This document shows, in pieces, positions 1 to 64,000 of a DNA stretch of 64,000 nucleotides. The stretch lies in the NCBI GenBank assembly GCA_946965045.2, contig OX337231.1, positions 3,286,001 to 3,350,000 of the forward strand. The letters are read 5' to 3'. The notes under the pieces are model-generated. The model worked only from the letters and a program-made list of their open reading frames with translations. It was not told where the DNA came from and made no database searches. Numbering within the stretch: the first letter of the stretch is position 1; the number at the start of each line of letters is the position of its first letter. A program made the position numbers and the translations under genes. Source of the DNA: Epithemia pelagica (taxonomy: Eukaryota > Protista > Bacillariophyta).

Positions 1-3
1 CTT

Positions 4-210
4 TTGCCACGCGATAATTCGGAAGCAATGGCAGTCATATCCTATGAACATCGATATTATCCTCACTACGACCCACGAAACAAATTCCGAGAGTTGGCAC
101 ACGCCAAGTCTCTTGAGGTGGAAACAGTGCCCATAGACGATCATCACGAGGTCTATTCAGTAGAAGACATTGAAATCTGGCTGGTAAGGAGGAAAAGAGA
201 AGTGAAGTAA
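4..210 (+). CDS. 3' end of a gene running in from the left edge; possibly a METTL21/lysine methyltransferase-like protein
   Basis: ORF 'AMAVISYEHRYYPHYDPRNKFRELAHAKSLEVETVP...IEIWLVRRK' resembles the C-terminal strand/helix pattern of family-16 methyltransferases. Only a fragment is visible. Confidence 0.35.
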   Translation: MPRDNSEAMAVISYEHRYYPHYDPRNKFRELAHAKSLEVETVPIDDHHEVYSVEDIEIWLVRRKREVK

Positions 211-571
211 CTGCCCCATTTTGACCCCGCGAAAATTAACGCATGCTATAATATATTGTACCTTACTCTGAGCATGATCCCCTTGAAAGCTTGGCTTCGT
301 CAAGGCACGTGTCATGTTGTGTTTCTGGTTGACCATGTTAAAACCCAAGTAAAACCAGGACAGTCAACGATTTCTCCTCGTGGCTGTAACGTTTGGAATT
401 TCATCTCCATGATCATGCCGTGAGCAAAAGAGCCTTCGTTCAAAATGATAAATCGGCTTGACTGAAGCGCTAATTTCTTCGCCATCTTCGCGTGAATTGA
501 TTAGCATTTTGGTACAAACGTTCAGGGGCCACCAGAAAACAGATGCGACAAAGACGGTAAGCTTTACTACC

Positions 572-1156
572 TCAGAAAAAGTTGCTTAGTCGGTATGCTT
601 CATCCCTTTCATTTTCTTCCTTTTCTTTTCTGTCCTTTTTGTGTTTCTTTTTCTCTTTTCGTCTGCGTTTTCGGCGTTCATGGCTATCCTCACTTTCACT
701 GTCGTAATCATCACTGCTTCGGTTGCGAGATTCATCATCATCTTCTTCTTCCCGTCGGTGGCGTTTCTTTTTCTTCTTTTGACTTTCATGTTTCCGTCGT
801 TTGGAGTGTTTACTACTTTTCCGCTCATGTCGATCTGACGAAGTCGACGAATCGTCGTCATGGTCATCTCGCCGCCGGCTACTACTTTTTCGTTTGGAGC
901 TTTTCTTTGGGCGATGATTGGTGCCTCGAGCAAGCTTGGCATCCCGTTCTCGATCCAACTGTTCCCGGTACGCCGCCATGGCCTCATCTTGTTCATTGAC
1001 CCCGAGCATTTTATCCTGATTTTTCAGTTTGTAGGATTCCCAATCCGGCCTCGAAGAATCTTGAAATCGTTCGCGGATGGTGGTCAAGGGAAGCTCCCCC
1101 GTCGATGCTGCCGCCGCGGCCCGCTGTTGCTGCCATGAAGACCCAGTTCCACTCAT
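572..1156 (-). CDS. FAM133-like Lys/Arg/Ser-rich nuclear protein
   Basis: Single-exon 194-aa ORF. 'TTIRERFQDSSRPDWESYKLK...YREQLDRERDAKL' parallels the FAM133 N-terminal motif and is followed by K/R/S/D low-complexity tracts. Confidence 0.65.
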   Translation of the reverse strand: MSGTGSSWQQQRAAAAASTGELPLTTIRERFQDSSRPDWESYKLKNQDKMLGVNEQDEAMAAYREQLDRERDAKLARGTNHRPKKSSKRKSSSRRRDDHDDDSSTSSDRHERKSSKHSKRRKHESQKKKKKRHRREEEDDDESRNRSSDDYDSESEDSHERRKRRRKEKKKHKKDRKEKEENERDEAYRLSNFF

Positions 1157-1348
1157 TATCAGACCCCAAAGTGGCCAGATTTACTAGCCTTCACTTCCTT
1201 GTCTTTGGGTGTTGATGATTCCACGAGGGAGAGTACCTTACCCACAACACTTGAGAACGTTATGTAAGGCAGTCCCATCGCTACGATCCCTTCTCTCATC
1301 CAGACTAGTGACCACCCCGACGTCCGTCAATGGTGCGCGTATCGCGTA

Positions 1349-1953
1349 AGGGCTGGGGATACCGATCCATGTACATCTAAGTAGGCTCAGTACAAAAGCT
1401 ACGTAGAGTACATAAAATCAGATAGTACACGTCACGCCGGAAATGGTCGGAATTTCAAAAACATGCAAAAACGCTCGACAATGATGGCGAGATCCGGTGA
1501 CGCCGTATGCATTCACCCATGCATCGCATAAACATCCAACCACCGTAAGTCCTTTGCCTTTACCTTTGAAATTGTTGTCTGAAATTACAGAAGATTTGCC
1601 AAGTTGGCTGAAAAGGTACGCTCATTTTTCTGCAGTGATGAAATCGAACGACCGCCCTAACTCATTCATTTTTCAAGGGTGCCTGAATCAAAGTGAAAGC
1701 AAAGTTGCTCTAGTAGTAAAGATTCTTATTGTAAAAGTGATTCAGGCAGGCTCAATTGTTCCGGAAGTTATTGCCATGGGGGTGATGCCTTCCACCATTG
1801 TCGAGCGATGGCTTCCAATTTGCATTGTTTCTCGTGGCAGCAAGTTTTCAATTTGAGACCATCCGCCCCACTTGTTACACTGATGAAAATAGTACTACGT
1901 ACCTTAATGTACTGACCCTACTTAGATGTACATGGATCGGTATCCCCAGCCCT
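1349..1953 (+). mobile_element. MITE family A, copy 1 (605 bp, ~60-bp TIRs, TA flanks)
   Basis: Left end TA|AGGGCTGGGGATACCGATCCATGTACATCTAAGTAGG (TA 1347-1348) is the reverse complement of the right end ...CATGGATCGGTATCCCCAGCCCT|TA (TA 1954-1955). The interior is homologous to 5915-6529 in inverted orientation. Confidence 0.88.
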
Positions 1954-2258
1954 TATGCGCCTTCTCCACTCTCCACCAATTGTTCGTCTTTTGTGCAAGT
2001 CTCAGACTCAGATCTCCCCACAAGAGTCTTTTATCGTTTGAAAGTTCGGTGTCTTTTTAGTTCGTGCCTCTTTGCTTCCGAGCGCCTGACACCACCAGAA
2101 CACACATCCGTAACAACGATCCATGTGAGTGCACCGCGAAGGATCTTTCTGTCATTTACCATTTTCTACAGAAAAAGTCAGAGAGAATCAAGACGAATCT
2201 CTACATTTGAGTTTGTTCATTCTTCTTCCTTACCAGTACATCCAAAAGAACTACGATC

Positions 2259-3208
2259 ATGTGCTTTCCAGCGTGCTTTACGATATCAACAGCCGAAGTG
2301 GGGATTGTGGAAACCTGGGGCAAGTATTCCAAACTCGCACAACCGGGATGTAACATTGTGCTATGTCCGATGCAGTTCATGGCCGGCAAAATTTCTTTTC
2401 GTGTCCAACAATTGAACGTTCGCGTCGAAACCAAAACCTTAGACAATGTATTTCTGGAAGCCGTCGTGTCGGTCCAATATCAAGTACTACGAGACAAGGT
2501 ATACGAGGCATTTTACGCCTTGACCAACCCGAACCAGCAAATTACAGCACATGTCTACGATGTCATGCGTAGTCAGCTACCGCATTTAGAACTCGATGCA
2601 GTATTCGAAGCAAAGGAAGAGCTGGCGCTTGCCGTCAAGAATGCACTTGCCGAAACCATGACCGAGTACGGGTACCAAATTGTAAATGTTTTGATCACGG
2701 ACCTCGATCCAGACCAACGAGTCAAGGTACGTCTTTATTAATTCTATTTCTGGAGCAATGATGACTGAGCATCACGCAGATTCTAATGAGTTTGCTTCTT
2801 CCATTTTGTTTTGGACGGGATTGATCATACCTGCAGAGTGCCATGAACGAAATTAACAGCAGTAAGCGTCTCAAATATGCCATTGCCGAGCGCGCCGAGG
2901 GAGACAAGATTTTGCAGGTCAAGGCAGCTGAGGCAGAAGCAGAGGCCAAGTATTTGTCGGGTGTAGGTGTGGCCAAACAGCGAAAGGCGATTGTCGATGG
3001 ACTTCGATCCAGTATTGTGGACTTTTCCGACCAAGTGGAAGGCTCGTCCACAAAAGAAGTCATGGACTTGCTCTTGTTGACACAGTACTTTGACATGGTA
3101 CGCGATGTGGGACAAGCCAATCATTGCAAAACTACCTTCACACCTTCTTCTGGAGGTGTTGGTGAAACGCTGCGAAACTCTCTCCTACAGGCTCATGACA
3201 GTGCCTAG
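2259..3208 (+). CDS. SPFH/band-7 protein, hypersensitive-induced-reaction (HIR) type; exons 2259-2726, 2837-3208
   Basis: Motifs 'VGIVETWGKY', 'VETKTLDNVF', 'YDVMRSQLP', 'AMNEIN', 'KAAEAEAEAKYLSGVGVAKQRKAIVDGL', 'TQYFD'. A GT-AG intron (2727-2836) joins RVK|SAMNE in frame. Confidence 0.93.
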
Positions 3209-3652
3209 ACATGTTTTGTTTGTGTGTGGATGTGGATGAATTGAAGTAAATCTTCGTATTGGATTCTTGAATGAAATAGACCAATGTTTCATTACAGTAT
3301 TTATGCCTTGTATTAGATTCTTGAGACCATTTCGGGTGCATGCTTAATCCGGAACTTAGGAGGAATTCAATTTGCATGTTGGTCGTCACAGGGTATTCGT
3401 GGTGCCATGGTGAGGTACTTGTCTTCAAATCCCGTCACAGTCATGCTTCCGAAAAGATGGTTATACATGGACAGAATTCAAAGAAGGATGTTAAGAGAAG
3501 CCAAGAGTTTGTCGCGAGAGTTCAACTTATCTATGAACAATCAACCAGATAGGGGGTCCGAATTCACAAGATAAAAACATTCATTCGAAAACTACTATTT
3601 ATTCATTCGATAAAAACACACTTCACATGAAAAGGAAGAGGAGGGACATCCA

Positions 3653-4710
3653 TTATTTGTTTGACGCAAAGGAAGATCGGACGGAAGCCTGGAGTTTGGC
3701 AACCGTGCTGGGATCGTGTTCCAGAAAGAGGTTGTTGGCACCAACAGTTGAAAGAGTATCAAAATACTGACTCAAGAGCAAAATATCCATTACATCCTTG
3801 GGCGTGGTGCCCTTGACTTCATTAGAGAATTCAGCAACCGAACTTTGGAGTCCTTGAACAATTGCCTTTCGTTGACGTGCCACGCCTAAACCTGACAAAC
3901 TGCGAGTGACATCAAGGGTAAGAGCCGCAATCAACACACAACAAAAGGGATAAACGAATGAATAGATTCACCCAAAATGTTCCGTTTCCACTTACTATCG
4001 CGCTTCAGCTTCAGCTTCGGCCGCCTTGACTTGCTTGGTCTTGTCTGCTTCGGCTTTGTGCGCGGCCGCTTCTTTGAGACGGCGACTCGCATTGATTTCG
4101 TTCATGGACGCCTTGACCTTGGAGTCCGGTGAAATATCCGTCACCAAGGTGTTACGAATCTCGTATCCATAGTCTCTCATTACTTGAGTAAGGGATTGTT
4201 GAACATCAGCCGCAATCTCGGCCTTGGAGGCAAATGACTCGTCCAACTCCATCTTGGGGATAGTGGACCGAATCACGTCAAACACATAGGACTGAATTTG
4301 TCCTCGGGGATCGGAGAGGCGATAAAAGGCCTCGTAGGCAGACTCGGTCAAGACACGATATTGCACAGCCACAGCCACCTGTACAAAGACATTGTCTTTG
4401 GTCTTTGTTTCACAATAGACGTCTAACTGCTGGATTCGGAGGGACAGAGTACCAACAACATTGGAGCAAGGCCAGCAGATGATGCTCAAGCCAGGGCTGA
4501 GCAAACTCTTGAATTGTCCTGTGTACGCAAATATAACAGAAAATTCAGTCAGTGACTTCCTGTCTGGCGCCACAACTCAAAGAAAACAGAATCGAATGAG
4601 AACACTACTCAAGAATACCCACCTAAATCCTCAACAATTCCCACTTCTTGCGTTCGAATGCACTGCAAACAGCAGCAGCCGCTTGGTCCGGTAAGAGCGT
4701 ATTGTTCCAT
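3653..4710 (-). CDS. Second HIR-type SPFH/band-7 protein; exons 4710-4623, 4518-3996, 3899-3653
   Basis: Splicing gives MEQYALTGPSGCCCLQCIRTQEVGIVEDLG|QFK...ETKTKDNVF...KAAEAEAEARY|LSGLGVARQRKAIVQGL...SQYFD. Both introns are GT-AG and frame-preserving. Confidence 0.92.
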
Positions 4711-4922
4711 GGTGAGAGGAGATGAATGATTCGTTGGTTACGTAAGATTCGAAGGAACGGGTTGTCAACCAAAAGTGTGTCGGCAAAAGCAAAGATCGAA
4801 ATGTGGGAATTTGGTCGGGGATGGTCGCGGAGAAGAGCAAATCTCTCGTTTCGTCCGAAAAATCAGAAATCGGAACAGGCGGACACTCGGAATGACCCTC
4901 GGTTTATAAGACTCACGACTTA

Positions 4923-5707
4923 GGCTATCTCCACCCGGGCCCGCTAAAGGCCCCAAAACCGCTATCGAACTCCACCATCTCCCCTAACCGCTAAACAGCT
5001 CCGCTATCCGCTATTTTTGCCGCTATTTGGGGCCCCGAATAGCGGGGAAAATAGCGGATAGCGGAGCAAAATATAACCGTCGGCATTACTGCTGCCAACA
5101 GTGAAACTTTGAATCTCTCGTGTCGAAAACATGGCAATAGCACGTATTGATTGTGACGATCGCTTACCATCTCTTTTTCCATTGTTGTGTTCCCTACTTC
5201 CTACAATGGGACAAGAACCATGCACAGTAAGATGATTCGAGGATCACGGATCGGAAGGAATGCAACAATCAAACAAATGCATCATTCAAACTATTGATGA
5301 GTTCGATTATCACTTATCAGACAATCAATCGGAAATCGGACAGGGAATAGGAAGATTGGACTGCAACCTACAACCTACAACCTACATCTACATTGGCCAT
5401 GAACAACAACATGATTCACCATGACAGTCAACAATGAAGAGGGAGAACAACGAGTCCTCCATCTTTGGTTTATGCTTTGTGCTCGTTGATTGTCTTGTTT
5501 GAATTCCGCAACTTCCGCGGTCGTACCCCTTTTCAACCGAAACAAGAGAGGGCATATGCATATGCGCAATGCGCGAGATAGCGGCGTTCTTTTAACGGAG
5601 ATCGTGGAGTTTATTTCCCTTTGGCTCCGCTAATCCGCTATCCGGATAGCGAGGCCAATCAGAAAGCCCCAATACGTCAGCATAGCGGCGCTCGGGTGGA
5701 GATAGCC
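4923..5707. mobile_element. PIF/Harbinger-type MITE (785 bp, TTA target-site duplication)
   Basis: TTA(4920-4922)|GGCTATCTCCACCCG ... CGGGTGGAGATAGCC|TTA(5708-5710). About a dozen subterminal CCGCTA/TAGCGG motifs cluster at both ends. Confidence 0.88.
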
Positions 5708-5914
5708 TTACCTATCGATTTACGCTAATGACTTACATTTTCTATTGTCCCAGAACCCAGAATACTTGACCTCTAGGAGTAGATACGAATCCATCGCTAG
5801 TTCTAGGTAACCTTAGCTCCTAGTTCGGCTTTGCTGTGCCCCTTTCGTAGGCATATGAGACGAATTGTCCGAGAGTTTGTCTCGGTTTGCCTGCCGCTAC
5901 GGATACATCATCTA

Positions 5915-6529
5915 AGGGCTGGGTAAGCCGATCCATGTTCGGCTAGGTAGGTTCAGTACATTAAGCTACGTAGTACTATTTTCATCACTGTAACAAGTGG
6001 GGCGGATGGTCACACCGAGTCTCAAATCGAAAACATGGCGCCACGAGAAACAATGCAATCCGGAAGCCACCATTAGACAATGGTCGAAGCCATCACCCCC
6101 ATGGCAATAACTTCCTGGATAATTGGGCTTGACTGAATCGCTTCTAGAATAAGACTCTTTACTACTAGATCAACTATGCTTTCAATTTGATTCAGTCACC
6201 GTTGAGAAATGATGAAGTTAGGAAGGTTTTTGGAATACATCACCAAAGAAAAATGAGTATACCTTTTGATCCAACGCGACAAATCTTCTGTAGCTGCAGA
6301 ACGCAGTAATACTAGCAAACTCAAACAACTTACAGTAGTCGGATGTTGATGCGATGCATGAGTGAATGCATACGGCATCACCGGATCTCGCCGTCATCGT
6401 GGAGTGTTTTTGCATTTTTTCGGACTTCCCACCATTTCAGGTATGACGTGTACTATGGGATTTTATGTACAATACGTAGCTTTTGTACTGAACCTACCTA
6501 GCCGAACATTGATCGGCTTACCCAGCCCT
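5915..6529 (-). mobile_element. MITE family A, copy 2 (615 bp, ~60-bp TIRs, TA flanks)
   Basis: TA(5913-5914)|AGGGCTGGGTAAGCCGATCCATGTTCGGCTAGGTAGG ... GATCGGCTTACCCAGCCCT|TA(6530-6531). The interior is the inverted homologue of 1349-1953. Confidence 0.88.
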
Positions 6530-6647
6530 TACCTCAAGCGATGGTGTGCAGGTGAATCAACACTTCTTGTGTCCTCCTTTTCTGAGGTGAGCCGCCCAAC
6601 CTTGGAACAGAGACATGCTGTTGAGTATGCTGGAGAAACAGCCGTCA

Positions 6648-8222
6648 TTATAACTCTCCTCGCCGTTCCATATCACGAGCTCGCGCTTTCAGGGATTTCC
6701 AACTATCGGGGTCGTTGGAGCTTGACAAAGTGCCATCTTCTAGGTCGTCCTCCATTATTTCTTCATCGTAGGCCCAATCACTATTGAACTCCTCTTGTTC
6801 CATGTCGAATTCATCATTTTCATAAGCTCCATAGTCGTCGTGGATCCAGTCGTAGCCTTGCTCGTACATTAAGTCGTCGTCATCGTAAAACTCCTCGTTC
6901 AAAGTCAATGCTGATTCGCCGTCAGTTCCGTCTTGGTCTCTCTCTTCGTTTTCATCCGGGTAGGTTGCCTTGAACTCTGCGACACTTGTTTCGCATGCTT
7001 CTAAAATGATATTCCATAAGGGTTTAATACCTTCACCAGTAATGCTGCTGACGGCCAGGGGTTGACCTTCTGGCAACCCCAGACCCTTTTGAATGGCCTG
7101 TAGATTCTGACTTTGCTGTTGTTGACTTTTGATTTTGTCGATTTTCGTAGCCAGTACTAAAATGGGGATTCCCATGTCATAGAGCGCCGCCAATACGGTG
7201 CGATCGTCATCACTGGGTGGTGCCCTTCGTAGATCAACGAGCAAGATTCCCAGGGCCAATTCCCGACGCTTGGCCAAGTAATGTTCGGCAGCCTCTTGGA
7301 CGGACTCTTGCACGTTTTTACTCAGTTTTGCGTATCCAAACCCAGGAAGATCTGCAAATCCCAGCAAGTATTTTGTTGTTTGGTCTTGATTCTTCGCCTT
7401 GGACGCGGCTGTGGTGAGGGCATATAGGTTCACAGAGGCTGTGGCCCCCGGTGTCTTGCCAACTCGTGCTTGGTCCGAGGACGCCGACCGGCCTGATGCT
7501 GTCGACACGAGTCGATTGAGTAAACTCGATTTACCAACATTGGACCGTCCCAAAAAGGCAATTTCGGGTACTCCCAAGGAAGGTGGAAGTCGTCGATCCA
7601 AATACGATCCGACAAAGCGCATTCCGTTTGGTGCCGTGACCGGATTGAATCTTCTCCACTTGAGAAAGCGTTGGTCAGCCTCGTTCAGGAAATTTTTGGA
7701 CAAGGTCTTTTTCGACGACTCCAAGGATGCAGGGTTCTCGTGGATCCCTTGGCGTGCTTTTTCACGTCGTTCCTTTTCTCGTTCGATATTCAGTTTGGCT
7801 TCTTTGGTGCTTAAGACTTGCCATGGAGGAGCTGGTTTGCTACTAGCTCCTGTAGATTTCTTTTTGGCACCTTGCTTGAGCTCTGAGGGTGCGATAGAAG
7901 TAGCAGACATTGTTGACTTTGTTTTTCGGGATGTCTTTGCGGTTGCTTTGTTGTTGCTTCTCTGTTTCTTGGATGACGAAGCGCCAAAGACGCCACGACG
8001 GCGTGATTTGGCCTTCATTTTGGCGGCGAAAAGGGCAGTCATTCTTCGCGGGAAGGAATTTGCGACGGACATAGGATCATAGCAACGACTTGGAGACCAC
8101 GGAGCAGAGGCTGCTCCGTCATGGAACAAGGGCGTAAAAGCAAACGCTTCACATAAAGGTCCGAAAAACAGATTCGAAACCAACACAAAGACGGTCACGA
8201 CAATTCCACATTTTGAAACCAT
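6648..8222 (-). CDS. engB: Ribosome-biogenesis GTPase EngB/YsxC, plastid-targeted
   Basis: G1 'FLGRSNVGKSSLLN', 'VGKTPGAT', G3 'DLPGFG' and G4 'TKID'. The N-terminal signal peptide ends in 'CEAF-AF'. ATG at 8222 is preferred over the ORF-track start at 8303. Confidence 0.9.
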   Translation of the reverse strand: MVSKCGIVVTVFVLVSNLFFGPLCEAFAFTPLFHDGAASAPWSPSRCYDPMSVANSFPRRMTALFAAKMKAKSRRRGVFGASSSKKQRSNNKATAKTSRKTKSTMSATSIAPSELKQGAKKKSTGASSKPAPPWQVLSTKEAKLNIEREKERREKARQGIHENPASLESSKKTLSKNFLNEADQRFLKWRRFNPVTAPNGMRFVGSYLDRRLPPSLGVPEIAFLGRSNVGKSSLLNRLVSTASGRSASSDQARVGKTPGATASVNLYALTTAASKAKNQDQTTKYLLGFADLPGFGYAKLSKNVQESVQEAAEHYLAKRRELALGILLVDLRRAPPSDDDRTVLAALYDMGIPILVLATKIDKIKSQQQQSQNLQAIQKGLGLPEGQPLAVSSITGEGIKPLWNIILEACETSVAEFKATYPDENEERDQDGTDGESALTLNEEFYDDDDLMYEQGYDWIHDDYGAYENDEFDMEQEEFNSDWAYDEEIMEDDLEDGTLSSSNDPDSWKSLKARARDMERRGEL

Positions 8223-8529
8223 GTCAGAAGATTCGGCTGCAAGGGATTTGGGGAGATGCTCAGGGCGGAAACTAAAGAAGACGACCGATTTGGGATGATC
8301 CATACACCATCGACATTGGGATGATGCCCCGATGGTTCAAAAGAAGAAGCGAATGATTTTGATGGTTGACATCTGCGGCACGCACATGATCCGCGACCGA
8401 CATTCTTTTTGCGAGGGACGACGGACGCACTTGACAATGGCATCCGCGCAACAGATCACGCATCCATCACCGTTCCATCATCCTTCAGGTTGTTTACATT
8501 ATCAAAAAGTAGAGACGATATATCATAGA

Positions 8530-9045
8530 ATGAAATCGCGACGGACTTCTGTACTCGGTGTAATGCTAGTGGCACTGGTTCTGCTCGCAGTCAGTTGCGC
8601 TTCGGTTTGTGGAATGGCCATTCCACAGCCTCCCAAGAAGAAGTATGGGGGTGGTTATGGAATTGGTCGGTTGGTGATTGATGAAGAGGCAGGAAAGGAG
8701 GGAGGTGTTCAATGTCATTACGATATGATCTTGTGCGAACGACTTCAAGGGACACGAGCGGACAAGAATGATTCGGGAGATGGTAGCCTCTATATCCCCG
8801 ATGAGGATTTGCCTCGGTTGCACTTGTGTCGGGTCTTGTCGGTCGGACCAGGACGCGAGGAAGAAAATGGAATTATTGCTCCAATGCCTGAATTTCAAGT
8901 GGGTGACATTATCATTGCAAAAAATCCATGGGGGATTGGTCCGAAAGATGAAGAAACAACGACTGGTATGAAACTATCGTACATGCGGAGCAACGACATT
9001 GCTGCCGTTATCACGGGTGGGTTGGTTCCTGAGGAGGCTGAATAA
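8530..9045 (+). CDS. GroES/chaperonin-10 family protein with signal peptide
   Basis: 'DMILCERL...GSLYIPD...CRVLSVGPGREEENG...QVGDIII...YMRSNDIAAVI' is the Cpn10 pattern. Hydrophobic N-terminus from ATG 8530. Confidence 0.8.
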   Translation: MKSRRTSVLGVMLVALVLLAVSCASVCGMAIPQPPKKKYGGGYGIGRLVIDEEAGKEGGVQCHYDMILCERLQGTRADKNDSGDGSLYIPDEDLPRLHLCRVLSVGPGREEENGIIAPMPEFQVGDIIIAKNPWGIGPKDEETTTGMKLSYMRSNDIAAVITGGLVPEEAE

Positions 9046-9222
9046 ATCAGACAGCACAGAGTGGCATTGTTGGTTCAATGCGGAAGGTGAAGGAACACAA
9101 GCGGAACAAGGCGTGTGCAACGTTCTGTAGGAATATGCTAGTAGTCTATCATTATTGTTGATTTCATCTCGGAATCGCCCGATTCTCGGTGTTATCCGTT
9201 TGCCTTTAACTGTCTTGGAGCT

Positions 9223-10016
9223 TTAACAGCCCCGACCAAGCTCTTCACACATGGCATTGCGTCGTTCTTCTTTGGTTTGCCCTTTGAACTCTTTTTGCTT
9301 CTCCTGTTCGCCCTTAAAGTTATCACCAAACGCTTGGGGTCGACTGGCCTTTTTCTGAAGTTCCATTTTCCTCTTGAGTTTGGCTTCCATTGCGGCAGCC
9401 TGGAATATCATTTGCCACAAACCCAGAAGGAATCAGGCAGGATTCAACGAAGAGAGTACAATGAAGGAAAAGATGACAAACAATCATGAGACTACAGGAT
9501 AATCCAAAAGTAGTACGTCAAAAGTGTTGCCAATCTGGGATAGAAGTCTCTTTCACGATAAAAAAGAAAGGCCTCAGCAAAACCAGCAATTCTTGTTCCC
9601 CGCTTCCATGAATGGAAGAGGGCAGCGACATTGGAAGATGGAGAACGACGACCAAACCGCTGCGAAAAGAGTCGAGTATACGGGGGTATAGACAGACGAA
9701 TCGATGAGAAAGAGACCATCATCCAACCTACCTCATCGAGTTTTTGTTGCTCTTCCGTGGGCATGGCCAAATCGTCAACATCGGCAAGGGCCGGTAATGA
9801 GACTCCTCCAGTAGTCACCAGGACGGCAAGGCCGGTCATGACCACGTCCCGACGACTGGATGCGAACAGGGATGTGCTGGATCTTGTCGTTTGGCAAACA
9901 TGTTGTCGCTGAATGTTGGGTGGTACAGGAACCACTGAGAATCCCAGAGACACTGACACCAGTACAGCTAGAATCAAAAGGCAAAAAGGATTCGGCGCTG
10001 TCAGTTTCATCATCAT
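9223..10016 (-). CDS. Small plastid, probably thylakoid-lumen, protein of unknown function; exons 10016-9732, 9399-9223
   Basis: Signal peptide 'SLG-F', transit peptide, twin-Arg 'SRRDVV', hydrophobic core and 'ALA' cleavage site. A GT-AG intron joins KLDE|AAAMEAK. The mature part ends 'MCEELGRGC'. Confidence 0.75.
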
Positions 10017-10169
10017 GGTCGTTGGTGCTTTTTTGAGTCAGAAAAAAGATTTGGCCATCAAAACCGGGACTGACGTTGGTTTTTGAGTCACGCGTCTCTA
10101 CCATATGGGGAGACTCATAACCCGTATCATATCCAAGAGAACCTCCTTCCAACAAAATCGAAAGAAACA

Positions 10170-13100
10170 ATGAGCCGCATGGACGTGGACGACGACGAGA
10201 ATGAATCGATAGGGCACGACGAAGACGAAGGGAGGAGCGAACATGACGGAGGTTCCGTACCACCGTCTTCATCGACGACACCAACGCTTTCCAAATCATG
10301 GTCCGTCACTCGAAGCCATGTCCCAACCTTTTCGGGTGGAAAACTATCCCTTGGTTACTGCACCGTGAGAACCAGTAGCACTAGTAAAAGTGTGGCCAAC
10401 GATTCCGAAAAAGACAATGCACCTGAAAAGACTAGCACGGAACAGCACGACGCTCCTCGTCACCACCCCTTTTTGATTTTGCCCATTGCTGGTGATTTGG
10501 CCATTGTCGACGCCGAACGCGGAACCATGATGTGTTCGGTGCGAGGAGGTCAAGCGGGTCAGGCTTCAGTCGACAACAAGACTGAGGAGAATGACGACGA
10601 TCAAGTAGATGTCGATGCCATTACGTCGTATGCACTGTCGACAAATGATGAAATACTGATAACATGTTCACACAACAATATTCTCAGACAATACTCATTG
10701 GACAAGATTTCACCATCCACGGATTCCTCCTCCTCCTCCTCCTCGTCGTCGTCTTCTCCTTCTGTCGTTAGCTTGACCAAAAATTGGGGCAAGAGTGCAC
10801 ATACACTCCCAGTCAATTACATGCAATTCCATATCAGCAATGTGTTTGTCGCGACGGGTTCTGTGGATGGGACGGCCGGAATCTACGATGTCCGAGGTGG
10901 ATACGTCACTCATTTGTTTCGTCCCTACCAATCGGCCGACGGTGGTGGAAGTGGTCGACTTTCCGTTACGGCCATTGAGTGGATGCCAAGTATTCATGAC
11001 TTGGTCATTGCGATTGGTCGCGATGATGGGAGTATCGCGATTCACAATCTGCGAGAGGAAAAGAATACCAATGTCATTTTACTGCACGACCATGTCTCGG
11101 CCGTGACCACCATGCAATGGCCCCTTTCCCCCCAAACGACGACAAACACAATGGCAGCAAAACTGTTTCTCACGGCGGGGAGGGATGAAGTCATCAATGT
11201 ATGGAAAATGGAAGATCATATCAAAAAGAAGAAATCGTCCAAAAAGCAAAAGATTATACGATACAATCGTGTCCAAACACTACCAGTCTATGAAGCAATT
11301 GAAGGCATGATCCTGCTCCCGCCAACTACCTCCGAAAACGAGGGAGACGAGATTCTTGTGGCAACGGCCGGCAGCAAGGGGCGAATCCGTCTCTGGAAGT
11401 CGAGCATGGAGTCTCCCAAGTTGGTTTTGGCGGAGGAACAACCTGTGGAAGAAGCATTTGGTCAGGATCGTGGAGGGTATCGTAACCTACTGCTGCAAAG
11501 CTTCAACAAAAGACGCGTTTCAAAGCAGAAGGATCTCGACTGTCAGCTGATTGTGGCGGACGCGGAGCACAACATTAGTTTTCTATCCTTGCGGAGAACC
11601 CCAAAAGTTGGTACTCTGTCAACAGTTCGAACCATTGTGGGACACAATGACGAAATACTGGACATGAAAGTTATCCCCAATGCACAACAGCAGCACAATA
11701 AAAATGGTTTGGATTCGCATCGAATTGTGGTTGCCACCAACAGTGCGCAAGTTCGCATCTTTGATGTGGCCACCTTTTCTTGTGAGGTATTGGATCGCCA
11801 CACGGCAACAGTCCTCTGTGTAGACGTTAGTCCCTGTGGTCGATACATTGCCACCTGTGGCAAAGATCGAACCATGCGTCTCTGGCACGTGGATAGTCTC
11901 AAAATGGTTGCGATTGCCACGGGGCACGCAGAAGCCGTTGGCTCCACCGCTCTCTCACGGCAAACCGCCCGGTACGATGTAAAGGGCAAAGCAGCAACCA
12001 ACGGAGGAGGGTCCTTTGCTATTACTGTGAGCGTCGACCGAACAATCAAGCGATGGAACTTGCCGGGGTCCGAGATTTTGAATTCCACTGCGGCAATGGA
12101 TGGGACCGAAAACGAAATATCCCTCACATCTTTTGTCAGTGCTCGGGCACATGAAAAGGACATTAATGTTGTTTCCGTTGCACCCAATGACTCCTTGATT
12201 GCAACAGGATCGCAGGACAGGACCGTGAAGCTATGGAAAGCGTCTGACTTGACTCTTCAAGCAACATTAACTGGTCATCGACGGGGTGTGTGGGATTGCC
12301 AGTTTTCAACCTTTGACCGCGTCTTGGCCACAGCGAGCGGAGACCAAACCGTCAAGCTCTGGTCACTCAGTGATTTCACGTGTGTGAGGACATTTCAAGG
12401 CCACGTCTCCAGTGTTTTGAGAGTACGGTTCCTAAGCTTAGGAATGCAACTCATGTCTTCCGGTGCCGATGGCTTGTTGAAATTGTGGACGATACGAACC
12501 AACGAGTGTGAGGCCACATTGGATGGACACGTTGCAAAAGCGTGGGCGCTGGATTTGGCCGCAAATGGCAAGTCAATGGTTTCGGGAGGAGCGGATTCCC
12601 GAATTCTGGTTTGGACTGATACAACGAGACAAGAGGCTGAAGCCCAAAGCGCCAAAAAGGAACAGGGACTTGTGCTCGATCAGAAACTTGCCAATCATCT
12701 ACGTCACAAAGAATACGAACAGGCTTTGGATATTACTCTTGAGCTCGATAAGCCATTTCAGGCGCTTCGAGTTTTCACCGCCATAATCGAAGCGGATGTT
12801 GCTCAAGGGAACAATGGCGTAAAACCGCTGATGCGTCTTACCAAGATATGGTCAAAAGAGAAGCTTTATCGCGTCTTGAAGTACTGTAGAGAATGGAACA
12901 CGAGATCACGCAATTGCCATGTGGCCCTGTTGATCGTTCGGGCGGTCGTCTGTTCCCTTCCGGTCCACCAGCTAACCGAGATGGAAGGTGTACCAGAAAT
13001 CATGGCAAGCATTGTTCCGTATGCAGAACGTCATTTTGAACGCCTCGACCGTCTTCACGAAAGCTCATTCCTGATGGAATATGTATTGAGTTCCATGGGC

Positions 13101-13316
13101 ACTTCCGTGAAGTCTTCGGATTTCCGAAAAGATGTGGAAAAGTGGGAAAATGAATCCAGGCTTGTTCTTCCCACAAAAGGTGCCGACGGCCGAGTACAAG
13201 TGGGAGGCAAAGCTGTTGTTGGTCTCAGGGAGGACGTAGACGATAGACAGGACGAGGAGGACGTGCTGACGATCGGTGAATCATCAGATGACGACGACCG
13301 CTCCAGTTCTGGATAG
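10170..13316 (+). CDS. UTP13: U3 snoRNA-associated WD40 protein UTP13/TBL3
   Basis: Many WD40 repeats ('GHNDEILD', 'AHEKDINVVSVAPNDSLIATGSQDRTVKLW', 'GHRRGVWDCQFS'). C-terminal Utp13 domain 'EWNTRSRNCHVA...YAERHFERLDRL'. Confidence 0.93.
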   Translation: MSRMDVDDDENESIGHDEDEGRSEHDGGSVPPSSSTTPTLSKSWSVTRSHVPTFSGGKLSLGYCTVRTSSTSKSVANDSEKDNAPEKTSTEQHDAPRHHPFLILPIAGDLAIVDAERGTMMCSVRGGQAGQASVDNKTEENDDDQVDVDAITSYALSTNDEILITCSHNNILRQYSLDKISPSTDSSSSSSSSSSSPSVVSLTKNWGKSAHTLPVNYMQFHISNVFVATGSVDGTAGIYDVRGGYVTHLFRPYQSADGGGSGRLSVTAIEWMPSIHDLVIAIGRDDGSIAIHNLREEKNTNVILLHDHVSAVTTMQWPLSPQTTTNTMAAKLFLTAGRDEVINVWKMEDHIKKKKSSKKQKIIRYNRVQTLPVYEAIEGMILLPPTTSENEGDEILVATAGSKGRIRLWKSSMESPKLVLAEEQPVEEAFGQDRGGYRNLLLQSFNKRRVSKQKDLDCQLIVADAEHNISFLSLRRTPKVGTLSTVRTIVGHNDEILDMKVIPNAQQQHNKNGLDSHRIVVATNSAQVRIFDVATFSCEVLDRHTATVLCVDVSPCGRYIATCGKDRTMRLWHVDSLKMVAIATGHAEAVGSTALSRQTARYDVKGKAATNGGGSFAITVSVDRTIKRWNLPGSEILNSTAAMDGTENEISLTSFVSARAHEKDINVVSVAPNDSLIATGSQDRTVKLWKASDLTLQATLTGHRRGVWDCQFSTFDRVLATASGDQTVKLWSLSDFTCVRTFQGHVSSVLRVRFLSLGMQLMSSGADGLLKLWTIRTNECEATLDGHVAKAWALDLAANGKSMVSGGADSRILVWTDTTRQEAEAQSAKKEQGLVLDQKLANHLRHKEYEQALDITLELDKPFQALRVFTAIIEADVAQGNNGVKPLMRLTKIWSKEKLYRVLKYCREWNTRSRNCHVALLIVRAVVCSLPVHQLTEMEGVPEIMASIVPYAERHFERLDRLHESSFLMEYVLSSMGTSVKSSDFRKDVEKWENESRLVLPTKGADGRVQVGGKAVVGLREDVDDRQDEEDVLTIGESSDDDDRSSSG

Positions 13317-13645
13317 CTACGAGCTGATATAAATAAGGCAGAGAATTCATGGCTTAAAAGCAAGGTATGTAGGAGAAGGAAGTAAATCGTCGTTTAAGTA
13401 TTGTACACAAAACGGACAACAGCTAGTTTCAGCACAAAATGCGCCTGGGAGGAGACGATGTTTGCCCCAGAACATTCTAAAAATGGGTCTTGTCCCCGGT
13501 CTTCTCTAGTTCGAAACAACAACTCTGTTCCGAGGTCATCCCAAGAATTTACAGTCGAACGTGAGAACTTGGATACACTTCCACCCACATGGGGCATGTG
13601 TGTCACGTGTTCTTCCTTCCAACACTCCTAGGTGACGTCCCAAAC

Positions 13646-15220
13646 CTAACGTTTATGGGATTTCTGTTTTGGGTATGGGTGGTTTTTCTTCGGCGAATCT
13701 TTGCCTTTCGGACTTTCTGCTTTTGGTGGTGATCCTGGAGACTTTTTGGGTGACTTTGTCTTCTTCTCCTCATCATCATCGTCATCATCTGATTTCTTTG
13801 GTGTCTTGGGACTGGACGTCTTCTTTTTCGGAGCTGAAGTTTCCTTGGGTGACTTTGACTTCTTATCGTCTTCATCATCTTTCTTCTTACTTGAATCCTT
13901 GGGACTGGACGTCTGCTTTTTCGGAGCTGAAGTTTTCTTGGGTGACTTTGACTTCTTATCGTCTTCATCATCTTTCTTCTTGCTTGAATCCTTGGGACTG
14001 GACGTCTTCTTTTTCGGAGCTGAAGTTTTCTTGGGTGACTTTGACTTCTTATCGTCTTCATCATTTTTCTTCTTGCTTGAATCCTTGGGACTGGATGTCT
14101 TCTTTTTCGGAGATGCAGTTTTCTTAGGTGACTTTGACTTCTTATCGTCTTCATCATCTTTCTTCTTGCTCGAGTCCTTGGGACTGGATGTCTTCTTTTT
14201 CGGAGATGAAGTTTTCTTAGGTGACTTTGACTTCTTATCGTCTTCATCATCTTTCTTCTTGCTCGAGTCCTTGGGACTGGATGTCTTCTTTTTTGGAGAT
14301 GAAGTTTTCTTGGGTGACTTTGACTTCTTATCGTCTTCATCATCGTCGTCGTCGTCTTTCTTCTTGCTTGGACCCTTCGGACTGGACGATTTCATTTTTT
14401 TAGAAGGTGCTTTCGAGGGCGACATTTTGCTGGGGGATTTGGTAGGTTCTGGAGCCATGTAGACCGGAGTCGGCGTTGGCTGTCGTTGCGGCATGGGAGT
14501 TGGTTTGTAAACGGGTCCACTTGGTTGAGGAGCCGGTGTTGGTTGTGGTCCACACCCAGGGTGATCCGGTCCAAAGTATTGGCAGGGATCGCAGTAGTCA
14601 CTGTCTACGCCATAGTAGTCGCAGGGTTCGTGACAGTCTGGGTGACCTGGTTCATAGTCACATAGGTCACCATGCTTTTTCTTGCCACGCCAGTAGGGAG
14701 GACGATACCAAGGGAACGGAGGTCCATAGCCTCCACCGCCAATGGGAACAAGTATTACAATCATGTATGCGGCGCCTGGAGTGGGATAGACACCGCCGCC
14801 ATAGCCTGAACCATAATAGTAGGATCCTGTTCAATGATGAGCGAGAAAAAACGCGTGAGTGACATACTAAATGGAGCAAAACTCAATCCGAAGCAGTTGT
14901 AATCTGATTTCGTTCGTACCTTCCTTCTTGCCCTCCTTTTTGCCGTAGCCATAGTAGTCCATTTCCTTTTTACCGTTATCATAGTAGGATCCATAGCCAT
15001 AATGGGATCCGTAGTTGTAATAGGAGGAACCATAGTCATGATACGATCCATAGTCGTAGTAGGATTGGTCTTTCTTGCCACTGTATGGTCTCTTTCCCTC
15101 TTTCTTGCCACTATCATAGTAATCGTCGTAATAGGAGGACTCCTTCTTGCCGTAGTAGTCATCGTCGTATGCACAAGCACACGCTAGTAACAACGCAAGT
15201 CCATGCCATGCGAACCTCAT
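13646..15220 (-). CDS. Secreted silaffin/cingulin-like repeat protein (~490 aa); exons 15220-14920, 14826-13646
   Basis: Signal peptide MRFAWHGLALLLACACA, then a Y/G/K/D-rich domain. A GT-AG intron (14919-14827) joins EG|SYYYGSG in frame with the 372-aa ORF, which carries a Cys/Tyr/His motif, a Pro/Thr linker and K/S/D repeats with KxxK motifs. Confidence 0.8.
13800..14370 (-). repeat. Coding tandem repeat, ~6 x 93 bp (31 aa SSKKKDDEDDKKSKSPKKTSSPKKKTSSPKD)
   Basis: Near-identical 93-bp units are visible directly in the sequence and in the translation. Confidence 0.95.
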
Positions 15221-15959
15221 GCTGTCGGTAGGAGAGCGAAGGTTTTGTCTTTTTTGGGTACCTTGCTTGATTCTCGTAGAAAAAGTGAACCCGTGATGGG
15301 GAGAAAATTGGCGTGATGTTTGGTCGGAGTCCTGTTCGTATTGAAAATGTCTCGGTATGGCTTCTAGCTAGCATCCTTTTGAGGTTCCGAAATTTGTGAG
15401 GCGCGGAATTTAAATCCAATATGGTATATACGAATCTGGTTGTTTATATTCGTCACGCTGCTCTAAATGAAATGCGCGCGAAAGAATACTTAGGGTAGAT
15501 CCCCCAAGAAAAGTCTAAGAAACAAGTAAGTGACACTTGGCACATGATGAGAGTGGCCGAAGATGGGGGAAGGGATTCGTGTCAAGCATACATGTGGATC
15601 GTGTAAAGGTCCCCCAGATTACACATACTTAAATTTCTTTTTAACGCTCATATCCGAGATGGTCGTGTTTCATGAGCGTCACGTGGAGTGCTGCAAGCTC
15701 TCAGAAGCCCTATAATTATTCGCGCGCCTGTCGACGACTCGAGAAAGGGCGCCTTGATGCATTCTTGCTACATTTTGATCTCGAGCTGGAAATGAAGTAG
15801 AGAGGAGCGATCAAGATCAAGCTGGCTCGCTAGAGTGTCCGCGCCGTCTCCATTCGGGCGAGGGAGGAAGGCCTTCTTGCAGCAGCATGCCGCACGATCG
15901 TATTGCGAATTGCATCGGTCCTGTGTTATCCGATATACCTATTTGAGTTCATGTGAAAA

Positions 15960-16961
15960 ATGGCCAGTTCCGCTACTGAAACGACAGGCACCGCCAAAGT
16001 TCAAAAGGAAGCGACGACGACGTCAGCGGAAAGTGGGCTTCGCAATGAGAACCGCGACGATGGGCCGGATGCGCAAGACAGGGCGATGGTGGACGACGAG
16101 GAAGTCATCTTTGGTGGCGTCAAGATGAGTGCCCTTTTGACCGACAAGCTTGCGGAACGATTGGAAGAAGCATTCACCACCAATGTGCAAAGCCTCCCCA
16201 TGCTGAGGGATCCCGAGCCGCTTTTGAAAAAGTTGCGAGAGGCCTATCTCTTAAATGTGGACTTGGTGGAAGACATTTGTGCTCGTCGCATTTTTTCCTT
16301 GACTCCATTTGTTTCCGCCAAACGACGCCAGGAAGTATTGGAGCTTTTGACTTCGTTTGAATCCGTCGAAGCGATTCGTGCGGCGGCCAAGGAAGAACAG
16401 CAAAAGTTTGTCTTGCGCCAGCAACAACACACAGAAGACTCTGTCAAACCAATCTTTGATGAAAGTGAAAAACCGCCATCATCTGTTTCGGAAAAAGACG
16501 TGGAGGATCTTCGGAGAACGATCCTTTCGATGGAGAAAAAACTTGAAAAGTCAAAAGCTTTGCTGAAACAAAAGAAGAAAGATCTTCATGATCTCGCTTC
16601 GGCTACCAAGCTCTGTAAAATGGCAACAGAAACATCTGTAAATCAGGTTCACGATACAATGACAGCTCTTACCGTCGGAGCGTCTAGCCTTCAGCAAGCA
16701 GAGGAGCAGGGGCGAGAATACATCAATGAACACAAGCGAGTGAGCGAGGAACCAAAGGAAGAGGGTGGTGACGCCGACGCTCTACTGATAGACGTATCCG
16801 CGGCCGTGCGGCGGAAAAGATCCAAAATGACTCTGGAAGAACGGTTTGAAAATGACATGAACGATCCAAACCAACCACTTAGGGAGATCAAAACTATTGC
16901 AGAGTTGAAGGATGGTCCTCACCAAAGAATCCTTGTGGAGGAGAATTCTTCCCCTTCATGA
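15960..16961 (+). CDS. Probable kinetochore protein Mis12-like, with C-terminal coiled coil
   Basis: 'LLKKLREAYLLNVDLVEDICARRIFSL' resembles the Mis12 core motif (l..afdknfDkfE.y.lrniF). A coiled coil follows. Confidence 0.55.
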   Translation: MASSATETTGTAKVQKEATTTSAESGLRNENRDDGPDAQDRAMVDDEEVIFGGVKMSALLTDKLAERLEEAFTTNVQSLPMLRDPEPLLKKLREAYLLNVDLVEDICARRIFSLTPFVSAKRRQEVLELLTSFESVEAIRAAAKEEQQKFVLRQQQHTEDSVKPIFDESEKPPSSVSEKDVEDLRRTILSMEKKLEKSKALLKQKKKDLHDLASATKLCKMATETSVNQVHDTMTALTVGASSLQQAEEQGREYINEHKRVSEEPKEEGGDADALLIDVSAAVRRKRSKMTLEERFENDMNDPNQPLREIKTIAELKDGPHQRILVEENSSPS

Positions 16962-17386
16962 CCATACTAGGGACGGGGATGGGGCTAGAGTTAGACGGTT
17001 CTCTGTGTACAATAGGAGTACTTGGCTCACGCTGGAGTCCTTTCGCAACAGGGGCTCCAATGTTTCTGCCTCGGTATAGGCTCGTAGACTACAGAATAAA
17101 AGTCTAGCTCGATTGAATACAAATTGAAGCTTTATTACTATACGACTCTGGTCTTAGCTCTTTACAAATACTTGCCTCCGCGCACTGTTTTCATGACGTC
17201 GCGGATGAGATTGTTCTACGCAGCCCAAAACTGGCTGTGTTTCCGTTGCTTTTCTTCTTTCCATGGAACTTTTTCTACATTATCAATGACAAGACATGGC
17301 CCACACCACATTCACTTGGATACAGCGGGGCCAAGGGTGCAATGTGTGTATGAAACGATACCCAAAACTCACGTGAATCAAGTCGT

Positions 17387-18553
17387 TTACTTTTTCTCTT
17401 CGTCTTCTTCGTCGTCACTCTTTTTCAGGCTTTGTTGATTTCTTGGCACAAATCTTCCTTCCGCATCGAACGTGTCTACCGTGGGCATTCGCCGGAGCAC
17501 CGCCTCTGAGATGACGGGGATTTTGTTGGGTTCAATGCCCAATAAACTGCTGACCACCGAGTATCCAATGGTGGCAAGCAATACCAAAAAGAGGGCATTG
17601 TCTCCAATCACGTTTAGACTGGTGGGAATAGTTCCCGGTGACAGTGTTGTGAGTAGTGCGGCAATGAGACCAGGGAAGAACAAGGCAATATCCAAGAAAA
17701 TGGCTTGTTGCATATTGAACCGAATCAGGCGATTCAAGGAGGGGTTGCCCGACAAGAAGCTCAATGCGAAAAAGGTAAGGATACCACCAAAGGGAATGGA
17801 ACGGTAAAAGGCGTACAAGAGAGCAACCACGACGGAAAATGGATTGTCGGGGTTTCCCAAGACCAAGTATTTCGCAAACTGCAGTCCATCCAACAAAGGG
17901 AACAGGTAGGGTAGAATGGACACCAATTTGTCTGTTCCACTAGGTGCTTTTTCATTCAACATTTCCAACTGGGCTTGCAACAACTGGACGGCCTCCTCTT
18001 CCAACTTGGCTGCCTTGGCCATTTCCAAGGCCAACGCCTTTTCGTCACGGACCAAGGAATCCAGACGATTGCGCATGACATCGACGCCAACAAACTCATC
18101 CAGTTGCAACGCACCATCGCCACTCTTGTCGAAATCCTCCATCAACTGCTCCACGCGCTTGTCGGAAAGTTCCATCTTGAATTCTTTTTCCAATCCACGT
18201 TTCAATTCTTCCAAACTAATCTCACCGTCCTTGTTGATGTCAAACTTTTGGAAGGCCTTCTCAGCGGCCGCTGCCACTGCCTGTTGTTGTTCGGATTCCA
18301 GTGCCGCTGCTTCGGCGCGCAACTTGGCCGCCATGGAACGCAGCCTTTCAATCTCTTCATCTGTTTCTTCCGAAGTTGCCTGCAAGGCTGAGACGGGTGC
18401 AAACGGGATTCTTTGTGCTCGACTACGGACAAGTGGACGGTGTGTCGAAGAAGCTGTCTGGAGGGAGAATGGAGTGAATGCGACGCTCTGAAGTGGGAGC
18501 AGGCTCAGCACAAGAACAAGTTGGTGGGAAGTGGAGAGAGCTTGGATCTTCAT
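17387..18553 (-). CDS. Plastid-targeted EF-hand pair fused to a Tic20-family import channel domain
   Basis: Signal peptide + 'SVAFTP'. EF loops DINKDGEISLEE and DKSGDGALQLDE. Tic20 motifs 'LVSILPYLFPLLDGL' and 'LNRLIRFNMQQAIFLDI'. Confidence 0.85.
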   Translation of the reverse strand: MKIQALSTSHQLVLVLSLLPLQSVAFTPFSLQTASSTHRPLVRSRAQRIPFAPVSALQATSEETDEEIERLRSMAAKLRAEAAALESEQQQAVAAAAEKAFQKFDINKDGEISLEELKRGLEKEFKMELSDKRVEQLMEDFDKSGDGALQLDEFVGVDVMRNRLDSLVRDEKALALEMAKAAKLEEEAVQLLQAQLEMLNEKAPSGTDKLVSILPYLFPLLDGLQFAKYLVLGNPDNPFSVVVALLYAFYRSIPFGGILTFFALSFLSGNPSLNRLIRFNMQQAIFLDIALFFPGLIAALLTTLSPGTIPTSLNVIGDNALFLVLLATIGYSVVSSLLGIEPNKIPVISEAVLRRMPTVDTFDAEGRFVPRNQQSLKKSDDEEDEEKK

Positions 18554-19278
18554 TTTGTGTTGTTTGTTTTGAAAGCGTATTTGTTTTAGCCTTTTGGAAA
18601 TTTGTGAGAGGGTGGATCTTGGTCGAAGAGGTGAAATAGGATCGTCCAAGAACCTGCGCGATCACGTGGTTTACAAGTCACAATCCGACTGAGACGTTGT
18701 TGATTGCTTCGTTGATTTTTTGTTGATCGCTTTGAGAGAGCACCTGATGAACTGTTCCTTGATGAAGCGATTAACGATTAACCTACCTCTACCACCACCA
18801 CCGCGTGGAATCATTCCCTGTCCCTTTGCAATGTGCTGTTCAAGGTTGAAGTCCGGGATCAACACAGCGCACCAACAAATCTGAATCGGATTTCTCTTGT
18901 CGGTATCAAGCGCAGGTCTGGAAAACCACGTCATCGGTATCTTTCATCTTTCCCGCCTCTGCGGTCAGTGAAAGGATTTTACGTGACTCATCATTGAATC
19001 ACTCTGCGGGACTGAAACGGGACTCATGACCCCTGATTGCTCTACCTACTCTCTAGCTAGGGGGAGCACTCCATCACGATGACATAGAGGCCCATAGGGG
19101 CCAATACGACGACGATGGTCAACATCTTTGACAAAGGATTCAATAAAGAAAAGGGTCATGCGTTAATTGATACGTACATGCTCGCTTAAAAAGAGCATGA
19201 AATTGCTAGTCCTTGCGCGTTTCTCTCTTTACCTCATGGGTCATACAGCCATTCTTGACACAGAGAAGGTCATTCTAC

Positions 19279-20544
19279 CTATTCGCTGCCGTCGTCGCCA
19301 TCGAATTCATCCTCGTCTTCCCAATCGTCATTTACTGGAGGTTTTGCGTTCTTTTGCAATGCTTCATTGACTCGAATGAAGCGACCATCCAATTCACATC
19401 CATTCAGCTCGGCAATGGCTTCCATACCAGCGGATCTGCACATGGTCACAAATCCAAAGCCGCGTGATCCACCACGTTCGGGATCCTCTGGCATGTAACA
19501 GTCCAAGACGGGTCCAAATTCTCCAAAGACTTCTTCCAGTATCCCCGGGTCGGTCGAGAAGGCTAGATTGCCCACGTACAACTTGATGGTGTCACCACGT
19601 GGGGTGGACCGAACGGAACGTTGACCCGGAGGAAGAGGTTTGCTGACAATCAAAGGACGCCCTTGAAAGTCCATTCCATTGGTTTGTTCAATAGCTGATT
19701 CTAGATCGTCACTCTTGACACTCAAAAAGGCAAAGCCACGACCGGTACCCGTGTCCGCATTCATTGGAATGTACACGTCAACGGCTTCGACAAACTGGTT
19801 GTAGAATTCGAGCAACTCACTCCGTTCTGTTTCAAAAGGGAGGTTTCCAATGTAAAGCTTGCCAATATTCTCGTCCTCTTGTTTCTTTTTGTCCTTGCCT
19901 CCTCCTTTGGTGATCTTTTCTGAGATATTGGCACGCAGAGTTCTTCCCCGGAAAAGAACACCATTCACGTTGTCAATAACACTTTGCAGTTCTTCTGCCG
20001 ATCCCATGTCCACAAAGGCAAAGCCTCGGACTGTTCCATCGTCGCGGTTCTTTGGGATTGTGACTAAATTGACTGTCCCATATTGCGCACACAGTTCGGA
20101 TACTTCGCTCTCGTTTGTGTCTTTGTACCAACAGAACGAGACATGGGTTAGCAGAGATTTCACAACCAAATTCATTTCATGAATGCCATTGGCCATCCAT
20201 CCTACACGAGACAACTTACCAAAGGGAAGGTTGCCAATAAACGCCGTGTGTCGTACACGAAGAACTCGCTTCGAGTCTTCGTCCTCGTCGGCTTCGGCTG
20301 TTGCAGGTGCCTCCTCTTCTGCAGGTGCCTCTTCCACAGGTGCCTCTACCGCGGCATCTTCCGTTTCCTCCGACTCGACAGTGGAGGCGACCAACGTTGG
20401 AGTGGTGGTCCTCAACGGTGTTCCCACAAAGGCTGCTGTTATTCTGGATGGGTGATGGGCACCAGGCACCACAAAGGCCGTGCAGTCCCAAACCTCCAAA
20501 CTGAATACGGTCAGTAACGAAATGGTTGTTCTCATCATTGTCAT
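19279..20544 (-). CDS. Plastid RNA-binding protein with three RRM domains; 99-nt in-frame intron 20219-20121
   Basis: RNP2/RNP1 motifs 'AFIGNLPF/RGFAFV', 'LYIGNLPF/RGFAFL' and 'LYVGNLAF/RGFGFV'. Targeting peptide 'CTAFVVP'. Removing the intron gives NLPF|DTNESEV. Confidence 0.9.
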   Translation of the reverse strand: MTMMRTTISLLTVFSLEVWDCTAFVVPGAHHPSRITAAFVGTPLRTTTPTLVASTVESEETEDAAVEAPVEEAPAEEEAPATAEADEDEDSKRVLRVRHTAFIGNLPFGKLSRVGWMANGIHEMNLVVKSLLTHVSFCWYKDTNESEVSELCAQYGTVNLVTIPKNRDDGTVRGFAFVDMGSAEELQSVIDNVNGVLFRGRTLRANISEKITKGGGKDKKKQEDENIGKLYIGNLPFETERSELLEFYNQFVEAVDVYIPMNADTGTGRGFAFLSVKSDDLESAIEQTNGMDFQGRPLIVSKPLPPGQRSVRSTPRGDTIKLYVGNLAFSTDPGILEEVFGEFGPVLDCYMPEDPERGGSRGFGFVTMCRSAGMEAIAELNGCELDGRFIRVNEALQKNAKPPVNDDWEDEDEFDGDDGSE

Positions 20545-20839
20545 CCTCGCTCTAATAGGCTACAGCGTGATGGTCGGTTGTTCAGAATGATACACACAAG
20601 CCAGAAGGTGCTGTCACATTCAAAGATCTAGCAACGCTTTCTTTGTACCTTATTTGGATGGTGACAATGGGTGATGGGTGTCGGACGTCCCACCGTACAC
20701 ATTCCACGTGCGTGGTGTTCTCCAGCGCAACTTGTGGTGACGGCCAGACGGTCACCGTCAAATCCGAAGATCTCTCCAAAGGGATCAAAAATCTTGTTGT
20801 GCATGGTCATGGAGAACAAGATGAAGAGAGATCCCCACC

Positions 20840-21772
20840 ATGAGTCGTCGGTCGTCTACTAGCCGAATGTACCTGTTCTTGGACAATCCAAGCAAAGCCA
20901 CCAATTTGGGTCCAGTTCTACGGTGTGCGTCAGCCTTTGCCATTGATACCGTGGTAGCAGTGGGATGTTCCAAATGTTCGGTCGAGGGATCGCATGGAGC
21001 CTCGCGGCATGTCAACCTTGTCGCATTTCCCACTTTTGACCAAGCGGCAGCTCATCTTCGTGACACAACTAATGATAATGATGATGAGAATGATACTCAA
21101 GTAGGTGATCCGGGTTGTCACTGCACCCAAATTGTGGGACTGTTGGGTGGCGTTCCCGATGGATATGAACCGCGTCCTGTCCATGTGGACCCCACAGTTT
21201 ATAATGACCCGTCCATGGAACCGTTGGTTGTTCCGGAATCCAATCGACACGTCCAAGATAGTGGAGACCCAGCTGTTTGGCGCACTTCCTATCCCATTTC
21301 GTATCCAAATCTCTTTGCGGAAGGAACACAGGGGGGCAATCTGGCGATTGCCATTAGTAAACATGCGTGTGGGTTGCCATACTCCTTGGCGAAACATTGT
21401 GATTGGTTTGTTCATGTTCCCCATGTTGCCATTCCAGCCAGCGATTCCACCACCCGTTCCATGGCAAGATTTCCTCACCTACTGGATTTGCCATCCACCT
21501 TGTCCATCACCTTGCATCACTTGGCAATCCACCTGCAATATTCCGAAGGTCAATATGAGGGACAAAAGTTTCACGTGCACAAAACCAAACATCAACAGTA
21601 TTCGCTAGACAATGATTCGACCGAGAAAGAGCAACAAGAAGCGATTCGTCAACAACGACTTGTCCAAAAGCAAAAAGGACGAGAAGCGGCCGACACTGCC
21701 ATGGATCACGGATCTCTCGGTTTCATCATGGCGGCAACCATGGACGACCTCGGAGACTCGGGAGACTACTAA
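20840..21772 (+). CDS. SpoU/TrmH-like (SPOUT) RNA methyltransferase
   Basis: 'LFLDNPSKATNLGPVLRCASAF', 'GSHGASRHV' and 'GLPYSLAKHCDWFVHVPH' are SpoU motifs 1-3, with insertions. Confidence 0.75.
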   Translation: MSRRSSTSRMYLFLDNPSKATNLGPVLRCASAFAIDTVVAVGCSKCSVEGSHGASRHVNLVAFPTFDQAAAHLRDTTNDNDDENDTQVGDPGCHCTQIVGLLGGVPDGYEPRPVHVDPTVYNDPSMEPLVVPESNRHVQDSGDPAVWRTSYPISYPNLFAEGTQGGNLAIAISKHACGLPYSLAKHCDWFVHVPHVAIPASDSTTRSMARFPHLLDLPSTLSITLHHLAIHLQYSEGQYEGQKFHVHKTKHQQYSLDNDSTEKEQQEAIRQQRLVQKQKGREAADTAMDHGSLGFIMAATMDDLGDSGDY

Positions 21773-22208
21773 GCACAGCTCGCTTGTGCATGTGTCTATG
21801 TATGAGAGAGGTCAAAGCGTTTGCCAACAATCTGCTGTCGAGAATCTACGAGTCAAAGTAAAAACGTCAGAATTTCTCCAATTGTGGACCGCACAAAATC
21901 CAATGCTGTGTTGTCACCTGGACGGAGTGTCATGTATGTCTATGCACTGTAGGTCATCAAAAGGAAACAGGAAACTACAGTTTGTTGGTCAGAAAAGTCA
22001 ACAATCCTAGGACACGCAGATTTTTCGGCAGATCAGGGGACCACAGCTCTGCCGTGCGTGGCTATCTTGCTGGAACGAAAGCGACGGCATCTATAAAAAC
22101 GTTTTACTCTAAATGTCGCTGTCGTGATCCTGCGCCGAAAGTCCCAACTTCCAACACTTGAGTTTATTTGCAGTGCCAGTACTCAAAAAGTCAGATTGCA
22201 GAACCTTC

Positions 22209-23381
22209 TCATGTCGTTTTCATTTCCATATCCACCGGTAATCTTGCCACCAACTTTTGACAAAACTCTTGTAGGGCTTGACTGGCACTGCAATTTTGTT
22301 TGACTTTGACAAATGGTTGGCCCTGTTCACAAGCATGTAGGAGGTCTGGATCCAATGGCAAACGCCCCCAAAAGGGTACTTGGTACGATTGTGCCATGGC
22401 CACCGCGCCTGCCACCGTACCGTTTCCATTCACACCACTGCTCGAGAGTGGTGACGAAAAGAGTTCTGATGTCACACCACATTGCAACACGTCGGGACAT
22501 TTTTCCTTTATTGCAGCAAGCACTTGTTGCGTACAATCTTGACCGGTTGTAGGGTCGGTAAATTTCAATTGATCCAACTGCGTTTGCAAATGTCCCATAT
22601 TTTCCACAATCCCCAAGACAGGAACTTTGGTCTTTTGACAAAAGTTGAGTTCTTTGCGGACATCGGCCAAACTCACTTCCTCCGGTGTCGTCACCACCAC
22701 GGCACCGGCCACCGCATTGGCCTTTTGCAAGAATTGGACCGTCGAAATGTGTTCGTCGCTCGTGCCGGGTGGTGTATCCACAATCAAGTAGTCCAATCCA
22801 TCCGTTTCACCAGTCCAATCGACTTGGGTGAGAAATTGTTCAATCAGGGAATTCTTTCGGGGACCTCTCCACACGACGGCTTGATTGGTGTCTTGCAACA
22901 TGAAGGAAATGGACATGACGGCTACATTGCTATTGGAACTGTATACGGGTGTCCATGCTCCACTTCCAGATTTGTGAATGGTTTGGCCCACATATTCGTC
23001 GCCCAAAACCATGCGAGGAGCCGAGGGTCCACACAAATCCACATCCAACAAACCTACGGCATAGCCTTGCCCGGCCAAGGTATGACACAATTGCGCTGCA
23101 ACCGTGGATTTTCCCACACCTCCCTTGCCCGACAAGACCAATACCACGTGACTGACATTGTGAAGACAGGATAGAATGGCCTGCGCTTCCGCCTCGGCCT
23201 TGGCCACGGCTTGGGGAGAATTGAAGGCCCCCGAACTACAGACCGCTTGGTTGGGACAACCTTCACACGAGGACGCCTTGCCGGCCGATTCGGCCGTGGG
23301 ACCGACACATTCCGCGTTGGCGTTGGCAGGAATGTTGCCTTCTTGACCACTGCTTGTGGCACTGGACTCGACAGATGTCAT
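22209..23381 (-). CDS. NBP35: Cytosolic Fe-S cluster assembly factor Nbp35/NUBP1
   Basis: N-terminal C-x13-C-x2-C-x5-C motif, deviant Walker A 'SGKGGVGKST', 'VWRGPRK', 'DYLIVDTPPGTSDEH' and 'GIVENM'. Confidence 0.95.
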   Translation of the reverse strand: MTSVESSATSSGQEGNIPANANAECVGPTAESAGKASSCEGCPNQAVCSSGAFNSPQAVAKAEAEAQAILSCLHNVSHVVLVLSGKGGVGKSTVAAQLCHTLAGQGYAVGLLDVDLCGPSAPRMVLGDEYVGQTIHKSGSGAWTPVYSSNSNVAVMSISFMLQDTNQAVVWRGPRKNSLIEQFLTQVDWTGETDGLDYLIVDTPPGTSDEHISTVQFLQKANAVAGAVVVTTPEEVSLADVRKELNFCQKTKVPVLGIVENMGHLQTQLDQLKFTDPTTGQDCTQQVLAAIKEKCPDVLQCGVTSELFSSPLSSSGVNGNGTVAGAVAMAQSYQVPFWGRLPLDPDLLHACEQGQPFVKVKQNCSASQALQEFCQKLVARLPVDMEMKTT

Positions 23382-23516
23382 TGTTCGTGCTTTTGTTTTG
23401 GACTCGATCGTGATGATGTGTAAGGTTCATGAGAATGAGAGAACATTTTCGAAGCCTCATTTTCCTTCAAAACATTGCTTCTTGTTCTCCAAAAATGGCC
23501 CAGAAACGGCAAGGAA

Positions 23517-23588
23517 GTCCGCTTGGTCTAGTGGTATGATACTTCTTTAGGGTGGAAGTGGTCCCGGGTTCGATTCCCGGAGCGGACC
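23517..23588 (+). tRNA. tRNA-Pro (anticodon AGG)
   Basis: Acceptor stem GTCCGCT/AGCGGAC, A-box TGGTCTAGTGG, anticodon arm CTTCT-TT-AGG-GT-GGAAG, T arm CCGGG-TTCGATT-CCCGG. A T-rich tract follows. Confidence 0.95.
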
Positions 23589-23991
23589 CTTTCTTTTGGC
23601 TATCTGTTAATGCGAAAGGCTTCTATTTTGCTCTGGTTGGCATAGAACTATTGTATGCCAGTAGCAAGAAAGAATACAGGGCATGGGGAATGGGGGACCG
23701 AGACCACCATGAGGGCTGGAAGAGGGTTCGCACAAAATTCTAGGAAGGACCACCATGTCAGTGCGAATGTCAGATTTTCCAAAAGAGGAAGCGAACATGA
23801 AGTGATAATAGGATTATACAATGTTAGCTTGTAGTCAAGTTTTCTTCAAGCAAGCTTTAATCCTTCCCCACTGCCCGCCGATGACCATTGTGTACAAGTC
23901 ACCTTTTCTCCCATGTTTGGATGCGTGGATTCAGTGGAGTCGTTTCGTGGGAGTGTGCTGCCCCAGTTCAGTAGAATCGACTTTGGTGGTT

Positions 23992-25911
23992 TCATGATGG
24001 TCGTTGTCCAGGTTTTTGATTTGTTTTCGGACGTGTCGCCGCGGCATGTTTCCAATGGTTGACGATTTGCGCCATTGCAGGTTGAATCGTAGTACGGGTA
24101 ATCTCGTTCGCGGTCCACGTCTTCCATTCGCGTCGTTGTTGCAACAATGTGTGGGCATGCGATCCCAACATTCTATCCGTCGCCGTTGTATTGGAAAGCA
24201 GTAATTCGTTTCCTGGAACACCGGCTTGCAACAAGGAATATTCCGAATGTGCCTTCTTGTTTTTGTGGTTCTTGTTGCTCTTGGAGTGAGTAGCGACGGT
24301 GTGTCTCCATTCGGCATTGGGGTAATGCTTCACCCGTTCCATTGACGAAAATGATTGAAAGTGCGTCTTCAGACCTAACAAGGTACTAAATTCGTCGACA
24401 CACGTATTGCGCAATTGCTTGTGGGTTCCACCCTCGTCCGTCTTGTTCTTTTCGGCCGTATTGAGAGAAATGGCTTGATCCGTGGGCAATTTGACAAGAG
24501 TTGACACCGCCCATCCATCAGCCAGCAAGGGCAATTGACCCTTTGTCAAGTGGGAAATCCAAAAGGAGAGGGCGACATCTTCACAATTCAAATGTTGGGC
24601 CACAAAGTGTCGCATGGACGCAGGCATGTCGTTGGAATACGAATGTAAATAATCGGAGTGACAAAAGGCAAAGCGTGTCAATGTCAAGGCATAGTCATTC
24701 CATTTTTGCGCTTGCGACAAGGCACCATAAGACCAGACCAGTTTGGACGGATTTTTGTCGTTGGCGGTGAAGCTTTCACCATGACTGGCCATAGCAGTGT
24801 GATCATCCTCCTTGTCCTTGTTCTCTAAACCACGCGTTCCAATCCGTCGAGCATCGTATCCGACGAGTCGACTCGGATTGAGTGTCCACAGGGCGAATCC
24901 AGCATTCATGGCGGCACAGGGTCGTGCGACATCGTCATCGTGATTCAAAATACCAACCGTCGGAGGTTGCAATCGAATATCAAAACGAGCGTTCAACGAG
25001 GAATCGTCATCATGGTATTCCACCACAATGCGGGGCCATGAATTGGACCATGTTTCATCGTGATAGTCTCGTGGTGGAATGGATTGAATCCAATCCTGGA
25101 GCCAGGTGGGAACGGGTCCTTGCGCCGAACACCACACGACTTGCACTTGTGCCACGGCCGGGCAGGTAATCAAGTGAGACAGCACCAAGTACAATTGTTG
25201 CGGTCGCTTCCACGTATTGACCCGGACGGTATATTGTTCATAATCCAACGGATAGCGCAAGGACGACAACAAGGAAGGCGGCGACTTTGTTGTAGTGGGA
25301 CCAAACTCTATAGCCGTGTGCCCATCTGTTTTCTTGTTTTGGATAGAGTCGTGATTGGAGTGGACTTTCTGCTGACGTTGATGTGACTGCTGGTGACCAC
25401 GAATGTTTGGGTTTTTCTGGTTGTAGTTGTTGGTTTCCGAGACCAAAGAGTGTGGAGGATGGACACTGCCTTGTTGTTTGGTCTGTTCATGGCGTGTGAC
25501 ACGATGGACCGAGGTCATTGGCGTGGAATGTGAGGGCACTTCAAGAACAAGGATTACACACAGAACCATTCCTTGCACCAATAGTAGGACGCTGACAAGG
25601 ACCACACCCAACCGTTCTCGGTAACAGGAAAGGACTGTGATGGCACGCTTCTTGTGGCGTCTGCTGCTAGTATGATTCCGTGGTTGGACCACCACGCCAT
25701 TCTCCTTGGTATGTTTCACTGTTCTACCTTTCCATTCACGGCGTCGTCGTCTGGTGGAAAAATCACTTCCATCGGCAACCGTGACACAGGTCCTGATGCT
25801 CGTTGTTGTCGTCTTCGAATCGTCATTGTCGTCGCGATGATGTTGAAACGAGGAAGAAAGACGTTCCATTTTGTCGTCGTCGTCTTGATCTTTGCAGTGC
25901 GCGTTGGACAT
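23992..25911 (-). CDS. Glycosyltransferase family 64 (EXTL-like), type II membrane protein
   Basis: One TM segment, then 'YTVRVNTWKR', 'SLNARF', DxD motif 'NHDDDV', 'NPSRLVGYDAR' and 'HLNCEDVALSF'. Start codon uncertain (25911 or a downstream ATG). Confidence 0.87.
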   Translation of the reverse strand: MSNAHCKDQDDDDKMERLSSSFQHHRDDNDDSKTTTTSIRTCVTVADGSDFSTRRRRREWKGRTVKHTKENGVVVQPRNHTSSRRHKKRAITVLSCYRERLGVVLVSVLLLVQGMVLCVILVLEVPSHSTPMTSVHRVTRHEQTKQQGSVHPPHSLVSETNNYNQKNPNIRGHQQSHQRQQKVHSNHDSIQNKKTDGHTAIEFGPTTTKSPPSLLSSLRYPLDYEQYTVRVNTWKRPQQLYLVLSHLITCPAVAQVQVVWCSAQGPVPTWLQDWIQSIPPRDYHDETWSNSWPRIVVEYHDDDSSLNARFDIRLQPPTVGILNHDDDVARPCAAMNAGFALWTLNPSRLVGYDARRIGTRGLENKDKEDDHTAMASHGESFTANDKNPSKLVWSYGALSQAQKWNDYALTLTRFAFCHSDYLHSYSNDMPASMRHFVAQHLNCEDVALSFWISHLTKGQLPLLADGWAVSTLVKLPTDQAISLNTAEKNKTDEGGTHKQLRNTCVDEFSTLLGLKTHFQSFSSMERVKHYPNAEWRHTVATHSKSNKNHKNKKAHSEYSLLQAGVPGNELLLSNTTATDRMLGSHAHTLLQQRREWKTWTANEITRTTIQPAMAQIVNHWKHAAATRPKTNQKPGQRPS

Positions 25912-26209
25912 GTTGGTCTTTGCGGTTGGTCCTCTCACTCACTGAATTTTTGTGTGCTTGATTCGATTGTCATATGCTGCAATCTGTGGTGAAAGTTGAG
26001 TTTTTGGGAATGACAAAACCCCAACTTGGGTGTGAACCAAACTTGTGTTTTGTTTTGGAACCCAACGACCAACGCAAGAAGAGAGGTGCGTTGTGTTGGA
26101 GAGCAGCAGCTGCAGCGGTTTGGTTCGTTGTTGTCTTGACGAGCGGGTTTTCTCTTGCTGGAATCGCCATGGCGGGGTGCTTCATGACGTTTGGAAACAA
26201 TCAAAACTA

Positions 26210-26779
26210 CTCCCTCCTGAAAGAAAATACTTCACGATTTTACCAAAAAAGCGATATTTTCACGAGCGAACGTCCTTTTTCCATAAAAATTTTTTTGTTA
26301 GAAAGCCCTACTTATTAGCTCTATATTGGTGTATTATTTATATGTTCGATTCTTGCTTTGGAACGAGATACGATTGTTCAAAAGGCGTGATTTTGAGCAT
26401 CGGTCTTCAGAGCCCACCGGTTGACACTTCTATGGCGGCTCCAAACACGTCCTCTTCAGGGCGGCCCCTCGAGGCATCAAAGAGTAGGAATGTGCGTGCA
26501 ACTGACAAGATTCGTGCCATTTCCATGCTGAATTCCAGGGTCAACGACGGCACCTTTGGCCATGGTTCTGCTCACTCGTCGCACACAAAAGTTGTACTTT
26601 TCCTATAATAGTGTAGACTCGCGCATGTCAACCAATATGTTCCCCCATATTATTCTAAAATTTTTATACTCCGAATGAGCCGGCCGTCCTTCTGTAGAGT
26701 TGTACCAGATCCTACGTAATCTTTTTATGCGACTAAAATAACCAAAAAAAAACGTGAAGTATTTTCTTTCAGGAGGGAG
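26210..26779. mobile_element. Stowaway-like (Tc1/mariner-derived) MITE, 570 bp
   Basis: TA(26208-26209)|CTCCCTCCTGAAAGAAAATACTTCACG ... CGTGAAGTATTTTCTTTCAGGAGGGAG|TA(26780-26781). This is a perfect 27-bp TIR with the classic CTCCCTCC terminus. Confidence 0.92.
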
Positions 26780-26788
26780 TATTTTTAC

Positions 26789-26870
26789 ATCTGTTTCGTT
26801 TTTTTCACTTTTGACCCTGAGGGCAGGTAGCTCCAGTCGTGCAAGGTAGGTAGTTGCACTCTCAGCTGAA
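26789..26870 (+). repeat. Imperfect ~80-bp direct repeat, copy 1 (copy 2 at 29319-29396)
   Basis: Exact 19-nt core AGGTAGCTCCAGTCGTGCA at 26825-26843 and 29357-29375. Similarity extends on both sides (…CACTTTT… and GTAGTTGCACTC…TGAA). Confidence 0.75.
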
Positions 26871-27129
26871 ACGGTTTGTAGGAGTACCCCCTAGCGGAAT
26901 GGTAAGTCCTGCTCGTGAATGGGTAAGGGTGCAAATTCACCCTGAATCACGATCAACCTGGACTCATTATACCGCTAGGGAGTAAAAAGGTTTGGGATTT
27001 TGATGATAAGGGCAAGCTCGTCTGTTGCATCATTTTACAATTGCTGCATCGCCATCAATACACCGTACCGCACAGTCAGCGTCCAATCCCTCCTTTAATC
27101 GCCGAGCCTGCTCGTGACACTCTTCGAAT

Positions 27130-29122
27130 TTGCCTTTCGAAGAAAATGGACAGGTCTTCCTTGAGCGTCTCTCTGAAAGGATTTTGATTGAAACCATGGA
27201 GGACGACGAAGCAATCAAAGAAAAATTGAAAGCTCTCTTGGAGAATAAAAGTTTGGCTCGTACGATCGACAATCGGTTGAGATTTATACCGGACTATATA
27301 CAAACCGATGACCTGCAACGTCTCGCGGATTCTACGGCCGAGGCATTAGAAACCGCCCAGCGCGGAGGTGAAGACACGAGCCTTTCCTTCTGTGACTTAA
27401 AAATCGAAGAAGGTAATGATTTCATTGGCGTTTACGGAGAGTTCAAAGGTCTTTACATTCGTGACGGTTACGATGAGCTCTACAAAGCTATTTGCACTCA
27501 GTGGCGTATTCCGACACAAAAGTCAGTCATACTCCTAGGAAATGCCGGAACGGGGAAAAGCTGGTTCCAGATGTACGTGCTTCGGCGTCTTCTCCGAAGA
27601 ACAAGAGAATATCCCGATCATCGAGATGAATACGACTTTGTGTTCCGTGAGGTAAACGATGAGATGTTTCTCATCGACATCAAGGCGAAGGTGGTCTACA
27701 GAGTTGTCGAATGCGATATCCCGCTCTTGGGAAAATTGAGCCGCTGCTTGTACTTCTTTGAACCAGGCAGTAACGTCGAGAAGAGTCCTTCAGCTGTACG
27801 ATTGCCAAGTCTATCATCGCTGTCCCCCAACAAAAAGCGGATCAAAGAATACAAGAAAGGCCCCACAGTTCAGTTCTATTTCTGGCCTTGGTCATTGACG
27901 GAGTTGATGGCCTTGTGTGAACACACAGGGTGCTTCAGTCCATCCAAGATCCCTGAAGGGGACAAAGAAATGGACGAGAATAGCCAAAAATGATGAAATG
28001 GACGAGAATAGCCAAAGTCATGAAATTGACCAGCAGGAGGAAAAAAATGAATCGGATGAGCAGAGCCAAGATAGTGAGTCGGACGAGCAGCACCCGTATC
28101 TTGCAATGGATGATGGGGAGAGTAGCAACCCGTACTTTGATAAGCTATTTGACCGCTACAAATTGTTTGGTGGAATCTTGCGCAATGTTATGGCTAACGA
28201 GGAAAAGTTAAAAGTGACCAAAAAAGACCTCGAAGACCGATTACTGGGCCTTGACATGGATGTTTTGCAAAGTAAGGCCGCAAATATTGACCGAGATCCC
28301 ACTGGATGGGATTTGAGTGGCTATATTTTGTGCTATGATGGTAAAGACACCGCCATGAATATTCGAAGGGCTGGAAGGGGAATAGGCTTCAATGAGTGCG
28401 TTCTGAACTATACAAGTATGTTCGTTGAAGAGCAGGTGCAGCGCCTCCTGGAGAGGACACCGCTAGTGAAAAAGATGAAGGTCGTCAACGATAAATTGGA
28501 CGACCGTGTTGTGGATCTATCTGGCAAAAACCTAGAAGCTGTAGCGACAGAATTTCTTCGGACTGGGCAGGTGGAGTGGCTTACCAAAAGAGCTGGAACT
28601 GATGATGACTGGGTTCCGTTCATACCCCTGGAACGGGAAGTGATTCGCGAATATGACATCTCTGGCCTACTGACCTGTCCAAACGCGATCTTGGTTCCCA
28701 CGGACCCCTCTTTCCCTGTTGCGGACATTGTCGTATCCAGTTGGGGTCAGGATTCTGTATATACCTTCCAATGTACTTGGCAGGAAAGGCATCCGTTTAC
28801 GGTTCGAGCGCTATACGAATTACGAAACGAAAAACTGAAGGTAGAACACACAAAAAGAGTTGTGATCTTCTTCGTGGTACCGCAATTAGAAGACTTGTAT
28901 GCTAAGCGCAAAGAAGACGCCTTCTTACAAGGTTCACTCGACGTGCCACTGTTATACAACAAGAGGGTCGAAGTTCCGCCGACAGATCTGCGCCAGATGT
29001 GGTCGAACACCAAAGTCTACGTACTTCGCCCGAGTAGTTCATGGCAAGAGATGATTAGTACTTGGTTGACAAATTGGTCCAAAGAAGAGCAAGTGAAATC
29101 TTCTCAAGGGCTTCAGCTGTAG
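27130..29122 (+). pseudogene. Crinkler/RHS-type P-loop NTPase + restriction-endonuclease-like gene with a +1 frameshift (pseudogene or sequence error)
   Basis: 'GLYIRDGYDELY', Walker A 'VILLGNAGTGKSWF..YVLRRLL', 'FYFWPWSLTEL', 'RYKLFGGILR' and C-terminal 'PSFPVADIVV...TFQCTWQERHP'. The two ORFs join if one A is removed from the A5 run at 27986-27990. First in-frame ATG is 27196; the true start is uncertain. Confidence 0.75.
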
Positions 29123-29318
29123 CTTTCTATGTTTCATGCGAAAGGGTAGAACGCCCGTAAAGCAAGAAAACATTTTAAAGATATAATCACTGTGTATAAC
29201 CTCAATTCATCATATCAGGGGTTTAGAACTTCCCTATGGGGTCCAGTTAGTCCAGTTGCCTTGCAGCGGTGGCAACATTTATGGTCCTGAACAGAGGTAC
29301 CAGTTTTTCTAGGAGTGG

Positions 29319-29396
29319 ATCTGTTTTTCCTTTTCCACTTTTAACACCCAGAGGATAGGTAGCTCCAGTCGTGCACGGTAGTTGCACTCAGTTGAA
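29319..29396 (+). repeat. Imperfect ~80-bp direct repeat, copy 2
   Basis: Matches 26789-26870 (see copy 1). Confidence 0.75.
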
Positions 29397-29578
29397 GCAC
29401 GGACAGAGCCAAGCAACACGCGGTGATAATTTGATCCGTGTGTTCTCTCCAATGGCGTTTCTGCGTTTTGGAGTGAGTGACCAAGCACAACAAAACAACT
29501 CTGCTTTCAATTCCAGCAAACATTTGAAAGGACGCAGAAGTGCTCTGCGAATGATTGCATTGACTCCTGGTAGATCTC

Positions 29579-32500
29579 ATGAGGTCAAAGGCTTTTCCAA
29601 ACAGCAGTTGTGAGGGCAATGGTCTCCCAATAACAAGCGACAGGAACTGGAAGGAAGAAGAATGCAACGATATACAAGAAATCCTCGACAAACATGAGCT
29701 TCGTCGTTCGAAAATTTCCTCGGATCTTTCACTAGCCAAAGAAAAGACAGGGGATGGAAAGCATGACATCAACAGCAACAGTTCTTCCTCCAAACATTCC
29801 AGTCGCCATCGTGTTCTGCAGACACTCCTTGTTTTGGGCATGACACTTTTGCATCAACAAAAAGCAACGTCAGCTGTTGTTGCCGCAGCGGCAGCTTCTG
29901 AACATCCATCCTCAGCCACGACAGAATTGCTGCACGATGCAAGAGGAACCATCCAAGTCGAAACAACTGATCATGAGAAGGAGGAGGATGACGATTTCTT
30001 TGTGACAACACATGACGATATGGAAGATGAGGATTTCTCGTCGTCCTTTTCCACTGATGATTCCTTTGACACGGACGATGTAGATGAAAGTACTCCCTCT
30101 CCTTCGAATATTGTAATTGTATCCACAGCCGATGGACACTTGATGGGCTTGTCAAAAGCCACTGGAGAACTCGTGTGGACTCAAAAAAAGGGATCGCCCA
30201 ATGATTCGGTCAAAGGCGAATCCAATTTTCACACGTCGTCTTCCAAAACAGCATCATCCAATCCGCAGTCGACCACCCTGTCGGAGTCCTCATCCTTAGC
30301 TCTCCTCGAACCCTTGGTGACAACCACCACCACTGCTCAATCCTTCTCCACTCGTGATTGGAGGACCGCCGCTGTGCCCTCCTTGGACGGCAAGACAGTC
30401 TACTTAACCGCCCATGTTTCCGAACCCAATCATCGAGATAGATCGAGTAATGAGGATACGTCGAGGGGCTCGTCGTCATCGTCTTCCTCGTTGCCCGAAG
30501 TCACAGTCACAACGTCCATTCCTGACTTGGTGGATCGGGCACCTTTCGTGGACAATCGAGGACGGATCTACAATGGTGCACGAACTTCCATTGCCGTCGC
30601 AGTTGATGGCAAAACCGGGGAAATTCTGAAGGTAGTCTCCACCAATGGAGAACTTGGATCCTCTCTGAGGAATGAGTCCTTGTTTGATGGCAAGGAATTT
30701 GAGGAAGATGAATCGGACGAACAATCCAGTGGCGGTAAGAAAAAGAAGCGCCGTCGCAACGTGGTTTGGATGGGACGTGTCGATCATACCATTTCCATTC
30801 ACGAGCCTCGATCGGGTGACTTGGATGTCCAGTTCTCTGCGGGGGAAATCAAATCGGTTCGTGACATGATACTGGGTCAAACGGTACCCGAAGTACAACC
30901 TCCGTGGGAAGACGCATCGTCCGACGCGGCGGCGCATTTGTTCTTGTCGACGGGTGATTCTCTCAGTGCGACGAGGCAGGATACAACGTCGGATCCCACC
31001 TCTTTGTGGAACGCCGTCACAACCACACCGTCATCGCGAGATATGGAAACCTGCTTGGTGGCTACTCCCAATGGGAATTTGGCATTTCGCAATCCCACCA
31101 CGGGAGAATTTGATTGGGTTTCACCTGTGCGGTTTGACGCACCAGTGGCATTTGCGTTAGATGCCGATTCTGGTGTCAGCTTACCCATTGATATTGTCCC
31201 CGATGCATCCTTAGCCTCGAACGATTACAGTGATTATTTGACGCGAGAAATTCATCGACAATACACCAATCTACTAGCTGATACCAGTTCTTCCTCAACT
31301 GGGAACCACCACCGTATTAACGTGGCCAAACCAGATCCCTTGGTCGGGACGCTTCCTCGTAATGGCCAATTGTTTGCCATGCCGCTTGGGAGGAATAGTT
31401 TGCGATTTCAGGCTCGCCGACAGGCCCTCCTCTCTTCGAGCAGTTCATCGACGGCCTCGGCGCTACATTCCAAGCCCCCCGCCACCACGTCGCCTCTGGA
31501 TACGGCTCTTGCGCTTGTGAATGGACGACACACAGCCAGCTATGAACTACCCTCTTGGTCGTCCGGTGCGAGTGGAAGGCCATGTCAAGCTGGCATGGCA
31601 AACTTTCCCTCATGTCTAGTGGCATCCAATCAGGACTCACTGAATAACTTTTTGGGGGAATCTGACAAAACGAAAACGACCACTGATTTGGTACCGTTTG
31701 CGAGTCATGACTCGTGGAGTCATCACTTCAACACAGTTGTAGATCCACCTCCTACTCCGGTTCATGCAAAGCCTCCTCCGCGTAAAAAGTATCAACAAAT
31801 ACTACGCATCCTCGGTTCGTGGCTTCCACCGACTCTGGCAATGATATTTGTCGTATCGTTTGAACTTGGTCGTCGAAAACGTCAAAAAGATCAGAATCAA
31901 AGGAAAGACTCGACTGGTCCGAAATCGGATAGCGCCAATCCATCGGGTGTCATTCAAGTCAATCAAAATGTAATTCTCGGGTATGGTGGTCATGGGACGG
32001 TGGTGTACGAAGGGTCCTTGGAGGGCCGTAAAGTGGCTGTGAAGCGCATGCTTCAAACGTATCACGCCAGTGCCGACCGCGAAATATCACTGTTGATTGA
32101 AAGTGATGGACACCCCAATGTTGTGCGATACTTTTTGAAAGAGGTTCGAGGAGATTTTGTCTACCTGGCACTGGAACTTTGCGATTTGTCGCTCCATGAA
32201 CTGATTGGTCACATGAGCGCTGCATTTGACCTGATGCAAAAGGAAAATTGGTTTGAAAAAGGCAACATGGCCATCCCCAATGCCGTTCGCAGTGTCTTGT
32301 TGCAGATTGCGAGTGGTGTGAAGCATTTGCATCGACTCCGAATTGTGCACCGAGATCTCAAGCCAGCCAATATCTTGTTAGCGGATTCTCGAAAATCCAG
32401 GCGCAAATCCGACATGCAAGAATCTATCTTTGAAATATTCAGTCAAGGTGACTATGTGGCCAAGATATCCGACATGGGCCTTGGCAAACAGATTGTGGGC

Positions 32501-34177
32501 CAGAGCAGTTACGGTGGTAGCACTATCGGAGAGTCGTCTCTCCGATCACAAATGGTGAACAGCAATGGAGAAGGTTCTTCAATTGTTGGTGCTGGACCTG
32601 GTAGTGTTGGATGGCAGGCACCCGAAGTCATGGTCGTGCGAATGAATTCGTCAGATATGAGTGCTCGTTCGGAGAGCAGTGCGGCTGGTAATGCTGACTC
32701 AAATCCCGACATTTCGTCGTCTCCCCTTGATTCTGTGGCCAGGACGATTCGCTCCGTCGATATTTTCTCCTTGGGTTGTATCTTCTTTTCCACACTGGTG
32801 CCGGGTTCCCACCCGTTTGGAGAATGGTACGAACGCGAGGCCAACATCATGCATAACAGACCCGAACTTGATGCGTTGCGTGAGATATCTGTGGAAGCTT
32901 TTGATTTAGTATCGTCAATGATTGAGAGGAACCCATCTTTAAGACCAACGGCCACACAAGTTTGTGATCACCCGTACTTTTGGTCTTCAGAGCGTCGTCT
33001 TTTGTTCCTCTGTGGATTTTCGGATCGCTTAGAAAATGAAGGAATGGGAATCAACACCGACGAAAACACAAACCCTGCATCTAGCTATGCGAAAGTTGTG
33101 GCCGTAGAACGGAATGCAGTTAACGTGGTTGGAACGGGTTGGGACACACTCCTTGACGACGATCTGGTCAACAATGTACAACGCTTCCGGACGTACGATC
33201 CCTCATCGGTTCGTGATCTTTTGCGCCTGATTCGTAACAAGTATCATCATTTTGAAGAACTCCCCGACCATCTGAAGACGCTTATGGGCTCCAAAACAGA
33301 CGGACTCTCCATGTACTTTGAGGCACGATTTCCCTCGCTCTTGATTCACTGCTTCAAGGTATGCAGCGAAATCCTTCCGTCGGACGATCCCTTTGTTGTT
33401 AAATATTCTATCCCCATGAAGCAAAAGGAAAAGTTTTTGGATCTAAAGACATCCACCATTCCCGAAATACCGGTGAGATCTCCCACACCAACAAGTTCAA
33501 CTGTGCCCTCTTTGCAACCGGAAGGACATCCTATCGAATCCATCAAGGAAGATTTTGTCACCGTTGAAGAGACGGACAATGACACTGTTAAAGCGAAGAG
33601 TAGCCCTATGGAAACTCAAGATTCTGTTGCGGAATTACGGTGTTTCCCTGTTGTTGACAGTTCGTTGGATGGATACTCCTCTTTGATTGAGAAAGAATAT
33701 ATGTCATCCACCGACGCAGGGGATGTCATAATCTGGGAATGCAGCACTGCAGCCAAAACATTCAACAATCGGGGCTGGTCTCGCTCTGATGATGATTGGG
33801 TTCGTCGTACAGATGCCTCTCTTCGCAAACCAAACGTGAATCTCGTGAGGTGTATGGACGACCCGAAATTCCGGACGCGGCTTTGTAACCATTGGGATGC
33901 CAGTTGTGGAACTTCTTGTCCCATGCGGAAAAAGGGGAAATGTGTGTTTGCCCACGGTCCAGTGGAATTGCGTGTCAAAGAAGCCAAACGAAATCGATGG
34001 GGCAAACTCGTGGACAAGAACGGTGACAACAAGAACCCAAAACACTCTGGAGGGGAAGACACGTATGGAGCCGCCCGGACCATCGAGACGGAGCGGAAAC
34101 AAGAAGGCAAATGGAATGTTGACAAAGGAACCAACAACAAGGGAAAGAAAGGATCTGCTATGAAAAAGAAAGAATAA
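29579..34177 (+). CDS. IRE1: IRE1 ER-stress kinase/endoribonuclease with a C-terminal CCCH zinc-finger extension
   Basis: Luminal PQQ-like domain ('IVIVSTADGHLMGLSKATGELVW'), TM helix and kinase domain ('LGYGGHGTVVYEG', 'VAVKRM', 'ESDGHPNVVRYF', 'HRDLKPANIL', 'ISDMG'). KEN RNase motif 'DLLRLIRNKYHHF'. C-terminal 'RLC..WD...C......C.FAHG'. Start codon uncertain. Confidence 0.93.
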   Translation: MRSKAFPNSSCEGNGLPITSDRNWKEEECNDIQEILDKHELRRSKISSDLSLAKEKTGDGKHDINSNSSSSKHSSRHRVLQTLLVLGMTLLHQQKATSAVVAAAAASEHPSSATTELLHDARGTIQVETTDHEKEEDDDFFVTTHDDMEDEDFSSSFSTDDSFDTDDVDESTPSPSNIVIVSTADGHLMGLSKATGELVWTQKKGSPNDSVKGESNFHTSSSKTASSNPQSTTLSESSSLALLEPLVTTTTTAQSFSTRDWRTAAVPSLDGKTVYLTAHVSEPNHRDRSSNEDTSRGSSSSSSSLPEVTVTTSIPDLVDRAPFVDNRGRIYNGARTSIAVAVDGKTGEILKVVSTNGELGSSLRNESLFDGKEFEEDESDEQSSGGKKKKRRRNVVWMGRVDHTISIHEPRSGDLDVQFSAGEIKSVRDMILGQTVPEVQPPWEDASSDAAAHLFLSTGDSLSATRQDTTSDPTSLWNAVTTTPSSRDMETCLVATPNGNLAFRNPTTGEFDWVSPVRFDAPVAFALDADSGVSLPIDIVPDASLASNDYSDYLTREIHRQYTNLLADTSSSSTGNHHRINVAKPDPLVGTLPRNGQLFAMPLGRNSLRFQARRQALLSSSSSSTASALHSKPPATTSPLDTALALVNGRHTASYELPSWSSGASGRPCQAGMANFPSCLVASNQDSLNNFLGESDKTKTTTDLVPFASHDSWSHHFNTVVDPPPTPVHAKPPPRKKYQQILRILGSWLPPTLAMIFVVSFELGRRKRQKDQNQRKDSTGPKSDSANPSGVIQVNQNVILGYGGHGTVVYEGSLEGRKVAVKRMLQTYHASADREISLLIESDGHPNVVRYFLKEVRGDFVYLALELCDLSLHELIGHMSAAFDLMQKENWFEKGNMAIPNAVRSVLLQIASGVKHLHRLRIVHRDLKPANILLADSRKSRRKSDMQESIFEIFSQGDYVAKISDMGLGKQIVGQSSYGGSTIGESSLRSQMVNSNGEGSSIVGAGPGSVGWQAPEVMVVRMNSSDMSARSESSAAGNADSNPDISSSPLDSVARTIRSVDIFSLGCIFFSTLVPGSHPFGEWYEREANIMHNRPELDALREISVEAFDLVSSMIERNPSLRPTATQVCDHPYFWSSERRLLFLCGFSDRLENEGMGINTDENTNPASSYAKVVAVERNAVNVVGTGWDTLLDDDLVNNVQRFRTYDPSSVRDLLRLIRNKYHHFEELPDHLKTLMGSKTDGLSMYFEARFPSLLIHCFKVCSEILPSDDPFVVKYSIPMKQKEKFLDLKTSTIPEIPVRSPTPTSSTVPSLQPEGHPIESIKEDFVTVEETDNDTVKAKSSPMETQDSVAELRCFPVVDSSLDGYSSLIEKEYMSSTDAGDVIIWECSTAAKTFNNRGWSRSDDDWVRRTDASLRKPNVNLVRCMDDPKFRTRLCNHWDASCGTSCPMRKKGKCVFAHGPVELRVKEAKRNRWGKLVDKNGDNKNPKHSGGEDTYGAARTIETERKQEGKWNVDKGTNNKGKKGSAMKKKE

Positions 34178-34274
34178 AGGCTTTAAACGGAATGATGGAG
34201 CGATTCACCCGGTACCAATTCATCCTTTTCCCCTAAGACAAAAATAACAATTCATATCCACGTGTCATCGTCTC

Positions 34275-35574
34275 TTATATAGCTGCGATCTCGAGACCTG
34301 TAACGGCAATATCAATCAAATTGTGGGCAACACTTCTCTTATTCACAAAGGACCGCATGGGTAACGGTTTTCTTACGACAGATTTTGCAGTTTCTGATTG
34401 TGGAGGCATGTCATAGAGGGTAGCAACGAGCATCGGTGCTTCTTGTTGTCTCGGTTTGCTGTTGTAACTTACAGTGTTGTTGTCTGGTAAAACCCCTTCC
34501 CGATCAGCCCTTTTATAGTCGGCCGCACTCACACGGTTCTCCAAGGACCAAATTCCCTTTTGTTCTTTTTTTGCCATGGCAATGGCCTTTTCCAATTCGT
34601 CTCGCTTTCCAAAGTATTCCGCCCCACCACCCGTGTAAAGTTCGGCAAGCCCCGCTCGTGCCAGTTCCAGGGACAAATCTTTGGGTCCATACCCAGGAAG
34701 CAGGGACGAAACGATTCCTTCTTCCACCGTCTCGACTTGTGACACGGCACGTTTGTACTGATCTTTGCGCAAAAATGTAATCTTGACCATTTTGTGGTAC
34801 ACCAAATCGGTGGTAAAGGCTTCTGCTTCCTTGCCATAGGGTTGACTTGTTTTGCGTTTGTTTTTCCCAGTCTCTAGAATTATGCGAGAAACAAAATTAG
34901 CGAGTTTTCCTATTGTGTATTGACATGTGGGCTTTCCCACATACATACGCACCTGGTGTATCGACTCCATAGATTCGAATGCTCAGAGTATCTCCCGAAA
35001 TTCCTCGTTTCTCGAGGGGTTGTGGAACTTTGCGACCATATCCATATCCTGGAACATGTCGTACGCGAATGGTATCTCCATCAATGACTCGTTCCACAAA
35101 GGCATAGATATACCGTTGATTGTCAAAATACTCTTTGGGGACATCGTCAACGGTCAAAAACTGTGGCAGCAATTCAAAAAGGACAGGATCAGGATCGGTC
35201 GACAAGGACGACGTTGCAGTTGCGGCCCACGCCGCCATTATGGAATCATTGGCGACATTTGTTGTTGTTCTTGTCGGAATGAAGTTTTGGGACACGAATG
35301 GCTCCATTGTGGAGGAACCGGCAGCAATCGCAATCGTGCCCGCTTTTTGAAACAATTGTCGGCGACCATGATCTGGCATGTCATTATGATTCTCATCATC
35401 TATTGGAATGTCTCTATGAGGATGCATCCAGAAAGGACTACTACGCATTGGGGCTACTGCATGAAATGGTTGAAAGGCGGTAGTCCATTTGGGCGGATGG
35501 AGACAGACCAGCCATAGGAGAACACTGGTTGTCGATGCCGCAAAGGTAACAGCCTCCAAGAAATCAGATAACAC
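34275..35574 (-). CDS. Staphylococcal-nuclease (thermonuclease) domain protein, plastid-targeted; intron 34952-34874
   Basis: 'VIDGDTIRV', 'IRIYGVDTP|E', 'QPYGKEA', 'DQYKRAVS' and 'LARAGLAELY'; the catalytic residues appear intact. Targeting peptide 'TTAFQP'. The 5' end/ATG is unresolved, so an upstream exon is possible. Confidence 0.82.
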
Positions 35575-35966
35575 GCATGTACACGTCAGAAGATGGAACG
35601 AACGCCATTCTCACAACATAGAATGTTCCTGCATGTCTGACGTGTGGTCGAGGAACCACGCAACAAATGACGACAAGGCAAATATTTTCAGCTAGCGAGA
35701 CATACCTTTGGTAACAAGGACCACCAACACATGTGAAATACCAACACTACGAAACGCCTGTTCATGCAGAGATTATTGCAGCAAAAGCGACAAAGAGGAG
35801 AGAGGTTGATGTGCCGCACAACCGAAGAATGGACACGACGAGAATGTGAATTTGGTTTCTTCAAAAAGTGGCGATGGATTCCTTTAACGTCTGTAACCGT
35901 CGAACAGCGTTCCAGTCGCGCATCGGCCTCAGGACAGTACCCTTCGGGATGGAACGGCTGAGTTCA

Positions 35967-36757
35967 GGGCCTGTGTCCAGGGAATGTGTTTTTGAGTTCT
36001 GAAATCGAGTTTCGAGTTTCGAGGTTGAGCCAATAGGTTATGGTCCCCTTGAAAACTCGAAAACACAACCTCGAATCCCCCAAATCTTGGCAATCCCCCA
36101 ACGACCTTGCCAAGATTCTGAAATCGAGTTTCGAGTTTCGAGGTTTGCAAAGAGCCCCACGCGCTCCTACAAAACCCACCTTTCAGCCGCCGGGCTTTCT
36201 GTCTCTCATTTCGATCTCTCCGACAACAACAACGAGGCAATCTCTCTTGTCCATCATAGACAATAGTAGCACAATGATTGATGTGATATAAGTAGGAGCT
36301 TCTCTAGAAAATAAGCAAGTATTATTAACCTGTCGCTGCCATGGAAGTAATGGTCACAACCACTGTCAATGGTCAAAAGAGCAAATAGTTCTCATCTCTC
36401 CATAGATGACATGGTTACGGAACAAAGCCCGCATCCTGCTCCATGGACGGGCTCTACAAATATTCTACCTTCTCACGTTATGCAATGTGATATTAGGAAT
36501 TAGGAGTACTCAAGCGACATTTGTTTGTCGTCATTGTCAATTGCCGTTGTGCTCGTTCATGCGCCGGTAGGAGGGAAGCATGGGAGTGCACGAGTATTGA
36601 AAAATAAAACTCGAAACTCGAAACTCGAAACTCGAAAATACAGTTTTTACCTGGACACGTACATCCAGATCGTTGTTTCAAGGTAGGGACAGAGCCCCAC
36701 CTCAAAACTCGAAACTCGATTTCAGACCTCGAAAACACATTCCCTGGACACAGGGCC
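35967..36757. mobile_element. PIF/Harbinger-type MITE (791 bp, TCA target-site duplication, ~60-bp TIRs)
   Basis: TCA(35964-35966)|GGGCCTGTGTCCAGGGAATGTGTTTTTGAG ... CTCGAAAACACATTCCCTGGACACAGGGCC|TCA(36758-36760). Many subterminal CTCGAAA/TTTCGAG motifs. Confidence 0.88.
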
Positions 36758-38040
36758 TCAGTGATCACGCAAAACGCAACCAGAGTGTTGAGTGTTGAAG
36801 TTCTACTTGACTGTTTTACACTTTTAAGCTTAAATTAACAACTTTTAACTTTTTTCATGAAAGTCAAGTCAATTTCCAGCCGAGATCCCATGACTTTTCT
36901 CTTTTCTCAGTGAAATCAAGTTGGACAGCACCACATTTTCAACTTTGACTTAACGTTTTTCATGAAGTCAAGTTCTGAACTATGACCTTCCAACGTCAGC
37001 GTGAGCTGCGACTTCTACCATTACTCGTATCTCGAATCGTGGAAGTCAATAATATCTTAGTTTCTGACTTCTGACTTTAACGCCAATCGTAAAGAACGGG
37101 TTTTAAGCTTATCAGAGTATCAAATAGCTGTGTCCCATAAATTTTATGGGAGTCAACCAGATGCTCGAATTTGCTGTCTCCCATGCGAGCGCCTTAACAG
37201 AGGCTGTTTTAACCTTAAAACACAGGTCTCATCGAATTACAATGGCCCCCTCCGTCATACAAGTGGCACCTAGTCTGTGATGGTGGCACCTAGTCCATGA
37301 TGGTGGCACCATGATGTGACCATGATGTAGCGACCATGATGTAGTGATACGAGAAGTCAACAAAATAACTCTTCACATTTACAAATCTCTGTTTATTCCT
37401 ATCTACTGTTGTTCTCACAATCCATGGATTTCTGTCGTTTCGTCGTCCTCACCATTATCGTTGTTGTCTCGTGTTTTGTTCTCGTCTTCTTCCATATTGC
37501 TGTTGTCGGCAGTCCTTCTCCTCTTTCTTGTGTATATCCGCCTCCTCATCATCAGCTTCCTCGGGTACTGTTGTACTGGCTTCAGGTGCAAGGTTGGTAG
37601 CACCTTGGACGGGTCGCTTGGCATCTGGGATCGATATCTTGGACGGGTTGCTCGGCATGTGGCTCGATGAGCCATCGCGACGAATCCAGTTGCGCCGACT
37701 CACGGTTGCATTTTCCGCAGGGAAGGGTCGGAAGGACATTTCCTTTGGTCAAGGCCTTCTTTGCCATATAGACTTGCAGAATGGAGAGTCCTGCAACAAT
37801 CGGTGCAGATGTCACATATATAAAGGGTACTAAAGTTGGGGCTCAGCCGATGGAAGACGTAAATGAGTGAAAATGAGGAAAATCACCAATTTTTCAAGTT
37901 CAAATATCAAGCTCATGAGTGGATCTTTACTGTAGACTATCATATATGAAGTTGTTCAGAATTCTAAGATCTATCGAACGATGAAGTCAGATTTGGATGA
38001 AAGTGAATTTTGATGAAGTTAATGGAAGTCAAAGTTAAGG

Positions 38041-38090
38041 GAGTAGCGCATAGCTGTCTCCCATATATGGGAGACAGCTATGCGCTACTC
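38041..38090. repeat. Perfect 50-bp palindrome
   Basis: GAGTAGCGCATAGCTGTCTCCCATA|TATGGGAGACAGCTATGCGCTACTC is its own reverse complement. Confidence 0.95.
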
Positions 38091-39230
38091 GATTACGATT
38101 GGCGTTAAGTCGACTTTTCTTTCTGAAAAAGTAAAAAGTCAATTTGCAGAACTTTTGTGGCAATTGAATTGGAACTCCATTGTTCCTTTTTCAAGAATTT
38201 GTTGAGTTTGTGTGTTCCAAGATCTCTAGTAGAGGTCGGTCCCGCAACAGCTCATCTCTGCTAGAGTGCGCTGGAGAGGTCTCTGCTGGAACTAGGTATG
38301 CGCATCCGCTGGAGATAAGACTACCTGTGCTACCATGATAAAAATGCCTAGCTAGGGGAGTACTCCTAGTAACTAGAGCACTTATCTTGGTGAGAGCTTT
38401 CCTTTCCAGTGGTGGAATAGTTGCTTGGTCTCCAGCAGAATCTTTTTGTTTTGTTGCCATGTCAATATTATCTCCTTTCAAGAATACACTGATAGGTGTC
38501 CTCTTACAGAACCTTCATTTTGGGGGTGTGCTTTGGACTGCTATCCATATTGCACTCTTCCACAGTTGAAGAGTCATCATTGTTATTGCAATCAGACACT
38601 TTGGAAGGCTGTGTGGAGCAAATGAATGACACAGAGTGACCAGTATGAAACAAACAAATGAGAAAGGATAAAAGTGACCAGTGCAGAGAAAAGAGTACGG
38701 TGACTAACGTATACACGCAACAGAAAATCTTTGCTGGGGATTCTCTAGCACTGGATCTCCAGCGCTGAAGATGCGTGACTGCTTACTGCTTACCGCAGAA
38801 CCAAGAACTGACTTCAAAGTTAAAAGCTGAGTTGACTTCATTTATGGGCTGCCAACCCGTAATTTGCAAATTCCTGACCCCCCATAGCCCTGGACCCCCA
38901 TTTAACTTCAGCGTACATCGCTCCCTCAATTTTTATCTGTAGGCTCTTGACCAACTATAGGGTTACCCCCACATTCCTCACTCCTCACGTTCAAGCCTTT
39001 CTATCGCAATGGCTCACATCTCACATAAGACGGGAGAGAATCAAAGAGGAGAAACAAGAGATACCACATGATGGGTATTGTAATTAGGGTTAAGGCTGCG
39101 CCTCGAAGCATAGCCTTTCTGGATTCTAGTTCATCCAACCCTTCTTTACACCCCCGATGCTGAACATGAACGTTACTATGAAATTTAATGATTGAAAATT
39201 GCCGGCCCCCAAAGTCGATTCATTTGCTTT

Positions 39231-40230
39231 GGATGATGGGCAGACGACTATGTCATTCATGACTGAATCCAAGACTCAGATCCAATTTGCGATGGATACT
39301 CCAATGGAGTCGACTTGGACTCCAGAGATACTAGGGGTAGCTATGATGGCAACCAAATTGGAGTCGACATGGATTATGCTTGATGCAATCAAGTAGGAAT
39401 CTAATAGATGCGTGGGACCTATTGTACTCAATCCTAGCTACCAAGAGATTGCTGCTTTCCTACCAAAACCAATTGGTGACAGAATCACCAGCATTTAGGT
39501 CCGGATCTACTCCTATCTCTTCTGAGTGTAGCTAGTGCCTTCTTTCTGGGTGTGCCCATTACGGGCGAAAACGTACCATTGGGCACATAGTTTCAACTAG
39601 ATAGAACTCAACCAATATTAGACCTACGGCAACATGTAGATGCTCAAACTTTTTCCTTAACACATCCTCTGTCACCATTGGATACTCCATGACACCCATC
39701 TATGACATATCTAGGTCATATGAGGACCTCCATTGTGCTCAATTTTAGGCATGTGGGCACACTTGGAATCCAATGTGATATGTCATAGATGGGTGTCATG
39801 GAGTATCCAATGGTGACAGAGGATGTGTTAAGGAAAAAGTTTGAGCATCTACATGTTGCCGGAGGCCTAATATTGGTTGAGTTCTATCTAGTTGAACTAT
39901 GTGCCCAATGGTACGTTTTCGCCCGTAATGGGCACACCCAGATAGAAGGCACTAGCGGTCTACTAGATAGCATAGCTACTCACTACTCATACAACCAACC
40001 GAATGTGATTCGGATGATGGGCAGACGACTATGTCATTCATGACTGAATCCAAGACTCAGATCCAATTTGCGATGGATACTCCAATGGAGTCGACTTGGA
40101 CTCCAGAGATACTAGGGGTAGCTATGATGGCAACCAAATTGGAGTCGACATGGATTATACTTGATGCAATCAAGTAAGAACCTAATAGATGCGTGGTCCC
40201 TATTGTACTCAATCCTAGCTACTGAGAGAT
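39231..40230. repeat. ~219-bp direct repeats (39231-39449, 40012-40230) enclosing a long foldback inverted repeat (arms 39531-39711 and 39777-39956, 65-nt loop)
   Basis: Manual alignment: the direct repeats differ at about 7 positions, and the inverted arms differ by 3 substitutions and 1 indel. Confidence 0.9.
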
Positions 40231-40672
40231 AGCACAGCTATGTTTGGCTAGGTGTTAGTGACATAGTTGCTACTCTCACTAGAGGACGTGGGGAGATGTT
40301 TCGTGGGTTGGTTCGTTGGGCGTGATTCTGACGTGGAACAGCGTGGTGAAATGGTTTTTATTTAATGGATTGATAAAACAATGGATGACCGTTCTTCGAT
40401 CATTGTTTTCTTCGGGGCTATATGGTTTTGAATAGGGGTTGGCCCGGCGTTTTTTGCCGAACATGGGAAGGTTTTGGTGTAAAGTACTGAATTTCGACTC
40501 TTGAGCTAAAAAAGTTTTTTCTAGTCTTTGATGTTTTTCCACCCCCAGACCCCCTTAGCCTGCCGGCTTACCCGACACGTTCATTCTGAACTCAGTGGAA
40601 CAGACGGACACGCATATTTCCGACCATCCAAAAAATTTTTCTCGTGTGGTGCATGTCTCATTTTTTTGCACC

Positions 40673-41938
40673 ATGAGCACCGAGCAAGGACAAGCGGCTA
40701 ATAGTCCAGGCGACCCGCAAGGGTCGAGCCAAGAAAGCCATGTGGAAGGGCTACGACGCCTTGCCTTGTCCCTGCGAGAAATGGATGCGGCGTCGACATT
40801 TTCCTTGTCGCACTATCGTCAACTTCCCGAGGCTATCTCCCAAGCACGGGAGCTCTTACAGGCGGGAGCCACCTTGGTAAGAGGGACGGCCACCAAGTAC
40901 ACGTTACTGGGCAAAATCGATCTGAACGAACAAATCGAAATGACACAAGACTTGATGAAGGGCTGTCAGTTTGTAGCGACAGGTTGTGTGTTGATTCATG
41001 AACCATCTTTGGGATGCAGTCGAGCCTTTCGACGGCACGTCAAACAAGCGAGTCGTGCCATTGTCGAAACTGTCATACAATTAATGACGGCCTTTTTGGA
41101 CGAAACCGCTCTGCAAGAAGAGACTGCTGCAGCTCAAAAAACTGGCATTGTGTGGCAAGCCTGCGATGTGATTCTTGAAAAGAAACTCCCCATGGGCAAT
41201 CGCAACGCCATTCGACGTGATTTGTTCACCTACATGATGGAATGTCAAGAAACTATGGAGGAATTTCAACAACTTGTTGAATTAGGGCCAGCCTCCCCTA
41301 GAGAAAATACAGAGGAATTATCACCAATAAATGAAAATGGCAAGGACAACACGGAAGAAGATACGAATGAAGCGGCAAAGAATGAAGACAACAATGCGGC
41401 ATGGGAACGTTTCTTGTCTGGACACGACCAACAATACACGGCAGCGGAAATTCCCGTGGCAACGGCATGTCTGACAATTGTGAAATGCTCGAGAGGATCC
41501 ATCAATCTGACCCTTCAGACCTGTGAAGCTGTAGCGGCACAAGTCCAAGAAAAAGAACCCAAACAATCTCTTTCGGACAAGGCTCGCCTTGAATGGCTGG
41601 AACGATTGTACCAACTAGCCTGTAAGGTTGGTGATGGAATGACCGATTTTGGAACCAATTTGTATCCACCACTGGATTTACAAACCCTGCCTCAAGACAT
41701 TGAAGCGCAATCTGTGAATTGCATTTCTCCACTTTTGGATGCCGTCTTGGATGGATGTACATTAGAGGATGGGTCCAAGGCAGAGCTGCCTGAAGATGTC
41801 GTGACACTGGCCAGCAAGCTAAAGGCAGCAATTCAAAATCGACGTCAAGAGGCCCTGGACTTTGTAGTCGTTGCGAGTGGTTCAGAGGCCGCGGAAGTGA
41901 CAGACTCTGTAAATACAAGCGGAGAAATAGCAAGTTGA
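40673..41938 (+). CDS. GCIP (Grap2/cyclin-D-interacting, CCNDBP1-like) domain protein
   Basis: 'GTATKYTLLG', 'QKTGIVWQACDVILEKKLPMGNRNAIRRDL', 'ECQETMEEF' and 'DGMTDFGTNLYPP' follow the GCIP pattern. Confidence 0.75.
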   Translation: MSTEQGQAANSPGDPQGSSQESHVEGLRRLALSLREMDAASTFSLSHYRQLPEAISQARELLQAGATLVRGTATKYTLLGKIDLNEQIEMTQDLMKGCQFVATGCVLIHEPSLGCSRAFRRHVKQASRAIVETVIQLMTAFLDETALQEETAAAQKTGIVWQACDVILEKKLPMGNRNAIRRDLFTYMMECQETMEEFQQLVELGPASPRENTEELSPINENGKDNTEEDTNEAAKNEDNNAAWERFLSGHDQQYTAAEIPVATACLTIVKCSRGSINLTLQTCEAVAAQVQEKEPKQSLSDKARLEWLERLYQLACKVGDGMTDFGTNLYPPLDLQTLPQDIEAQSVNCISPLLDAVLDGCTLEDGSKAELPEDVVTLASKLKAAIQNRRQEALDFVVVASGSEAAEVTDSVNTSGEIAS

Positions 41939-42290
41939 TGGATGCACGAGATAGGGACAAAAACAAAGTTGAATCCATTCCGAGAAACGATTGAGAGAAG
42001 GTTGTTGAAGGCCGTCGGCACAACTGCTATATGATACAAATCATCATTCCGGCCACAATGGTGCATCATGGTTTCCGGTGGAGTTGAAGAAGGACAAGAA
42101 AGATTAATATCTTATCTCGAACAGTAATAATGCTAGGACACCAGTGTTTACCCTACAACAAACATTTTCTCTTCGCTTGAAGGAATATTTTCATTCTGAT
42201 TATTGTCATTCTATCTTATCGGTTTAGATACACTGAACTTTTACGACGCCGAATCTTTATTGGAGGCAAACAATAACAATAGAGGGGACA

Positions 42291-45200
42291 CTATCGACTG
42301 TCGGTATCCACCGAAATGTTAGCCGCCATTGGAGCCCACCAGACTTCGTCGCCCTTGCCAAACTGAGAAAACCGTACACAGGCCGACAATGCATAACCAC
42401 CTCGCTGCAACAAGATAACCTTGGCCGCATGTGTTGCTTTCATGTCTTGGAGTTTGTACTTGCGTGTCACCATGCCACACCATGCGTGACTGTTGGGAGC
42501 TGGAGTGACGGTAGACTTCTCGAGCCACACGGTAAAGAGCTCTACGGTGAAATCACAATCCTCTCGCATTTCCGCCGGTATCCAAGGAGCAATCGATACA
42601 TTGACAACCATAGCAATGGGCTCTCCAATGCTGACAGAAGATGTATTTGTGTCCTTGGTCACTTGGGTACCTTGGACCTCCAGGCCAATGGTGCAAGGTG
42701 GCTCAAAAACAGAAGGAATGTAGGAAGGTCTTCCGGCAATGAGCTTTGAGATTTCATCACGATTCATGGATATACTTCCACAAGCAAAGACAGCTGGATC
42801 GGACGATGAACTTTTGTCCGTGTTCCACAGCAAGTCTGTAGCTTTGAAAATTTCATCCGCAAAATGACCCGAATCACCCGTATCCACACGAGGGAGTCGC
42901 TGGATGGACATGGGAATGCTTACTTCCACGCCTTTGGGAACCACAACCTCAGACAGTGCCGACGAAGCAAACGTACCCACAGGAGAACTATTGGATCGAG
43001 ATAACACAATGTCCTCGTGCGAGTCGTTTTGGATACTCGCAACTAGAAAAACACTTTGACTGCACAAATGTATGCTGTTGTCCAGACCAACCCTATTGGA
43101 CGGTGTGGTTTCATTGGACTCGTTTTCCGGATCGATAGTGTTTCGGTGCAATCGTGCTCTTGTTTCAAAGCTTTGAAGGAGTTCTGGACGGATCCCGTGT
43201 TCGGCTAGATCTGGCCGAAACGTCATGGCTGTCACACGGGGACCTGGAAAATGTGACAAGAGTACTGGCACGTCAAAGGTTCTCCAAATCTCTTTGGTTT
43301 TGGTCGACTTGCCGGCATAGCGGATCCGGAACAAGAGCTCGGTTTCGGCGGCATTCACCTTTTCACGGAATTGCTTGGAGATTGCAATTTGAAAGCCCAA
43401 TGTCCGGTCCTTGGTATTGTCCGTGGTGGGAGCATTGAGTGCCTCCAACTCCAAGGCTGTTTGTGGGAGGACCCGAACTTTGAGAAGCTGGGAACTTTCG
43501 AGGCTGGACAAAAATTCCCGTTCCAAGGGTTCGGTCTCCAGTTTGGTGGCTTGTTCGTTGGAATCATAAATAATCTTTTCACTCAAAATCCCATTGGCAC
43601 CACTGACGACAATTTGAATCCGTTGCAAGAGTCCATGCCCCTTGGCACCACTGTCGTTACTCAGGTGGAATTGGGGACTGGAAACCAATTCCCCTTCTGT
43701 CACGCCCAAAACCAATTTGCCATTGGGTTTGAGGACATTGTGTGTCGCCGCATGACAAAGATTGAGACGGGGTTGACAGGGAAGTGCCTCGAGCAATGGG
43801 ACAAACTGAATGGTCGCGTCGGGTTTGGTTTTGGATGCCTGTAAAAATGGATAGGATGCCGGTTGCGCCACATCTCCAACCATTTGGTTCCCCACTCTAG
43901 TCTCGGAGCTGCTGCTGCTGCGAATGGGAAGAGAAAATCGATGATTCAAGCACGAAAAGGAGAGTTCCTGGAGTTCAAATTCGATACTTTCCAAGGCATT
44001 ATCGGAACTGTCCTCGTTGCGAGAGAGCTGTTCGGGGGAAATAATGGTTAAAGGAAATTGCACGACAAAGTCCTGGGCCAAGGGGGCCAAGACAAAGGAG
44101 ACGGGCCCCGAGTTGATACGACCTTGAATGTTGCCGCCACCAAAACCCAATCGACATTCCTGTACCGCCAATGGCACAGTGAGAGAATTGCTCAAGGCCA
44201 AGGCCACGACCCGTTCCTCTTCGGCGGCGACCGAAAGAATGGCACGTTCCACTCCACTCTTTTCAAAGGGATTGTAAAAGGTGGCCATGACTCCTCCATC
44301 CTCCTTGTCGTCATTGGTTGGTGCGGTAATCTGGCGTTTGACGGTAGAGATATCATACTGGTCGTGTCCAAGCAAGGACCATTTGCTGGAAACGGAGAGA
44401 GGAATGGCTTGGTGGTCGTTGGTCACGGATGGATCATGTAACGACAAGGACGAAGATGTACTGAGTGCTTTGCGAAGCGTTTTGATACGATCCATACATT
44501 CTCGTTGGGCTTGGGAACATTCGTCAAATTCAATCGAGGACCAAACACTGGGCAAGGCCAGCAAATTCCTCGACAACTGTGTCGAGGAGGAGGACGACGA
44601 CAAGGGCACCAAGACGGCCGGTCGTGGATTGTCATTGGCCCATTTGGCTTGTTCGGCTAACAAGGACGATCCCCCTGCCGTCATTTGACTGTATCGATCC
44701 CGAATCATTTTGGTGACACTGGCAGTGTAGGTTTCGTCACTCGTTGGGTTCTCCGCACCACCCGCTGCTGCTGCAGAAGACACGGCGTCTTTGGCCGATT
44801 CCGAATCCATGGAGGGAGGATTGGTTCGTTTGACGGGAGTATCCGCATCGTTGGAGACTGGATTTGCCGTCGTACTGTTGTGGCTCGTGTTGGTACCATT
44901 GGTGGCCAAAAGCGGCGGCAAGGAGGGTCGAATGTGTTCCAACAAGGTCAAGAGTCGTTCCGAGGCTTGCAAGGATGTGGGACTGGTGCCTTCCATGGCC
45001 AAGGCATGGAGTGTGGAGGCCCGTAACGTGGCCCACGCATAACTTCCCAATTCCGGTGTGGCACCAAAAATGGCATTGGGTTTCCGGGCATACAATTCAC
45101 AGGCCAAGAGCCACAAATTTTCCAACACGAGATTGTTGTTGATACTACTACTCGAATGGCCCAAATGGGACATGGCCTCCGCGGCCACAACGGCAAAATA

Positions 45201-47399
45201 GGCCGCCTTGCGAGGCAGTTGAATCCGTTCGGTATTGGTTTTCTTCCACCGCGTTCCCTGTCCAAAACAACACACACACGCGAAACGAAGAAGTAACAAG
45301 CAAGGGTCAAAATTTGCGTTCTGTTTTTGGTTTTGTTTCTCCCGGGAGCCCATCCAACTCCAACCACGTACCGGTATTCCTTCAATGCAAAGTCGTGCCG
45401 ATTGGGTCGCGATGTCCAATCGGGTGGCCGGATCCAAATCGGGGACGGAAACGGCATGTTGCAACAATTCACAAATACTCTTGGTTCGATTCATGATATT
45501 GATATCAATCATGTCTCGACCATCCTTGGTTTTTAATTGGGATACCTTGACGGTAATGGCATTTTCCCAGCGAAAGGGTGGCGATTCTCCTCCGGCAAAA
45601 CTGGCGGGACCTTCGCCCCAGCGACACCGCAAATGACTTTCGGCCGATTCGGCCGTATACAAGGCCAATTGAAACAACAATCCGGCATAAAAGCAGGCCA
45701 AGGAGGCGTGTCGATTCAAAATGGCCAAGGCTTCTTCGCACAGGGCAAAGACGACTTCGGGAAAGGTTTGTTTGGCAGCCGACGCGGCGACATCCAAGCC
45801 GGCCACGGCCAAAATGTCATCGGGGAGAGAAAAGTTATTTTCCAAGTATTCATCGACATTGTATCCTCCCGCTTCGGCCATGGCAATGTGGGCCGTGGCA
45901 CAGCCCACGAGGGACATGGCATACCAGAGCGGATCGGGATTGGCCCGGGACAAGTGAGCCGCCTTGAGATAGCGTTCATAGGCATCGAGGGGCGACCCGG
46001 CCAACAAACTCAGGTCGGCGGCCAATTTTTCGCGACGGGCCATGTCCCGACGTTTCAAGGCATCCATATCTTTGGCCGTCAAGGTGGGGGTATTCCATTC
46101 GTAATAGGCATCCAGCGGTGTCAACAATTGCGGGGGTGTCGTTTGATTGCTATTCAAACGACGAATATTGGCCGCCGTCGAGGGTTTGGGATGGGCCAAC
46201 AAATCGGCGGCTTGTCCGTGCGCGGACGAGGAACCACTGGCTTCGGCGGCGGCGCCACCATTGGCCGCATCTTGGGCCAACATGTTTTCGGGACTCACGA
46301 GACCGACGACATTTTGGAGACTGAGATTGGGAGCCGACGGTTCTTCGGCCGCGTTGCGATCGTCCGTTTCCTTGTGCAATTCGCCCGACGATGTCCCCGA
46401 GGACGACGACATGTAACGAGAAATGGCCCGTCGTGCCGGTCCACCCTGCAGTGCCGGATTGTTGTTGCCACTACTGTTATTGGGCGACGCCAAAATGACA
46501 TCGGCCTTGGCCAAATCATCCGAGTGTCGAATCCGAGCTTCCAAGGTTCGAAAAATAGCCACGGCCAAATCATTAATGACCACATTTAAATGCAAATCCA
46601 TCATTTGCAAATGCGCTTCATCGGAGGGTGGAAAGGCCAAAATGGACGAGGAGGAGGCCGCCTTGGACAAGTCGATATGTTGGCATTCTTCATCAAAGGA
46701 ATCAAAGACATAGAGTCGTTCGACGGGTTGATCTCGCTCAATGCCCAATTGGCCATGCGCCGTGACTTGATAGGGTGGTGTCGCATAGCGCTGGGTGGCC
46801 CACTGATGCAATTCTTCTTGGGCTCGGACCAAATCCTCCTGGGATTGACAATCGTGAATGTTGAGAATGCCAATGACAGCCGCCGTTCGTCGCGAGGGAC
46901 ACAAGTCAATCCAATCGCGGGTCAAGTGCGGATTCAACAATCGATCGTGCGCCATGCGACACGCATCCGTCGGTCGACCCGGAAACAAATTCAAGCGTTG
47001 ACAGCCATACTGCCAATGAAAGGCCTTGAGAGGCGTTTCCTGATACCGCCAATCGCCCGGACGGGTCAAACTACTATTGGCCACCACCAACAAGAGGGAT
47101 TCTTCCGGATCATTGGTTTTGGAAATGGCTTCCGACAAGGGAGCGCACGTCGGATGACGACTCAGGGCATTCCATAACGTGCGAAACGATTTTTCCGAAT
47201 GCGTCTCCTGCAAGGGAGATGCCGAGGATTCGGCTGGGCTGCTGGCCGTCTTGTGGTTGTTGTGGTTCGACGACGACGACGATGACGATAAGAGAGGAAT
47301 GACGGCGACCGCATTCAAGGCATAACTGCGAAAGGAAGGATTTCCGGGAATTTGAGAGAATCCAAACGGATGATGAGGAGTCGACGACGAGGCCGTCAT
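42291..47399 (-). CDS. TRAPPC9: TRAPP II subunit TRAPPC9/Trs120; in-frame 114-nt intron 45371-45258
   Basis: 'RRTAAVIGIL', 'RREKLAADLSLLAGSPLDAYERY', 'DPLWYAMSL', 'RKAAYF', 'TFYNPF' and 'LSNSL'. The intron has a canonical GTACGT...CAG. Confidence 0.85.
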   Translation of the reverse strand: MTASSSTPHHPFGFSQIPGNPSFRSYALNAVAVIPLLSSSSSSSNHNNHKTASSPAESSASPLQETHSEKSFRTLWNALSRHPTCAPLSEAISKTNDPEESLLLVVANSSLTRPGDWRYQETPLKAFHWQYGCQRLNLFPGRPTDACRMAHDRLLNPHLTRDWIDLCPSRRTAAVIGILNIHDCQSQEDLVRAQEELHQWATQRYATPPYQVTAHGQLGIERDQPVERLYVFDSFDEECQHIDLSKAASSSSILAFPPSDEAHLQMMDLHLNVVINDLAVAIFRTLEARIRHSDDLAKADVILASPNNSSGNNNPALQGGPARRAISRYMSSSSGTSSGELHKETDDRNAAEEPSAPNLSLQNVVGLVSPENMLAQDAANGGAAAEASGSSSAHGQAADLLAHPKPSTAANIRRLNSNQTTPPQLLTPLDAYYEWNTPTLTAKDMDALKRRDMARREKLAADLSLLAGSPLDAYERYLKAAHLSRANPDPLWYAMSLVGCATAHIAMAEAGGYNVDEYLENNFSLPDDILAVAGLDVAASAAKQTFPEVVFALCEEALAILNRHASLACFYAGLLFQLALYTAESAESHLRCRWGEGPASFAGGESPPFRWENAITVKVSQLKTKDGRDMIDINIMNRTKSICELLQHAVSVPDLDPATRLDIATQSARLCIEGIPVRGWSWMGSREKQNQKQNANFDPCLLLLRFACVCCFGQGTRWKKTNTERIQLPRKAAYFAVVAAEAMSHLGHSSSSINNNLVLENLWLLACELYARKPNAIFGATPELGSYAWATLRASTLHALAMEGTSPTSLQASERLLTLLEHIRPSLPPLLATNGTNTSHNSTTANPVSNDADTPVKRTNPPSMDSESAKDAVSSAAAAGGAENPTSDETYTASVTKMIRDRYSQMTAGGSSLLAEQAKWANDNPRPAVLVPLSSSSSSTQLSRNLLALPSVWSSIEFDECSQAQRECMDRIKTLRKALSTSSSLSLHDPSVTNDHQAIPLSVSSKWSLLGHDQYDISTVKRQITAPTNDDKEDGGVMATFYNPFEKSGVERAILSVAAEEERVVALALSNSLTVPLAVQECRLGFGGGNIQGRINSGPVSFVLAPLAQDFVVQFPLTIISPEQLSRNEDSSDNALESIEFELQELSFSCLNHRFSLPIRSSSSSETRVGNQMVGDVAQPASYPFLQASKTKPDATIQFVPLLEALPCQPRLNLCHAATHNVLKPNGKLVLGVTEGELVSSPQFHLSNDSGAKGHGLLQRIQIVVSGANGILSEKIIYDSNEQATKLETEPLEREFLSSLESSQLLKVRVLPQTALELEALNAPTTDNTKDRTLGFQIAISKQFREKVNAAETELLFRIRYAGKSTKTKEIWRTFDVPVLLSHFPGPRVTAMTFRPDLAEHGIRPELLQSFETRARLHRNTIDPENESNETTPSNRVGLDNSIHLCSQSVFLVASIQNDSHEDIVLSRSNSSPVGTFASSALSEVVVPKGVEVSIPMSIQRLPRVDTGDSGHFADEIFKATDLLWNTDKSSSSDPAVFACGSISMNRDEISKLIAGRPSYIPSVFEPPCTIGLEVQGTQVTKDTNTSSVSIGEPIAMVVNVSIAPWIPAEMREDCDFTVELFTVWLEKSTVTPAPNSHAWCGMVTRKYKLQDMKATHAAKVILLQRGGYALSACVRFSQFGKGDEVWWAPMAANISVDTDSR

Positions 47400-49275
47400 G
47401 GTTGGTTGTTTGTCCTTGTCAAGGGTGGGGAGCAACCTCTCGTCTCTCGTCCCTCTTCTTCTTGTGCAACAAGATCTCTCGTTGCACAATCTGTTGCACC
47501 GAAGAAGGCAAACGGCAAAAGATATTGCCGACACGGATTGAGATCGACTACGAGTCCCTTTTATGACGTCATCCTGAGATCTACCCTTGCTACTCGATCC
47601 GTGGAGCCATGATGATGCCCCCACTCTAGCTCTAGAGCTACTCCTCTAGAGAAGAGTAGCTCCTACCTCTCTAGGTAGTCCTACCTAGTCCACTTCTCTG
47701 GACAAGAGTCCCTTCTTGGTATGGAGACGCCATCATGGGATGACCTACCTATCGAAATGGAGGGAAATACAGTGGAGAAAGCGATGGGAGGAGCAAGCTG
47801 CATCTTGTTCTTGTTGTTGTTGGTGTGCATAAGATAGGCAGAATTTTGGGTGGTACCAGTCGTCATGGATCGATCCGTGGAGCGTCGGACCAGGCATTTC
47901 TACAAGCAACTATTACTAGTAGAATGAGGATTCTTGCAGGATGTAATCCTCCGTGATAACTCATCGAGGACCTTGAGAGAGTCCTGGAACGAAAACCATG
48001 ATCGCTAGAGAAGGAGAGGATCGACCTAAACGTCGTTTCCTTCTTACTGGTCTTGTTGGTCCTGTCGTCTCGATTGTTTTGTTTCTAGAGTAGAGTCGTG
48101 AACTTGCTACAAGATTGAGAACACCATCTTTCGGCGACGTTCCAGTACTTTTATTGGTAGTGTCGTGTGAACTTTTGGCTCAATCCATGCTGCAACTCTC
48201 CGAGAAAAAAGTGAAGGGAACCCACCTAGAGATAGACCACCATTGGTTGGTAACCTTCCCCTTTGTTACTCTACTCCTCTAGGAGTAATTGGTAAAGGGT
48301 GTAAGGATTGTCATGGACTGAAATGTTAACTTTTTGTCCTACCCCATGTACCCAACTCGAACTCTCCGAAAAAATGAGCAGCATAGGTAGCCCATGGTAG
48401 CGTACATCTATGTGCTCTATGTGGAAAGTGGAGAGAAGTGACGGAAGTTATGTCGATAGTGTCGACGATCATGAACAGCGATCCGAATCGCTCAACGATA
48501 CATATAATATGTGCCGCGAATCCCACAGAGATGACGCAACATTACACACTCCGAACGGCGCATAGTCGAGTCCCAATTGTTTCGGGATCGCCCTGCTGGG
48601 ACCCTAACGATTGTTGTTTCGGAGGGCGCGTTCGATCGTTTCCATAATAACATCGAAGTGCGTCAGAAGAATTCCAATCCCACCCGTGAACTTCGCTTCA
48701 CCTTTCTGGAATTGTATCAAAAACTATATGATACAGCAGAGTTCGCGTTTCATGAGCCAGAAATCTACAATACAATAATAAGTAGAATCGTGGTTTTCAG
48801 TACGATAGAAAGTAGTCTGAGCACTTTTGGGAGTCCTCATTTTCTCGCTATAACATCTATCACGGGACTCATAAATGTCTCATGAGATGTCTTGATTCTG
48901 AGCTGATTCCCCCGAATTCGGTTATTACTTCCGTCAGTTCCAGTGTTGTGGTTTCGGGCATTCCGGTTTGATTGGTTGATGTGGTTGATGGCATTCCCCC
49001 TACAGCCGGCTCTCCGACACAGACACACCACGGCGATCCATGTTTGTGGTGCCGGCATCAATCAACACCATAAAACAAACAAACAAACAACGAATAATAC
49101 TAAAACAAGAAGGGACACAAAAGGAGCAGTATTCGTATTTGTCTTCTTGAAAAGGTCTATTGAAATAAGAAGGTGTGATCGATTCAATTCTTTAGTAGCG
49201 GCCTCTCGAGGCAGAAGAGGAGTTTCCTCTTTCGTTTTGGTTTGGGGATAATTACGATTGGATTGGCGTTTGGCC

Positions 49276-51370
49276 ATGAGTGCGCTCATGACACATTCGG
49301 GTCCTTCTCATGTAGGAGTACTGGTTCGGCCACGACCGCAACGGATTCTCCCCTCAAACTATGGAGGAAACCGCAACAACAATGGTGAGGATCATGAGGT
49401 AAAGGACAAGCCTGATATGATGATGAGTCCCTGGCCACCATCTCAGGAACTACCAGTGCAATCGAGCCTACCACTCCAGTCCCCAGTGCCTGTCAAACCA
49501 GTGCTGGTAGAACCGGATCCGGAGGAAACCATAGTTCCGTTGAATCCACGTCCACAACAGCAAGTCACGACACAATTGGTCCGTCCCATTGCCCTCAAAG
49601 TGGCTCGGCCCATTCCGAAATCGGCCGTTGAGCAATTTTACGAGGAATCGTATCGCCAGGGACTTCAAGCCGAGCATGTCCACGAGGCAACCGTGCTGGC
49701 TCATGAATGGCATCGAAAATGGACGCAGCAAGATGAAGAGGGCCATACCATGCCCGAACCGGAGGCTGATCAGGGCCCCCTCTCTCATCCAGCACCCGAA
49801 CGAGTACCCGCACCGTACGATCCGTTTGAGCGATACTCGGGAGCCAAGAATCCATCTCCAGAAGAATCACGAGAGGACCCCTACAGTGAACGGAAACGAC
49901 TAAGAATTACAGCGTCTGGGTCGATATCTTCGCTCTCTCCAGATTCTGGAGAAGGAGCACACAATAGGGAACAATCTTCCTTGACTGAGATTCGGACTGG
50001 CTATGAACCTCCCGTTTCCAGACGGCGAATGATTGGACTGAATGGCCCTGCTGCTCTTGTACGAGAGGATTCCAATGATCCATCGCAAACGTCTCCCATT
50101 CCCAATTTTGGTATGATCAAACCAGTGGCCTTGAGAGTGCATCGACCCGAGGCTGTGGACATTACCACCGCATTGGATATCCTGGCACAAACTCAGAACT
50201 ATATTCAAGATCTGGTCCCTTCTGATATCAAGGATTTCCGAAGCCAACACAGTGCTCTTTCTCCGCTTACGCTACCGTCTGTAAGCAGTAGCTATATGAA
50301 GGCAAGACCAGCCATCATTGAAGGAGATGAAGATTCGTCCCATGCGAAATGTATCCCAAGTGAAATATCTCATGTATCAAAAAGAAGAAGAGCCCGCACC
50401 CGGTCACCTCAAGTTGTAGCAGCACGAAGTGGAGTCTTGCACAGACTCGCTGTAACAGGTGGGGATGTGGTGGATGATGCCGAATTTCTAGAACATTTGG
50501 AGATTCTCACCCATTATTTCGAAAGCACGGGGGTGGATACGCGATACGAAACCGACAACCAGACCACAGTAGAAGGCAAGTGGCTCACGCTAACCAAGCC
50601 AACCTATTTTGGAAATCTTGGAAACAACGATGACGGTGATCCAATGTATACGTTGGGTCGAATGTCCTTTGATATGTTTTCCCCGACGAGACTAGTTTGC
50701 AGTCTTCAAGGCAATTTCAATTGCATTGAGAGCGTGTCCGATGATCGTCGTGAAGGAATGCTGAATGCAGTCCCAAAAGCACTCCAGGAAGAAGTGCAAT
50801 CAGGCGAAGTCTCCCTTCGAACGTATGAGTAAGTTCATGAATGAGATAGTTTCCTTGGAATTGTCTCGAACCTTGTTCTCATGTGTTTTGTTCTTTCGCA
50901 GCATCGTGACAGCTCTCACGATCGAGCCGCACTTGGCGGCCTGGCCCAACGCCCCAAACAAGGATGTCCGGCGCCCGATTAAAGGCATTATGACTACCGC
51001 AGGCTACATTCTTCCGGACCCAGAAAACCCGAACAGAAACTCTGTCTGGATCACTGGTGGCCGTATTGAACCAAACGACGATCCCATTGATCAACAGGAA
51101 TGGAAACGTCAATTCGGCAAGAATCCTCCGAAACATGGATTTGGTGAACATGCCAAACTGTTGGCAGTGAAACTGTTGATGGGGGCGACCATACCAGACC
51201 ATATGGCTGCGGATGGGACAATGGAATATACGTTCCAAAGACCATTTGGTGGTCATGGTTTAGCTTACATTGACACTTTGTATGTTGACGAAAGTCTTCG
51301 TATCGTCAAGGGTCACCGCGGCACCATATTTGTGTTTTTCAAACCAGAGGGCAACCACAAGACCCAGTGA
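49276..51370 (+). CDS. Unknown protein: long disordered Pro/Glu/Ser N-terminus plus a folded C-terminal beta domain (PAP-fibrillin/lipocalin-like ending); exons 49276-50828, 50902-51370
   Basis: A GT-AG intron joins RTY-D|IVTAL. Domain 'VEGKWLTLTKP...YTLGRMSFDMF'. The C-terminus 'YIDTLYVDESLRIVKGHRGTIFVF' resembles the fibrillin terminal strands. Confidence 0.7.
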
Positions 51371-52548
51371 ATTAGACGGACGGAGAATCCATGATCCGCT
51401 GTCTTTTGTACATAAATGCACATGAAGCGTCCACTTTTCAGAGAGTGGATTCGCAATGAATATATCAACCATATACCAGAGCACCCTCATGAATGACTTT
51501 ATTGTCATTTTCTCATCCCTGTAAATGTTTTGTACATTCTGTGCCACATGACGAGAACAACAACCGTATCGACAACAACAACAACAACAACAAGACAGCG
51601 TGGAAATACTCTCTTTCCCCTTAGACTTTACCAAATTGCTACTTGAACGGAATCATCGGATGAATTGTTACTCTTATAATAACGCACCTTTTATATAAGA
51701 CTGTTCGGTTCAAATGAAAGGATTTTCCAAAAATCCCTCTCTCGAGATATCGCGCTCCAAAGTTTTTGGGTTGCGCGCGGCTCGTACCCCTAAGGTCATT
51801 CACGCGCGCGACTCACGTAGTCTTCCTACACCTGTGCCACACAAACCCCATTAGGGTTTTCAATACTAGAATTTCGTTGGGCAAACTTTAACCAAATATT
51901 TAGAAATGAATATCTTTATTTCAGAAGACATACAGGGGCTTATCTGAAAGAGCATCAAAAGACGATTCGATCTATGTGCTTATCTCCGATCCGACCCTTA
52001 CATTTTAATCCTTCCATTTGAGCCGAACAGTCTTATATGATGTACAAGACGAGTTTATGGCATTTAGGGCTTGCAATAATGAATCCTTAGAGGAATGGGA
52101 GTACAACTGGAGGAAGAATAGACCTAGCTAATGCTTGGGCCACTTGATACTAGGTAGCCTTGTCATGGCGCGCTGGAAATTTGAACTGCTCGCAGAATTT
52201 CTAGCGCTCTGGACAATAATTACATAACGATGGCATAACAAGATAACGATACCGATCCGTACAGGGAGTCGAGAAGAGCCGTTAGCAACAGCTATCGCAA
52301 GTTCCAATCTTTGGCCAAGCCGGACGGACATGTTGTTTGCGCCCTTTCTCGCCCACATTCTCTCGAGACAAATTTGCGCCAACACACCACACCGCAACAA
52401 TATACCGAGGACGACAAGGGACGCTTTCGGTTGCGTCGCTGTTTCTGTTTCGGTGCTTGGTTGCTTCCAGTAGGAACCAAAGATCCACTTCTCTCCGCCG
52501 CAATAGAAAAGCATAGATCGGGAGGATCAATTGTTGACATTGGTTATT

Positions 52549-53910
52549 ATGTCTTCTCAGAGAGGTCCCAGCGGCCGAAGTGATAGTTTCGCGGATGACA
52601 AACAAGATGTTGGGAGGAACCGGCTGTTTGAAATCAATATCCCCGTAAGGAAGCAAGGCGACGTATCGTTCGATGCGGAAGATCAACAGCGACAGAAAAT
52701 GGTAGCCTTGCATGGAAATCTGAACCCAGAGGGAAACGACGAAACCGATCAAGTAATGGAAGTCTACTACAACGACGGTGCGACGGAACTGTTCTTGGCA
52801 CTCGAAGACACGGACTGGCGCAAAGCCCTGAACATTATTCATCAGAAACCGCAGCAAGCAAAAGTGTGGGTGATTTCCACAGGGACTGTTGAAACAACAT
52901 TTGGCTGGTCCCTGTGGCGACGTTTACCATTGCATGAGGCATGCAGACGACAGGGTCCAGCATGGTTGATTTCGGCTCTTCTTTCCGTCTACCCTCTTGC
53001 GGCCGAACAAACGACGCAGTTTGGAGAACTCCCCTTGCATTTGGCGGTGGAATGTGGCGCACCGCCCGAAGTGGTCAATCTACTCGTTGTGACCCATTGG
53101 CATGGCATTATGGCGACGGACCAATCGGGACGAACACCGCTCGAAATTCTTCAAGATAGTGAAATGTTAGCCATGGAGGATCATCAAGTTGTCTTTGAGT
53201 CTTTGACGCGTTCTCAAGAAACATACCAAACCATTTCGGAGGAACATCAAGAAGAGGTCAAAGGTATCAAGGTTCGACATGCAGCCGGTTTGGTTGCAAT
53301 TCGCCAACAACACGATGAAGATCTTCAACAGGAACAGGATCAGCAGGAGAAACTCTTGGCAGAGGTCGAACGCTTGAAATCATTGGTCGATGACGCCAAA
53401 CTTTCCAACAAAAAAGACATGGACCACATTCAACAACTCTCGCAAGCCGTATCGAATGGAAAGAACAATATGTCGCACCTCCATGAAAGACTCAATTCCG
53501 AAATTGCTTCCGGAGCACAAAAGGCGGCCCGTATCACCAGTCTGGAACAGGAACTTGCCGGTAAGAATCAAGACATTGTATCCCTGAAATCTCAAATTCA
53601 TGAACTGCAAGGAGACTTGCAACGAATTGCTGGCTGGCAACAAGATGTTCTCGCCCGGCAGATCAATAGTACCGAAGAATCGATGCAAACCATGGTGGAA
53701 CAATTTGTGGGACTCGTTGATTTGCTGTCAGGTCAGTCGCAGCGAATGTCGTCGGTACTCAAATCGCGCAACATTGCCATGCCGCCTCCCAAGCCGAAAC
53801 AACCTCGTTCCAAGAAAGAGGAAAAGAAGGAAGATGCACCAGTCGAAACACTTGATGAAGACACCCTCAACAATATTGCCGCTGTCGCTTCCTCTGCCCT
53901 ACAATCCTGA
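52549..53910 (+). CDS. Ankyrin-like repeat protein with C-terminal coiled coil
   Basis: 'RLPLHEAC' and 'ELPLHLAVECGAPPEVVNLL', 'GRTPLE', followed by a long heptad region. Confidence 0.85.
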   Translation: MSSQRGPSGRSDSFADDKQDVGRNRLFEINIPVRKQGDVSFDAEDQQRQKMVALHGNLNPEGNDETDQVMEVYYNDGATELFLALEDTDWRKALNIIHQKPQQAKVWVISTGTVETTFGWSLWRRLPLHEACRRQGPAWLISALLSVYPLAAEQTTQFGELPLHLAVECGAPPEVVNLLVVTHWHGIMATDQSGRTPLEILQDSEMLAMEDHQVVFESLTRSQETYQTISEEHQEEVKGIKVRHAAGLVAIRQQHDEDLQQEQDQQEKLLAEVERLKSLVDDAKLSNKKDMDHIQQLSQAVSNGKNNMSHLHERLNSEIASGAQKAARITSLEQELAGKNQDIVSLKSQIHELQGDLQRIAGWQQDVLARQINSTEESMQTMVEQFVGLVDLLSGQSQRMSSVLKSRNIAMPPPKPKQPRSKKEEKKEDAPVETLDEDTLNNIAAVASSALQS

Positions 53911-54203
53911 TAACTCCTCGTCAGTCGGGATGATGCATCGACAGTGCATCCATAAACACCACCATACACATAAAATAGTGTTCCTTATTCCTATTAGTAG
54001 AACGACCCAATCGTTTGTCAATTTTGTTTCTGTTGGGATAGTAACTCAATACTATCGTTTGGGAGGAAGAGTCAGATGAATAGGCGACAAGCTGGTTATG
54101 CAATGATATAATATTTATAAATTTATCCCATCCTACACTCGTCAACAGCGAATACACAATAAAGATGCCGGTTTCTCGCCTGAAATCAAGCGCGGGTGAT
54201 TTC

Positions 54204-56243
54204 TTAACTATTTACTTTCTTTCGTCCGAAAAGTCCTCTCGATGGTGTCGAATGCCGTTTCTTACCGGCACTCGCTCTGCCACTGCGACCCGCACTCGAA
54301 CTCGTTGATCGATTGGAAGAAATCCTGGTCGGTGTAGCTTGCTTCGTCTTGAGAGGAGTTGCATTGCGCGATGTGACGGAAGCTTTACCCAACAAGAGAA
54401 GCCGGTCGGCCAAATCTTCCAAGACTTCCTCAGGATCTCTGCCTCGACGGAGTTCGGCCTTGATGTCGCGCCCGACGTCTCCAATCCGTACGAGCGTGCG
54501 TTCCAGCGAAGTCACCTTGTCTTGCAACACTTGAATCTTGCCTTCGGCATCTGAGGTATCGGTCATGAGAACATTTTGATCATGGGATTCTTTGAATTTC
54601 TCCAACACTTTGAGTACGGGTTCCATCTTGGGATTGTTCGCTGCCTTGACTTCGGCAATGGGTGTGTGTCCAAAGCCGTTCTTAGCGTTGATTGACACTG
54701 GGTTGGTCGTCAAAAGAAGGTGAACAATCGCCGGAGAGGCACCGTGTTGACAGGCATAGTGGATCGCCAGCTTGTCTTGATCGTCCTTGATCTGAGCCGC
54801 GCGAGGGTAAACACGCAAAAGCGTCCGAATGACGCGTTCGCTCGTGTTCTTTCGGCAGGCGTGGTGAAGGGGCAAGCGACCCTGGTCATCCTTGGATTGC
54901 GCTCCCTTTGGTGCCGCTTTGAGAAGAGCGTCAATGACAGACTCGGGGGCGCCCTTTCCGCATGCATGGTGGATAGGCTGTCGCCCTTCATCATCTTTCG
55001 CCATGGCAGATTTGGACGACGTGGCCAACAAGACATCGACGACTTCCTGTGAGGCGCCCTTCAGACAGGCATAATGCAACGGAAGGCGACCTTCTTCGTC
55101 CTTTTGGTTGGCACCACGAGAATAGGTTTTCAACAAGTGGTTGACGACATCGGCGTCTGCTCCATAAAAGCATGCGCAATGGATAGGAAGCCATCCATCC
55201 TGGTCTTTGGACTCGGCACCCTCAGGGAAGGCCTCCAACAAAGATTCGACAATCGAAGACGGAGGCTGAAGGACGCAGGCCTTGTGCAAGGGCAAGAATC
55301 GTAGATTTCCATTAAAGCCTTTTGTAACAATCCAAGTTGCAGCTTCAACCGGATACGTCCTGGCGCGGCCAGAGGCTTGCTTCCAATCCTTTTTGAGAAT
55401 CATGCGGAAAAGAACCGTGCGATGTTCGTAGTCGACTTCTTTGGCTGTAACAGAGTGGCTCACATTCAAAATATCCTTGTCTTCCATGTTGGCATGTGCT
55501 CCAGAAACTGCGGCAGCGGCAACTGCAGGGTGCATAAAGGCTTGGGACGTGGAACTGGATTGTGTCGGAATGGCAGGCACTTCTGGTTGCTGATGAGGGA
55601 CAGCATGTTGGTTCATTTTCATCATATCGCGCTGGAACTGTTTGAGAGCCGACAAGACAGTTTCTTTGTTGTGCGAACCACTGGCTTCGACAAGGTCTAC
55701 CGGAAGACGATTTTTGCGATCACGGATATTAATCGAGTCGGGGAAGGCGGACAAGAGAGTCAGGACAACACCCTTGCTGGCACCATTGCGGCATGCCAAG
55801 TGAACTGGAAGCATGCCTTGATCATCTTTCATCTTTGGTCCATCGGCATAGACTTCAATAAGAGCTTCAATCAGCGCCAACGGCGCACGAAAGATGCATA
55901 CCGCGTGAAGCGGGAGCAATCGCCAACGAACTTTTTCCTTTCCGGTTTCACGACGGCTGACCCAGGTTTTGGCTTCAATGGGGGCCAACTCGAGACGCGA
56001 CAAGGCACCATCCCAGTCTTTTCCTTCAATTGCGCGATACAATCCAGTGGCACCATTGTCATAGTCGGCCTCTGGTTCGTCGTGATATTGAGACGAAATC
56101 GGGAAACGGGATGCGCTGTTGTTGTTGAGAGAGTTGCTGTGTGACTCGCCCAAACTGCGGTTCTCACCAAACTCGCTGCGGTCTCGCATCATTGGACGAG
56201 GAGCCTCATCCAATGTAGGTTGCTGCACCGGCCCGCAATTCAT
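54204..56243 (-). CDS. Ankyrin-repeat protein (diatom 'LPLH' type)
   Basis: Repeated 'DxxGxLPxHxAC' units (about 8), followed by a coiled coil and a basic tail. Confidence 0.9.
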   Translation of the reverse strand: MNCGPVQQPTLDEAPRPMMRDRSEFGENRSLGESHSNSLNNNSASRFPISSQYHDEPEADYDNGATGLYRAIEGKDWDGALSRLELAPIEAKTWVSRRETGKEKVRWRLLPLHAVCIFRAPLALIEALIEVYADGPKMKDDQGMLPVHLACRNGASKGVVLTLLSAFPDSINIRDRKNRLPVDLVEASGSHNKETVLSALKQFQRDMMKMNQHAVPHQQPEVPAIPTQSSSTSQAFMHPAVAAAAVSGAHANMEDKDILNVSHSVTAKEVDYEHRTVLFRMILKKDWKQASGRARTYPVEAATWIVTKGFNGNLRFLPLHKACVLQPPSSIVESLLEAFPEGAESKDQDGWLPIHCACFYGADADVVNHLLKTYSRGANQKDEEGRLPLHYACLKGASQEVVDVLLATSSKSAMAKDDEGRQPIHHACGKGAPESVIDALLKAAPKGAQSKDDQGRLPLHHACRKNTSERVIRTLLRVYPRAAQIKDDQDKLAIHYACQHGASPAIVHLLLTTNPVSINAKNGFGHTPIAEVKAANNPKMEPVLKVLEKFKESHDQNVLMTDTSDAEGKIQVLQDKVTSLERTLVRIGDVGRDIKAELRRGRDPEEVLEDLADRLLLLGKASVTSRNATPLKTKQATPTRISSNRSTSSSAGRSGRASAGKKRHSTPSRGLFGRKKVNS

Positions 56244-56705
56244 TTTATAGAATCCTTATTCAATTGATGAATAATGAGGTTGTTACTCAAAGGGATGCAA
56301 TAGATGAGGATGATCCAAGCATCAATGAGTTGTATTCGAGAACGGTCCTCTTATGGTTTTTGTACTTACCAGTTGCATGTTGGCGATCGACGAAAATGTT
56401 GAACACACTCGCCAACAAAGAAATGAGGCTTCGTGCGGGGCTTAATCAAAAATAATCCCTAAGCAGTGAGGAGTGTGTCTAAGTAATCGAAGACTCCATG
56501 CTTCCGGCATAATTCAAACAAGAATGGTGCGCGCTCGACCTGCGCATGAACGACCACATTAATTTCGTCCAATTTTTAAAAGTCTCCCGCTCGTGTTTTC
56601 CCTCATTTTTTGAGTTGAACCAAAAAATGAGTGATTCTGTGGGGTCGTCTACGGAGTCACACCCAAAGCTTCCGATCTGGCTACAGCTACAGCCTGTCTC
56701 ACAGA

Positions 56706-58433
56706 ATGGGAAATTGTCTCTCCAATACTCCCGCTCATCTCATTGAACAAACCGATGGAGATGGACGCGATTTTCAAGATCGATTTGAGGAACAGACTGT
56801 ACTTGGTGAGGGAGAGTTTGGTACCGTGAAATTGGTTCAAGAGGTCCGCAAACAAAATGTCCAATCCACCGTTTCTCCATCGGGATCATCGTACGCTTGT
56901 AAGGTAACGCCCAAAGGTGCAGTTTTCAAACACAATACTCTGTATGCCCCAATCAAACCGGATCAACTAAGAGACGAGATTCTGATCCTACGAAAATTGG
57001 GAGGCAAACACTTTTGTCTCCGTCTCGAGGCAATTTATGAAACACAACAAAATTTGCTCATGGTCACGGAGTATTGCAAACGAGGTGAAATGTTCAAGTA
57101 TGTTTCCAATCGGAAAGAAGATCTCCAAACCGAAGATGTTTCACGCATTGCCTACCAGCTGCTTGATGCGGTGAATCATTGTGCGGTGAACGGTGTTGTA
57201 AGTGAGGATGACAAGGCTTTGATTGCAACGTCGTTTCCTCTCACCAAAATCGTGTGTGCATGAAGATCCACCGAGACATTAAACCAGAGAATTGGTACGT
57301 TTTATCTTACGTTTGATTTGCTCCATCTACAACACTCTTGTTGTTCACGTCATTCGCTTTGCTTTCTGTCCAGCATGTTCTTGGATTCTACACCGACCGC
57401 AGAGCTCCGTCTGATTGACTTTGGAAGTGGATTTCTGGGCGACCCCATGGACTCACAGCTTCACACCACATTTGCGGGATCGGCCTTTTACATTTCACCA
57501 AAAATGTTTCAACATACTTACACCTACAAGACGGATGTGTGGTCGGTTGGAGTAACTCTCTATGTTCTAGTGGCTGGCCATCCGAGAGACAGACTGCAGG
57601 AAGCCTTTGATACAATGCAAACACATCAAAACAGGGACTTGAGAAGCTTGCCCAATCTACCACAGGAAATGCCAGGTGACTTTTTTGACATGCTGGAGCA
57701 AGCGCTAACGTTCCGACACAACAGTCGACCTAGTGCGGGGGATCTTCTCAAGTCAGAGTTTGCACAGTTTCATCTAGGCAACAAGGATTCTGATACAGGC
57801 ACATCTGGCCAAGCTGGCACACTTGCCTCTCATTCTGTGTCAGCGCGAAGGTCACCTTCGATTTCTCTCAAAGGCAGTATCCGCCGACACAGTATAGCAC
57901 TTGGATGGAAAGAATACGAACGTTCCTTAACGACACTGTTGTCTCAAAAGTTGAGCAGACCAGAGATGGATAAACTCGTTGAGATTTTAAAGGATCGTGT
58001 GGAAAGCAAAAGAAAAACTGAAATTGAAGAAAGCCTTCTACTCGAAGATGCTTCCCAGTTGACGGAAGATATGGACGCTCACGTCCAACCGAGCAGAGCA
58101 CGCCAGCTATACGTCATTCAGGTCCAAGATCTTAAATCGGTAATTACCAACGACCTGATGAATCAACAAGTGTACGCTTTACTACGATCCATCTTGTTCT
58201 GCTTCTTGTTTGTGTTGCATTCTTGCATCTAACCAGTCTCATTGTGCTCCGAGTTCAGCGCTGCCGCGATTGAGGAGCTCCCAGGTGGAGATTCGTACGA
58301 TAGATGTGCTTACCGCATTAAACTACTGGAGAAACTGCGCTCCGATATTTCACAGACATCGGCGAAAATGCGACCTTCCCTGTCACGGTCCCTATCGAGA
58401 TCCATACGACAGAGGGAGAGTAGTATCAGATAG
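56706..58433 (+). CDS. Ser/Thr protein kinase, CAMK/CDPK-like, N-myristoylation-type start; exons 56706-57197, 57266-57294, 57374-58171, 58259-58433
   Basis: MGNCLS start, 'LGEGEFGTV', 'ACK', 'IHRDIKPEN', 'LIDFGSG' and 'DVWSVGV'. Three GT-AG introns restore the frame; the last acceptor is less certain. The APE motif reads SPK. Confidence 0.85.
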
Positions 58434-58501
58434 TCCGCAACTTTGTAGCACCAATCAACGCTGATACCACGTTAAGCTCCCTCTACGACGTATACAGACC
58501 C

Positions 58502-59227
58502 TTAAGCAGTATCACTACTAAGCAGTACCTCTATTCTATCGGCATCCAAAAAGTCGACTTTGCTGCCCCCTGGAACCGTCTCACCAAGTTTTTCGAGCGT
58601 TGGCTTCTCGATCATATCAAGATACAACGCTAGCAGACATTCAGCCCGTGAAAGGGTGAACAATGGGTCAGAGAGAATTCGATCATTCAAGGACTTTTCG
58701 TCTTCCTCCTCATCCGGCAAGAGACCAAAGGTCGCCCATTCGTTGTATTTGGCAATCCATGAAACGGAGTTACTCTTCTCATTCAGTTTGCTTTCAAGCT
58801 CATTTAGTCGCATCACAACTCCAACTACTCGTCCAGCAATTGTCTGCTCCTCGTCCTTTTCGAGTTTCATTCCATCTTCATTGCTTGCTTCTTGCCTTTT
58901 ATGGATTGCTTCACTGGCAATCCGACCAGCCGACAAAGCCACCTGGAGCGGCTCAATTCCTTCGGAGATTCTGAGAGGCATATCATCCACATTTTTTGCG
59001 CGTGTCTTGAGTGCTTCTGTAAGTGCGTTGATTGTAACGGGATGAAGTGACGGTCGTATGCCTGATGCCTCTCGAACTGGGTCGGCTTTTGCTTTCGCCG
59101 GCGGAATTGTCAATCGTTTAACATTCCACACCGATCGATCCGGTAACCAACAGAGGGCATACGGGACCAGGAGAAAAAAGATGACAGTACGTCTTGGACG
59201 GAGATGAAGTCCCATCATCACCACCAT
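58502..59227 (-). CDS. Conserved-looking hypothetical protein with N-terminal signal peptide
   Basis: Intronless ORF with hydrophobic N-terminus and globular composition ('SGIRPSLHPVTINAL', 'DPLFTLSRAECLLALY'). Family not recognised; start is one of several ATGs. Confidence 0.65.
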   Translation of the reverse strand: MVVMMGLHLRPRRTVIFFLLVPYALCWLPDRSVWNVKRLTIPPAKAKADPVREASGIRPSLHPVTINALTEALKTRAKNVDDMPLRISEGIEPLQVALSAGRIASEAIHKRQEASNEDGMKLEKDEEQTIAGRVVGVVMRLNELESKLNEKSNSVSWIAKYNEWATFGLLPDEEEDEKSLNDRILSDPLFTLSRAECLLALYLDMIEKPTLEKLGETVPGGSKVDFLDADRIEVLLSSDTA

Positions 59228-59349
59228 TGGCCTCAAACGAAAAAATGAGGTGGGTGTCAAGAAATCTTTTTTGTAGGGGAGACGGTCTGTCCGCTTTCCA
59301 ACTAGGTATTCATCTTACATTAACCTTAGACAAACAGCGCAGAATATCA

Positions 59350-60110
59350 TCACTCACCATGCGCATCGACCCCTTGTTGGTTGAAACCTTCCTTGGTAGA
59401 CTTGGCGCAGGGAATTTACGGCACAAGACCTGGTAGCCATGGAACAGGACATTTTGCATACCGTACTATGGGTAAGGTCCATCCTCCCTTGGTCCAAGAT
59501 TTTGTCCAATACTTGATGTCCAATTGCCATAGCCACACCAACGAATGGCGGTGATTCAACAAGCCTGGTATTGGTTTGAATTGGCCATGTACGATTACGA
59601 TTTGATTCTCCATGATCGTTCCATTCTCGCCTTGTGGCCGCCATTTGCAATGCCTTGGAAACAAGCGTCCTGTCGTCGTCGTCCTCCTCCTCCAATTCGA
59701 CTTCCACCACCATCAATCACCACCACCACAACAACACAAACAAATTGCCTCCATGGAACTCTGGCTCTTGTCTGTCGTTCATTCCCTATCATCGTCATCA
59801 CGACAACAACACTCCTCCTCCTCTCCGGCCGTCGGTCCTCCTCCTTCTCCTTCTCCTGCTTCTTCTTGGAGAACAGCGAAGGTCCATCATCCCTGGGCCA
59901 GGTGTCCTCGGCGAGTCGTGCAACCACTACCACCACCACTCCATCACCACATGAGAAACAGAAGCACACCACGGTTCCATCCGTGTCGTCATCCTTGTCG
60001 TTGCCATTGTCCTGTTGTCCTCGCTATCATCGATTGGCCCGATTGGTCCAACGCACACAACGGGTCGATTGTGGTACTTGTATTCCTGTTCGGCACAATA
60101 CCAACTCGAA
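59350..60110 (+). pseudogene. Frameshifted, 5'-truncated cyclin (diatom-specific cyclin-like) fragment
   Basis: Switching frames gives LVDLAQG/EFTAQDLVAMEQDILHTVLW/KVHPPLVQDFVQYL...QQAWYWFELAMYDYDL...RSIL/VAAICNALE...RLWYLYSCSAQY. These are cyclin-N helix 5 and cyclin-C motifs, with at least 4 indels. A low-complexity tail may run to ~60770. Confidence 0.65.
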
Positions 60111-61050
60111 CAACAACAGCAGCAACAACTCGAGCAACAATAACTCCAACAACAAGTGTTCTCCAGGATGGGTGGTGGTGCGGGTACTGCTGCCGTTGTG
60201 TGGGGATCATCCTGTCACAGGTTCCATCCGGCGGCTGGTACAAAAACAGGTCCCCAGAAACCAGCAGCACCAGCAGCCCACCATTCACGACTATAAGAAC
60301 CACATCTCACAACAATAACGAGCCAAACAACATACGACTAGGCAACTCCTACTTCCCAGTCCCACCACGGTATTCCTCGAAGCATCGTCGTCGTTGTCGT
60401 CCACCACCACCATCACGTTGGATACATCCCCAAAAGACAACAACAAAACAACAACGAGGACAACTGGCACAATGACACGACCGACTCCTCGTGCTGCTGC
60501 TACTACTGCTGCTGCCGACCCGCAAGTCATTGAAGTGTACATGTCATCATACGACCCTAGTAGGAATAGTGGTATTCGTAACAGCAGCAGCAGCAGCAGC
60601 AGGAGGAGGATACCCGACACCACCACCACCACAACACGCTGGGATTCCTCCGGTTGCTTTGTCATCGTCTTCTTCTTCTCGTTTGCCAACAGGTGGTCCA
60701 GCAGGAGGACGACCATGGAGTCGTCGTTGTCTTCGTCGCGTGCCGTCGAGGTGTGCTGGACGACCTAGGTAGTGTATCCATACAATCGCTACGATGAATC
60801 CGGTACTCCTAGTAGAGAGAGCAGACAAGAGGAAAAGACATGTGTGTATGTGTGTGTATGTTGAGTGATCTAGACTTTGTATATGGAGAGATATGACATC
60901 ACCATCTATTAGTACGAGTAGAGAGAGGATGGTTGCATCGACAAAGATGGCCTGTATCAAATGTATCATGCAGACTGATGCTGTCCCATTCCCCTTACAC
61001 TCGTTGTTCTCGACAAGAATTTCTTCCAAGCCGATGGAATTGACTCGCAT

Positions 61051-62187
61051 CTAAGATTGGGGATACATCTTTTGAAGCTTTTGAACGATCATGCCCCGAC
61101 AAGGCTCGTCGAGGGGACCAACTCGTTTTTCTTTGAGCCCACGAATCACCGCGTCAACTGCATTCTCAAACGTCACAAAACTAACTTCGCCCGAAGTTTC
61201 TGCGAAAAAACTAATTTTTTGTTTGACATCTCGCTTGGTAGCTGAGAATGTTCGTTCAGCGGTAGACTCTCCTGTACTGTCTCTGTTCGACTTTGTCGGT
61301 GTTTCATAGAGCGCCTTCAAGAACCGTCCATTGTGAACAACAACATTGCGAGCACTTGGCATCATGTTCATGAGGGTTTCATGCTCTGTCTTACTGATGT
61401 AGAGCACGGTGGCCTGGAGTCCAACGAGGACCAATGGACGGATTGTTTTGGCCGGAAAAATTTGCGACGTTTCATTTTTTAAGGCGTGGCTACGGCTAGG
61501 CCCCTGCCACTTAAACGCATTCTCAATGTTGTCACGGGGATGTTGTTTGATCAAAGTAAGAAAGTCTAGTATGTCGGAGCAAATTCGGGTCGTGGCATAC
61601 TGAATACTCTGAAGGGATGGCTTCTTTTCTAGAAACGGGTCGGTTCTTGGATTGGAGTTATTCTCAAGATATGCCCGAACCGCCTCGTAGATGGCGGTCT
61701 CAAAGAGAGAGTATTCCTTTACGGGCTCGAAGGCGTTGGATATGTAGTTGAGGCGTCCTTCTAGCATCTCGATTCGTTTCGTGTTGTCTTCGACTTCAGA
61801 TTTTAGGTCTTCGTTTTGTTTCTTGTTGTCTTCGACTTCAGATTTTAGGTCTTCGACTTCAGATCTGAGGTTTTTGAGGTAGCCAACAATTTCCGCAGGC
61901 AAGCCATGGCTACTTGCTAACCGATCTTCCGCACTCCTTTCCATTGTCTCGCTTTGCCCCATTGGTTCGGATGCCAACATTTTCGACTGTTTTCGTCCAG
62001 TGGAGTTTGGAAGTGTTTTATCCTTCTGGGAGGTTTCCAATTGAATGTTGTCAACAGAATCATTTGTCTGAGCGTTATCTATTGAATCTGTTTCGATCTT
62101 CTTTGACGTTTTACAAATGATGCGGTCACTACATGCACTCGTTTGAGCGTGCTCGAAAGGTCTTTTCTTGCTGCTGTTGCGGTCCAT
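61051..62187 (-). CDS. Hypothetical protein with a short coiled coil built from a 42-bp tandem repeat
   Basis: Intronless ORF from ATG 62187 (MDRNSSKKRPF, NLS-like). 'EVEDLKSEVEDNKKQNEDLKSEVEDN' is repeated at 61784-61864. Confidence 0.6.
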   Translation of the reverse strand: MDRNSSKKRPFEHAQTSACSDRIICKTSKKIETDSIDNAQTNDSVDNIQLETSQKDKTLPNSTGRKQSKMLASEPMGQSETMERSAEDRLASSHGLPAEIVGYLKNLRSEVEDLKSEVEDNKKQNEDLKSEVEDNTKRIEMLEGRLNYISNAFEPVKEYSLFETAIYEAVRAYLENNSNPRTDPFLEKKPSLQSIQYATTRICSDILDFLTLIKQHPRDNIENAFKWQGPSRSHALKNETSQIFPAKTIRPLVLVGLQATVLYISKTEHETLMNMMPSARNVVVHNGRFLKALYETPTKSNRDSTGESTAERTFSATKRDVKQKISFFAETSGEVSFVTFENAVDAVIRGLKEKRVGPLDEPCRGMIVQKLQKMYPQS

Positions 62188-62661
62188 CGTCACGATTCCT
62201 TTTGCGTTGAAATATAAGTGCAATGGGGGAAAGAAGAAAAAGAGTGAAACGGCGGGTAAGCATGAGAGATGAGAGATTCCGTGCACGTTTGATTATTTCA
62301 AATTTCAAAAAGCGAATGGATTTGAAAAGGAGACGGTCTGTCCGCTTTCCGACTAGGTATTCACCGAGTAGCCAATATAGAGGACTCTATCGACTCCTCT
62401 CTAGCTGGAGAGTACTACTACACGTAAAGCACAACAACACGATGACTTCACTAAAAACACAAGGAATAGAAGACTTTTCTTATCATATTGGCGTAGAAAA
62501 GAAAAAAAAACAGCCCCGATATTGCTCCGTTCCAATGATACAAATGCGAACGAAGTGAAGATAGAAGTACATCCTTATATGGAGCAAATCTTTGATGCTT
62601 CAACCACGACCTATTCATCCTTGAGATAGCTCGTGGTACACAGAAGCGTCTCTCCGGTGAT

Positions 62662-64000
62662 TTAGTGCTCCGAAGGTTGATCATGGTCAAATCCCTCGGA
62701 CACGCTTAGCTTGTTCCTGTTTTTCCGGGGAGAAAGGGATTCGTCGTGCTCCGAATCGTCACCATGATGATGTGATTTGGACTTGTGCTTCTTTTTCTTT
62801 TTCTTCTTCTTTTTCTTCTTGAGGGATTCACTGGCGCCACTATGGGCTGAATCATCTCGAAGACTTCTTGATGATCCCGTTTTGTTGAATGACTTTTGAA
62901 ACGGAGTTGAAGGGTCTTCAAAATCATCCCCAATGCTACGACTAGATTCATCACGCTCTTCACTCTTTCCTACGGCTTGCATCTCCAAATCCCTGATTTT
63001 GCTCCGGGGAGAAAGGGATTCGTCGTGCTCCGAATCGTCACCATGATGATGTGATTTGGACTTGTGCTTCTTTTTCTTTTTCTTCTTCTTTGTCTTCTTG
63101 AGGGATTCACTGGCGCCACTATGGGCTGAATCATCTCGAAGACTTCTTGATGATCCCGTTTTATTGAATGACTTTTGAAACGGAGTTGAAGGGTCTTCAA
63201 AATCATCCCCATTGCTACGACTAGATTCATCACGCTCTTCACTCTTTCCTACGGCTTGCATCTCCAAATCCCTGATTTTGTTAAGCGCGCGTTGGGACGC
63301 ATGAGATTCAGGCTCCGAAGAGGGCGCCATGTTGGAATGGGCATAGAGACTGCGTCTTGAATGCCTTGACCCTTTATCCAATCCAGCTCGGCTGCTCCGA
63401 CGCCTCTGCATCTTGCCCTGGTTATCGACACTTTGACGACGGGGAGGTCTCCGGGCGTCTTCCGCTTGATTTTCCTGGCCATCGGTTCCATCGTAGCTGC
63501 GTTCATTTCCGGAAATTGGGTCGAATCCCATTTTACTCGGCCCAGTTGATGCTTGATCTGCTTCTTTTCCAGAGAAGGGGTCAAAGTTTGATGGGGCGGT
63601 CTCCGGTGCGGCGTCATCCTCTCCGAAACCACCAATATCAAAGCCTCCGCTTCGGTGGCTTCCGTGACGCTTCAACAACTCTGGTCCGAAAAGATCAGAT
63701 GACTTATCGCCACGGGCCTTGCTCGAAGGAAGGAGACTTGATTCATTATATCCCTCGCTCGATGTGGTCGAAGCCTCGTCCACAAATCGATCGGAATTTG
63801 TCGTAAAGCTCTCGCCGCGGCTCAAGAATCCCTTCCTCGAAGATTTTTTCTTCTTCATCTTTTTGTCGTTATTCTCTTCTTCCGCATCTCCTTGTCCAAT
63901 GGTTATCTGTTTGGGAGGCTCGGAAGGCTGTTCACCACGCAAAATTGCTTTCATTCGGGCACGTTCTTCACGGCGTTCTCGTTTCTCCGCTTCCTTCTTT
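62662..64000 (-). CDS. 3' part of a low-complexity K/S/E/D/H-rich protein with an internal 93-aa tandem duplication; 5' end beyond the window
   Basis: The frame stays open to the window edge. A 279-bp unit is repeated at 62722-63000 and 63001-63279, including poly-K and 'SHHHGDD'. Confidence 0.7.
   Translation of the reverse strand, partial: KKEAEKRERREERARMKAILRGEQPSEPPKQITIGQGDAEEENNDKKMKKKKSSRKGFLSRGESFTTNSDRFVDEASTTSSEGYNESSLLPSSKARGDKSSDLFGPELLKRHGSHRSGGFDIGGFGEDDAAPETAPSNFDPFSGKEADQASTGPSKMGFDPISGNERSYDGTDGQENQAEDARRPPRRQSVDNQGKMQRRRSSRAGLDKGSRHSRRSLYAHSNMAPSSEPESHASQRALNKIRDLEMQAVGKSEERDESSRSNGDDFEDPSTPFQKSFNKTGSSRSLRDDSAHSGASESLKKTKKKKKKKKHKSKSHHHGDDSEHDESLSPRSKIRDLEMQAVGKSEERDESSRSIGDDFEDPSTPFQKSFNKTGSSRSLRDDSAHSGASESLKKKKKKKKKKKHKSKSHHHGDDSEHDESLSPRKNRNKLSVSEGFDHDQPSEH

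Follow-up and report, generated by a model that had tools for sequence, protein, structure and literature searches.

The studied gene lies on the minus strand of the window, by which we mean the whole 64,000-nt stretch of DNA that was analysed, located at 3286001-3350000 on contig 4 of a 60.5-Mb host genome in 23 contigs. Two coding exons are separated by a short intron, and the joined exons, read from a start ATG at 15220-15218, give a predicted product of 493 aa. A UTP13-type WD40 gene (10083-13316, plus strand) is arranged tail to tail with the studied gene, and an unannotated 333-aa ORF (15960-16961, plus strand) is found on its 5' side. The features of the gene are as follows.

15221-15329, minus strand: probable 5' leader of 109 nt, based on the end of a contig from sequencing run X12 at 15329
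15220-14920, minus strand: coding part of exon 1, 301 nt, comprising 100 codons and base 1 of the Gly codon at the junction
15220-15170, minus strand: putative signal peptide, residues 1-17, read from the translation by eye
15169-14921, minus strand: Tyr/Gly/Lys/Asp-rich module of 83 aa, from composition
14919-14827, minus strand: intron of 93 nt with GT..AG ends, the donor GT at 14919 and the acceptor AG ending at 14827
14826-13646, minus strand: coding part of exon 2, including the TAG stop at 13646-13648
14824-14663, minus strand: family module (alignment A1), with its core at 14738-14764, from BLASTP and a profile search
14686-14552, minus strand: acidic 6-Cys/His/Tyr/Pro module of 45 aa, from translation and composition
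14551-14405, minus strand: Pro/Thr/Ser-rich linker of 49 aa, 34.7% Pro
14404-13649, minus strand: blocky polyampholyte tail of 252 aa, from composition and charge analysis
14344-13805, minus strand: tandem DNA repeat (Tandem Repeats Finder: 93-nt period, 5.8 copies, 96% matches)

Four public sequencing runs were aligned to positions 13400-15400 (2001 letters). Run X12 yielded a 614-nt contig with a word depth of 938 that joins 14826 to 14920 and skips exactly 93 nt, and the skipped segment has CT..AC ends on the plus strand. The depth of the two intron bins in X12 equals the spliced contig's own contribution, and X12 thus showed no unspliced contig. X12, for which the kind of library is unstated in the record, behaves like a fully spliced RNA library, while runs X9 and X11, in which the unspliced form is present in long contigs, behave as DNA runs. 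X11 shows an apparent 1-nt deletion in the poly-A run at 14392-14399, which, if genuine, would represent a natural allele that lacks the tail. A metatranscriptome run, X1, gave short contigs of ~95-98% identity that cover the 3' end and the repeats, one of which shows an in-frame 6-nt deletion. With splice evidence from a single run, X12, these data show that the gene is transcribed and spliced as modelled. An initial annotation of this DNA had merged the two exons into one gene and proposed an RNA check of the splice junction; the precise removal of the 93-nt intron and the presence of the 14826/14920 junction in the X12 contig bear out the merger.

The codon that spans exons 1 and 2 is GGA (Gly). 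Translation of the unspliced form showed that a retained intron brings an in-frame stop, so the long product requires splicing. At 15329 the X12 contig gives way to Illumina adapter sequence, so this position may mark a 5' end, and a transcript start near 15329 is probable. There is no upstream ATG in the 109-nt leader.

The predicted protein opens with a signal-peptide-like sequence comprising a basic n-region, an 11-residue hydrophobic core and an A-x-A site (A-C-A) before the predicted cut. The residue at +1 is Tyr and those at +2 to +4 are Asp-Asp-Asp, within a mature start that would read Y-D-D-D-Y-Y-G-K-K, and the next 80 residues are net acidic. The 83-aa module that follows contains 27.7% Tyr, 15.7% Gly, 15.7% Lys and 13.3% Asp, with six GKK motifs. 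Exon 2 begins with a Gly/Tyr/Pro stretch that includes the hydrophobic nonapeptide MIVILVPIG, followed by a Lys triplet; no stretch of transmembrane length was found in the product. Next comes the Cys module, with six Cys at a spacing of 9-4-10-3-10 and four His (13% Cys, 9% His, 18% Asp), and then the Pro-rich linker that leads into the tail. For the N-terminal part of exon 2, AlphaFold2 gave no confident fold (pLDDT 50.6). Over the whole 493 aa, the composition is 22.1% Lys, 14.6% Ser, 12.4% Pro, 11.8% Asp, 8.1% Tyr and 7.5% Gly, obtained by summing the counts of the two exons, which were run separately in database searches.

Much of this layout had been anticipated. A signal peptide (an N-terminus that reads as the secretory type, judged by eye from its hydrophobic core and A-x-A site), a Tyr/Gly/Lys/Asp domain with GKK motifs, and a Pro/Thr stalk, here the 49-aa linker with 34.7% Pro, were all recovered. 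The short hydrophobic stretch was likewise present, and MIVILVPIG proved to be the core of a module of ~50 aa that recurs in three other genes. The six-Cys motif and its two repeat units were also recovered, but the pattern given for them, C..Y.P.HP.C, was one residue off, as the units read C-x-Y-x(1-2)-P-x-H-P-x-C.

Translated, the 93-nt DNA period yields six 31-aa units in the tail, where D/E blocks of 4-9 residues are interleaved with stretches of Lys, Ser and Pro. The tail is composed of 35.3% Lys, 21.4% Ser, 15.5% Asp and 11.5% Pro (89 Lys, 54 Ser, and 49 Asp plus Glu), and its computed net charge of +41 would shift to -67 if all Ser were phosphorylated. Using a blob-based measure of charge asymmetry, we found that the charges are blockier than in shuffled sequences (z = 4.1), with 0 of 2000 shuffles reaching the observed value. 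The sequence-charge-decoration measure showed no difference from shuffles, because net charge dominates it. Among five near-identical units, six of the variable codons are synonymous and four non-synonymous, which is more synonymous change than expected under neutrality and a weak sign of purifying selection.

Most lysines of the tail fall in KK/KKK runs and in [ST]PKK motifs (11 copies), and 113 windows of 12-14 aa hold at least five Lys, with the lysines consecutive. Exon 2 contains 17 K..K matches, all of the KKSK or KSPK type, and the protein has six SKS.K motifs. The repeats had been described as about six 31-aa units that alternate Asp/Glu blocks with Lys/Ser KxxK clusters. The six units and their alternation stand, but the KxxK label does not, as the lysines lie in KK/KKK runs and [ST]PKK motifs and K[SG][SG]K has a count of zero.

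A six-frame search of the genome with the N-terminal part of exon 2 gave two weak matches, and a third locus was reached through a protein search with L004. The three paralogs, L003, L004 and L008, are single-ORF genes on contigs 17, 7 and 5 (as a set), with products of 244-343 aa. All three are rich in Tyr, Gly, Asp and Lys and, by eye, have the same signal-peptide layout as the studied product, with Trp after the predicted cut. Alignment of the four proteins (A1) defined a ~50-aa module with 16 invariant columns, with the core I-[VF]-[AI]-L-[VLI]-P-[IV]-G placed between [FY]PxPG, which follows a Gly/Tyr run, and GGY, after which comes a stretch rich in Pro and Tyr. BLASTP of the studied product against L004 over this stretch gave E = 7e-6, and a profile search of the genome with A1 returned exactly four genes, with E-values from 9e-25 to 5e-16. 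A fifth profile match, on contig 16 (E = 0.5), was unrelated.

A second, less certain likeness involves the Cys module. The pattern C-x3-P-x4-C-x3-C-D-Y is common to the module of the studied product and an 8-Cys module of L003 and L004, with a BLASTP E-value of 0.06 and p of about 0.01-0.02 in a shuffle test; L008 has no Cys module. Module order is not conserved: in the paralogs the Cys module lies early, and the hydrophobic core is found close to the C-terminus. The three paralogs carry KSGK-type motifs and finish in short clusters of Lys, Gly and Ser, one of which is followed by R-M-L. The long repeat tail occurs only in the studied gene among the four.

Outside this genome, the searches returned nothing credible. 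Pfam gave no domain in either exon or in two paralogs, and searching PDB sequences with an E cut-off of 10 gave only chance matches to alpha-glucosidase. A word-indexed protein search with the N-terminal part of exon 2, the whole of L004 and the C-terminal module of L004 came back blank, and an exact-product look-up of the 372-aa ORF found no match. The initial annotation had proposed a homology search with the Cys motif. An exhaustive HMMER search with the 66-aa Cys module against 1.84 billion representatives produced no credible relative, and its single match, P0001, was a spurious sum across ten unrelated repeats. Two metagenome scans also gave no credible relative. The ESM Atlas returned nothing for exon 2; its one lead for L004, an oomycete mating-induced protein, was sub-threshold, with a score of 0.79 that lies within the range of shuffled sequences. 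These blanks are weak evidence, as the protein collections returned not even this genome's own products. By the searches made, the studied gene is the fourth member of a family found in this genome alone.

We then set the product against published definitions of silica-associated proteins. The silaffin-like screen of Scheffel et al. 2011, as given in PMC3478156, asks for a signal peptide plus Ser and Lys contents of no less than 18% and 10%, respectively, per 100 aa, and this Ser/Lys composition screen led to the cingulins. The 252-aa tail exceeds both values (21.4% Ser, 35.3% Lys), with the signal peptide judged by eye. SKS.K, present six times as noted above, shows an enrichment of more than 20-fold in silica proteomes (bioRxiv 10.1101/2021.09.18.460806). 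A motif-based definition of silaffin-like proteins calls for repeated KXXK, where X is S or G, 1-6 residues apart (PMC5501833), and K[SG][SG]K was found in neither exon. The strict pentalysine regex K..K..K.{1,2}K..K, as excerpted from bioRxiv 10.1101/2021.09.18.460806, gave no matches in the product. Silaffins are further marked by lysines with polyamine or methyl modifications, by phosphoserines and by their release with ammonium fluoride, and Y-type cingulins by their place in girdle-band microrings that ammonium fluoride does not dissolve.

In Y-type cingulins, KXXK-containing regions alternate with Tyr-rich regions (PMC4557024; described as lysine-enriched regions in PMC9650480). This alternation was not found in the studied product, where the Tyr-rich module has GKK, only two K..K and no KSGK. 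CinY1-3 also carry a conserved 17-aa motif right after the signal peptide, GTNKTL...FPGRPTP (PMC9650480), which is absent here, with only a loose [FY]PxPG resemblance further in. The cingulin-Y-like label proposed initially thus reduces to a resemblance in composition, given the missing CinY leader motif and the zero count of K[SG][SG]K. The RXL processing site (R.L) is absent throughout the protein, as had been stated, and nothing therefore points to acidic peptides being freed in the manner of silacidins.

A structure of the PSCD domain of pleuralin (rich in Pro, Ser, Cys and Asp) is present in the PDB, and the PDB search described above revealed no similarity to this domain. That a single polypeptide may provide polycation and polyanion alike does not amount to a new principle, since the presence of both in one molecule is the accepted model for native silaffins (PMC4557024). 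Judged on sequence, the product is silaffin-like by composition only, and we do not class it as a cingulin, silaffin or silacidin.

Comparison with individual systems sharpens this picture. Like native and composition-defined silaffins, the product has a putative ER signal peptide (by eye) and a Ser/Lys region of at least 100 aa within a repetitive, disordered orphan sequence, and in both cases the two charges can occur in one molecule. Unlike silaffins, it carries Lys in KK/KKK and SPKK and not in K-S/G-S/G-K, lacks strict pentalysine and RXL, and has much of its negative charge encoded as D/E blocks, not derived from phosphorylation alone. Silacidins share Asp/Glu/Ser-rich blocks in a secreted repetitive precursor, but there the short acidic peptides are freed at RXL, whereas the 4-9-residue blocks of the studied product sit between Lys blocks.

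By eye, CinY1-3 and the girdle-band protein Tp12162 of Thalassiosira pseudonana (PMC9650480) resemble the product in being secreted, in having Tyr/Gly/Asp-rich stretches interspersed with Lys clusters, and in having a short hydrophobic patch flanked by a Tyr/Gly run and a Lys cluster. The product differs in lacking the 17-aa leader motif and KSGK-type lysine-enriched regions, and its Cys module and long tail have no cingulin counterpart. The paralogs, but not the studied product, resemble CinY/Tp12162 in their KSGK motifs and in a C-terminal Lys/Gly cluster followed by R-x-L, and the C-terminus of the paralog that ends in R-M-L resembles that of Tp12162 (PMC9650480 supplement).

AC3362, AC4076 and AC1077 of Amphora coffeaeformis (PMC4220933) are likewise modular orphans with a signal peptide and Pro-rich modules. 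In AC4076 and AC1077, Tyr/Asp/His blocks alternate with GKK- or KGK-type blocks and there are GYG runs, much as in the present family, while AC3362 and the studied product both have whole-protein Tyr of about 8% and Pro of 12-14%. The Amphora proteins differ in that they share no common motif with the product by eye and have neither the hydrophobic-core module nor the 31-aa repeat. AC3362, which is rich in Tyr, Lys and Pro, was picked as an adhesive candidate and localised to the ammonium-fluoride-insoluble, biosilica-associated wall matrix (PMC4220933). Soluble silica-associated proteins are typically low-complexity and disordered, and mostly have no detectable homologs (bioRxiv 10.1101/2021.09.18.460806).

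Collectively, we suggest at about even confidence that the gene encodes a secreted, largely disordered structural protein of the cell-wall organic matrix or associated with biosilica, and a role in the silica shell is a plausible guess. The host genome contains at least 11 full-length silicon-transporter genes (PF03842), so the host is a silicifier. The biosilica reading is partly supported by the spliced RNA at high word depth, a signal-peptide-like N-terminus with a strongly acidic stretch behind it, this silicifier genome, a tail within the Ser/Lys composition screen, the six SKS.K motifs, the 113 Lys-rich windows, the non-random charge blocks and the excess of synonymous change among the repeat units. 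The KSGK-type motifs of the paralogs, the Tp12162-like C-terminus of one of them, and the precedents of AC3362 and of the low-complexity silica-proteome proteins lend the wall reading some further support. K[SG][SG]K, strict pentalysine, RXL and the CinY leader motif are all absent, which counts against it.

If this reading is correct, the product would enter the ER, follow the secretory route and most likely sit in an organic matrix bound to or embedded in silica. The Tyr/Gly-rich region and the short hydrophobic core could drive self-association into an insoluble matrix, possibly with oxidative cross-linking, while the Cys module might form up to three disulfides and the Pro/Thr linker could be hydroxylated or glycosylated. 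In the tail, lysines (possibly alkylated), encoded acidic blocks and phosphorylated serines would make up a zwitterionic polymer that could self-assemble and bind silica as well as polyamines, and in this way help to template or coat silica, like native silaffins.

The main rival, which is a tentative possibility, is that the protein belongs to the extracellular matrix, mucilage, an adhesive or the cell coat, secreted but outside the silica and its tightly bound matrix, with a tail that would bind anionic polysaccharides or drive extracellular complex coacervation. The signal peptide, disorder, richness in Tyr, Gly, Lys and Pro, and blocky charges are the criteria for Amphora adhesive candidates (PMC4220933), and all canonical silica-targeting motifs are missing from the product. 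In the CinW2/CinY2 paper, constructs without specific targeting regions stay intracellular or take default secretion. However, the only Amphora candidate with a successful localisation was seen in the cell wall and not in adhesive trails, and Amphora was reported to lack Dopa (PMC4220933). In the product, moreover, no known adhesive-trail domain was detected, and Pfam returned no domain at all.

A different secreted role, such as metal binding by the Cys/His/Asp module, polycationic defence or surface conditioning, or a life-cycle-stage wall protein, strikes us as improbable. The content of the Cys module (13% Cys, 9% His, 18% Asp) and the chance-level Atlas lead of L004 to the oomycete mating-induced protein (0.79) point in this direction, but neither homology nor fold supports it, and that Atlas score is reachable by shuffled sequences.

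Nuclear and nucleolar proteins, too, typically contain acidic blocks and stretches rich in Lys, Ser and Pro with SPKK motifs, which weakens the wall reading. As the SPKK pattern is frequent there, the signal peptide matters for how the product is read. Were the signal peptide non-functional, the SPKK motifs and acidic blocks might bind DNA or histones in the nucleus or nucleolus, in the manner of a histone H1 tail or nucleolin, and the 11 [ST]PKK motifs that alternate with D/E blocks would suit such a protein. We consider this very unlikely, because the N-terminus has an 11-residue hydrophobic core and an A-x-A site, a module rich in His, Asp and Pro with six Cys would be atypical, as would a wall-type region rich in Tyr and Gly, and the three paralogs keep the signal-peptide layout yet lack the tail. 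Plastid or periplastidial targeting is the least credible reading: the aromatic +1 residue (Tyr here, Trp in the paralogs) is the key feature of diatom plastid presequences and could set off diatom plastid predictors, but negative residues are scarce in transit peptides, whose import depends on a net positive charge (PMC4329603), whereas Asp-Asp-Asp occupies +2 to +4 and the next 80 residues are net acidic.

The initial observation holds, and the splice evidence and the A1 module family, the latter new here, carry it further. Returning to the wall or biosilica reading, we also put forward a bolder and unlikely version of it, in which the four-gene family would represent a cell-wall route that does without KXXK, pentalysine, RXL and cingulin-leader signals. 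The A1 module would then act as an assembly or targeting element, and the tail gained by the studied gene would self-coacervate and template silica without a separate polyanion.

Few diatom silica-shaping proteins are known, most of them species-specific low-complexity orphans, and each one that is validated extends the parts list and the targeting rules. The studied product would be informative in this respect, as it follows the composition rule yet lacks every canonical targeting or processing motif. Should it be absent from the frustule, it would make a useful negative control for composition-based screens. If it is present there, the canonical motifs would not be necessary, and the 50-aa A1 module would become a candidate new signal. 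The tail is also a ready peptide for asking if silica precipitation can dispense with phosphate or silacidins when acidic blocks are encoded in the chain.

Three paralogs of the two-exon target gene occur elsewhere in the same genome, each encoded by a single exon:

L004:667-1695, plus strand, paralog L004, single exon (genome contig 7, about 40.4-41.4 kb)
L003:799-1686, plus strand, paralog L003, single exon (genome contig 17, about 278.4-279.3 kb)
L008:1429-2160, minus strand, paralog L008, single exon (genome contig 5, about 2884.5-2885.2 kb)

Their products are predicted from sequence to be secreted-type proteins rich in Tyr, Gly, Asp, and Lys. The conserved hydrophobic-core module occurs in all three, as do GYG runs and the motifs GKK and KSGK. 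L003 and L004 additionally contain an 8-Cys module, and the C-terminal Lys/Gly cluster of L008 is followed by R-M-L. An ESM Atlas feature search with L004:667-1695 returned a cluster of the oomycete 'mating-induced protein M96-3' with a score of 0.79, which should be treated as a lead only, because shuffled sequences reach the same score range.

In the metatranscriptome run X1 (organism A), we observed short contigs that match the target's repeats and 3' end (window 13467-14071) at approximately 95-98% identity, one of them with an in-frame 6-nt deletion. The target gene seems to be expressed in nature by a near relative or another strain.

Sequence differences at the target were also detected among other samples of the same organism. 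A G>A change at window 14385, replacing Ser with Phe, was present in both X9 (DNA-like) and X12 (RNA-like), and a C>T change at 14646 in the DNA-like run X11 replaces Gly with Asp within the Cys module. A long X11 contig also lacks one base of a Lys-Lys-coding homopolymer run at 14395, which, if real, would shift the frame ahead of the repeat tail. Neither X9 nor X12 shows this loss, so an error in sequencing or assembly may account for it.

The target is convergent with the following gene:

10083-13316, plus strand, UTP13-type WD40 nucleolar protein gene (Pfam Utp13, E = 6e-40)

A contig of run X12 extends from the target 3' end into this neighbour, and the two 3' ends are therefore close or overlapping. 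Within the target, the intron (14827-14919) and the period of the tandem repeat (13805-14344) are both 93 nt long, an equality that is probably coincidental.

Elsewhere in the genome, we identified at least 11 full-length silicon-transporter genes, on contig 11 and others, which looks like a large set. Contig 11 carries two tandem pairs of them, at 1001834-1006098 and 3159754-3166955.
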